NCBI GenBank assembly: GCA_951406725.2
Contig: OX597814.1
Location: 9,920,001 to 9,984,000, forward strand
Source: Octopus vulgaris
Taxonomy: Eukaryota
Direction of reading: 5' to 3'
Length of the DNA: 64,000 nucleotides
The translations under genes and the position numbers were made by a program. Position 1 is the stretch's first letter. The number at the start of each line of letters is the position of its first letter. This document shows, in pieces, positions 1-64,000 of this stretch. Under the pieces are notes generated by a model that searched no databases, was not told the origin of the DNA, and saw nothing but the letters and a program-made list of their open reading frames with translations.

Positions 1-845
1 TTGAAACTTCGTATACTGGTAGAATGTGTCAAAAGTAAACTTAATTGTAAACCAGAATGAAAACGGAATTGTAACTTCTAAGTTTAACATTGTTTAATAA
101 TTAGAATTTTAACCAATGGTATTCCGTCTTTCGGCTTCATATTATTTACTCCGTCTCGACCACCAATTTGGTGACGTAGTAAACATATGGTATGTAAACA
201 AAACAATAACGATGAAATTTTTTACTCGGTGTATGTGTATATGTATGAATGTATGTATGTATGAATGTATGTATGTGTGTATATATATCTATGTATGTGT
301 GTGTATGTATGTGTGTGTATGTATGTATGTATGGCCGATTCGGTGTTTAGTTTTTTCGAGTGAATACTCGGTGTATGTGTATCTGTATGTATGTGTGTGT
401 ATGTATCTATGTATGTATGTGTGTGTATGTATGTGTGTGTGTGTATGTATCTATGTATGTATGTGTGTGTATGTATGTGTGTGTGTGTGTGTGTGTGTAT
501 CTATGTGTGTGTGTGTGTCACACATGTATGTATGGCCGATTCAGTGTTTAGTTTTTTCGAGTGAATACTCGGTGTATGTGTATCTGTATGTATGTGTGTG
601 TGTGTGTGTATGTATCTATGTATGTTAGCCTCAAATGTGCACAGTTGCCTACGTCACAAAACTGCTTTCTACGTCACACTAACAGAATGCAGTAACGTAT
701 TAAATATGAAAACAAGCAATCTCATTGGTTAAAATTCGCAGTTTTAATCTACGATTAAAGTCATAAAATAGATTTTTCTCAAATAAACTAGTTCCAACCT
801 GTGTCTTGTTTTGAAACACTGTACCAACATACGAAGTTTCAAATT
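1..845. mobile_element. Foldback/MITE-like element with inverted arms, interior filled by (TG/TATG)n and a ~70 bp duplicated unit
   Basis: TTGAAACTTCGTATACTGGTA (1-21) is the imperfect reverse complement of TACCAACATACGAAGTTTCAA (~822-842). GAATTTTAACCAATG (~104-118) is inverted at CATTGGTTAAAATTC (~723-737). The left end probably lies outside the window. Confidence 0.55.
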
Positions 846-879
846 ATTTAGTTAAGTAGAAAGATCTGGGCTCCTGGCC

Positions 880-1290
880 ACACAATTGAAAAGATCCCTT
901 GGCAGATATACACTCAAACTTGCAACTAAGCGGAAGAATTTCCAGTCCTGCGAAAAAAGTGTGGTGGGGTTGTTGAGAAAGGACTAGAACAAGGGAATGA
1001 TGTTAACTTCAGGCCTGTAGCTCTCCAAAGTGCAGATTTGAAGATATTGGCTGACGTTTCGCAAAGAGATTGTGTTTGTTGATTATCTGGTGAGTGAGAC
1101 ACAGACATGCACCTTCTATATTTAAGAGATGAGGAATTATGTACATTATTTACATTATTTACATTCGACGGATATTTGTCTTAACCACTACGCTATATGC
1201 TCACGGGCATATGGCGTAGTGGTTAAGAGCGCGGGCTACTAACTCCAAGATTCCGAGTTCGATTCCAAGCAGTAACCTGAACAACAGCAT

Positions 1291-1321
<31 letters not shown>

Positions 1322-1575
1322 AATAATAATAACATCGAAAAATACCTTAGGAATGAGAACCCAGGTTCGAAATTTCCCCAAGACACCTGAAGAAGGCTGG
1401 AGGGTCTATCAACTGAAGAACAAACAAAATAAGGACAAATATCCGACAAATATAAATAATTTAAATAATGGACAGACATGCACCATTCAAAACAGATCTA
1501 TCCATAACAACATCTACCTGACGCTATGCATTACAGAAAAGGTGATTAAAGAACCTGGTATGGATAGAACCTGAT
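880..1575 (+). pseudogene. Degenerate L1/Tx1-like LINE reverse transcriptase fragment, split by an insertion
   Basis: Hand translation gives NFRPVALQSADLKILA (~1005-1052; cf. the L1-clade NYRPISLLNxDYKILA motif). After the insertion it continues QTCTIQNRSIHNNIYL (cf. QxGFxxGRSIxDNI). Stops and frameshifts are present. Confidence 0.65.
1114..1471 (+). mobile_element. tRNA-headed SINE-like element with an inverted 5' segment and 13-bp target site duplication
   Basis: A box TGGCGTAGTGG (~1212) and B box GAGTTCGATTCC (~1255). ACAGACATGCACC is repeated at 1101-1113 and 1472-1484. 1157-1203 is an inverted copy of the element's own tail and head. Confidence 0.75.
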
Positions 1576-2442
1576 CAATTTAAACCAGTCGAAAGTTTTC
1601 GCTAGGGTTAACTTTCTTCATTTCGCTGGTGTCCTTATGGCAGCTGATTTCCATCCCGCCTTCAGAGGTTAGTTCGCTGCAATGTACAGTGCCCCTTTCT
1701 ACTAAGAGTTCAGAGCAAATGATCAAATCTCGGAAACCTTCAGTATTATGTGTTCGGTTCGTGAACGCTGCCTTCTCTCTCCTCTTCAGCACATGCTGAC
1801 GTTTTAACCATTACTGTAGAAATCAGAGGTTTTAAAGGACGTTCCGTGCGAACGAGGAAGTGAGAGACCATTCATAAATTATATTCGATGGGGTTCCGCA
1901 CAGTTTTCATCTCACAAATTTCACTGAAGACGTTTTTGGTCGACTCAAGACTATGGTAAAATACCGCACTATTTATGAGAAGGCGAACTTGTTAACCACA
2001 CAGCCATGCTTCTCTCCAACACACACACACATACACACATTCACACAACACACACACACACAACACACACACACACGCACACACACACACACACTCAGAC
2101 AAGACACACACACACACTCTCACACACATACGCACATTTTATACAATTTATCTTTATTTTTTATTTTGTCTCTTCGAGCTTTGAGAGCCAGTGTGGAACC
2201 AGAAGGAAGCTGAAGGTGTTGGAAAGGTCAGACAACTTGATCAAGCGTTGGGGACTGTTGACGCGTCGTAATGTAAACTTTGCCATTATTTATCAGCTAC
2301 AGCATAATTAGTCTTAACTAGCGCAGAACCCTTGTTCCTTTAGAATAACTTATATTTGCTTATCAACGGCTTCTTAACCGGACTTTGTTTTCAGATTAAA
2401 AGTGGGAGACACCCAAATGTATTTACGGGCTACTACAACACA

Positions 2443-2563
<121 letters not shown>

Positions 2564-3209
2564 GCGCGCGTGATACGCACATATATACACGCGAAAACAC
2601 ACATACATACCCAAACATAAACACACACACATGCATATACATACGTCATGTATGTATATATACATATATAAATATATATATGTGTGTGTGTGTAATACAC
2701 ACACACATATATATATATATACATGCATGCATGCACACGGTCACACACAGAAACACACACACACACAAGTACCACCCATATATATATATATATATATGAA
2801 CACAAGTGGTTCCTTGGTTGATGGTAATGGTGGTCGGGGTGAGGGTACTAGTGTTGGTGGAGGTGGCGGTGGTGATGGTGTTGCAGTGGTTGAGTCGGTG
2901 TTGGTTGAGGTGGTTGGGTTGATAATGAATGCTCGGTGGCAAGTATGGCGTTGTTATGCTTAGCAGTGTCGTTCATAATGACGACGACGACGACGGCGGC
3001 GGTGGCGGCGGCGGTTTTGATGATGACGACAACAACAGTGACGATACTAATGATGATGATGAAGATGATGATGAAGGAAGTGGTGTTGGTGCGAGGGATA
3101 GTGGTGGAAGGAGAGGTCATGTCGTTGGCGACTGCGGATAGGTTGTTGTGTAGTGATTGAGTCATTTGGTTTTGTTGTAGTTTTTGTTTTGGTTAATTAT
3201 CATAATGGT

Positions 3210-3492
3210 AAGTAATATTCGTAGCCACATCAACATGGCTGTCCCTTTGAGCGGACTCTACTGCGATTTTTTAACCGCAAGAACACACCTCCTCTAGCTG
3301 TTTAATGATGCACAACAGCATCCGATAAAATTGCGAGGAGAGGACCGAACCCCCCACCAAGTCGGTTATAGTTTTATCGGATGCAACTGTGCATCGTTAA
3401 CCAGTTAGATGAGATGTCTTTTAGGGGTTAAAAAATCGCAGTAAACTCCGCTCGAACAAAGAGCCATGTTGAAGTGGCTACGAATATTACTT
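3210..3492. mobile_element. Palindromic foldback MITE
   Basis: ~120 bp imperfect inverted arms: AAGTAATATTCGTAGCCAC...GTGGCTACGAATATTACTT, TACTGCGATTTTTTAACC/GGTTAAAAAATCGCAGTA, GCATCCGATAAAA/TTTTATCGGATGC. Confidence 0.8.
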
Positions 3493-3954
3493 GTCAGTAC
3501 AACTACTGTGTTGATCTCTTACAGAGATTTTAGAACTAGCATTTTTGCTTGTTGCAATATCATAGTGGTACTGACGAGATAATGCATGTTCCTTAGTAAT
3601 AATAACTAACTAACACTCAGTCGGTCACAAAAATGAGTGATTTTTTATTTCTCACAAGGGAACAACATAGATAAGGGACAATACAATCTGATTGGGGTCA
3701 GATAGACGGACGGATATAACATAAAGATGACATTAAAAATTCACAAAAATATAAATAAATCGAATGGTAGGTCAGACCAGAAGATATTACGGATGGAGTG
3801 GGAAGGCGGGTTCAATTCGGACCCCACGAGCCCCGCCTCGCCACTGATACCTGAGATACGTCCTGTGTCGCATTCACTCGCAACATCCGTGCTACATTCT
3901 TCCTTCGATTTTCAAACATTTTCACAGTCAGGCATTTTCTCTCCAGCCCTCAAT

Positions 3955-4218
3955 CAACCGAACAGCCTGTTGTCGTGAAATTCGCATACATGTGGCTGAG
4001 CTCTCCACAGACACTCGCACCCCTCAACGTAGTTCTAAGGAAGATTCAGCATGACCCAGAATGTGATGAGACTGGTCGTTTTGAATTAGAGGTACAATTT
4101 ACTTTTGCGAGCTGAGAAGACTTCAGCAACGCTCAAGGACACAACGCGTAGCCGGAAATCGAACCCACGACTAAACGATCGTGAGTCGAATACTCTAACC
4201 ATTAAGCCACGCGCCTTC
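3955..4218 (-). mobile_element. tRNA-derived SINE (family C-related), diverged
   Basis: Shares GTGGCTGAG..CTCCACAGACAC...AACGTAGTTCT with the 39668-40045 copy. The minus-strand head has GTGGCTTAATGGTTAGAG and GGTTCGATTTCC boxes. Confidence 0.7.
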
Positions 4219-4374
4219 ACAGTAGCAATAGTAGTGGTGTTTACACTGACAGTATTGTTGTTGCTGATGTTGTTGTCGTTATTGAAGCTGCAGTTTAGCC
4301 CTTGGCGAACACTGATCCCCGGACATTCCTACCGTAATCATCCAATGTTTACCTCTTTCTTTTTGCTTTTTTTT

Positions 4375-4552
4375 TTACTTGCTTGTCTGCGGCCATGCTG
4401 GAGCACCACCTTTAGTCGAAGAAATTTTCCCAGGCCTTATTCTTTATAACCTGGTACTTATTCCATCGAGGGCTTTTGACGAACGGTTAAGTTACGGGAA
4501 CATAATAATACCAGCATCGGTAATCAAGTGAGAGGGAAGGGGACAAACACAC

Positions 4553-4632
<80 letters not shown>

Positions 4633-4710
4633 GAAAAGGCTTCTTTCACTTTCCGGACTGGACCCAGAACTATGTGGTTAGGAAGCAGGCTTTTTACCAC
4701 ACAGCCATAT
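4375..4710 (-). mobile_element. SINE family A (tRNA head, CORE-like block, internal microsatellite), internally deleted
   Basis: CTGCGGCCATGCTGGAGCACC tail and ACCACACAGCC head match the other family A copies. Confidence 0.8.
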
Positions 4711-5089
4711 AAAATCCAGAACTACCTTATCCGTTTCTAACACAATGCTGGTCAAGAGGTGTTTTGAGGGATAATCGGCTGTTATTTATAGCAGTTCAAA
4801 TCATTACGTGGAGCCTCCTTCGTTGATTGTGGGTTGATTAGATGCGGTGATAGTATTGGTGAGGTTTGCACTAGAACTAGGGGTGATGGTGACAGTACTG
4901 GAAGAGGTGGAGGTGGTAGTTATGGTGGCATCCGTGAAAGTGATGGTGGGGGAGGAGAAGAAGGAAGACGAGAAGGAAAGGGAGAAGGCGGAAGAGAAGG
5001 AGGAACAAAAGGAAGATGACGTGGTGGTGGTGGTGGTGGTGGTGGTGGTTGCAATCTTGGTGCTTGTGGTTTCGGGGGAATTAGTTGTA

Positions 5090-5111
5090 CTCATGATGAT
5101 GATGTTAATGG

Positions 5112-5160
<49 letters not shown>

Positions 5161-5352
5161 AATGATGATGGTGGTGATGATGATGATGATGAGGAGGAAG
5201 AGGATGAAGATCACAGTGATGGTGATGGTGGTGATGATGATGATAATGATGATGATGACGATGATGGTGTTAATAATGATGATGATGAGGAGAAGGGGGA
5301 TGAAGATGATAGCAGTGATGGTGATGGTGGTGATGATGATGATGACGATGAC

Positions 5353-5388
<36 letters not shown>

Positions 5389-5674
5389 AATGATGATGGT
5401 GGTGATGATGATGATGATGAGGAGGAGGAGGATGAAGATCACAGTGATGGTGATGGTGGTGATGATGATGATAATGATGATGATGACGATGATGGTGTTA
5501 ATAATGATGATGATGATGAGGAGAAGGGGGATGAAGATGATAGCAGTGATGGTGATGGTGGTGATGATGATGATGACGATGACGATGATGATGATGATGA
5601 TGATGATGATGATAATGATGATGATGATGATGATGATTCGAATGCTGCTGCTGCTGATATTGACGATTATGATA

Positions 5675-5724
<50 letters not shown>

Positions 5725-5919
5725 AATGATGATGGTGGTGATGATGATGATGATGATGAGGAGGAGGATGAAGATCACAGTGATGGTGATGGTGGTGATG
5801 ATGATGATAATGATGATGATGACGATGATGGTGTTAATAATGATGATGATGAGGAGGAGAAGGGGGATGAAGATGATAGCAGTGATGGTGATGGTGGGGA
5901 TGATGATGATGACGATGAC

Positions 5920-5953
<34 letters not shown>

Positions 5954-6015
5954 CGAATGCTGCTGCTGCTGATATTGACGATTATGATAATGATGATGAT
6001 GATGATGATGATGAC
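5090..6015. repeat. (GAT)n microsatellite with higher-order duplicated units
   Basis: GAT runs with recurring anchors GAGGATGAAGATCACAGTGATGG (3x), GAGAAGGGGGATGAAGATGATAGCAG (3x) and ATTCGAATGCTGCTGCTGCTGATATTG (2x). Confidence 0.9.
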
Positions 6016-6536
6016 ATTTATGGTATTGGCAGTGGTTCTTGTAACGATGATGCCATACGACTGTTCTACTGCTGCTGCTGCTGCTGTTGTTAATGATGGT
6101 GATGATGCTGATAATTACTGAAGAGCGATAATGTGAGTCATGCCGCTCCTGGTGGCGTTCGTGTGTTGTTGATTGTCCCCTGGTGCTGCTGGTATTACTG
6201 TTGGTTCGGGTGTTAAGAAGGGGCCAGATTAGGAAGCTTGAAACAATCCCCAGCCACGACTTTGACGATAAGAAGACGACGAAAACCAGACTACAGCGAC
6301 ATCTACAAATGATGGCGATTGTGTGGTGTGATAGCGATGGAGGCTATACAGTGGTGGTGATGCAGATGATGGTGGCGGATACGATGGTGTGGATGATGGA
6401 GGTCGTGGCGGTGGCAGTGGTGGTCGTGGTGGTACTGAAGGCTCTGTCATTCCCGGGTTGTAATGGCGGGCAGTGGTGGTGATAATGATGATGTCGACGA
6501 CGACGATGATGACTACGATGAATGTGATGTTGGTGT

Positions 6537-6572
<36 letters not shown>

Positions 6573-6616
6573 CGAAGAAAAGGAAGAAGAGACGAAAAAA
6601 TGGTGGAGTAGGTAAA

Positions 6617-6657
<41 letters not shown>

Positions 6658-6734
6658 AGTCGATGAGATGGAGAATGTGAAAGAGGAGGATAATCATAGT
6701 GACATTCGTAGTGATGAGTTACTCTCTCTCTCTC

Positions 6735-6917
6735 TCTTTACTTGTTTCACTGCGGCCATGCTGGAGCACCGCCTTTAGTCGAGCAAATCGACCCCAGAAC
6801 TTATTCTCTGTAAGCCTAGAACTTATTGTATCGGTCTCCGCTAGGCTACGGGAACGTAAACACACCAACATCGGTTGTCGAGCGATGGTGGGTGGGGGGA
6901 CAAACACAGATACACAA

Positions 6918-6958
<41 letters not shown>

Positions 6959-7128
6959 CATATATATATATACGACGGGCTTCTTTCAGTTTCCGTCTAC
7001 CAAATCCACTCACAAGGCTTTGGTTGGCTCGAGGCTATAGTAGAAGACACTTGCCCAAGGTGCCATGCAGTGGGACTGAACCCAGAACCATGTGGTTGGT
7101 AAGCAAGCTACTTACCACACAGCCACTC
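6735..7128 (-). mobile_element. SINE family A, near full length
   Basis: Minus-strand head GAGTGGCTGTGTGGTAAG (A box) ... GGGTTCAGTCCC (B box), CCTTGGGCAAGT CORE-like block, tail GGCGGTGCTCCAGCATGGCCGCAG. Confidence 0.9.
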
Positions 7129-7366
7129 TTGGTAAAAATACTGATGATGCTGATGATGATGATGACTGTAGTAGTAATGATGATGGTGGTAGTGAGGGTA
7201 TTGGGTCTTGTTGTTGTTGTGGTGGTGGTGGTGGTGATGCTTCTGATACAGTAAATGATGATGATGCAAAAATTCAAATCAAATCTCTGACTGAAGAGCT
7301 CCTCAATGTCGTAATGCACTGATTCCTTCCTACTGCATTTATTCTGGGGTAATGCCCCCGCTTGAG

Positions 7367-7413
<47 letters not shown>

Positions 7414-7419
<6 letters not shown>

Positions 7420-7586
7420 ATCCAAACAAGAAAACACAAAAAAACACAACAACGCGATGACGTGGAACAAATATATTATTATTGGACGCTCAGAAAAGAA
7501 GGGAAGAAGAAGGGTTTAACGTTTCGAGCAGAGCTCTTCGTCGGAAACATAGGAGAAGGAAAGATCCCGAGAAGGGAAGACAGAGG

Positions 7587-7590
<4 letters not shown>
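7414..7590 (-). mobile_element. Short non-autonomous element (family E) carrying a minimal type I hammerhead motif at 7514-7548
   Basis: Minus strand: gttt-CCGACGA-A-GAGC tct GCTC-GAAA-CG-TT-aaac. Flanked by (TA)n on both sides. Near-identical copy at 49545-49750. Confidence 0.75.
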
Positions 7591-7626
<36 letters not shown>

Positions 7627-7695
7627 GTGTGTGTGTATGTATGTATGTATGTATGTATGTATGTATGTATGTATGTATATATATATGTATGTATG

Positions 7696-7726
<31 letters not shown>

Positions 7727-7858
7727 TAATAAAAAGAATTCCAACCTTGTCTGATTTTCACGTTTTATTTACAATCTTATAATGATATATTATAAGATAA
7801 TATATTATAATTGAATAAAATAAAATGAAATAGTAGAATGTTAAATATTCATTCTGAT

Positions 7859-7903
7859 TGAACTAGTACTTTCATGCATTGAATTCTGCAATCTTCGGGT
7901 TCA
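7859..7903 (-). ncRNA. Minimal type I hammerhead ribozyme motif (Penelope pLTR type)
   Basis: tgaac-CCGAAGA-T-TGCA gaattcaa TGCA-T-GAAA-GTAC-TA-gttca: perfect 5-bp helix I and palindromic helix III AGTACT. Core variant U4C. Confidence 0.65.
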
Positions 7904-8397
7904 TGTAGTAGTGTTGACAGTCATGCTTCACAATTTTTGACTGTAGCAAGATGAGTGATTCTGTGCTATAAATACAGCTGGGTAGGCTCCAGAGTGCTAG
8001 GTTTTGCAAACTGTATTCTGACCAATCAGTGTGTAGTATCACTCAATTACTTAAGCTGATTGGTTGGTTGAGCTGATTGGTTTAGGCATCACGCTTTGTT
8101 GGACAGGTCAAGAGTCCTGTATCTTGACCCTGGCCGAAGCAGCAATTGTTGGGTTATTTTTAGAAATGTTGTAAATATCCTTTGTCAGAGATTTTTATAT
8201 TTTTATATTTCAATTGTCATCATCATCATTGTCAGCACCTTAATTATTGTTGCTAGTGGTGATGGTGGTGGCAATAGAACTTTTAACCCTAAATAAGATA
8301 ATTTTCCTGCTATCTTCGTCTTGATCACCTTTAGTATTGTTGTTGTTGTTAGTGGTCATGGTCGTAGCAGTGGAAGTAATACCTCTAAGTATTATTA

Positions 8398-8763
8398 TTA
8401 TTGCTTATTTAGCTTGGGTTCGAATTTATCAATAAAATTCTTTTCTCTGATTTTCCTCTCGATTTCACTTGGGCTGTGTAATTTGTAGAATGGAAATATT
8501 ATATATATTTTCCGACCACATGTTGCTAGGTGGTTACTCAAAGGTATCTGACGGACCTCTGGGTCTCTAATCTGTTGCCGGTGTACACGTGAGCGTTCTA
8601 ATAGTGCGTTTCCCGTCTGACCTACATATATTTCTTCACAATTTGGGCATTTGATGCAGTAAATTAAATTTCTGCTTTTGCAGTTCATATTCGCGTTTGT
8701 GAATATTTTCCCGGTTTTTGTGTTTATATATTGACCGGTATGTATGAATTGGCATGTGCCACA
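8398..8763 (-). pseudogene. Penelope-like GIY-YIG endonuclease C-terminal fragment
   Basis: The open frame extends upstream of the annotated ATG: [50 protein letters not shown]...RVHRQQI...NHL...REKNFIDKFEPKLN. This matches the PLE-type IY..C..C...YVGQT, H..H, E and N pattern. Confidence 0.9.
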
Positions 8764-8765
8764 TC

Positions 8766-8825
<60 letters not shown>

Positions 8826-8860
8826 GTATATATCTATGTATATATATATGTACATATATG

Positions 8861-8892
<32 letters not shown>

Positions 8893-8970
8893 TATGTATG
8901 TATATAAATTTAAATATATATGGCTCTAACCACTGAGCCATGTGACTTCCCTATATGTATACATATATAC

Positions 8971-9012
<42 letters not shown>

Positions 9013-9029
9013 ATACATATAGGGAAGTC

Positions 9030-9355
9030 ACATGGCTCAGCGGTTAGAGCATCTGGGCTCACAATCCGGAATCATAAGACAGTGGATCCGATTCCCGGAC
9101 TGGGCTGTGTGTTGTGTTCTTAAGCATCATACTTTATTCCACGTTGCTCCAGTTCACTCAGCTGGAGAAATGTGTTGCGACGTCACTGGTGCCAAGATGT
9201 ATCAGTCTTTGTCTTTCCCTTGGATAACATCGGTGGCGTGCAGCGGAGAGGCTGGTATGCATGGGCAAATGCTGGTCTTCCACAAAAAAACCTGCTTGGA
9301 CTGGTAACTCTAGTGCAATCCCACGGTCATTCATATCCGAAGGGGGTCTTTACCC
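9030..9355 (+). mobile_element. tRNA-derived SINE, diverged (related to 26035-26285)
   Basis: TGGCTCAGCGGTTAGAG A box, GATCCGATTCCC B-box-like motif, and TTGTGTTCTT...CACTCAGCTGG shared with the 26035 copy. Confidence 0.65.
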
Positions 9356-10029
9356 TTGTACACACAAACACACACATATATAAAAGCGGAGGTTGCTTTC
9401 CAGCAAAAGTTCATTACCACGTTTGACTGATCCGAACCTATCGATTACGCCAAGGGATATTTTCCTTTTTCCAAGCAGACCCACTCATGACCATCGAGTC
9501 GAGCTATATTAATCGGTCAAGTCAATGCTTAATACCAAACCTCGAAACTTTGGAATTTTTGCAAAGGCCATGGTTGCAGAATGCTTCACGTTTTACTATG
9601 CCAGTGTTTCTCAAACTGTCTGTTACAGCACGCTAGAGAGAACTAAGAATTTTTACCTGAGTGCCGCGTAGGTTTTGAAAGCAATTTAAAGTTTTTGAAA
9701 ATCAAAAGCTGTACGCTTTCCAAAATACTCAAGCGCTTTGAAAAACGTATTATTCATAAATGTTTCTATAGAGGGAAGGGTCTGTCACTCAATATTGACT
9801 ATGCCTTTGCAGATATATGTTCAGGCCTGGGCAGGATTTTTTAAAGCAAGACCAGCAGTTGCCTATACATTTAAGCCGATCCTTTTCCCGCCATTGTTAT
9901 TTATTCAAGAGAAGGCTCTAACTTGGACCGACATGTCAGATATCACAGAGCAGATATCACAAGGAATCCTTCCCGACCCTTTAACAGTTCCTCTATTCCA
10001 ATGTCCTAGACTGGTTTACTTTACCAAAA

Positions 10030-10630
10030 ACGAAAATGGTGTCTATACACCTAGATCAGCTTGCAGCACCACCTACCCAGACTGTAAGATGTTAACATTT
10101 CAGAGTAGTTGTCTCCTCATCGGTTACCGACACTAAGCAGATGACACTACGAGCTGAATTAAGAGATTACCTCTCTTATGCTTTTCCAGTCATCGTGCTA
10201 TACCGCGGCTCACCGTAAGTAAATTACGGAGGGGGAACGCTAAGTAGTAATAAGTAAAATTGCAATGTTATTATCAGCCCGAATATGCTCGATGCACGTT
10301 CGAACTGAGGAAGAAGCTACTCACTGTGTTTTGCCACGGGAGAATATACCACGCTTTTTGAGAAATGGTGTGTATACACCTAGATCCGCTTGCAGACGAC
10401 GCTACTTCGTCGGCTGCCTAGTGTCTGCGACCGATGAGGAGATAATTACTCCGAAATGCTAGTATCTCACAGTATAGGTAGTTGGTGCTGCAAGCTGATC
10501 TAGGTGTATAGAGACCATTTTGTCAACAAACGATATATATTCTCCCTGACAATACACAGTGAGTAGCTTGTTCCCCAGTTCGAACTTGCATTGAGCATAT
10601 TCGGACCGATAATAACATTGCAACTACTTT
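10030..10630. mobile_element. Nested inverted pLTR-like repeat with two opposite-strand hammerhead motifs (10082-10129 minus; 10425-10472 plus)
   Basis: 10030-10140 is inverted at ~10410-10525, and ~10258-10395 is inverted at ~10488-10625. Both HHR copies read CCGATGA-GGAG..CTC(C/T)-GAAA-palindrome-TC. Confidence 0.75.
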
Positions 10631-10986
10631 CCTTTACTAGCACCCTACTAAAATTATCATTACAACAAGCAATTACTACTTAATGTGAACGTGTAAGTGC
10701 GTGCGCAAGCATGAACGTGGGAGTGTGAGCACAAGCGTGTATGATTATGCGGCAGTATAGATGCATCGCCTTTTATTTTTGTTGCTATTTTCCTCCTACT
10801 TTTCTCTATTACCACCTCAAATAACACATCACAATTTCATTTTCCACCTTCCTCTCATTCTCCGATATCTTCCGTATGACAATGACAACAGACATCGATA
10901 GTTTTCGTTATCAATACCCGTGTAATTTCCAGATTTCGTCAGTTTGGTAGTTAAAAAAGGACATATATATACCTTAATTCTAAGTA

Positions 10987-11313
10987 CAGTCGCGGCCAAA
11001 GTTTGGAGAATTTAAAAACAAAAAAAAAATTAGAATTGTTATGCCCAAGTACAATTCGATTAAAATATCTAATTTAATAATTATTACTATAAAAATTCTA
11101 ATTTTCAGACCTGGGTTCCAAAAGTTCTTGCCAAGTAATAATATATTGCAAATTAGATATAACTTTGGGCATTTAATATAAAAATTCTAGTTTTGAGACC
11201 TGTGTTCCAAACGTTTGGCCAAGTAATAATATATTGCAAATTAAATAAAACTTTTGGCATTCAGTATAAAAATTCTAACTTTCAGAACTGTTCCAAACTT
11301 TTGGCCACGACTG
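10987..11313. mobile_element. Tc1-like MITE with internal ~96 bp tandem repeat
   Basis: TIRs CAGTCGCGGCCAAAGTTTGGA / TCCAAACTTTTGGCCACGACTG, preceded by TA. The internal unit TATAAAAATTCTA..AGACCTG..TTCCAAA..GCCAAGTAATAATATATTGCAAATT occurs ~2.5 times. Confidence 0.8.
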
Positions 11314-12350
11314 TTTTCTGAAAATGGGGAGCACACACAACAAAAGTGTGAAAAAAACTGTCAACCAGTTAAACGAACCAGTGTCCTTTGCTGGATCCCC
11401 TACCATCATACGACGACTCAATGATGACTAACCTGGGGTTAAAAAACAGCAGGCTGTTCCTATCTACTAGAAATAGCAGCCAAATATATCCCACCATGTA
11501 TCGAACTGTCTTTAAAACAGAAAAACGCGTTCAATAATATAATCCTAAATATAACGTATGTATCTGAGATAAGGTGTCTGAAAAGAGGTCATTACTAGAG
11601 CGCCTGTCGTCATAGAGCTGCACATTGAAGGCTGACCTGGGGTTAAAAATAAGAACAACAAAAACAAAAGAATTAGTGGTATGTAAGGGAATTTAACATT
11701 CCTATTCTTCATCCAATTTTATTTTCTCATCTCACCTAATCGCTTGACGCCATTTTGACGAGGGAATTCGTTGAAGGTTCCCCCCCCCCCTCCTTTTTAT
11801 ATAAATACTCAATGCTGATGGGTTTTAGCTTTCTAATATACATTAAATACACTTTAAGACTATAAAAGAAGAGGTAAAACGAAAGCACAAAACTCCTTGC
11901 AAAACAGAATGGGGAAAAAAAAATTGGAAAAAGAAATCGCCTAACTAATAAATCTCACTCGAGTTATCATCTTGACGTTTTAATAACTACTACCTCAGAG
12001 GGATTCTATCGTGTCTTTCAAAGGGTCGTTAGCTTTTAATATTTTAGCCCGATTACATTTCCACGCTTTATTAATTCGCACCTGACAATGATCTGTTATC
12101 TACATACGAATTCATTCATTTATATACACATCTACGTACATATATGTATGTGTGCATGCATGTATGTATGTATGTATGTATGTATGTATGTATGTATGTA
12201 TGTATGTATGTATGTATGTATGTATGCATGTATGTATGTATGTATGCATGTGTGTGTATATGTATGTATGCATGTATGAATCTATGTATACATACGCAGA
12301 TTCGTACACACAAGTATACATAATTACATAGCAACATATGCAAATGTATG

Positions 12351-12394
<44 letters not shown>

Positions 12395-12547
12395 AACATA
12401 CGCACACACATGCAACACACATGCAAACATATACATACTTGCATATATATATGTATATATATATATGTATGTATTTGTATATGTATATGTGTCTATATAT
12501 AAACATACCTACGTACATGTTCATATGTGCAAACGCATTGTGTGTGC

Positions 12548-12578
<31 letters not shown>

Positions 12579-12627
12579 CATACATACATATGCATATATT
12601 TGAATATATATATACATATATATAATA

Positions 12628-12699
<72 letters not shown>

Positions 12700-13296
12700 C
12701 ATATAAATATATATATATATATATACACATATAAATACATATATGTGCGTATATATGAATTTCATATACGGATATGTACGAATACCAGGTATGGAGTTAG
12801 AAAGTCATACGTAGCTGGAAGCAGACATACGCATACATCCATCCATACATACACATATATTAGTATATATGAAAATACGTATGTATGTATGCATGTATAG
12901 TGTGTGTGCGTATGTGTGTATGTGTGTGTATTTTATTACAGCTCATAATAGTCCAAGTTTTCCATTTTGATTTACCTCGCTGACTATCGATCACTTTTGT
13001 TTTTTTCTTTCTATGTCCTTTCTCTCCCGTTGCCGGCAATCAACTGAGAGTTTTCCCAACGTACAAGAATATAGATGTTTTATACACATCGATATATACA
13101 TAAACACATGTACACACTTGCCGCGCTCGCGCGCACACATGCGTATGCAGATAATACACGCGTATAAAATGCTCGTATTCGTGTAGGAGCAGTTAACAGA
13201 GACGTCTTGTTGAATTTGCTTGGCATAAATGCACATACACACAAACACATGCAAGCATACACATACCAGCTCAAACACACACAGACATTTCAGCCG

Positions 13297-13336
<40 letters not shown>

Positions 13337-13468
13337 GTACACACACTCGTAGAGTAAAAAAAAATACATTCTACATGAAAGACGGAATGAGAAAGAACGC
13401 AAAATAATAAACTAGCTTTAAACACTGAAGTTGCTTCCTGATATATGTAAATGTCTATACGGAGTCAC

Positions 13469-13533
<65 letters not shown>

Positions 13534-13573
13534 TCTGTCTATCTATCTATCTCTCTGTCTTTCTATCTACCTG

Positions 13574-13612
<39 letters not shown>

Positions 13613-13780
13613 GTCTATCTATCTATATATCTACTCAACTACCTGTCTGTCTGTCTGTCCATCTATCTACCTACCTACCTACCATCTGTTTGTATATCTG
13701 TCTATCTGTCTCTCTGACCTTCTGTCTCTCTGACCATCTATCTGTCTATCTATCTATCTCTCTGTCTTTCTATCTACCTG

Positions 13781-13839
<59 letters not shown>

Positions 13840-13949
13840 GTCTATCTATCTATCTATCTACTCAACTACCTGTCTGTCTGTCCATCTATCTACCTACCTA
13901 CCTACCATCTGTTTGTATATCTGTCTATCTGTCTCTCTGACCATCTGTC

Positions 13950-14701
13950 CGTCTTGGGTCGATCTTGAGCGACTTCAACACAACCAAAGCATTCTATAGG
14001 GGATTAGTGGAGGGGAAGTACGATGACGATCTCGAGGCGAACCAGGGTGTCGACGAGGAATACCTGACCCGCCTGTTCAAGACGACTTCCGAGTCGGGAC
14101 CTATGGACAACTTCCAGAGATCCTTGGCCTGGCAGTGCTATCGAGAAGCACTACCTGTTCGACAGAGATGGCTCGAGAAACACGGGGCCGACCTGCCCGA
14201 GATGCTGTCAGAACTTCGAAACCGTCCTGCATGCACTCGTACAGTGTCCAACCATTTCCGACCTGTGGGCCTATGTCGAACGACTGCTATCACGTGTGGG
14301 ACAAGTTGGTTTATCAACCGAGTCTATCGTGAAAATTGTCGCGCCTCCTTCCTTGAAACGGGAAGGAAAAGCCATCTTCATCGTACTTGAGCATAATCCT
14401 ATGAACCAAAAGAAAAAAAAAACGAAACGAAAAAAAGAGAGACACTTACTGTAATGTGTTTTCTTTTTGCATGACACTATTGCCCAAGGTCTTTTCCGTA
14501 GGCTTTTCTATCCACCGACAAACTTAATCTGTTTCTCTCTTTACATTGACCTATCTGTGATTCTCGATCCCTTTTGATCGGCCCCACTTTTTTTTCCACT
14601 ATCCCTTTTGATCGGAATTCGCCCCCCCCCCCCGTTCTCCCCCCCCCAAGCTCTACTTTGTATTTTGTCCCTTCTGTGTTTAGCCCTGCATGGCCAATAA
14701 A
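13950..14701 (+). mobile_element. 3' end of L1/Tx1-like LINE (zf-RVT CCHC domain plus 3' UTR) inside a (TATC/TGTC)n array
   Basis: ORF 13965-14390 ...SLAWQCYREALPVR, then by frameshift TCPRCCQNFETVLHALVQCPTISDLWAYVERLL (Cx2Cx8Hx4C). Ends with AATAAA followed by (TATC)n. Confidence 0.8.
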
Positions 14702-14708
14702 TCCATCC

Positions 14709-14760
<52 letters not shown>

Positions 14761-14813
14761 GTATGTCTGTCTGTCTGTCTGTCTGTCTATCTGTCTGTCT
14801 ATCTATCTATCAT

Positions 14814-14851
<38 letters not shown>

Positions 14852-14895
14852 AACTTACATACCTACCTACCTACCTACCTACCTACCTACCTACA

Positions 14896-14938
<43 letters not shown>

Positions 14939-16264
14939 TTGCGTGTTTGTCTGCCTCTTTTACTGTCTGTCTCTCTGTCTGTCTGTCTATTTATCTATCT
15001 CTGTATCTATCTATCTGCCTGCCTGTTTATCTGCCTGGATGTCTGTTTTACTGTCTGTCTATCATCGATCTACACACACGCGCTTCTATATATCTACATG
15101 AGGTGTGTATGTGTGTGTGTGCCTGCATGCGTGTGTGTGTGTATGAGTGTATGGTGGGGTGATCGTGTAGTATGTAAATATAATATATCTTGAAAAGCAA
15201 TTTGACAGTCCCAGAGAATACAAAGCACGCAAAAAACGGCTAGTGCATGACTTGAAGCTTTTTCGAAGATCTTACACAAGTGGGAATAAAACCTTGTTGA
15301 AGTTTTTCGCATTAATTGGGATTTGAGTATTGTCACGTAGTAACAAAATCTCAGCTTAATACATGTTATGTGATAGTTGACGAAGACGAAATTGAATTAA
15401 ATGCTGCTACTACTGTTACTAATACAACTAATATCAAAAATTATTACAAGCGGTGTATTGTTTGATTGTCAGAGAGTTAGATTTAATGTTTTACAAATTT
15501 GTGTTACGGCTTTTTATGCACTGTGTTCAAATCCTGCCGTGGTCAACCATGCTTTGCATCCTCCCGTGGTTGATAATATTAAGAACTTGTAGTTAAATGG
15601 CAAACATGTTAGAATTTTGGATAGATTGCCTCGTATCGAGTTGGCAGAATAGTTAGCACGCCGGGCGAAATCTATAGAGGCATTTCGTCCCTCTTTACGT
15701 TCTGAGTTCAAATTCCGCTGAGGTCGACTTTGCCTAGGAGTCGATATGATCAAATAGCCCCTCCTCCAAACTCCAAACTTTGTGTTGTATTAGAATGGAT
15801 TATTAGATTTGTCTCTCTGTGTTCTAAGTTCAAGTCCCACCGAAGTCGGCATTGCTTTTTATCCGTTCCGGATCAATACGAAAATAATTCCCTATTCAGA
15901 CAGTGAATAGGGAATTGTATTAAAAAAATGCCAAAATAGTTCGTGCAATACTGAAGGATAAGCAATTAATTGCGCATAAATTTTAACAACAAAATCTTAT
16001 ATGAACCCCAAAAGGGCCATATGGATCTCCCACCAAATGTTATGTGGACCCTGGTTGAGAACCACTGTTTTAATGCATAAATTTATAGACTTTAATGATT
16101 GTTTCATTACGTTAAACATTTCGGCTGTGTCTGCGATTTGAACACACAAATGCAGAATAATATCGATCTTCTCTCTCTGTCTCTCGCGTTTTCTCTTTCT
16201 GTTTTTGAATGATTCTACTACAGGATGTTCAAAAGGTCTCTCTGCAGTGAATTTGTTTTATCCT

Positions 16265-16420
16265 GCGCATCACAATGGCGCTACTTCAAGAGTTTTTCGG
16301 TGAACGGATTATTTCGAAGGGACTTTGGCCACCAAGATCACCTGATTTAACACCGTCAGACTTTTTTCTCTGGGGAGCAAGTAAAGGATCAGTGTACAAA
16401 AATCGCCCGAAAACCATTAA
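16265..16420 (+). pseudogene. Tc1/mariner DDD transposase fragment
   Basis: FFGERIISKGLWPPRSPDLTPSDFFLWG: the WPPRSPDLxPxDF motif around the third catalytic residue. Confidence 0.85.
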
Positions 16421-18552
16421 ATGCTTCTTGAACATCTTGCATTTCCGTTTCTCTCTTTGTTGCATTTACTCCACCTTCTCTCTCTGTATATATTTTTCTC
16501 CATTCGAGTTATTACCTCCCTTGGCGTATGTATAACACGTGCACAAATATAGACAGACCGCAGGAACGCGTAGGATAAAATTTCAGACATTTTTGGTTCT
16601 TCAACAGATGACTTCTTCACAAAAATTGCGTAGTCCGGAACCATCATCAGAAGTGTGAATATCAGCAGGATCAGCTATGACCTCACTACCAAGAACAGTA
16701 GTAAGACCACCACCACCATCACATCCACCAGCTCTACCATCAAAACTACCGCCACCACCACCACTACCACCGCTACCAACAGCAGTAACAGAAACAAAAT
16801 TACGTCCACCATAATGATTACGGCAACGACGGCCATTACTCCCAACAACAACAACAACAACAGCAACAACAAAGCGAATAGGTTCTCGGCTATGACGATG
16901 ACGATTGCCATCACTACCACCACCACAATCGCAATCACCAGCATCACCAATCACCAACCCACAAATAATGCCGGCGCCAACAGCACGAGATAGCCGATAA
17001 TTTAAAGGGATTAAATGAATTAATATTGAAATACTTTGTACTAAATGAATTGAATAAATAATATTAAGTAGTAATACAGAACAGGTTTAGGCTGGGGTGG
17101 AATAAAGCTCCAGCAAAATAGATTCTGATAAAATAACGAAGTGTTATATAATACATATTTAGTGCGGTGTAGTGAACCAGTATAAATTAGTATAGCCCTT
17201 GATGTTGCATAGAATGAAAAATAACACACGATATGCGCGTGCACACACACATACACATATTGTATGGTATAGATTGATAGGAGAAAGCATGAATCAATTA
17301 TATAATTAAATGATTAAAAATTTTAAATTAATAGTGTTAGTAAAAAAGGATTTAAAAGCGAAGGATAAATATTGTGTAGTATAATAGAATGGTTAGAGTA
17401 GAAGTTACAGGATTAGATAATAAAGATATTTGTATTATATCGGAAACATTGAATGGGATGTTATTTTGTTGTATTATATTGTAGGGCTTATAAAGAACCA
17501 GAGATTCTGGCTAAATAAGTTTGCAATAGAATCCTATTCAAAGAATAAAGTGATAAAGTACCATTAGGAGTTGCGATTGAAGAGAATGGTGGAAATAAGG
17601 CTAAACGTTATAAAGAAATATAATAAACTGATAGAATATCTGAATAAATAAATAAATTAATGATAAATCAAAGGCAAGGCGATTAGGGAAATTTGCAAAG
17701 ACAAAAGGAACCTTAAGGCAAGAGTGGGGTAACTTTGTAAGGTAGATGGAAGATAGATATTTCAGTGTAGGTCTAATTTTATTAACACAGACACATTTAT
17801 AAGTACATTAGCGGACAAGATCAAGTAAAAAGTACGACTATAGGTCAATGTAGGGGGTACGAAACAGAGCATTTATAGAGAAGACCATTATATAAAACTA
17901 ATTTCTGCTTTTGAAAACTAGAATACACAGTGTCATTGACTTTAGTTAAAGGGGTCTCATATGGACGAAACCCCCCCCCCCAGCTTTACTAACACAGATT
18001 TACTAACATTCAGTGCGAGATATTGATAATGCTTAAATTATTAATTAGTTTTAAACACAAAATTTGAATTTTTCTTTTCTTGTACGATGCTTTTGTACAT
18101 CAGCAAATGGAGTGTTACGTTTTTTTTTTTTTTACATACCTCTAGCTGTTTGGGGCGAGTCGTTTCGGAGGTGGTGGTTGCGTGGCCACGAAGAGCGGAA
18201 ATGACCGTGAAATATTGATATATGTCGCTCTCTTTCACATCATGGGCAATTCCGTTTAGTCTAGTTTTGAGATATGCTGTGCTTTTAAACATGGTACGCC
18301 ATTCAAGAATTCTCCCTTGGTCGAATTATCGCCGCATCACAGTATTTACTAGCACACATACACTAAGTATGTGACACTGATAACGCTTAAATACTTATCT
18401 TTAAATATATTTAATTAATAGTTTCAAATCATCTATTAATATATTAATTACTACTTATGGTAATATTCCTTTCATAGTGATTCTACTTACTTTCCAAACT
18501 GATAAGAAGTTCATCACGATAGCTATTTGGTTACTTATCAAAGATATTTTCA

Positions 18553-18705
<153 letters not shown>

Positions 18706-18784
18706 GTCTGTCTGTCTGTCTGTCTCTCTGCACAGGCAGACAAACATAGACGTGTTTATATGAATATTCGTCCAATAAGCGATT

Positions 18785-19200
18785 ACTCTTTACTCTTTAC
18801 TCTTTTACTTGTTTCAGTCATTTGACTGCGGCCATGCTGGAGCACCGCCTTTAATCGAGCAACTCGACCCCGGGACTTATTCTTTTATAAGTCCAGTACT
18901 TATTCTATCGGTCTCTTTTGCCGAACCGCTAAGTAACGGGGACACAAACACACCAGCATCGGTTGTCAAGCAATGCTAGGGGGACAAACACAGACACACA
19001 AACAACACACGCATATATATATATATACATATATACGACGGGCTTCTTTCAGTTTCCGTCAACCAAATCCACTCTCAAGGCTTTGGTCAGCCCGAGGCTA
19101 TAGTAGAAGACACTTGCCCAAGGTGCCACGCAGTGGGACTGAACCCGGAACCATGTGGTTGGTAAACAAGCTACTTACCACACAGCCACTCTTGCGCCTA
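18785..19200 (-). mobile_element. SINE family A, full length
   Basis: Complete head, CORE-like block, internal (CA/TA) tract, tail and (GAGTAAA)n end. Confidence 0.92.
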
Positions 19201-19725
19201 TTAATGTATTTCTGTGCCAAAATCTACAAACGAGTCAATGGACATTAATAAGCGTAACGCGAACAAAAAATATACAATGTAAATGGAATACAGCGAACAT
19301 CACTGAAGTGATGTTTTTCTTTCGTTACCTTAGACACACATTTATTTTCCTGAAGAAGAAAAGCATATAAATATACATAGACATCTATCTGCAAGATCAG
19401 CAATTTGTAGAAAGGTATTTGACTCAACTTAACTCGGTTATTTATACTCGTATCTGACGTAAAATAGAACATGAGATTTATTAGAAATTAAATCCCCCTG
19501 GGTGTAGATCTTCTATGTCAAATTGTCCGAGAAATTAGATTTAAAATTTAAATCACGGAAGAGGAGTCATATGATTATAGATATTCATCAAATACATTTA
19601 GAATTTAGTATTTTCGCGCGAAATTCTACGAAGGAGCTCAATAAGCCTGAATAGGGTTCAATAATATCAATATGCTATACTGTAATATATGCTAATGATT
19701 ATACTGTTACGCAACAATGTTTGAG

Positions 19726-19779
<54 letters not shown>

Positions 19780-19941
19780 CATACATAGACACACATACAA
19801 ACACACATACAAACACACGCGCGAGTGCATATATACAGGTGAAAGCTAAATATGCTCAGTATAGAATACACATAATAGTGCTCAGATAAATTTCAACTTG
19901 AACTCCGAATTCTTCATCTAGGGCATTTATTGTGCTCAATG

Positions 19942-19974
<33 letters not shown>

Positions 19975-20008
19975 GTGTACATATTTGTGTGTGTATATAC
20001 AAATATAT

Positions 20009-20051
<43 letters not shown>

Positions 20052-20061
20052 AATATAAATG

Positions 20062-20093
<32 letters not shown>

Positions 20094-20175
20094 TGTATGT
20101 ATATGTATATATATGTATATATATATATGTATATATATATGTATATATATATATGTATATATATGTATGCATGTA

Positions 20176-20220
<45 letters not shown>

Positions 20221-20344
20221 CAATCACATAGCATTTGAGAAAAGATTCAATGCTTAGACACACACTCACCACAAACACGCACACACACACGCACACACTC
20301 ATGCACATGTATACATGCGCATATACGGTCATATGCCGACATAG

Positions 20345-20401
<57 letters not shown>

Positions 20402-20943
20402 CCTATATATTGCTAAACATTCTACTACGAGTTCTCAAGTTCTATATAATCGACCTATTTCCGTTCTATCTTTTCACACCCTCCACTCAGACGCTTCCCT
20501 TTCTGCTAAGTTTGTCTCTGTCTGTTTCACTCCTTCGCTTACACACACACACACACACACACACATAGAGACACACACACACACATACGCATGCGCACAC
20601 ACAAACTCTTTCTCTCTCTCTTTCTCTATTTCTCTCTCTCATTCTCTCTCTTTCCCTCTCTTTAACAAAATGGCAAGTTTGTTTGTGCTCCAGTTTAGCG
20701 CTTGCCAACCCCGATTGGTATATTAGCGCCAATTAATTAATTAAACATTGCAGAAATGGACAACATCAACAGCAGTTAGGACGACGTCAACAACAACAAC
20801 ATCAACAATAACAACAATGGTAGTCAAAAGAGCAAAACCAACAAACAAACCAACAAACAAACATGAAGAACAAAACGCAATGACCAGGACGTCGTCGACA
20901 ACAATGTAAATATTAGCATCAGTAATAACAATATAACCATCAT

Positions 20944-20979
<36 letters not shown>

Positions 20980-21117
20980 AACGACAATAAAAACTGCAGC
21001 ATCAGCAACAACAACAACAGCAATAACAACACAAAATTATGAATGACTACAAAAGTCACCCGTCACAGAATTGAAACAATCACCTTTCTTCTTAGATTTT
21101 GTTTCTCTATTCTCTTC

Positions 21118-21150
<33 letters not shown>

Positions 21151-21275
21151 CATATATACACACACACACACACACATACACACACACATATATATATATA
21201 GATATAGATACATATATATATATATATAGATATAGATACACGTGCATACATACATATATGTATGTGTATATATGC

Positions 21276-21310
<35 letters not shown>

Positions 21311-21325
21311 CGTGCACACATATAA

Positions 21326-21368
<43 letters not shown>

Positions 21369-22039
21369 CACGTGCACAGATACATATAAGCACACACACG
21401 CACACTCACGTATGTATATACACATATATGCATGTATATATATGTGTATATATATATGTATATAATATATAGTATATATACTATATATACGTGTGTGTAT
21501 ATATGTGAGTATGTATATATATATACACACATATATGTGTATATGTATATATATATACATATATATATGTCTGTATGTTTATATATATATATATGTATAT
21601 ACACATGTATAAATATATATCTAAACATACACATACACACGCGCACACATGCATTTTATCGTGCTCTTATCTTTAGTAATCTGCACGGCCACCATCGCCA
21701 TCACCACCACGCCGTCGCTGACATTCATCGTCACCGCCGCTGTGGACACCGAAAAACAATCTTACCCGACACACACTCAAGCCAACGTCAGCCACGCTCA
21801 GTCAGTCAGTGAGTGAGTTAGGAATGCCTCATAAACTAATTTGTCTGCCATTACCGATCTAAATTCAATTGCTATGGAGAGCAAATGTAGCGTTCATCAT
21901 TGATCGTTTCCGCCGACGCCGCCGCCATCTTAAACAAAGAAAAAAATAAACATGGCTACGTTTGTTTGTTGTCTTAGACACTGACATCACGACACTTCAC
22001 TTCCTTACGCACATAAACAAGTTATTCCACCACAACGAA

Positions 22040-22550
22040 TGCCACCACCAAACCCAACCACCGCTACTACCATCACCACCGCCGCGGCCACCACCACCAT
22101 CGCCACCACCACCACCGCCTCTACCAACACTACGGCTATCACCGCCACCACCACCAGCACCAGCACCACCACCACCATCGCCTCTACCAACACTACAGCC
22201 ATCATCGCCACCACCACCACCACCACCACCACCACCATCGCCTCTACCAACACTACAGCCATCACCGCCACCACCACCACCACCACCACCACCACCACCA
22301 CCACCACCATCGCCTCTACCAACACTACAGCCATCACCGCCACCACCACCACCACCACCACCACTACTACAATCGCCTCTACCAACACTACAACCATCAC
22401 CGCCATCACCACCACCACCACCACCACCACCACCACCATCGCCTCTACCAACACTACAGCCATCACTGCCACCACCACCACCACCACCACCACCACCACT
22501 ACCACCACCACCATCGCTTCTACCAACAGTAGGGCCATCACCGCCACCTT
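22040..22550. repeat. Minisatellite: ~60 bp unit ATCGCCTCTACCAACACTACAGCCATCACCG + (ACC)n, ~8 copies
   Basis: The anchor CCTCTACCAACACTAC recurs with variable ACC runs. The poly-P/poly-T ORFs are by-products. Confidence 0.9.
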
Positions 22551-23229
22551 CTTGATTACATGCTTTGCTACCATTAACCGCTAATAGAACGAAAGACCAA
22601 CAGAAGCGTTAGCACTAACACAAACAACCAACAATTCCTACGCCAGCACAGCCGCCACCACAACCAGTATTACCACCAGTACTACCACCACTACTACCAT
22701 CACCATCGCCACCATTTCCATCACCTCCATCACTAATATTATTATTGCTGCTACCACCATCACCTAGACCAATACCACGACTACTACCACCACCATCACC
22801 ACCACCACCACAACCACCACTACCACCTCCACCGCCACTAACACCACAATTATCGCCACCAACACAATCACCACTACCACCATTACTACCACCACCACCA
22901 CTAACACCACCATAACCATCACCCCCAATCACCACCTTCACAAGCATCTCCACCACTATCACCACCACTACTACCATCATTATAGCCCCACCACCATCAC
23001 TACTCGAACCACCACCACGACCACGACCACCAACCCACCATCGATACTATTATCACCACCACCATCACCATTACTACCACCGGCTTGCCCACCCTCATCG
23101 CCACCAGCATCACCAGCATCACCACTATCAACATTACTACCACCACCTTTACCACCACCAGCACCACAACCACCATCACCACCACCACCGTCGACCACAA
23201 CAACAATGCCAATACCAATCCAAACATCA

Positions 23230-24490
23230 ATAGGCATTGGGCTCGAAATTTTTGGGGAGGGGCCAATCGATTAGATCGACCCCAGTGCGTAACCAGTACT
23301 TATTTAATCGACCCCGAAAAGATGAAAAGCAAAGTCGACCTCGGCGGAATTTGAGCTCAGAACATAAGACAGACAAAATACCTATTTCTTTACTACCCAC
23401 AAGGGTCTAAACACGGAGAGGACAAACAAGGACAGACAAACGGATTAAGTCGATTACATCGACTCAAGTGCATAACTGGTAATTATTTAATCGACCCCGA
23501 AAGGATGAAAGGCAAAGTCGACTTCGGCGGAATTTGACCTCAGAACGTAAAGATAGACAAAATACCGCTACGCATTTTGCCTGGCGTGCTAACGTTTCTG
23601 CCAGCTGGCCGCCTTAATCCAAACATCATTAATATCAGCAACTATGAATATACGCCTCGATCATCAACTTTAGCACCTGTAATACAACAATAATAAATTA
23701 CAAGTGTGCTGCTACAAGTACCACCAGCACTATCAGCACCACCACCACAACCCACCACCACTATTACTGAAACCACAGCAATCCATACCACCACATATAC
23801 TACCATTACGTACAATATTATCAATTATTATATACTAAGGCGGCGAGCTGGCAGAGTTATTACCGCGCCGGGCGAAATGCTAAGCGGTATTTCGTCTGTC
23901 TTTACGTTCTGAGTTCAGATGTCGCCGGGTTCGACTCTGCCTTTCATCCTTTCGGGGTTGATAAACTAAATACCAGTTGCGTCCTGGGGTCGATGCAATT
24001 GACTGGCCCCTCCTCCAAAATTTCGGGCCTTGCGCCTAGAGTAGAAAAGGTGGTGGTGGTAGTAGTCGTGGTATTGGTCTAGGTGATGGTGGTAGCTGCA
24101 CGCCGAGCAAAACGCTTAGCGGCATTTCGTCTGCAGCTACATTCTGAGTTCAAATTCCTCCGAGATCGACTTTGCCTTTCATCCTTTCGGGGTCGATTAA
24201 ATAAGTACCAGTTACGCACTGGGGTCGATATAATCGACTTAATCCGTTTGTCTGTCCTTGTTTGTCCTCTCTGTGTTTAACCCTTTGTGGGTAGTAAAGA
24301 AATAGGTGTTTCATCTGTCTCTACGTTCTTAGTCCTGATGCCGCCGGGTTCGACTTTGCCTTTTATCCTTTCGGGGTCGATTAAATAAGAACCAGTTACG
24401 CACTGGGGTCGATGCAATCGACTTAATCCCTTTTTCTGTCCTTCTTTGTCCCTTCTATGCTTACCTTCCCCCATGGGCAACAAAGAAATA
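23230..24490. mobile_element. Cluster of SINE family B (Meta-domain-like): 23230-23615 minus, 23838-24048 plus, 24095-24490 plus
   Basis: Head GGCGGCGAGCTGGCAGAA..TTAGCACGCC, B box GAGTTCAAATTCC, central GCCTTTCATCCTTTCGGGGTCGAT..AAGTACCAG (resembles the MetaSINE/Sauria domain). Confidence 0.88.
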
Positions 24491-24734
24491 AATATTATCA
24501 ATATTATCGTCATCAGGAAACTACTACCTACACTATCAATACTGTCCCTTCCGCGACCACCACCACCAGTACCATCTTTACCATAAATACCAAACGACCA
24601 TCACCAGTACTACAATTACCACCACCATCACTTCTACTGTCAAACCACTATCAACAGCAGCAACATCAGTAACAACAACAACAACAACAAAAGTTGTAGG
24701 TAATATCACTAATTGTGTTAAAATTTGGGTGAAG

Positions 24735-25241
24735 ACATAGCTGTGTGGTTAAGAACTTCGCTTTGGGTCTACATGATTTCAGGTTCAAATTTATTGCACT
24801 GCACCCTGGTCGATCAAAGCATTGTAAATGAAACTTGGTAGACGAAAACTGTGTGGAATCCAGTTAAAGAGACCGTTCCTGTTCTTGGATAGTAAACGTG
24901 GTTCGTCACTTTTTTTTATATAATCACCAGGCATGGATTCGTGGTTAAGAATCTTGCCTGGTAACCGCGTGGTTTCGGTTTCATTCTCACAGTGTGACGC
25001 CTTGGGCAAGAGTCTTTTCTTATAGCCCCGGGGGGCCAAACTATGCCTTGTCAGTGAATGTAGTTGGCGGAGAATTGTGAAACTCCGTCGTTTATATGTA
25101 TGTATGTATGTATGTATGTATGCATGTATGTATGTATGTATGTATGTATGTATGTATGTATTATGTATGTATGTATGTATGCATGTATGCATGTATGTAT
25201 GCATGTATGTTTGTATGTATGGATGTATGTATGTATGTATG

Positions 25242-25276
<35 letters not shown>

Positions 25277-25518
25277 TTATCTATCTATATCTGTATGTAT
25301 GTATGCATGTACCTATGCGTGTATATATCTACGTATGAATATATGTATCTATATGTGTGTATGTGTGTATTAGTGTATGTGATTGTGTTTGTCCCTACCA
25401 GCCCTCGTTGGTTTCTTTTCGTTCCTGTAACCGAGCGGTTCGGAAAATGAATCTGATAGAATAAGTACTAAACTGTTCAAGGCGGTGCCCCAGCATGGCC
25501 ACAGTTAAGTGACTGAAA
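24735..25518 (+). mobile_element. Diverged SINE family A (two heads, expanded internal microsatellite)
   Basis: GCTGTGTGGTTAAG..GGTTCAAAT, CCTTGGGCAAG, tail GGCGGTGCCCCAGCATGGCCACAGT..GACTGAAAC. Confidence 0.75.
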
Positions 25519-25622
25519 CTTTTTTGCATTCTGAGTTCAAATCCCACCGTGGCCGCCTACATAGACGGTAGATTAAATTCCTTGTTCAGCTTAATCCGAC
25601 CACCTGGCATTCAGGATAGAGC

Positions 25623-25905
25623 AGTGCTTCTCAAACTATCTGATGTGGCGTACCGGCAGTTTTTGTTCCAATGTACCAGGGACCGGTAATATTTCTTAGT
25701 AATATTAATTTATACCGAAAACAATATATATAATGAATATAATGAAAGTTGACAATTTTTTATCTTATATTTATTTTGTAAACAAATAATACAATATTAC
25801 ATAAGTATTTTATAAGCATTTTATAATGTTTCTTTTCTGGAAACTCGCCGCGTACCGGCAGCCGATGGCTCACGGACCGGCACCGCTCCGCGGACCAGCA
25901 CTGCT
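25623..25905. mobile_element. hAT-like MITE
   Basis: Starts CAGTGCTTCTCAAACT, has subterminal GACCGGCA/TACCGGCA motifs, ends ...GCACTG. Similar termini at ~9602, ~16054 and ~35908. Confidence 0.6.
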
Positions 25906-26034
25906 TTAGAGGACCTCACTCTGTTGCAACCATTTGAACCAGGTCTCTGGTGTAAATATACCTTACTTCTTCCCTCTTGCCATCTTCAGAGATCTTGTAA
26001 CGGGTATGGGGATTGATTACTCTCTTGAGTGGAG

Positions 26035-26285
26035 AATGGTGGCCAAGTAGTTAGGGTGTTGGAATCATGATCGTAAGATTGCGGTTTCGATTCCTAGACC
26101 GGGTGATGCGTTGTGTTCTTGAATGGAACACTTCATTTTACGTTGGTCAAGTACACTCAGCTGGCGCAAAAATGAGTAATCTTGCTACGGGCCGGCGTCC
26201 CGTCCAGCAGGGGAATATATACACCGTAGAAACTGGGAAACCGGTTCTATTGGTCTGTATGACTCGGGAAAGATCTCTCTTGACT
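26035..26285 (+). mobile_element. tRNA-derived SINE, diverged
   Basis: GTGGCCAAGTAGTTAGGG A box, GGTTTCGATTCC B box, downstream CGTCCCGTCCAG block. Confidence 0.7.
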
Positions 26286-26686
26286 AAAACATACAAAATA
26301 ACCAAGGAACTGTTACTACTACGAACAACCTATTATCACCACACCCACCACCACTACTACCAACAATACCAGCGACAACAGCAGCAGTAGTACCACCACC
26401 ACCACCACCACCACCACTACCATTATTAACTACAGCAGCAAGACAACGAGGGGGCTTCTGCTAGACCGAGCAGCTAAATCTTCAAATCTTACCTTGGCAT
26501 ATAAAAGAAATGCGCGTTGGATAAGGCGGTACTGAACTGTCTTTATCCTATACACAGGAAAATGGTGTGATGGTCATGGATAGAATGCATTTGATCACGT
26601 GCGCTTCTCGATCAAGGCGCAAAACAGCAGCTGCGACAACAGCAACAAAATCCAGTCGTATACTACCTCTAGTATTATTATTATTA

Positions 26687-26741
<55 letters not shown>

Positions 26742-26742
<1 letters not shown>

Positions 26743-27300
26743 GAGTGAGGGAGCAGTTCATGCCATCAAAGTGACACTGGGGTAAAATATACGAAGCCCA
26801 ATATACCCATCATGACTACCCGTCTGATAAAGGTACACCAGGCACATGCATCACAACCATATGTGCGCGAGATGGTGATCTCATATCAAGATGAACAGCA
26901 CATGACCTTGCAGGTGGGGCCCAGTTAGAATTTTCTTCAGGTTAAGTAGCCCATCCCGCACAAACGGCCCCTGAATAAGGGTTGTTTAAGGATGTTGAAA
27001 GAACCACCCATGTTTTCAAAAGTGAATTATTCAAACCCCAAAGAATCCCTCTCAACACATGGCTATGATGCTCCCCCACTACTTCTGCTCGTGATCAGAG
27101 ATGCACATATCGTCAGCCACTAAGGGACATGCTCAACTGGTTAAGGTCAAACAACTGACAAGCAAATCTGTGGTATTGAGCAGAATATTTGCTGTAGCCC
27201 ATCTTTTATACCAAAGACAAAACAATGTACATGATAACACTTCCAATCAGTTAAGATCAGAAGCCATGAGAGCCACTGCCTGGTACTGCATCAGGGCATT
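26742..27300 (-). mobile_element. ~560 bp non-coding insertion flanked on both sides by (TAA)n
   Basis: Complex-sequence island bounded exactly by (ATT)n arrays. No credible ORF. Confidence 0.55.
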
Positions 27301-27312
27301 TATTATTATTAC

Positions 27313-27419
<107 letters not shown>

Positions 27420-27747
27420 CTAGTAGTAGTAGTAGTGGCAGCAGCTGCAGTAGTATTAGTATTAGTAGTAGTAGTAGTAGTAGTGCGATTTACTTGCTGC
27501 CTACGGTGCAGTACTGCGTCCGTCCGTACAAGCAAGAGACGGACCAATCTACCCAAGCATCCATTTATCTATGCATACAGACATTCATTCATCTATCCAT
27601 CGCTCCTGCCAGAAAACCAGCAAGCCAGCCATTCAACCTCACATTCAACCAACAAGTCAACCATTCGTCTGACTAACCATTCAAACAACCACACAGCCAT
27701 AAAATCCATCCATCCATCCATCTTTCTATTCATCCAGCCTACTGTTG

Positions 27748-27941
<194 letters not shown>

Positions 27942-28057
27942 TTATATGCCTGTCTGTCTACCCATCCATTCATCCATACTATCTATCAGCTATCCATCGA
28001 TCCCTCAATCAATCAATCAATCAATCAATCAATCTATCTGTCTATCTATCTATATAT

Positions 28058-28472
28058 AGGCGGCGAGCTGGTAGAAATGTTAGCACGCCGGGCGAAATGC
28101 TTAGCAGTATTTCGTCTGCCGTTACGTTCTGAGTTCAAATTCCACCGAGGTCGTTTTTGCCTTTCATCCTTTCGGGGTCGATAAATTAAGTACCAGTTAC
28201 GCACTGGGGTCGATGTAATCGACTTAATCCGTTCGTCTGTCCTTGTTTGTCCCCTCTGTGTTTAGCCCCTTGTGGATAGTAAAGAAATAGGTACTTCATC
28301 TATCTTTACGTTCTGAGTTCAAATTCCGCCGAGGTCACCTTTGCCTTTCATCCTTTCGGGGTCGATTAAATAAGTACCAGTTACGCACTGGGGTAGATGT
28401 AATTGACTTAATCCCTTTGTCTGTCCTTGTTTTTTCCCACTATGTTTAGCCCCCTGTGGGCAATAAAGAGAT
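28058..28472 (+). mobile_element. SINE family B, partial-dimer form
   Basis: Full head, then the unit restarts after AAAGAAATAGGT. Ends GCAATAAAGAGA followed by (TATC)n. Confidence 0.92.
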
Positions 28473-28474
28473 TA

Positions 28475-28557
<83 letters not shown>

Positions 28558-29268
28558 CGGCCAGCCAGCCACCCAGCCAGCCAACCAGCCAACCAGCCAG
28601 CCAGCCAGCCAGCCACTCATCTAGTCAGATAACCAACAGTCTAACGATTCTAATTTCTGTTATTAAGTTCTGTTGGCCAATCATCACATGTACAAAAGTA
28701 GAACTCATTTGTGGCTGTTTAATTCTATTTCAGAACTGATTAAAGAAGACACACATAAAAAAAATATCATAACTAAAATAGAAGAATCGAGATAGAATAA
28801 CAACAACAACAACAACAACAAGAATTATACTAATAATGATAACAATAAAACACGAAAATATCTGCAAGTAAAACAAACAAAAATGGAAGAAAAATCTATA
28901 AAAGGCAAGCGCTGAGATAAACGTTTGCAACTCTGCTTTTTTTCTGAGTGTCCGGAATAAAAAAAAAAGACAAAACGAAAAAACTTCGCTTGTTCACCAA
29001 ATGACACGTACGCCACCAGACCCAGCACACGAGTGAATGTAAAGAGACGCAAATGTTGAAGCTAATCTTTGCTATCTGCGCACGCGCGTGTGTGTTTGCT
29101 CAGCGCTTTGGGACGACGTCGAAGCGCTTCCGACAGACGCGTTTGCAGGCGGGCGCGAACAAGTCGAAGCGTTACGACCGAAGTTGATCGCAGTCACACA
29201 ATCGCTTCTTGTTTTCCTTTGGGGTCATTATTGCAGTGTCTTCACTCACACACAAGCACACACACACA

Positions 29269-29338
<70 letters not shown>

Positions 29339-29553
29339 CAAACACACACACACTCACACATACACGCGCACACAGCAATATCTAGTTATGCATTATGTAT
29401 ATATACGTATATATGTGTGTATGTATATATGTATATCTCTATGTATCAACATATAAATGTATGTATGTATGTACGTACGTACGTATGTATATATGAATAT
29501 ATGTATGTATGCATGTATGTATGCTTGTATGTATGTATGTGTCTATCCATCGT

Positions 29554-29622
<69 letters not shown>

Positions 29623-30860
29623 GTATCTATCTATCTACGTATCTATCTATAAAAGTATATATACGTATGTGTTCGGGCGTACGCATATGCATGTGTTTGT
29701 GTGAGTTATATACGGATATTTACATGCTCTTATATAAGCACACAGACATACACACATATATGCTTGTATATACATAAAATTTTATAATGATATTACAAGT
29801 ATTTAATGCATGAGAACACATCTATCGCAGTCACACACGCGTATATAGTTTTGTTTATAAATATACGTGTGTGTATGTGCTTGTGTGTGTGCGTAGCGCC
29901 TGTGCGTGTGTTTGCGTTTACGCACCTCGTACACACGGTGATGTGAACCATAGCGCTTCAGCCGTCAAAAGTCCCAGTTACATTCGAAGTAGCACGCACA
30001 GGTTTTGTAAAGCATGCTTCACTGTCTCAAATCACGTAGTTGGACATGCAGATATGAAAGTGTAAAGATTTCAACTTCCTTGTTACGAACAAGATTCATA
30101 TTTCGTTTTTGTCTGTCATTCGTCTGTTTCATTTTTTGTCTTCTTTTTTTTTTCTTTTAAAGAGATGTGAAGTGAGAGAGAAGGTTAATAGAGAGAAATA
30201 TATCGCAGGGTCTGATGTTCAATTGACAACAAATATAAATAATTTAATAAATGGATGAAAAACAAATAAAAACAAATGCTACTTAATGAAAGCTAACGGT
30301 CGACATCTTGTAAAGTTACTTTAACTTCAACTGGATGAGCAGACGACATTTGAACTTAATAGCAGATTTCGAAAAAATAACAATAAACATTTTTTTTTGC
30401 ATAATAATATTTTTATATAATTATTATTGATTATATTTCTTATTTAATTCCTTTATTTATTCAATTATGTGTTCCTCGGGGGAATATTTCGGTGTGTGCG
30501 TGTGTGTGTGTGTATGTGTGTGTGTGCGTACATGTGCGATTCTGTGCGTGTGTGGTTGGAAATCTTAGCCATTTATACGATGTAATGTGATAAAGTAGAA
30601 ATGACATTCATGTGATTTGTATTGCTAGTGACAAATATGTTTAGCAGTTGAAGTGATAAGGAAAAAAATAAAATTACTAGCTTAACTGAGTTCCGAAACA
30701 AGCCGAATGCTCTCGAGATTATCTGAATCTGTTAAACAAAAAAAAGATATGCATAGACTATTATAAAAATATATCATTGTGAATCAAAAGGACATATACA
30801 TACATACATACATACACACATACATGCATACACATACATTCATACACATTATGCATATTC

Positions 30861-30932
<72 letters not shown>

Positions 30933-31160
30933 CTAGATATAAATATCTACATATATATACATACATACATACATACGTACGTACATACGTACATACGTAC
31001 ATACATACATACATACATACATACATACATACATACATACATACATACATACATACATACATACATACATACATACATACATACATACATACATACATAC
31101 ATACATACATACATACATACATACATACATACATACATACATACATGCATACATACATAC

Positions 31161-31575
31161 ATAGTGTCCCAAATTTAAGGCAACTAACTTTTTGCAATTT
31201 TGCCAAAGCAAAATATTGTTATATTTTAGGTCCAAGCGTTGCAATGCAATGGTAAAGGAGACACAATTATGACACTGCCTAATTTATTCGATATGACCAC
31301 CTCTATTTCAAATCACAGCGTTAAATCTAGGTGCAAACGCTTCACATGCGACACACAGCTGTTCTTGAAGAATCGAAGCTCATTTCTGGTGCAGCTTTGC
31401 CTTCAGGGTGTCGGACAAAGCATGAGGAGTGCTTGAGACCCTCGTCTCCAAAATGAACCAAACAGAAAAATCCAACGGGTTCAGATTTGGGCTCCTTGAG
31501 GGCCATACATCCTTGCCTTTGAACGACGGAATATTTTTCTGAATCCACTGACTGTGGATTTTGACGTCGATTTAC
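31161..31575 (-). pseudogene. maT/mariner-like transposase 3' part with terminal sequence
   Basis: Minus frame QWIQKNIPSFKGKDVWPSRSPNLNPLDFSVWFILE...LKAKL...*NRGGHIE*, with in-frame stops. Confidence 0.85.
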
Positions 31576-31599
31576 GAAAAGAATATATATATATATATG

Positions 31600-32347
<748 letters not shown>

Positions 32348-33583
32348 CTAAAATATTAGTCAAGCCTTGAGGGGTGATATAATAGAACGTTCATTAACCA
32401 CAAATCGGAAGCCTTGTGATAGAAGTAATCTCTTATTGGTTAATGTAAATCTAGTGGTGAATGTCCATACCTAGTTGAAGTCTAGTAATCTGTTTTGTAA
32501 TTTTGAAAAAATTAATATAAATGGAAAACTCGGTGTATCTCTCATTATTTTTTTTTTACAAGGCTGGACATAATTTGTTCATGCGAACTATCTTTTCTCT
32601 GCCAAGTTATCTATTGTAAATTGTGTACATCAAAGCACACGTCTACGGTCACTATTATTCACTATCATACTTTCTGGCATAAACACACAGGTATTTCACT
32701 CAGAACTGTTGAAGATATTGACACATTTTAGGATGAACTAAATCTAGACCTATCAATGGGCAAATGAGAATAAGATGATTAGGCACTACCCTGATTAACA
32801 ATTACAACCTTTGATGAGACTTAGAAATAGTAATCTCAAAAAAGCAAAAAAAAAAAAAAGGCATATTTCATCAGACATTCAAATGTCCTGATTTCTGGAT
32901 GGTGACATACCTTAAGATGGATCCTATGATTTTTGTCTACGGGAGAATGAGTAGAAATTATCAATTAATTGAAAATCTTAGTTTTGAATACATTAAACTA
33001 TTCTTCACGGTTATCATCTTCAACACACCCAGTATTAATTTACAGTATTAATTTAATTGATGTGTCATAGAGAACGCTTACAAATAAAATAACCTCAGTT
33101 AAAAGAAAACGCCTCGAAGTATTCTGTGTTTACTCCTTTTAACGATGGCTTGTTAATCATCTATGGAAGATCCTGAAAAACCATAGATCAATTTTTGGTA
33201 ATGAAGAAAACTTTATTGCACTAAATAGTGGACAATGCTACCTTCTGCATATACTACCTTCGCTTCAGAAAGTCGTTGCTGTACCTAATACCGACTTTGT
33301 AGAGTGCAAATTATTATATATTCAATATTCAATTAACTTACAAATATGTATTTGGCATACATGATTTCAGACAGCAGATATGTATTAATATATATTGGCA
33401 GCAAGCTTCAGAAAATTTCTGGATAAATCTATCTGCATGGAAAATATAGCCCTCACTGATGATGGCTGCTGAGCACACCACTACTACACCACAGACTCAC
33501 AGACAAACACACAGATACACCCTCACACATACGTACACACAAAGGAACACATACATGCAGAAACAAACATACACACACACGCG

Positions 33584-33614
<31 letters not shown>

Positions 33615-34717
33615 GTCGAGTCGTCAAAACTGTAGATTAAAGCATTTGATGCATGTTTAAACTCCATATTAAACGTTCCTTGTCCGTTCTCTGTTTTCTT
33701 TTCTACCAAACAGTTGTGTGATCTTCAGAGATGTTCTTACCTTAACAAAATAACTACAAAGTTTAAATCGATATTTCATTCAGTTCATGCGATCCATATC
33801 TTTATTCCTTTGAAATGGTGACCAAACAAAAGCCGTGTTGTGCTTGCACGGTAGTATCTCATAGTTTCGCTTCATGAAACTAACCAACGAAGCAAGTCAC
33901 GAGTCCAGTTTACTGAAACAGAATCAGAAACTAGACCACCTCTAAATAGGTACTTTCACTTTCGCTTTTTCAATATTGCTTTTCTGACATCTATTCTGTT
34001 CTCCATATCTATCCTGTAAACTAATGTACAGCTCCAAAACTTTAAACTTGTTCTTGACTATTTATCAAGCACTTGGTGGTATTATGCATAAGATTAGATC
34101 GGTGGGAAAGTGTTGCGTTCAACACATATATATCGAAATACCACATACAAACACATGTGTACATATATACTCATACAACTTACGCACATATGAGAAAAAC
34201 AAAAGAGATAAAGCATAAATGAAAGGGGATCATCATGGAAGAAGATGATATAGCATGAAAATGATTGAGAGGGTGCCTACTGTAGCAAAAAACCCATTCA
34301 CATGAATGAACGAGTGAGTAATGTTTGGTTGTTCGTAGGGATTCACAGCCATATTGTAAACTAGAGATAACGTATAAAATTACTAATGTGCCGTCAGAAT
34401 TCAATATTTCATTCTTCATCTAAAACGATTTCAACCCGACCTAATGAGGAATACTAATCGACACGCAGATGCACATCTTGGTACGAGTAAGACGGACGAA
34501 AAGAACGAAAGGAGGAGGAAAAAAAATGGAATGAAATGTATATATAGAAAAAAAATCTATCGTTAGAGAATGGAGATATTCTGAAGGGGAAAAAATTGTA
34601 AAAGAACGTAAATATTTATGGATAAAAAATATAACAAGAAACGTGTTTTGTAAAACAAAACGGAGAGAAAGAATCTAGCAACAGGACATGAGAGACTTAT
34701 AGACTAGAGAAGAATAT

Positions 34718-34765
<48 letters not shown>

Positions 34766-36040
34766 GAATGTATGTATGTATATATATCGGTGAGATTTGA
34801 AAGGAATAAGTGATAAAAAACAAAAATAAAAAATACATAGCAGTCATATGAAAAACAGATAGTCTTACATATATATTTATACACATATATATAATGAGGA
34901 AATGCAATGATTAAAGATATATGTGAAAACAGAACTAATAGATGGTCCTAGATGGGAAGCCATTAGCTCGAAATGTTTTGAGGGATAAAATATTAAGGAC
35001 CTGAGAAAAAATGTAAAGGAAAAAAATAATATGCCGTAATGAATATCAGCTTCTTATAGAGACATTTCGAAGAGTATGTCAGAGTGTGGGTATCTGTTCC
35101 TGATCAAAAAAATGAGAATATTCTGCCATTTTTTTTTGCTTATTCTTACTATATTTTATCTTATATTTTAGATTTTATGGTATCATCGATCAGAGAAATG
35201 GGAAAAGGGATAATAAAAAAGAAAACAAAAAAAGCTGCTCATTATCCATTATAAGCTGCAAATAAATAAATAATAAATATTGGAAATACGATATGAATAT
35301 GTGTGAAAGTGAGATTGTGAGTAGATATGAATAGAAAAAACCCCAAATAAGCAAAAAGCAAATAAATAAAAAAATACAGACCTTCGTGGGAGGGTTGAGC
35401 CAATAAGGCAGCATATATGTGGTCGCACGATCTGTTAGAAATAGCAGCTAAATACCATTCAAAAAATACATTATATTCTATAAGAAAGGAAAGGATATTG
35501 TGCAAAGTGTAAGTTGAGATCAGCTATTGGGAATTGAAGTAATGACCTCTTTTTTCTTTAGTCACAATGTATCTAGGACTACATTATTCAATGTGCCATT
35601 CGAATTTCTTTGAAGACGGTGGAGTGCCAAGGTGGGTAATTCGGTTGCTACTTGCAGAACATTTATCAATGCTTCGTAACCATTTTTTACCCCTGCCACC
35701 TCCCCTTTATGATTCCTATCTTACTTGATTGGATCCTCACATCTATTCGATTTTTTAAAAAATCTATATTTTTTATAAGTAAATATTATTAGGAACTTCA
35801 GAAAAAATCCTGGATATACATTGTGTATTGTAGAAGTATAAGCAATTTATTGCAGATACATTTTAACAACACCACCTTTCATGGATCCCCGAGGTTCATG
35901 TGAATCCTGGTTGAGAGTTACTGACGGAGAGGTTTTCTATAAATAAATAAATAAACAAATAGATAAATATATATATATGTGTGCGCATGTATGTATATAT
36001 ATATATTATATGTACCGGTAGATATAATATGTGACAATTA

Positions 36041-36124
36041 TTCGGTAGCCATGATAAGACTCCGAGTTTCTGATGTCGAGGCGGAAACTCACTCCGCCAT
36101 CTCTTCAGTTATCCGGCCATCGAA
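36041..36124 (-). ncRNA. Type I hammerhead ribozyme motif with extended helix I, in a ~125 bp (TA)n-flanked insert
   Basis: ttcgatggccg-gataa-CTGAAGA-GATG(GCGGA..TCCGC)..CATC-A-GAAA-CTC g GAG-TC-ttatc-atggctaccgaa: canonical core, GUC site, perfect proximal helix I. Confidence 0.8.
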
Positions 36125-36257
36125 AAATGCTCCTATGTATATGTATATATATATATGTTTAACATTATATACGTATATATATATGTGTGTGTGTGTATAT
36201 ATAGATATGTATATATAAATATATATACATATAGCATAATACACACACACACAAACA

Positions 36258-36312
<55 letters not shown>

Positions 36313-36439
36313 TTTGAAAAGTAACTGTTTCATGTGTATTTTCTCTTAATCATTCTCCTGTCGACTATTATCCATCTTTCAATGCACCTGTGTAGTTAAC
36401 AGCCATACTTTACTATTATGAATTTTATTAAAATACTAG

Positions 36440-36830
36440 CAGTGGTTGTGTGCTAAGAAGTTAGATTTTTAACCATACGGTTTCGGGTTCAATTTCTCTG
36501 CGTGGCACGTTGGTCAAGTGTCTTCTACCATAGCTTCAGTTCGATCCAAAGCCTTGTGAATGGACTTCGTAGACGGAAAATAAAAATAAAGAAAAAGAAA
36601 TATATGTATATATATCTATGTGTCTTTGTCTTTGTGATTATTCCGTATCACTGCTTGAAGACCGGTGTTGGTTTGTTTATGTTCCCGTAATATAGCGGCT
36701 CGATAATAGAATGATAGAATATGTACCAGGCTTAAAATCAAATTAGTGCTGGGTCGATTCGTTCGACTAAACCCTTCAAGGTAGTGCCCTCGCGTGGCCA
36801 CAGTCCAGTAACTGAAAACAATCAAAAGAT
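36440..36830 (+). mobile_element. SINE family A, diverged
   Basis: GGGTTCAAT B box, AAGTGTCTTCTAC, tail GTGGCCACAGTCCAGTAACTGAAA. Confidence 0.8.
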
Positions 36831-36869
36831 AAAATATTAATGATCCAACTTCTATCATTGTAATAATAA

Positions 36870-37579
36870 TAATCCTTTCTTCTACAGGCACAAAGCATGA
36901 AATTTCGGAGAAGCGACTGGTTGATTACATCAACACGAGTGCATAACTGGTATTTATTTCATCGACCGCGAAAGGATGAAAAGCAAAGTCGATCCCGGCG
37001 GAATTTGAACTCAGAACGTAAGGACGATCGAAATACCGCTAGGCATTTTGTCGGCCGCACTAACAATTCTACCAGCTCGCCATCTTAATACTAATAAATA
37101 TCCTTTCTATTATAGGCACAAGGCCTAGAATTTGAGGGGAGGGGCTTAGTCGATTACATAAACTGGTACTTATTTTATAGACCCCCGAGAGGATGAAAAG
37201 CAAAGTCAACCCCGGCGGAATTTGAACTCAGAACGTAAGGACAGACGAAATCCGCTAAGCATTTCGCCTGGCGTGCTAAGGATTCTGCCGGCTTGCCGCC
37301 TTAAATAATACTTTCCACTAAAGGCACGAGGCCTAACATTTGGTGGGAGGGGACTAGTCGATTACATCGACCCTAGTATTTCACTGGTACTTAATTTATC
37401 GACCCAGAAAGGATGAAAGGCAAAATCAACCTCGGCGGAATTTGAACTCAGAACGTAAGGATGGACGAAATACCGCTTGGCATTTTTACACGTTGTGCCA
37501 ACGATTCTGTTCGCTCACAGCCTTAATAATAATAATAATAATAACAATAATAATAATAATAATAATAATAGTAGTAGTA

Positions 37580-37618
<39 letters not shown>

Positions 37619-37875
37619 GTAGTAATAATAATAATAATTATAATAATAATAATAATAATCCTTTCTACTAAAGTCACAAGGCCTGAACTTTTGGTGGATG
37701 GGACAGGTTGATAACATCGAACCCAGTATTTTACTGGTACTTAATTTATCGACCCTGAAAGGATGAACAGCTAAGTCGACCTCAGGGGAATTTGAACTTT
37801 GAACACGAAGACGGACGAAAAATCGCTAAGCATTTCGCGAGACGTGCTAACGATTCTGCCAGCTCGCCGCCTTAA
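36870..37875 (-). mobile_element. Four head-to-tail short SINE family B copies separated by (TAA)n
   Basis: Repeated CCTTTCT..AGGCACAAGGCC ... GGATGAAAGGCAAAGTC..CCTCGGCGGAATTTGAACTC ... GCCGCCTT. Confidence 0.85.
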
Positions 37876-38174
37876 AAATAATAAAAAGAATGCCTTATAT
37901 TTTCTAGTCTCTGCTTCAACGTTAACCGCTTTAAGCTTGTTCCTTAATATTTTCATTTTGAAGGAAAGGAGTTTCATGTTTTGTTCTGGAAACAACCACT
38001 TTTGAGAAAAATTCTTTCCCTTTCGTAGCTTCTGGTCATAAAGTTTCAATAAAAAAAAAAATGTGTTTTCAAAATTTCTAATTTAGCTTTAAATGTGTTG
38101 AACAGAATGAACTCAAAGCCACGTCGTTATTAAGTGAAGTTCTTAACCACATGTATCGTATATGTACATTCATT

Positions 38175-38390
38175 GGTTCCAAATTTTGGCAGAAAGGCCA
38201 AAATTTTCGAGGGAAGGGGTAAGCCGATTACACCGACCCTAGTGCTCCACTGGTACTTATTCTATCAACCCCGAAAGGACGAATGGCAAAATCGAAGTCA
38301 GCTGAATTCAAACTCAGAAAGAAAATACGGACAAACTCCCGCTAAGCTTTTTGCCCAAAGTGCTAGCGAGTCTGCCAGCTCACCGCCTTA
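38175..38390 (-). mobile_element. SINE family B, diverged
   Basis: TGGTACTTATT..CCCCGAAAGGA ... TGCCAGCTCACCGCCTT. Confidence 0.7.
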
Positions 38391-39116
38391 TTTTCTTTTG
38401 CTATATCAAAACTTCTGTCAGCATGGAACGACTTTTAGAGAGATGTTAACAGATCGGGTGGGGGAGCTGATAATGTCTTTGAATACGCAAGGAAATGTGC
38501 GTACATCTATGTGGAGGTTTGTATGTGAGTGAACGAATAGAGGTATAGATATAAAGTTCATCACCTTATATTTGTACCTCTATTAAACGATATATATTTC
38601 GATTAACTTATAAATAAATTGAAGAAAATACATTGGCAGACTTGTGCAATTTGAATTTCTCTTGCATAGATTTTTACCCCTTGCTTTGAGGAAATTTCTT
38701 TTTTGCTTTCAATTTTTTTAGTCATCAATCAAAAGTTTCTGAGATTGAAATCTGGAGAATCTTCTTCATTTTGACACTTTTTCCAAACGATTTTTCTGAC
38801 GTGATCTACAAAACAGAAAATTATAATACTTCATGAAAAAATTTAGTTTACTGTTCATTTTAAGTTTAGGACTTTAAAGTTGGATTTTGGGGTTGGGCTT
38901 AGAGCCTGGGTGGGGGAAGAGTTAGGGTTTAGACTTAAAGTTATATGCAGACGGAAAATAATTGATAAGAATTGAATTTGTTATTCCTTTTTACAGAAAA
39001 TCGTTATATTAAATGTTTAAGACTGAAATTCTAAAACATAAATGAATTAAAAATTTAAAACACGTTGGGAAAGATTTTGTTGCATAGGCATAAATAAATA
39101 AATAAATATTAAATAA

Positions 39117-39164
<48 letters not shown>

Positions 39165-39667
39165 TGTTTAGTAATTGGAATACAGTGGTGCTGAGAACCC
39201 CTTGAAGTGTTTAGACGAACAAATCTATCCAGCACTTCTTTTTTTTTGTTTAAGCCTAGTACTTATTATATTACAGAGACGTAAACAAACCATCACCGGG
39301 TGTCGAACGTTGCTGGGATATAAGTACAACCATAAAGCCACGCACACATAGACACACACACATACACACGAAAGAAACAGAACACACTCACACATACACA
39401 TACACAGAACACACACACATACACACACAGAGTACTTTAATTGTGAGATACTGAAACAGTATACCTCTGTTACAAATAATATAAGTGTTTTAAGCAATGA
39501 TTTTATGCAGAATTACTATTATTTAACGCAACAACTGAGTGTTTTATTTCCGAGGCAACACCGTGAACCCTTCTAATGTAATAAATACATTCTTGGCAGT
39601 TAATTTGATTAATAAAATACTTGTGCCTTAACAATGTTTCGCTTCAAAACTAAGCAGTATTACAGAA

Positions 39668-40045
39668 TGGATGGAAGCACTCCGTCGGTTACGACGACGA
39701 GGGTTCCGGTTGATCCGAATCAACGGAACAGCCTGCTCGTGAAATTAACGTGTAAGTGGCTGAGTACTCTACAGACACGTGCACCCTTAACGTAGTTCTC
39801 GGGGATATTCAGCGTGACACAGAGAGTGACAAGGCCGGCACTTTGAAATACAGGTACAACAGAAACAGGAAGTAAGAGTGAAAGAAAGTTGTGGTGAAAG
39901 AGTACAGCAGGGATCACCACCATCCCCTGCCGGAGCCTCGTGGAGCTTTAGGTGTTTTCGCTCAATAAACACTCACAACGCCCGGTCTGGGAATCGAAAC
40001 CGCGATCCTATGACCGCGAGTCCGCTGCCCTAACCACTGGGCCAG
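39668..40045 (-). mobile_element. tRNA-derived SINE family C, full length and young-looking
   Basis: Minus head TGGCCCAGTGGTTAGGGCAGCGGACTCGCGGTCATAGGATCGCGGTTTCGATTCCC (tRNA-like, A and B boxes). CpG-rich body. Confidence 0.88.
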
Positions 40046-40511
40046 AATATATGAATGAAATTTAACCAACAGCGTATGTATAAATAGTGGTATATATCTT
40101 TGTGGACAGTAAAAGACGGATAAGTCGCAAGAATTAAAATCATAAGTTAGGATTTCTTCCGCAACTGAGTACCATCTTTAATCATCACTGGAGACACTAT
40201 TTAAAATTCACTATTTATTAGGGGTCTAAAAAAATTGGATAGATCTTTTTTACGATGGTATTTGCTACAAAGTGCTCGCATCTCTCTATATATACAGTGT
40301 TGTCTAAAAATCTACAGATATATCTTGTAGTGTAGGAGAATATTGGCACAAAATACTGCTAAACCACTAGCAATATATATATATATATATTGTGATTATA
40401 TATATATATATTGTGATTATATGTATATATATTTGTGATTATATGTATATATGTGTGTATTGTGTGTGTGTGTATACTGTATACATATATACATAAGTAT
40501 GTTTGTACGTA

Positions 40512-40558
<47 letters not shown>

Positions 40559-40614
40559 GAATGTATATATGTATTTATATATATGTGTTTGCATTTATGT
40601 CTGCCTATAAGAAT

Positions 40615-40802
40615 TATATAAATATATTCCAATATAAAATACACAAACAAAAATAAAAAATGACAGAAAAAAAGTGAAGTAGAAATAAATCGTTGAAAAT
40701 AAAAAAGGAAGAGGAGGCAGGGAGGAAATCGAAACTGCGTCTCATAGTTAACACCCAAGAGCTTTCCCCACGAGCTAATGAGTTTCTAACATTGTTCACC
40801 CT
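40615..40802. repeat. ~190 bp dispersed repeat, inverted relative to 43395-43585
   Basis: TGAACAATGTTAGAAACTCATTAGCTCGTGGGGAAAGCTCTTGG..AACTATGAGACGCAGTTTCG is present at 43398 (plus) and at ~40798 (minus). Confidence 0.9.
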
Positions 40803-42164
40803 GCAAACATTTTATCTGATATTCGCTTATCGATCTTTTTTCCACACACACATACACATCTACACAGACATACACATACAAAGATATATACTCACATACA
40901 AATACAAATATACACGCACATATACACACACTCACACACACACCTATTCGTTTGGATATACAATCTGGGGAAAGAGTATTCCATATATGTAGTAAAGTTT
41001 ATTCATTCGTTCATTGTTTATGATTCACTCCGTCGCAAATATGATAAGCAAAGAAATAGCTTATCATATTTATGGCTGCGAGGGAAATATATATTTTTTA
41101 TCATTGACAAGAGATGTCTAGTAATGTTGGATGATACACTCCTGCCATAAGGGTTGGGAAGGATAGGATATATCATATCATGTACCTTTTATTATTTCTG
41201 CCATTTCGTAAAAAACAAACAAGAGCCAAGAAGCTCCATAAAATGGTGGCACTACGAAAAGACCTATCATCTGGATTAACAGGCCCTTATAGTAAAAATA
41301 TATCTACTATAGCTAGACGTTTTCTGTCATTGATATAAAAAATATTTCATTACTAGTCGTAAATATCATAAGCTCTTTAGTAAGAATAAGGTTAAAATTG
41401 GATACAGTTCCTTGGAAATCATGTTATGGTAGAATAAATAGGATTCAGCAACATAAGTCATAGAAATAGGAACAGTGAAAAACTAATTACTAATATACAA
41501 TTGAAGCAATATCATATCCTGCCAATTTAATGGCGGATGTACCATAAAGGCGCTAATGTATAAATCCTATTGTTGATTCAGGAGAACATAGTCCAAATCT
41601 GACATGTACAAAATCTTTATATCTTAAGATTCGAAGATAAAAACAACGTTGAAATGCTGAAAATATTCAGATCAATCTACTTTTTTTTTTCTCTGGTCAC
41701 AGAATGAAAAGGGTGTGGTTTAACCGCGGTGTCTAGTTTTCCCGGTGAGGTTAAAATAATTCTTACTAATAACACACGCTCGTATAGTTTATCATGTTTA
41801 TATTTACTTTATATTTCTGCAGCAATAGCCACAGGTTCAATAAACCATGACACTACCATAGCGTGCAAAAAGCATAAAAAATGAGGCAATAGATGTGATC
41901 TACCTGCAATAGATATCTTTTATTTGCAATAGTGTCAACAAAACTTGGCTATTTTATTAAGATCCCATTTTAAGCTACATTATTGTAAAAGATATATTAC
42001 TGACACGAACACCTCTCATTCACCAAATTCTCTAAACTAATGGTGATGCTGGAACACTAATATTGTGGCCCAACTAAATTACAACGAAGTCGCTAGAACT
42101 AGAAAAATGACGGAAAGAGCCTATGATAATGAAAAATATTATAATGAAAAATATTGTTTGCAAA

Positions 42165-42555
42165 TGTTGGCACAGGGCCAGCAAGCTGAGTGGAAGGGGT
42201 TAAGTCAACTACATCAACTCAAGGGCTCAACTTGTACCTATTTTTATCGACCTGAAAGGATGAAAGGAAAAGTCAACCTCAGCGAAATTTAAACTCAAAA
42301 CGTAAAGACTGACGAAATGCCACTAAATATTTTGCCCGTCGTGCTAACGATTCTGCCAGCTCGGCGCCTTATACTCTTTTACTTGTTTCAGTCATTTGAC
42401 TGCGGCAATGCTGGAGCACCGCCTTTAGTCGAACAAATCGACCCCAGGACTTATTCTTTGTAAGCCTAGTAGTTCTTCTATCGGTCTCTTTTGCCGAACT
42501 GCTAAGTTACGGGGACGTAAACACACCAGCATCTGTTGTCAAGCGATGTTGTGGG

Positions 42556-42588
<33 letters not shown>

Positions 42589-42803
42589 TAAACACACACA
42601 CACACATACACACCACACACACACATACACAAATATATACGATGGGCTTCTATCAGTTTCCGTTGATCAAATCCACTCACAAGGCTTTGGTCGGCCCGAA
42701 CCTATAGTAGAAGATACTTGCCCAAGGTGCCACGCAGTGGGACTGAACCCGGAACCATGTGGTTGGTAAGCAAGCTACTTACCACACAGCCACTCCTGCA
42801 CCT
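42165..42803 (-). mobile_element. SINE family B (42165-42371) abutting full-length SINE family A (42372-42803)
   Basis: Diagnostic heads and tails of both families. Confidence 0.9.
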
Positions 42804-43033
42804 AATTTAAGGGGCTTGTTCAAATTCTTTGTACGCAAAAAATATTCTATATTACTTAGTTACGTACTGTATCTCTCCATTCTCGAATCATACGAAGTAA
42901 AATACCATTCGTCTGTATCGATGAAGTAAGAGTACCAGCCAAGTACTGGGGTAGCTGTATTCATTTATTCTTTGAATCAAACTTCTGTAGACGTACATCC
43001 ATTATATTAGAAATCATTATTATATATAGTTAT

Positions 43034-43810
43034 AAGGCAGCGAGCTGACAAAATTGTTAGCATGCTGGACGAAATGCTTAGCGGTATTTCATCTGCCGCT
43101 ACGTTGTGAGTTCAAATTCTGCTGAGGTCAACTTTATCTTTCATCCTTTCAAGGTCGATAAATCAAGTACTAGTTACGCACTGGTGTGGATGTAATCGAC
43201 TTTATCCCTTTGTCTGTTCTTGTTTGTCCCCTCTATGTTTTGTTCCTTTTGGGTAGTAAAGAAATAGGTATTTCATCTGCCGTTACGTTCTGAGTTCAAA
43301 TTCCGCTGTGGTCGACTTTGCCTTTCAACCTTTCGGGATCGATTAAATAAGTACCAGTTACGCACACACACACACATACACATCTACACAAACAGGGTGA
43401 ACAATGTTAGAAACTCATTAGCTCGTGGGGAAAGCTCTTGGCTGTTAACTATGAGACGCAGTTTCGATTTCCTCCCTGCCTCCTCTTCCTTTTATTTTCA
43501 GCGATTTATTTCGACTTCGCTTTTTTTTCTGTCATTTTTTTATTTTTCTTTCCGTATTTTATATTGGAATATATTTATATAATTCATACATGCAGAAATA
43601 CATGCACACATATATAAATCAACTTAATCCGTTTGTCCTCTCTGTATTTAGCCCCTTGTGGGTAGTAAAGAAATAGGTATTTCGCTACGTTCAAATCCCG
43701 CTGAGGTCAACTTTACCTTTCATCCTTTCGGGGGTCGATAATTTAAGTACCAGTTGAGTACTGGGGTTGATGTAATCGACTGGACCCCCTCCCTCAAATT
43801 CCAGGCCTTA
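43034..43810 (+). mobile_element. Multimeric SINE family B interrupted by the 43395-43585 repeat
   Basis: Head at 43034, restarts after AAAGAAATAGGT at ~43265 and ~43675. The body breaks at CCAGTTACGCAC (43365) and resumes at ~43620. Confidence 0.85.
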
Positions 43811-44339
43811 TTATATATATTTATAAAAGTAATTGAGATTTCTAACTCGGAACGTAGTTATCTTGCCGCGTTTAGATTTAAAACTATAGCAACGGCTTTC
43901 GCTACAGATACCTCTCATGACCAAATCCTTTTGGTAGCATGAGAGCCAACTTTTTATCGAGTCAGTGCAATCGAATCTATTCTTCAAATTCAAAAGATGT
44001 TGTTTTGAACGTAGCTAAACAAAATATTAACAATAACAATGATAGTATTAAAAGAATATCAATATATAAGTATTTGTAAAACAACTATTATTCTTAACAC
44101 GTAACAAAATATTGCAAGAAATTTAGTTCATAACAATGAAAAATAGTATCATAGAAGTACTTCATTTGCCACGAGGACGAAACAGACATAATCAATACAG
44201 TTTTGGAACTGATGCTTTGCAAGTAAAAAGTGAAATTTTGGGTGTAAACCAAACAGATTTCTCTCACCCAATATCATAGCTCTCGCATCTACATTCTTTA
44301 AATACATATGCCATTCATATATATATGTACCTATGTTTA

Positions 44340-44434
<95 letters not shown>

Positions 44435-44638
44435 ATAAATATAAAAATAAATATCTATATTTATGTTTATATATATATATGCGTGTGCACGCGTGTATAT
44501 ATATAACTATTTATATAGATATATAAATATAAATATATATATGTATATATGTATATATATATACGCGTGTGCGCGTGTATATATATATACATACATACAC
44601 ACATACATACATAAATATATACATACATGCATACGTAC

Positions 44639-44698
<60 letters not shown>

Positions 44699-44990
44699 GT
44701 ATGTATGTATGTATTCGTGTGTACAGATCGTATAATCTTAGAGGTTATACATATAATATACTATAATGTAACAATATAATATAAAACATGCAGTATAAAA
44801 TAATATATATCTGTTTTCATATACATTCAAACATACATACATACATACATACATGCATACATACACATGTATATACATATATATATGTGCACCTTTACAT
44901 GTATGCATATGTGTATATATATATATATATATATATGTAAAATATGCATCACATACATGTATGTAAGTATGTATGTATGTATGTATGTAC

Positions 44991-45021
<31 letters not shown>

Positions 45022-45682
45022 TGTATGTATGTATGTATGCCTTAATATTAGAATTAGAAGTCGCAAACAAGCAATATTCAGAATAAAATGAAGACAAACG
45101 TTATGTAAACTATAGTAAAAACAACGTGTACAAGAACAACAACAACAAAAAATAAACTATTACAGAAGCAATATCATCCAGAAGGACAGAGGCAAAAACT
45201 AAAGTAAACAACCGAAGGAAAAAAATTCAATTTCTTTGACACCAGTCGGGCTTCATCCCAAGCACCAAGTTTAATTGATTTCTTGAAATCCTTGGGGAGA
45301 TCATACGACTTCGGTCTAGCGAAGCAGTAATCATCCGTAAGGCATTGGTAAATGGAACGCCCTACACAAAACCTCTGAAGGAACATTAAAATGATATATA
45401 AAAACTAAAATGGAAATAGAAGTGCAAGTAAGTAAAAGATCGTGGCTAAATATGTATGCATATATATATATATATATATCATTAATGTAAGTCAATGAGA
45501 GAGCGTGAGCACGTGCACACGCATATACACAAATATGTGCATACGTATGTTTGTATAAATACACACACATGCGCGCGCGCGCATGAATATACATACATGT
45601 GTGTGTATGCATATATATTATATATTTCATATATATGTATATATATATATGTATGATAAAAATACCAGAAAATAGATAGATG

Positions 45683-45746
<64 letters not shown>

Positions 45747-45806
45747 AATATATATATATACATATACATATATATATATAAATATATATATATATAAATA
45801 TATATA

Positions 45807-45876
<70 letters not shown>

Positions 45877-46609
45877 TATATATATGTTTACGTATCTATT
45901 TTCTTGTATTTTTATCATATATAAATGTTTGTTTTATGTGTATATGTATGTGAATGATATGGTGGTGGTGGTGTGTGTGTTTGTGTGTGTGTATGTATAT
46001 ATGATAATGGCTGTATTGCTGTTGCAATATATGATGAAATGGCGGTGGGGAGAAGAAGTTACATATAATAGAACAATAATATTTACTTCCGCAAAAAAGA
46101 AAAAAAGAAAATGATGTTGAAAAACGAAAGTTAAGAACATTTTTCAAAGTAAATAAAAGAAATTATATAAAGAAAAAATATGAATGAAATAAGAATGAAT
46201 TGAAGTATATATTCAATCAAATGTTCTTTCCTAATTTAGCTTGTTGGCGATAAAATGAAGTGCATATACACAAGAATATAGTAAAAGAAAATTGAATAAA
46301 CGAAAGACAACACGAAATGGTGGATAGATAAACTAGGACAGGCCAAATAAAAGGTTAAATATATATATAAAAAAAAAGAGAGGAAGGGATATAAAAAAAT
46401 ATAGAAGAGGAAAGGAAGAAGTAAAAAGAAAAGAGCTAAAAAATTGGTGAAAAGAAACGATAGCCTTTTTAAAAAGTGTAGAAGTAAGTGTAAAAATGGT
46501 GGAAGACGTTGAGAGCTAAGATGAAAGAAGTGAAACATAAAAAAAAGAGAGTAGTAGCAGTAGGAAGAGGATGAGGTGTAGGAGGAGGAGGTCGTGGTGG
46601 TGGAGGAGG

Positions 46610-46723
46610 AGAAGAAGAAGAAAGAAGAAGAAAGAAGAAGAAGAAGAAGAAGAAGAAGAAGAAGAAGAAGAAGAAGAAGAAGAAGAAGAAGAAGAAGAAG
46701 AAGAAGAAGAAGAAGAAGAAGAA

Positions 46724-46770
<47 letters not shown>

Positions 46771-46925
46771 AGAGAAGAAGAAGAAGAAGAAGAAGAAGAA
46801 GAAGAAGAAGAAGAAGAAGAAGAAGAAGAAGAAGAAGAAGAAGAAGAAGAAGAAGAAGAAGAAGAAGAAGAAGAAGAAGAAGAAGAAGAAGAAGAAGAAG
46901 AAGAAGAAGAAGAAGGAGAAGAAAG
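46610..46925. repeat. (GAA)n trinucleotide array, ~300 bp
   Basis: Near-pure GAA run with few interruptions. Confidence 0.97.
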
Positions 46926-47183
46926 TAACCGAAGTGGTGGTGGGCATAATGTGTAAAAAGATCACCGTTACAAAAATGAATACCATGCTGACTGAAGACG
47001 GTATATATATATATATAAAACACGCACACACACACACACGCACGCACACCACACACACACACAAACACACTCTCACACCCACCCACCCACATACATATAT
47101 ATATGCATGAATGCATATATATATATATATATATATACACTTATATATATATGTGTGTATATATATATATGTATATATACATG

Positions 47184-47218
<35 letters not shown>

Positions 47219-47360
47219 ATGGATGGATGTATGTACATGTATGAATGCTCGTGAATGTGTGAATGCGTGTAGAAGTGGCTAATAAAACTAGGAATTGAAG
47301 AATCGAAGGAAATATGGGAAAGAGACGGGAGAAAATGAGACATAAAGTTCAGAAGGTGAG

Positions 47361-47448
<88 letters not shown>

Positions 47449-48685
47449 AGAAGAAAAAATGAGGTATAAAAAATTAATAATGTTTAGAGAAAAACACAAA
47501 ATAAAACCAAAAACTATCGAAAAAATGAGCCAAAAGTTTGTGTGAATATATACTACGGAATTTAGTAAATGATTATCACAACGGTAAGTAATCGTTCCTC
47601 GCAACAACAAACATGATTCAATCTCAATAAACGGTTAAATCCAGCATTTTGTACAGTACAACATGTAATGGAAAAAGACACGGTACCGACACCGATATGC
47701 TCATTTTATAAGCAAACTTTGATTTGAAAATAAGATTTCGGCGCTTGGAAAAATGTTTTCCCTGTTGTTTCGCATTTTCAGTTCTAACCTACACTCTGAT
47801 ATTTTTCATCCCCAACACATGTATGTATGTATGCATGCATGTATGTATGTATGTATGTATGTATGTATGTGTGTATGTATGTATGTATGTATGTGTGTGT
47901 GTATGTATATATGTATGTCAGTATGTAGTTTTATTTCAAGATTTATTGTCAATACAGAAAGATCCTGTTTCTAATATAGATCCAAATCTTCTCCATTGGA
48001 ATTTTAAAATCAACAGGGTATGTATGTATGTATGTATGTATGTATGTATGTATGTATGTATGTATGTATGTATGTATGTGTGTATGTATGTATGTATGTA
48101 TATATGTATGTATGTGTGTATGTATGTATGTATGTATATATGTATGTACGTACGTATCTATGTATGTACGTATGTATGTATATATGTATGTACGTATGTA
48201 TGTATATATGTATGTACGTACGTATGTATGTATACATGCATATATATATATGTATGAATGTATGTAGTAGACATATAAGGAAGGATAATAATTAAGCTGT
48301 TTCTTTGTAGATTGAAAAATGAACAGTCTTAATCGATTTTTAAACCTTATTGGATTCTAATCAAAGACGTTTACATCAATTTGAAGATTCCTAGAGAAAC
48401 AGCCAACAATTCCTCAACAATTCCTGTAACTACAGAGATGTATATCGCATTGTTTGTTTCTCTTCTCTGCATGTCTTGCTTTTTATTACCGGATAGAAAA
48501 CCTGAGAATATTGTACACGCTCAAATACTGTATTGACGATGGAACAAGCAGCTGATTGGAAAGATACTTCCTTTAGGATAATTATGTAAATTAATACCAT
48601 GATTTGCAAAAAAAAAAAAAAAAAAAAAGAAGAAAAACTCTGGTTTTCCAGAAATTGAAATGGAAGATATTATTTAAGTGTAATG

Positions 48686-48852
48686 TAGGCGTAGGAGTGG
48701 CTTTGTGGTAAGTAGCTTGCTTACCAACCACATGGTTCTGGGTTCAGTCCCACTGCGTGGCACATTGGGCAAGTGTCTTCTACTATGGCTTCGGGCAGAC
48801 CGAAGCCTTGTGAGAGGAATTGGTAGACGGAAACTGAAAGAAGTCCGTCGCG

Positions 48853-48905
<53 letters not shown>

Positions 48906-49130
48906 GTATGTATGTGTGTATGTTTGTGTGTCTGTGTTTGTCCCCCCCCCCCAACATCGTTTGACAACTGATGCTGGTGTATTTACGTCCCCGCAACTTA
49001 GCGGTTCGGCAAAAGAGACCGATAGAATAAGTACTAGGCTTACAAAGAATAAGTCCTGGGGTCGATTTGCTCGACTAAAGGCGGTGCTTCAGCATGGCCA
49101 CATTCAAATGGCAGAAACAAGTAAAAGAGT
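48686..49130 (+). mobile_element. SINE family A, full length
   Basis: AGGCGTAGGAGTGGCT..GGGTTCAGTCCC ... GGCGGTGCTTCAGCATGGCCAC..GAAACAAGTAAAAGAGT. Confidence 0.92.
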
Positions 49131-49440
49131 ATATGTTTTATTCTATTGTACACGCAACGATTCTGAAAGCATCAACATTCCTCGATGAATTGAAATTTTA
49201 AAATTATATTTTAAAATTAATTCATCCAAAAATAGTGATTTCATATGTGATTTAATTTATTTTTGGTACAAATAAACTCGGACAGCTTCCTCACTCCTGC
49301 TCTCTCCCCCTCTCTCTCTATGCGCATGTACATGTCCATTTATATGCCTATATGTATTTTTGTATATTATGTGTAAGTGTGCATATATACACATATTCAT
49401 ATATGTGTGTGTGTGTGTGTGTGCGTGCGTACGCAGAAGT

Positions 49441-49790
<350 letters not shown>

Positions 49791-50375
49791 TGTGTGTGTG
49801 TGTGTGTGATTAAATAGCAAAAGAACAGGGGTTGCGTAACCACCTTCATTAGCTTACAGCTGTTTCAGCTATTAGAGTTAGTGCAGTCGGAGCTGATTGC
49901 TTGTACGACATCCTTTAGCTTAATTTCAAGACTAGTACCTGTGATATATCGACCCCAAATATATACAAACCAAAAACTGCACGCCACCAATTCCAAACCG
50001 ATTATATAAAAATAGATTTGAATGTAATTAATGAAACTGGATACCACAATTAATTAGTCTAGCACATTTACAAACACTCAGTAGTTTAATGCTTCTTCTC
50101 TCTGTCTCTCTGTCTGAACTATCGGACTGTATGTCTCTCCCTCTCACACACATAGGCACACACAAACGCATTCGCATAGTAAAACATACTATAACGTTCG
50201 CATACACAGTTTAACTGAAGCTAAAAGAACATTAAAAAACAAAAACGGATATCTGTCTATATGTATGTATGTACGTATGTATGTATGTATGTACGTACGT
50301 ACGTATGTATGTATGTATGTATGTATGTATGTATGTATGTACGTATGTATGTATATATTGGAGAATTAGGTATAC

Positions 50376-50406
<31 letters not shown>

Positions 50407-50445
50407 ATATACACATATGTTCTCTCTATTTATATATATATATAC

Positions 50446-50516
<71 letters not shown>

Positions 50517-50517
<1 letters not shown>

Positions 50518-50628
50518 CGAAACGTTAAACCCTCTTTCTTTCCTTCTTTCCTGCGCGTCCAATAATATTATATTTGTTCCACGTCCTCGCGTTGTATTTT
50601 TTTGTGGTTTCTTGTTTGGATTAACTTT

Positions 50629-50630
<2 letters not shown>
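50517..50630 (+). mobile_element. 5'-truncated family E copy, beginning within the hammerhead (CGAAACGTTAAAC)
   Basis: Matches 49636-49750. (TA)n on both sides. Confidence 0.8.
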
Positions 50631-50709
<79 letters not shown>

Positions 50710-51188
50710 CGCACACACATACACATATCAATATATGAACGGCCAAAGCGAAAAGAAATAATCGTAAGAACTGAGAATAAACGTGGAGGAAGATATTACG
50801 AGCGAATGAATGAATTATAGGCGTTGCACAGAAAATATTATGGGCGAAGAAATGAAAATAAAATTAATTGCTCGGTGTAATCACCCACACACAACTTGCC
50901 CTGGCAAAACACTTACCAACCCAACACTATATCGGTTTGCAAAACATGTCAATAAAAATATTTTCCAGCAATGAGTTCTCAGGTATCGATCACAATAAAG
51001 ATCTTATCGCGGTAGACGACACACAAGACGGTTTGTTTCCTCTAACAGTGGCCTGGCTTCCCCATTGGTGTTTTTTTTATTGGATATGTTTTTTTTTTTT
51101 TCTCTTTTACTTATTTGCTCTTTGTACTTACTTAAAAGATGAGTGCTGATTCAGGGATTTTATTGAGCTACGTCCAACCCATTTCCGC

Positions 51189-51420
51189 TTCTTCTTCTTC
51201 TTCTTCTTCTTCTTCTTCTTCTTCTTCTTCTTCTTCTTCTTCTTCTTCTTTTTCTTTTTCTTTTTCTTCTTCTTTTTCTTTTTCTTCTTCTTCTTCTTCT
51301 TCTTCTTCTTCTTCTTCTTCTTCTTCTTCTTTTTCTTCTTCTTTTTCTTTTCTTCTTCTTTTTCTTCTTCTTCTTCTTCTTCTTCTTCTTCTTCTTCTTC
51401 TTCTTCTTCTTCTTCTTCTT
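51189..51420. repeat. (CTT)n array
   Basis: Polypyrimidine trinucleotide run. Confidence 0.95.
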
Positions 51421-51579
51421 TGTTTGTTTGTTTGTTTGCGTGCTCGGGCGTTGTGATCGAGTGAGTCAGTGTTTGGAGTTAGCTATTTAGCAAATGTAAG
51501 TGTCGGCCCCAGGTCGACCAACGCGTTGTAAGAGAATATCACTGACGAAAATTAAAATAAGTAAAGTAAAAGTCCTAGA

Positions 51580-51623
<44 letters not shown>

Positions 51624-51646
51624 TATAAATAATATATGCATATATA

Positions 51647-51689
<43 letters not shown>

Positions 51690-51694
<5 letters not shown>

Positions 51695-52122
51695 GCAGTA
51701 ATATATGTCTGGAAGATCCTGGAAGGAATTGTGCCAAATTTTGGCATTGTAAGCTACACCAATGCTAGAACGGGACGACACTGCATAGTGCCAAAGATCC
51801 CAGCAATGCCATCACGCTTCAGGACCAGCTTCTGCAACAGCCTGGGTTTCAAGGGCCCACAGCTTTTTAATATTCTCCCAAAGAGTCTGAGGAACTTGCA
51901 CAAAGTAGATGTAGCGGTTTTTAAATCAAAGCTGGACATCTTCCTGTCAAGAGTCCCAGATGAACCTACCTCACGGCAAGAGGTGCAAATGAGAGTAGCT
52001 GTATCAAACTCCATTCTTCACCAAGTGCCACATATTAGACGAGGTTCGTCGCAATAACAGTGTAGCACAAAACGGCGGTGCATCAGCATGGCCGCAGCTC
52101 TGAGCTGAAACTAGAAAAAAAA
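51690..52122 (+). mobile_element. 3' end of a CR1-group LINE (ORF2 C-terminus, short 3' UTR, A-tail)
   Basis: [13 protein letters not shown]...RTGRHC...NSLGFKGPQLFNILPKSLRN...FKSKLDIFLSRVPDEP, a typical WN.LP / FK..LD LINE terminus. Stop at 52057. Confidence 0.8.
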
Positions 52123-52127
52123 ATTAT

Positions 52128-53008
52128 ATATATCATATAAATAATATATGCATATATACATACATATATGTACATACCTACATCTATATGTATATATACA
52201 TGCGTGTATGGCTATAGGACATTAAAAAAAACGTTGAACACAATGAGAAACGAAAGCATAAAAACAAAAACATGGAAACGAACTCTTTTTTTCAAACAAC
52301 GAAACACAGAGTACAAGACATACAACACAAAGAATAATCTCCTTCTTCAGTTGTCCCTGTTTCGTCTACTCCGCATTTCGAAGGTAAGGACAAGACGCGA
52401 CTTCGTTGAAACAGTCCTACCCGCAAAGCAAATTAAATAAAATTTGGGATTTTTTGCGGAGGGGTAAAAGTGGTAACAAGAACAGGACAGTTAGAACAAA
52501 AAGGCAGTAGAAACAGTAAAAGACAGAACAAAGAGAATAACACTGTAAAAACAAACGATGAGGGTTGTTAAGTCAAGACGATGGAAAAATTATTTTGAAC
52601 GCATTAAAGAGACAGCTTATGAGAGACAGGATAAGCCGTCTTGTCTTGGTGAAGATAGCAGTTGGAAAGATAGCTTCCCTCTGATTACGTGTCAGTGACG
52701 AGAGAGTCGAGGAGGAGGAGGAGTAATCGAAAGGAAACGGTAAATGGGAGAGGAGAAGAATAGGGAAGGGTGGGTGAGAAAACCAGAAAGGATGAAGAAC
52801 AAGAGAGGGAGAGAGAAAGACAGAGGAGAGTTAGTAAAGTTGAAGAGTGCGCATCATTATTAAGATAAAACTTACTTGGAAAAGAATGTGTGGCGTTCGA
52901 TCATATAATAATATAAATAATATATAAATATATGCATATATACATACATATATGTACATACCTACATCTATATGTATATATACATGCATGTATGGGTACA
53001 GGACGTCA
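52128..53008 (-). mobile_element. Family D non-autonomous element with ~95 bp terminal direct repeats and a scrambled hammerhead
   Basis: ATGCATATATACATACATATATGTACATACCTACATCTATATG...AGGAC is present at ~52147-52220 and ~52932-53005. Homologous inverted partial copy at 59570-59945. Confidence 0.75.
52339..52400 (-). ncRNA. Candidate non-circularly permuted hammerhead ribozyme
   Basis: Minus strand: TCGCG-TC-TTGTCC-ttac-CTTC-GAAA-TGCGG-(13 nt)-GGGACAA-CTGAAGA-A-GGAG. Confidence 0.72.
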
Positions 53009-53148
53009 AAGACTGATGCGACTCTACCATGTACTAGTCTCTCTCTCCTCCTTTCGTGTACTCTCTTCTTTTCTCAAATTCTTTTTTCTCCCCTTCTTTC
53101 GTTTTTTATCTCTCATCATTTCTCGAATTCTTGTTTTCGCCCCTTCAG

Positions 53149-53188
<40 letters not shown>

Positions 53189-53597
53189 GCTCACACGTGA
53201 AATGAAAATATGTTTAAAAGAATATTTGCATAGTGTTCAAATACAAGGGGCATTTTCCTTCTTTCTGCGTGTCTCTGTCTCTCTCCTTTAGTCTTGTGGG
53301 TTCAATATATATATTCTGTTGCGTCTGGGGAGAGTCATTCTCTTTTAGTGCCTTATAATTTAACACACTCACGGTAAAATTTCCACTCATTTACTTATTT
53401 ATTTTTCTAAAGTTTTCGTTGCGTCTTACAACCTTTTAAATAGTTGTTGACTCTGTCCGTTATCCAAGCTGCGTTACTATGTTAAATTATAAGGAACTAA
53501 AAGAGAATGACTCTTTCCAGACACAACAGAATATGCTTCAACACACGAACTCACATAAAGAATCTTGCAAACCAGATCCAAATACGAAAAACACACA

Positions 53598-53666
<69 letters not shown>

Positions 53667-54079
53667 GCACACACACATACAGGCACACACACACAAGCAC
53701 ACACACACATCCGCACACCCACACATACATATATATGATCTTTTTCTTTCATCTTTTCTTTGATCCAGTCATTAGAGTGCAACCATGTTGGGATACCGCT
53801 TTGAAGGATTTTAGTTCAATGAATTGACCCTAATACTTAATGTGTAAAACCTGGTACTAATTCTATCGGTCTTTTATTCCGAACTGCTACGTCATAGATC
53901 GTAAACACACACCCGCACACACATACATACACATAAATATGTGTGTGTGTGATGTGTCTGTATCGACAGAGAGACAGGCAGGCACACACAGACACACACA
54001 CACACACATACATACATACATACATACATACATACATACATACATACATACATACATACATACATACATACATACATAC

Positions 54080-54146
<67 letters not shown>

Positions 54147-54153
54147 GATAGAG

Positions 54154-54220
<67 letters not shown>

Positions 54221-54906
54221 TGAGGGCCGAGTAGTAATAGTGTAATGCACGTCGATATCCACGATTTTTCTGTGCAGGAATTTTGATTAGACTCAAACTA
54301 ATTAGCATAGTTTGCTCTAATGACAATGATGAGGACATGAATGTCGTCACAACACCCATTTCATTGTAATCTTAAAACTAATAAAGCCATGATCATCACC
54401 CTAAGGTAGATAGCTCTCGTCACAAAAGATCAAGTAATTGATTCTTTGCGTTGTAGAAAGAAATATTTTTGCATATTTTATGAACCTATAGAAATATATT
54501 CATTGAATGTATATGCATTTATATACCGATATACATGTATCTATAACTTTGCGTGAATGTCTGCATATATGTATGTGTTTATATATATATATATATGTCT
54601 ATATATACATGTATTTGTGAGCATGTGAATGTGTATTTATAATTACGACGAGCATAGTTTACTTCACATCTCTTGACCTAACGATGAGATTTTTATTTCT
54701 TATAATTTAAGGCCGAATGTCAATCATTCTCCCTACTTTTTATAAAATAAGAATACTTTTTTTTCCATATATTTCCAACTCTCCCAGTATCACTTACTCC
54801 CCTTTAGACTCTCTTTCCATTTGTTTAATATTCGTTGTGTTTGTAGTGTATGATAATAATGAGTGAGTGTATACACACGCTTGCACGTCTTTATATATAT
54901 ACATAC

Positions 54907-54949
<43 letters not shown>

Positions 54950-54988
54950 TATACTCATGTATATATATACATATATATACACTTATAT

Positions 54989-55035
<47 letters not shown>

Positions 55036-55044
55036 TATATGTAT

Positions 55045-55083
<39 letters not shown>

Positions 55084-55697
55084 CCTATACACAGATGGAT
55101 GTATTTGCGTCTGTGTGTGAGCGTGTATATATGTAGGTGTGCACATATGTGTGTGTGAATGTATGTATGTATGAATGCATATATGCATATGTGTATACGT
55201 ATACGGATATGTATGCATGTCAGTTCATCTTATACATTTAAGAATCTTTCTCTTGCTCACCCGGTTTCCACCCTTTCTCTTTCCATACAGACACACACAC
55301 ACGCACACACACGTTCGCGCACACAAGCACACACCAATACACACACACATACATATATATATGCATACGTACACGCTATACAAACACGTTCGCACGCACA
55401 TATACGTGCATGAAATGTCGCTCTGTTAACTATCACTTCGTGCACTAGCTTAATAGGCAGACGCTTAAACATAATTCTATTAACTCATCCATATATAGAC
55501 ATATCTATCTGTTCATCCACCCATCTACCCTTTTTTACTCACCCAATAAGCCATCCAGTCAATCAACCAGCTACCCATCTAACCTTCTGCCCTCTAATGC
55601 AATTACGTAACGCTCTCACCCTGGTGTTTTTGGTTTTCGGTGCGGTCATCTTACCCTTTCTTTCCGTTATGCGAAATTCAAAGTCTAGCATGTGTGC

Positions 55698-55740
<43 letters not shown>

Positions 55741-56454
55741 TGTGTGTGTGTATTTGCGTGTGTGTGTGTGTTTCTGTGTGTGTGCGTGTGCGTGTATGTT
55801 TTTATGTGTGTTTGTTATTTGTGTGCATGCATGTGCATGCCTGTGTGTGTGTGTGTGTGTTTGTATGAGTTTACATCTGTGCGTGTGTATTTCTGTGTGT
55901 TTGATTTTTTTGTGCGTATATGTGCATGTGTGTGCGTGCGTGTGTGTTTTTATATGTGTGTGCATGTGTGTGTTTGTATGCGTTTGCTTTACTTGTGTGT
56001 GTATACGTGCGTGCGTGTGTGCATGCTTGTGTGTGTGCATGCGTGTGCGCATGTGTGTTTATCTGTGTTTACTTTTTGTGTGTATGCATATGTGTGTGTG
56101 TGTGTTTACGCGTATTTGTTCTTTGCGTTCATGCGTATGTGCATGCCTGTGTGTGTATGTGTGTGTGTGTTTGTATGTGTGTTTATGTGTGTGTATTTGT
56201 GTGTGCTTGATTTTCTTGTACGTATAAGTGTATGTGTGTGTGTGTGTGTGTGCGTGCATGTATGTATTTATGCATGTGCGTGTGCGTGTATGTTGATGAG
56301 AAGGATTAGTAAGAAACTCGAAAGAAAGCAAAATAGAGCGGATGTAATGAAAGCAAGGAATACATGGCCCCTTTCCAATAAAGAACAATGACAGAACTAC
56401 AGAAAATTGATAGAACTAAGAACCTGTGCACTATGCGCATGAGCCTGAAAGTAA

Positions 56455-56688
56455 TACCTATTTCTTTATTACCCACAAGGGGCTAAACATAGAGGGGACA
56501 AACAAGGACAGACATAGGTATTAAGTCGATTACATCGACCCCAGTGCGTAACTGGTACTTAATTTATCGACCCCGAAAGGATGAAAGGCAAAGTCGACCT
56601 CGGCGGAATTTGAACTCACAACGTAACGGTAGACGAAATACCGCTAAGCATTTCGCCCGGCGTGCTAACGTTTCTGCCAGCTCGCCTG
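56455..56688 (-). mobile_element. SINE family B, young copy
   Basis: Very close to the other B copies, with CpGs intact. Confidence 0.92.
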
Positions 56689-57421
56689 AAAGTAATATTG
56701 AAAGGCTCCATCTACAATGAAAGGAAAGCGGGAAAGATTTGTTGAATGCAGAACTGTGATGTTGTGTCTGAGAAAACTATGTTGTACGTAGTAAAGAAAT
56801 AATATACGAAAAAAACGTACGGAAACGGTGAGAAAATTCAAGAACAGAAATAAGATCAACGGGGAAATAGCTACGAGGGGAAGGAACTGCATGATCAATT
56901 CATGCAGCAAATGTTGGAAGTAAAGAACGTTGGTTGTGGTTTATGGATATAAATCAGAAATGAGAAACCGGATATGTAACTAGAGTCGCTCAGGAAAAAA
57001 GCCATTAACCCATACATAGCCCTGGTTGCGTTTTCGTAACGCAAAGCCTGCTGCAACTTGTTTGGATATGAACTCGCCGGGAAGCAACAGACTGAGCATA
57101 CGAAATGTTCAGTAGGTAGTCGACACCTGTAGCTAACAGTTGCATGCATGTGCATGCCTGTGTCATATGGACTTTCGGTGCATATAAGCACCCTTGTTTA
57201 TATCGCTTGCAGGGAGATTAAATCACCGCCAATTGCAACCGCTAAGACTATCAGTGATTTCGGCCTTCCCTGGCCTTGTCAATGGTAGACGCTACGGCTT
57301 TGGAGCTAGCAGCAATATCTCTGCTAACGACGTTTGGTATTAATTCTGCTTTTGTCACTAATTTTATTTTTTAATAAGTCTATTTGCTCTTCGCAAAACC
57401 ACTACCTGTTTGGACACTGTG

Positions 57422-57479
<58 letters not shown>

Positions 57480-58579
57480 ACTACCTGTTTGGGCACTGTG
57501 ATTCAGAAGCTGACCAGGAGACAAATTCAAGTAAAGCGTTTTTTAGATATACCGAGACAGTTCTGTGATTAAACAAAAGGGTCTCCTTTCTGTAGAGTCT
57601 GCACTATGGATTCAGTTTACCACAAGACAGATACATTTTACATATGTTTCTAATGCTCTTGATGTGGTAAAATATATGCATACTCATCTAACATTGAAGT
57701 CTTTCTGCAAAACAAGGCATTTGGAGTTAATACAAACCGGAGCACATACTGATTACTTTTTCAGGCATGATACCAGAAAATTCAGAGAGAATAAACTATG
57801 AAATATAAAGATACCAGTACTTGGCTGGTACTTATTTTATCGACTCGGTGTATGGAAAGGCTCTGTTGACCTCCGCAAGTCAAAACGCAACGTTAGAACA
57901 TTTGAGAAAAACAAAATCATTTCAAACCATTATTTCATTTCTTCATATCATTTCATCAAAATTGTAAAATTGCTTGCAGCAGCAGCAACAAGAACAAGAA
58001 CAAGAACAACAACAACAACAGACATGATAATGGAAATGAAGAAGAAATTATATATAGTTAAGTTAAAACCCTACGGTTTAAGCTTTTGTGTTTTCTTGTT
58101 TTACAGTCGTGAGCAAATGGGTATTGAGTGGTTGTTTAGGTCTGAGTTCGTATGTGTGTTTGTGTATATATATTAGTGTTTACTAACACGAGAAATTAAC
58201 AAAACAAATAAATAAATAAAGCGAAAATAACAAAATCAACGAAAACGGCTTCAAATCTCAACTTGAATGATTAGAAAGATTTAGTGGACAAGATGGCGAC
58301 TACAAGTCTCAATGCGTGTGACAAGTTCCCGCCTACCATGTAAACCCCATTGCTATGCCGACGAGTTAGGGATATCGTTAACCGCTGTGAAGTGTGGTGG
58401 TGGGAGCGGTGTTGGTGGTAGTGGTGAAGGTAATGGCTGTGGTGGTGGTGGCGGTGGTAGTGGTAATGGTGCGAGATTATCATTCATCTTAGTATTATCA
58501 TAGCGGTTTTCATCCACATAACGAAATGTAATCGTGTGTATGAAAGGATGAACGCATATATGCATGTCTGCCTGGCTGG

Positions 58580-58669
<90 letters not shown>

Positions 58670-58942
58670 ATCAAGCTAGCTAGCTAGCTATGTGTGCATG
58701 TATGTTTGTATGTATTTATTTGTGCGTGTATGCGTGTGTATGTGTGTGTTTATAAATTTTTATGAATGTAGGCGTATATCTATGTATGTGTGTAACTAAG
58801 TATATCCTTTAATTATTTGGTCTGTTTAAGCCAACACATCTAAAGTTATACTGTAACAATACTGGAGCATTGCCTTCAAGTATGCACAGACAATACATAC
58901 GTACACACACATATATACATGTATAAACATATATACATACGT

Positions 58943-59475
58943 ATGAGTGGCTGTGTGTTAAGTAGATGGTTTACCAACCATATGGTTCCGGGTTCAGTCC
59001 TACTTCGTGGCACCTTGGGCAAGTGTCTTCTACTATAGCCTCGGGTCGACCAAAGCCTTGTGAGTGGATTTGGTAGACGGAAACTGAAAGAAGCTCGTCG
59101 TATATATGTGTGTGTATATGTTTGTGTGTCTGTGTTTGTCCCCCTAACATCGCTTGACAACCGATGTCGGTGTGTTTATATCACCGTAACGTAGCGGTTC
59201 AGCAAGAGACCGATAGAATAAGTACTAGGCTTACAAAGAATAAATCCTGGGCTCGATTTGTTCGACTAAAGGTGGTGCTCCAGCATGGCCACAGTCAAAT
59301 GACTGAAACAAGTAAAAGGGTATAAGAGTAAAAGAGTATCTATATATACATACATACATACATATATCTTTTATCTTTAGGCTGCGGCCATGCTGGGTCA
59401 CCGCCGTTGAATTTTTAGCCGAATGAATCAACCCCAGTACTTATTTTTTAACGCTGGTACTTATTCTATCGGTTA
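58943..59475. mobile_element. SINE family A full length (58943-59338 plus) tail-to-tail with a partial copy (59380-59475 minus)
   Basis: Diagnostic head and tails. Confidence 0.88.
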
Positions 59476-59569
59476 TATATATATATTTTGTTTTTTTTTC
59501 GTACTTGTAATTTTATTCTGTATTTTTATTTTTTGCATTTTTATTTTGTATTTTATTTTGTAATTTTAT

Positions 59570-59945
59570 TTGTATCGTTTTTACGTCCTGGTTTTGTCAC
59601 ATGTTTAACTTTCCTTGTTTTTACCCCCCTGCGAAGTAATTTTATTTAATTCCTTCGCAGGAAGGACTAGTTCCACGAGTCGTGTTCTGTCCTCACCTTC
59701 GAAACACGCTGGAGTTGAACTAGGGACAGCTGATGAAGGGGATTTTTCCTTGTGTAGTTTGTCTTTGTTTTTTTTCGTTTAGGTCCGTGTCCACGTTTGT
59801 TTTTACGTTTTCGTTTCTCGTTGAGTTCTACGTCTATTTGTGGTGTCCTGTACTCACGTATATATATTTATATATGCAGGTATATATACATGTAGATGTA
59901 GGTACGTACATATATGTATGTATGTATGCATATATTTTATTTATT
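59570..59945 (+). mobile_element. Family D element, 5'-truncated, ending at (TA)n
   Basis: TTTTCGTTTCTC.TTG.GTTC.ACG and ATGTAGATGTAGGTACGTACATATATGTATG are reverse complements of 52150-52260. Confidence 0.75.
59681..59741 (+). ncRNA. Candidate non-circularly permuted hammerhead ribozyme
   Basis: CGTG-TT-CTGTCC-tcac-CTTC-GAAA-CACG-(14 nt)-GGGACAG-CTGATGA-A-GGGG. Confidence 0.72.
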
Positions 59946-59946
59946 A

Positions 59947-60014
<68 letters not shown>

Positions 60015-60058
60015 CGGTGCATGCTTAGCCGTGTCGTTACTTCATGCTTAACGTGAAA

Positions 60059-60172
<114 letters not shown>

Positions 60173-60181
60173 GTCTATCTA

Positions 60182-60212
<31 letters not shown>

Positions 60213-60214
<2 letters not shown>

Positions 60215-60385
60215 CGGGAAGGTTTACGAAAATAAACAAAAGACGAAGGCAGGTGGAGTACAAACAAACAAATGTATGGCGCTCAGGAATAGAAATAGAA
60301 CAAGTCTTTTACGTTTCGAGCCTACGCTCTTCGACAGAAAAAAACAAGGAGAGAAACAAGGAGAGGAAAAAATGCGTGTAGGAAC
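60213..60385 (-). mobile_element. Family E-related element with minimal hammerhead-like motif at ~60307-60340
   Basis: Minus strand: ttt-CTGTCGA-A-GAGC gtag GCTC-GAAA-CG-TA-aaa (A6U core variant). Adjacent to (TA)n. Confidence 0.6.
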
Positions 60386-60419
60386 TACCTATCTACTTAT
60401 TAAATCTATCTATCTATAC

Positions 60420-60590
60420 ACCGGGCTTCTTTTAGCTTCGTCTACCAAATCCATTCAATCCATTCACAATGATTTGGCCGGTCCAAGGCTATAGCCGAAG
60501 ACACTTGCCCAGAGTGCAACGCAGTGGAACTGAACACGGAGCCATGTGATTGGGAAACAAGTTTCTTACCACATAGCCACTCCTGCACCT
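60420..60590 (-). mobile_element. SINE family A 5' half
   Basis: GAAGACACTTGCCC ... CTTACCACATAGCCACTCCTGC. Confidence 0.8.
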
Positions 60591-60994
60591 ATGTATTTAT
60601 ATATACACATTCAGATCCTAATGGATGGCGAATGCAATTTCAATTGCAAAATATATTTATTTATATATGTACACATATGCATTTATAACTTCTTTCTTGA
60701 AAGGTGTCATCAATAATGTATACACACGTACACATACATGTGCGCATGTGCAATAACACATCCATACATACATACACAAGCTCATATGTTTGTGTGTAGG
60801 TGTGTATTATCTTCTGAAATTTACACTCGCACAAATACACACATTTATATATGTCTATTTTATACTCACACACACACGGAAATAGGAATATATATACATA
60901 CTCATACATAAATATATATACGTGAACATAAATATCTAAATATATATATATACACACACATACATATACATACTCATATTTATATGCATACACA

Positions 60995-61037
<43 letters not shown>

Positions 61038-61754
61038 ATGGCTTCCGTGTGAGTGCGAATTTGTATATACGTGTGGTTGTATATGTATGTGGAGTATGTT
61101 CATTAAATGATTAGAACCATGAGCGTGCAACATGATGAATATTTCGATTGAGATCGGCTTTAAATCATGTAAACACGTTATCTGACGTCACACTATGCTG
61201 TCTGGACGCAGCAGGCTTTCATTTCTTCCGCTTTAATCCTTAAAAATGCTTTAACAATTAGCTACATTCAAGACCTGATGAAAATGGGTCATAATTTTGG
61301 CGAAGAATATGACAACAGTTTCCTGTTGTTAACATATAATGATTTGCAACGCTGATGTCTCTCTTCCCCCTCTCTCTCTATTAGCTTGTCTTCCTCTCTT
61401 TCTCTCCTTCTAATTCTCTCCACCTTGTTCTCTCTAGTCTCGTCGTTAAATCTCAGTGACGTGATGTCGCCAGGAAACATGTTTTATCGGACCCCGTATT
61501 TTGAAAATCTCTCCATCTAAATAATCCGATCAAAGACATTTCGGAGGGAGGTAGCCATTATTAACTATATCCGCCTTTGATTAAGCGGCTTATTTAATTT
61601 CTTCTTAGATTCCATCTTTGAAATTCAAACGTTATACGCCAAATAATGCAATGTCAAAGAGAAGTCAATGGTGAGAATGCTAACGTTATTCATTACACTT
61701 ATGAAAGACGCCATTAAAGTGATACTCCTTTTTTTGTATTATATATATATATAC

Positions 61755-61809
<55 letters not shown>

Positions 61810-61923
61810 TATACATATATATACATATATATACATACATATACATATATACATGTATACCTACATATGTATATATATGTATGTATATATATATAATTAT
61901 ATACGGATATATATGTTTATGTC

Positions 61924-61975
<52 letters not shown>

Positions 61976-62469
61976 CGTGTGTGTGTGTGTTGTTTGTTAT
62001 CTGCTTGAATGAATCATTATTAGGGCGAAGATACATAAATATTTCTAGAATTCCGCGAAAAAATAAATTAAAAGCAATGTATATGCTTGTGTTCTGGAAT
62101 TCTTATAGACTGTTCATTCTTTTGGATGTGGCCATACTGGAGCATATTTATCGTGTATATTGGAGATAAAGAATGAAATAATGAAACTACAAAATCTAAG
62201 AGGAAAACAAAAAAGAAACAAACTAAAAATGTAACAAAGCGTATAAATTTTCTGTAGGCGGGAGGATATGAAGGTTTATTTGCCTCTAGCTTGTACACAA
62301 ACACACACACACATTTATGTATGTACATATGCATATCTGTGTGTGTATATATATGTACGTGCGTATGTGTATATATATATATATACATATATACACATAT
62401 ATATACACATATACACACACATAATATACATGTATATACATATATATACTGTATACATATATATATATG

Positions 62470-62551
<82 letters not shown>

Positions 62552-62609
62552 TATATAAGTTTTACGATTTACTCATTTAACAAATCAATTTTCCCCATTG
62601 CATTTAACT

Positions 62610-63135
62610 AAAATATAATTAATCCGTTCCAGACTCCCAAACAGCACTAAAATAATGTTTTATGAGTTTTACGACAGAAAAGGTGTAGTTACAAGTAAAA
62701 TGACAATTATAAAAATGAGAATGCATAAGTAATATGTAAACTAGTATTATTAACTGAATTACCTTAAAGATTGGACGATTTGTGCACGAGGAAGACGATA
62801 GAGCGGGAAGGAAAAATATTATTGTTTGGAAGGAGAATCTCCTTCCATTAAGGCTTCATGAAGAACAATTTCTGGCCTTTTCTCTCTCACTTCGCTTAAT
62901 TTAGGCTTTTTGGACACACTTTCTTCACTTCTTACACTTGCAGGCCGTTTCATTAAAAACATATCAAGAGAGTTCTGCTTTTTCCTGCCTTTCAAAATGT
63001 TGAGAAAATGCACTAGAGCAGTGTCATTAAATAAAGCAGCTGCCCGACCTTCAGATACTTTTTCAGAATGATATTTTTCTACAAATTCAGAAACATACTG
63101 CCACTTTTCCAAGACTGCTTTTATGCCACTCATAG
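62610..63135 (-). pseudogene. Tigger/pogo-like transposase C-terminal fragment
   Basis: KWQYVSEFVEKYHSEK...ALFNDTALVHFLNILKGRKKQNSLDMFL...MEGDSPSKQ*, resembling Tigger-type C-termini (KQxSLDxF). Confidence 0.75.
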
Positions 63136-63673
63136 AAATAGCCTTCTCTGCTACACTGTCCCCCGCTACACTGCCAGGCCAGATCGATGATTTACAGGCA
63201 GTTTACAATGTTGTAGTGATCCTTTCAGAACTCACAAAGATTTGTATATATATATTTTCAGTTACTACGTTTTGTACTACGTTTTATGAAATTGATTTGG
63301 CAACGATGAAGTAATCCTCAGTATTTTGTACGTATCACATACAGGCATGAGCTTAACCAGATTGAAACCGGTTCAAAAGATATATCACTCAATTGCCTTT
63401 CGATGCTGTTTGATACGGTGGATATAGCTCACTAGGTGGCGAATTCTAAGTCGGGGATATCCCAGAAGCAGCTGTAAGACTGAATTTTTTCCAATAATAA
63501 TGCTGTATGCAACTTGAGATGCTTGCCTTGCTTTAATATTTGCTGTCCTATTTAACAATTATATATCTGCCGCATCGGAAATCTGCAATGGCTCTATAAC
63601 TGCTATCTCGGCTATAACCTTGGAGCCCTAGTAATCCGTTATAGCACTTACCTAGCGTACCTAATCATTTAGA

Positions 63674-64000
63674 TCACCTGTGAACTATGACAGCTTTCAA
63701 AGAATATTTGGTGTTATGGTCGTGTTCATAGACCTCTCTCTCAACGACGCTCCACATGTAATAGTCCAATGGATTAAGATCTGGGGAATTAGGAGGCCAA
63801 ATGTTAGGGGTTATGTGACCATGAAAAGTCTCAGCCATCCATACCTGTGTTACTAGAACCATGTGTGATAGTACAGGGCCTTACTGAAACACATATGGCC
63901 TTCCATTGCATACACTGCCTATCCAGGTCTTAACAATTATTTCCAGGACCTCAATATAGGTGGCAGAGTTAACTCTAAGGCTTTGTGGAAAGAAGTAAGG
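63674..64000 (-). pseudogene. maT/mariner-like DDD transposase fragment (continues beyond window)
   Basis: PYFFPQSLRVNSATYIEVL...GRPYVFQ*...WPPNSPDLNPLDYYMWSVVERE. Confidence 0.88.

What the first reader, a model, noticed from the sequence alone, without database searches (positions are those of the whole stretch)
52128..53008. Family D: ~880 bp non-coding ribozyme-bearing element with terminal direct repeats (retrozyme/Penelope-parasite-like)
Seen: no ORF, ~95 bp direct repeats at both ends (unit ~780 bp), the scrambled HHR ~120-180 nt upstream of the 3' repeat, and a GTAAGT donor-like motif near the 5' end on the minus strand (~52871-52876). A second, 5'-truncated copy ends in (TA)n at ~59945. 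Established: Penelope-like elements and animal non-LTR retrozymes occur as partial tandems and use HHRs to process their RNA. Inference: this is a non-autonomous retroelement whose RNA is cut to unit length, possibly circularised, and mobilised by a Penelope RT/GIY-YIG such as the one at 8398-8763.
Basis: partly seen in the sequence, partly recalled or inferred. Interest (0 to 1): 0.78.

Follow-up and report, generated by a model that had tools for sequence, protein, structure and literature searches.

The report
Split-core hammerhead in Penelope-type mobile repeat
This is one of thousands of copies of a non-coding mobile repeat whose RNA is predicted to fold into a self-cutting hammerhead wired in an order I could not find described, and many copies begin just after the predicted cut, which suggests the cut happens in living cells; the same wiring appears to be present in Naiad retrotransposons, which were reported to lack hammerheads.

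Summary
The element is a non-coding Penelope-type retroelement with a 784-nt unit. Its terminal repeats are a partial tandem, and the genome has over 5,900 exact motif copies. All hammerhead core parts are present, in the non-circular site–GAAA–CUGAnGA order. Covariation favours a further twist: stem II's 5' strand lies upstream, and two extra helices sit between A9 and G10.1 ('split-C'). Eckert 2023 excluded that layout by assumption and found site–GAAA–CUGAnGA hammerheads only in metatranscriptomes. Copy 5' ends are about 9-fold enriched in the 22 nt after the predicted cut (17 of 50 copies). Tandem units within one insertion are near-identical, which fits copying from a circle. By eye, 17 of 32 published Naiad 3' ends carry non-circular hammerheads, 9 of them split-C. 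This would explain why Naiads were reported to lack canonical ones. Cutting and circles are untested, and this copy has private mismatches in two helices. The proposed partner at 8398-8763 is a fragment with no reverse transcriptase, and the mobilising enzyme is unresolved. Earlier scan notes on other genomes mention a permuted Penelope hammerhead and a core-opened phage hammerhead (unchecked).

The parts
52122..53010 (-). Whole insertion: a 104-nt 5'-truncated end of one unit followed by one 784-nt unit (partial tandem), non-coding
52907..53010 (-). 5' terminal repeat, the end of the upstream partial unit (pseudo-LTR-like)
   Evidence: 95 matches to the 3' repeat
52864..52902 (-). About 40-nt 'tail', present at the 3' end of 14 of 58 related loci; contains the donor-like GTAAGT at 52870-52875
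52460..52464 (-). P4 5' strand; predicted to pair with 52339-52343
52421..52459 (-). P5 hairpin, inserted with P4 between A9 and G10.1
   Evidence: 4 of 7 pairs change on both sides; appears in the MFE fold
52416..52420 (-). Stem II 5' strand, displaced upstream; this copy has a private change at 52419
52408..52414 (-). P0 5' strand (stem I-II interaction helix); pairs with 52357-52363
   Evidence: (6 of 7 pairs change on both sides)
52388..52399 (-). Block S: stem III 3' strand, GUC site, stem I 3' strand; predicted cut between 52394 and 52393
52372..52384 (-). Block G: stem II 3' strand, GAAA, stem III 5' strand; a 3-nt linker at 52385-52387 joins stem I to stem II
52344..52363 (-). P0 3' strand, stem I 5' strand and the CUGAAGA core
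52339..52343 (-). P4 3' strand directly after A9; private change at 52340
52122..52226 (-). 3' terminal repeat; ends in a TA run inside the A/T-rich end of a LINE-like fragment
59490..59945 (+). Second, 5'-truncated copy of another subfamily; ribozyme at 59624-59741, with compensatory changes against copy 1 in stems I, III, P0 and P5; followed by (TA)n

Best explanation
This is a non-coding mobile repeat that is likely copied back into TA microsatellites by a Penelope-type reverse transcriptase, and its RNA is predicted to cut itself with a rewired hammerhead. Shown: copy number, partial tandems, variable 5' ends, fixed 3' ends in (TA)n, the optional tail, the order of the core blocks, and covarying helices. 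Inferred from covariation: the chain runs P4'-P5-II(5')-P0-site-I(3')-II(3')-GAAA-III-P0'-I(5')-CUGAnGA-P4, so the non-circular SGC/CSG class is opened between A9 and G10.1. Inferred from copy ends: part of the RNA pool is cut at that site in vivo, and reverse transcription, which starts about 250 or 290 nt downstream, runs off at the cut end. Inferred from arrays: unit-length pieces are likely ligated into circles of about 0.8 kb and copied round more than once. Inferred: the ribozyme came from a Naiad-type 3' end, and today's copies most likely borrow the enzyme of a live Neptune-like family, because no intact Naiad was found.
For: 5,912 exact pattern hits against 13 for the reversed control; a sister family gives most of another 3,464 against 26. 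In 42 copies, 90.9% of cells pair (shuffles 82.2%, 0 of 500 as high; slid controls 34-49%), with double-sided changes in stem I (5 of 6 pairs), III (3 of 5), P0 (6 of 7) and P5 (4 of 7). The site base is C, U or A and never G in 42 of 42, although it was not part of the search pattern. With the sister family added (33 rows), upstream stem II pairs 95% with 3 of 5 pairs double-changed. A strict descriptor finds 42 split-C hits in family loci, 7 in Naiad loci, and 0 in three shuffles and in 400 kb of random genome. 5' ends in a sample picked by a motif about 200 nt downstream: 17 of 50 at risk end at 0..+21 (0.019 per nt), against 0.0020 downstream and 0.0017 upstream; Poisson P 6e-12, symmetric windows P 0.007. 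Young subfamily: 53 of 58 insertions end at +242..256 and 28 of 58 hold 2-4 motif copies. Segments within an array are identical in 33 of 40 pairs, against 462 of 3,111 between arrays. Naiad-type loci here carry RT motifs upstream of the same ribozyme layout, and one has GIY-YIG before RT. Published Naiad ends read by eye: 9 split-C, 7 CSG and 1 SGC of 32.
Against: Cleavage was not assayed. The 0..+21 window was chosen after seeing the data; only its lower edge was predicted. 33 of 50 copies read through the cut, and in the youngest subfamily only about 5 of 58 ends fall near it. In the window copy's subfamily A13 is the majority base in only 60% of 29 copies, and the core is no more conserved than other columns (0.94 against 0.96), so broken ribozymes also spread. 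Stem II and P4 covariation inside this genome rests on one family split, and pairs with a double change were not above shuffles there (10 against 9.3). A weaker plain-SGC stem II can also be drawn (96% paired, half G-U). Both window copies fail the strict split-C descriptor because of private changes. The element shows no DNA similarity to Naiad or Neptune UTRs apart from nested insertions. A Penelope hammerhead was not needed for insertion in vitro (PMC11167929).
Confidence: 0.72

Rival explanations
1. Same element, but the active fold is a plain type-SGC hammerhead: stem II forms with the G-run after CUGAnGA (one bulged A), and the upstream pairing with P4 and P5 is an off state or a folding aid.
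For: That stem pairs in 96% of cells in family D, and three of its pairs persist in the sister family. SGC is a validated fold (PMC10085705). One spider Naiad looks like plain SGC by eye.
Against: Across both families it pairs in 76% of cells, below a slid control (81%), and leans on G-U. Its median duplex energy is -3.1 against -4.6 kcal/mol, weaker in 29 of 33 rows, and it would cost P4 (-7.9). It cannot be drawn in five Naiad ends where the upstream stem II is perfect (by eye).
Confidence: 0.13
2. The fold is real but no longer cuts. It is an inherited structure where reverse transcriptase stalls or a protein binds, and stalling explains the pile-up of ends.
For: A13 variants spread in one subfamily. 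Two thirds of copies read through, and the pile-up is weak in the youngest subfamily. Rfam sees nothing.
Against: The excess stops at the predicted cut (17 ends after it against 3 in the 22 nt before it). Several copies start on the first base after it (L103, L111, L112). There is no pile-up at the base of the long P5 hairpin. The NUH rule is kept while the base varies.
Confidence: 0.1
3. The ribozyme cuts, but there is no circle. Multi-unit insertions come from linear read-through RNA of existing tandem arrays or from local DNA duplication.
For: No RNA circle was observed. Near-identical units would also follow from a homogeneous source array or a recent duplication. Penelope elements are transcribed as tandems (PMC11167929).
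Against: Arrays start at arbitrary phase yet share the fixed 3' end of monomers. Arrays differ from each other (median 11 mismatches per unit) while units inside one differ by 0-2. This rival concerns only the circle step and is compatible with the split-C fold.
Confidence: 0.3

Closest known systems
Type-SGC and type-CSG hammerheads (Eckert et al. 2023, PMC10085705; parts 1-6 of 8 read, supplement searched by six terms)
   Same: Site, GAAA and CUGAnGA blocks in the non-circular order; a linker of about 3 nt from stem I to stem II; an extra helix joining the free sides of stems I and II; a doubly pseudoknotted core.
   Different: Here stem II's 5' strand is not next to CUGAnGA, an adjacency that the paper assumes. 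P4 and P5 are inserted between A9 and G10.1. [quoted passage not shown]
Naiad Penelope-like elements (Craig et al. 2021, PMC8557442; passages, metadata sheet and 32 consensus 3' ends seen)
   Same: (TA)n targets, partial tandems, inverted 5' pieces, a 30-40 nt tail; by eye, the same ribozyme layout at the 3' ends of octopus, squid, coral, hydrozoan, cubozoan, ctenophore, acanthocephalan and ostracod Naiads.
   Different: No ORF and no alignable DNA. The paper reports no canonical hammerhead in Naiads and marks eight as 'half core'. Naiads in this genome are decayed while this family is still young.
Animal non-LTR retrozymes (Cervera and de la Pena 2020, PMC7229834, passages; Li et al. 2026 preprint 10.64898/2026.07.22.740005, parts 1-3 of 5)
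   Same: Non-coding head-to-tail units with one hammerhead per unit; proposed circular RNA and Penelope mobilisation.
   Different: Those carry type I hammerheads and are mostly about 300 nt (51-972 nt in the preprint). This unit is 780-840 nt, mostly dispersed and 5'-truncated, with a non-circular ribozyme that type I searches would miss.
Poseidon PAc of Anolis (Frangieh et al. 2024, PMC11167929; parts 1-2 of 4)
   Same: Internal start of reverse transcription at two sites, which gives an optional tail; AT-rich targets.
   Different: No reads ended at that hammerhead's site, whereas here genomic copy ends pile up at the predicted cut.

Membership tests
Hammerhead ribozyme | CUGAnGA and GAAA core | tested here: met
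   Present in both window copies; majority base at all 11 core positions in BLAST-picked copies, but A13 only 60% in the window copy's subfamily.
Hammerhead ribozyme | NUH site with A15.1-U16.1 | tested here: met
   U in 42 of 42; H is C 17, U 15, A 10, G 0.
Hammerhead ribozyme | Stems I, II and III around the core | tested here: met
   Covariation in I and III and in II across two families.
Hammerhead ribozyme | Site-specific self-cleavage | not testable with these tools
   Only indirect: 5' ends of copies pile up after the site.
Type-SGC hammerhead (Eckert 2023) | Order site, GAAA, CUGAnGA with a short I-II linker | tested here: met
   linker mostly 3-4 nt.
Type-SGC hammerhead (Eckert 2023) | Helix joining the free sides of stems I and II | tested here: met
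   P0, 6 of 7 pairs double-changed.
Type-SGC hammerhead (Eckert 2023) | Stem II 5' strand directly after CUGAnGA | tested here: not met
   Upstream strand 95% paired with three double-changed pairs; the adjacent strand 76%, below a slid control. A weak adjacent pairing is not fully excluded.
Non-LTR retrozyme | Non-coding head-to-tail units, one ribozyme per unit | tested here: met
   (most spacings 804-844 nt).
Non-LTR retrozyme | Type I hammerhead | tested here: not met
   No GAAA follows the core; the order is non-circular.
Non-LTR retrozyme | Unit-length circular RNA | not testable with these tools
   Only contigs were served; array homogeneity is indirect support.
Penelope-mobilised element | Partial tandems, variable 5' truncation, inverted 5' pieces, optional 30-40 nt tail | tested here: met
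   tail in 14 of 58 loci.
Penelope-mobilised element | Microsatellite target, no TIR or fixed TSD | tested here: met
   (TA)n or (TATC)n flanks; none seen at this copy; flanks were judged by eye.
Penelope-mobilised element | Sequence homology to the ends of an autonomous partner | tested here: not met
   No UTR homology to 30 GIY-YIG loci or 40 Naiad-type loci beyond nested insertions; only these samples were tested.
Naiad | ORF with N-terminal GIY-YIG and C-terminal RT | tested here: not met
   No ORF; only the ribozyme layout and the target are shared.

The most novel reading that the evidence does not exclude
Hammerheads have a seventh natural wiring, opened inside the core by a two-helix insert. 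Together with CSG and SGC forms it is the 'missing' ribozyme of Naiad retrotransposons across at least six animal phyla. In this genome it drives a still-active circular-RNA parasite that outlived its Naiad donor by switching to another Penelope enzyme, and the cut is recorded in thousands of genomic 5' ends.
Probability: 0.5. Interest if true: 0.9.

Novelty: new variant of a known kind. Interest (0 to 1): 0.8.

Why it matters
Non-circularly permuted RNAs were known only from uncultured sequence, and the CSG form from two sequences. This puts them in animal genomes at high copy number and adds a layout that the published block model ruled out. It would resolve why Naiads seemed to lack hammerheads and show that standard type I-III searches miss a whole class. 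It also offers a genomic read-out for the open question of whether Penelope ribozymes cut the RNA that gets copied. The constructs are about 140 nt and can be tested in one transcription gel.

Tried and rejected
Rfam: no hammerhead in the element; only simple-repeat miRNA noise among the listed matches. The repeat finder was swamped by microsatellites. A canonical type I, II or III reading fails: no GAAA follows the core, and the second GAAA in the G-C linker is not kept across subfamilies. RNA evidence: no RNA holder listed. Contigs of 4 runs of guessed type cover parts of the element but cannot show ends or circles. GTAAGT as a splice donor stays untested, since that part had no cover. The partner at 8398-8763 was rejected. 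Live Naiad: none among 123 and 140 matches; longest open frames 292 and 325 aa (best candidates only). A protein search with a Naiad piece found nothing (weak evidence). A count of inverted junctions was void because the references held inverted pieces. A too-long pattern gave 14 hits and was not used for counts. DNA-transposon reading: no TIR or TSD. Six family-D motifs were not found in the Naiad supplement (lines are wrapped and the file is cut). Not in print as far as searched: (open-access library only). The bioRxiv supplements and the alignment files of Eckert 2023 were not seen in full and could bear on novelty.

Full report
Observation. The element reads on the minus strand from 53010 to about 52122. 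Its ends are direct repeats with 95 matches over 105/104 nt and a period of 784. It has no credible ORF. A second copy of another subfamily lies at about 59490-59945 on the plus strand. The host genome is 2.80 Gb in 227 contigs. I infer an octopus from the near-identity of its Naiad copies to the published Naiad_Ovul end.

Family. A 401-nt query gave 5,365 candidates, of which 40 were scored; the 39 other than the window copy are 88-92% identical. A pattern of block G followed by block C gave 5,912 exact hits against 13 for the reversed control. A second pattern gave 3,464 against 26, mostly a sister family with the same tail. Three of 40 random 10-kb stretches hold a copy. Copies have variable 5' ends, microsatellite flanks, inverted 5' pieces and an optional tail of about 40 nt (14 of 58 loci). 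These match the Penelope-type features described in PMC8557442 and PMC11167929. The terminal repeat is the 5'-truncated end of a preceding unit, not an LTR.

Ribozyme. The blocks come in the order site, GAAA, CUGAnGA, which is type SGC in the naming of Eckert et al. 2023. I aligned 42 of the 47 sampled copies with an intact upstream part, leaving out three with internal deletions and two near-duplicates. The six-helix model pairs 90.9% of cells against 82.2% in shuffles and 34-49% when slid. Double-sided changes occur in stems I, III, P0 and P5. The site base varies among C, U and A and is never G. Stem II and P4 were fixed by my search pattern in that set, so I added 15 sister-family copies to 18 family copies. 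The upstream stem II then pairs 95% with three double-changed pairs, and P4 pairs 80%. The adjacent alternative pairs 76%, below one slid control. P4, P5 and stem II follow each other with no unpaired base, so the insert replaces the A9-G10.1 link. That a single extra base is tolerated there in a viroid hammerhead is recalled; I saw only the title of that paper. Passages of Perreault 2011, Forgia 2023 and PMC13725137 showed no such helix insert. This copy has private changes in stem II and P4 and may be impaired.

Footprint of cutting. Among 96 pattern-picked copies, 26 end within 12 nt upstream of block G, where the cut lies at 10-11 nt; two of these are internal deletions. To avoid selecting on the ribozyme I picked copies by a motif about 200 nt downstream (4,710 hits). 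I used the first 30 loci and 40 more stretches from the first 100 listed places, skipping seven places already held, several inverted clusters and the last few places. Of 73 hits, six ending in the microsatellite-like part were set aside, and several ends were corrected by eye. Of the 67 left, 17 end at +22..170, 17 of 50 at 0..+21, and 5 of 33 at -100..-1. The rates are 0.0020, 0.019 and 0.0017 per nt. The window width was chosen afterwards; the lower edge was predicted. Against this, 33 of 50 read through, the youngest subfamily shows only about 5 of 58 ends near the cut, and A13 variants spread in the window copy's subfamily.

Arrays. In the youngest subfamily (241 motif hits), 53 of 58 insertions end at +242..256 and 28 of 58 hold two to four motif copies. 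Full units inside an array differ by 0-2 bases; between arrays the median is 11 (the 29 units include overlapping loci). This fits repeated copying of one circular unit and shows very recent activity. Read-through of a uniform source array is not excluded.

Naiad link. Craig et al. state that Naiads lack canonical hammerheads and mark eight as 'half core'. I read by eye the last 600 or so bases of 32 of 54 Naiad consensus sequences; record identity was inferred from file order, and these sequences were not run through any tool. Nine show the split-C layout (Obim, Ovul, Esco, 4_Dst, Bfor, Amil, 2_Movir, Plae, 3_Chem; Esco and Bfor are weaker). Seven show CSG (six nematode Naiads and Smim) and one shows SGC with a U3-A8 core (Sdum). 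Two look twister-like, four are unclear and nine showed nothing. In this genome the Naiad-type motif has 464 hits and 0 controls. It lies downstream of RT motifs, and one locus has GIY-YIG before RT.

Partner. The fragment at 8407-8763 is a C-terminal GIY-YIG piece with no RT and a type-I-like hammerhead. Naiads here are decayed. A Neptune-like family with many 781-aa open frames and copies up to 98% identical ends in (TA)n; the clade name rests on the C-terminal EN with a cysteine linker described in PMC8557442. Family copies occur in 9 of 49 Penelope loci (205 kb) against 3 of 40 random stretches (400 kb), with one head-to-head junction to each clade (L241, L478). Shared targets could explain this. 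My odds for today's enzyme: Neptune-like 0.5, undetected Naiad 0.3, other 0.2.

Verdict. This is a real, active, non-autonomous Penelope-type element that works like a retrozyme but fails the type I criterion. Its ribozyme works like an SGC/CSG hammerhead but fails the block C criterion, which makes it a new variant. I found no paper describing it in nine searches. Unchecked scan notes on other genomes point in similar directions; none exist for this genome or sequence. Cleavage, circles and the partner need bench tests.

Noticed in passing
window 1340-1410 (+): Remnant of another repeat with a CUGAAGA core, a stem II start and an upstream GAAA; probably a damaged canonical type I hammerhead of a different family.
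   Followed up: no
window 7843-8763 (-): 3' fragment of a Neptune-like element: open GIY-YIG frame (PF01541, E 1e-6) and a type-I-like hammerhead with a palindromic stem III and a C-for-U change in the core.
   Followed up: partly
window 51692-52120 (+): 3' end of a LINE-like ORF (121 aa, no Pfam hit; CR1/L2-like from recall) into whose A/T-rich end the element inserted.
   Followed up: partly
L236:2650-2720 and L233: The young 781-aa Neptune-like family has a minimal type-I-like hammerhead with a U3-A8 core, and tandem repeats with CCAAT-like boxes in its 3' UTR.
   Followed up: no
L433 near 1500 (-): A possible third split-C family with different P4 and stem II strands.
   Followed up: no
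L241:1130 and L478:2717: Inverted family copies joined head-to-head to 5'-truncated Neptune-like and Naiad pieces; possibly single chimeric insertion events.
   Followed up: partly
PMC8557442 supplement, ends of Naiad-4_Chem and Naiad-1_Movir: Twister-like motifs by eye instead of a hammerhead; Naiads may swap ribozyme classes. The crustacean Naiads (1-3_Dst, Ppla) have a core with an unresolved fold.
   Followed up: no
window 52330-52343 (-): The strand after the core can also form a local hairpin in most subfamilies; it would compete with P4 and might act as an off state.
   Followed up: partly
run X12 (organism B): Contigs of a second organism label cover the ribozyme region with 4-21 differences, so the family is probably not limited to one species.
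   Followed up: no
window 8925-9048: A long perfect-looking hairpin around a TA/TG microsatellite (weak mir-5014 match, below the gathering score); likely an inverted repeat of a mobile element.
   Followed up: no
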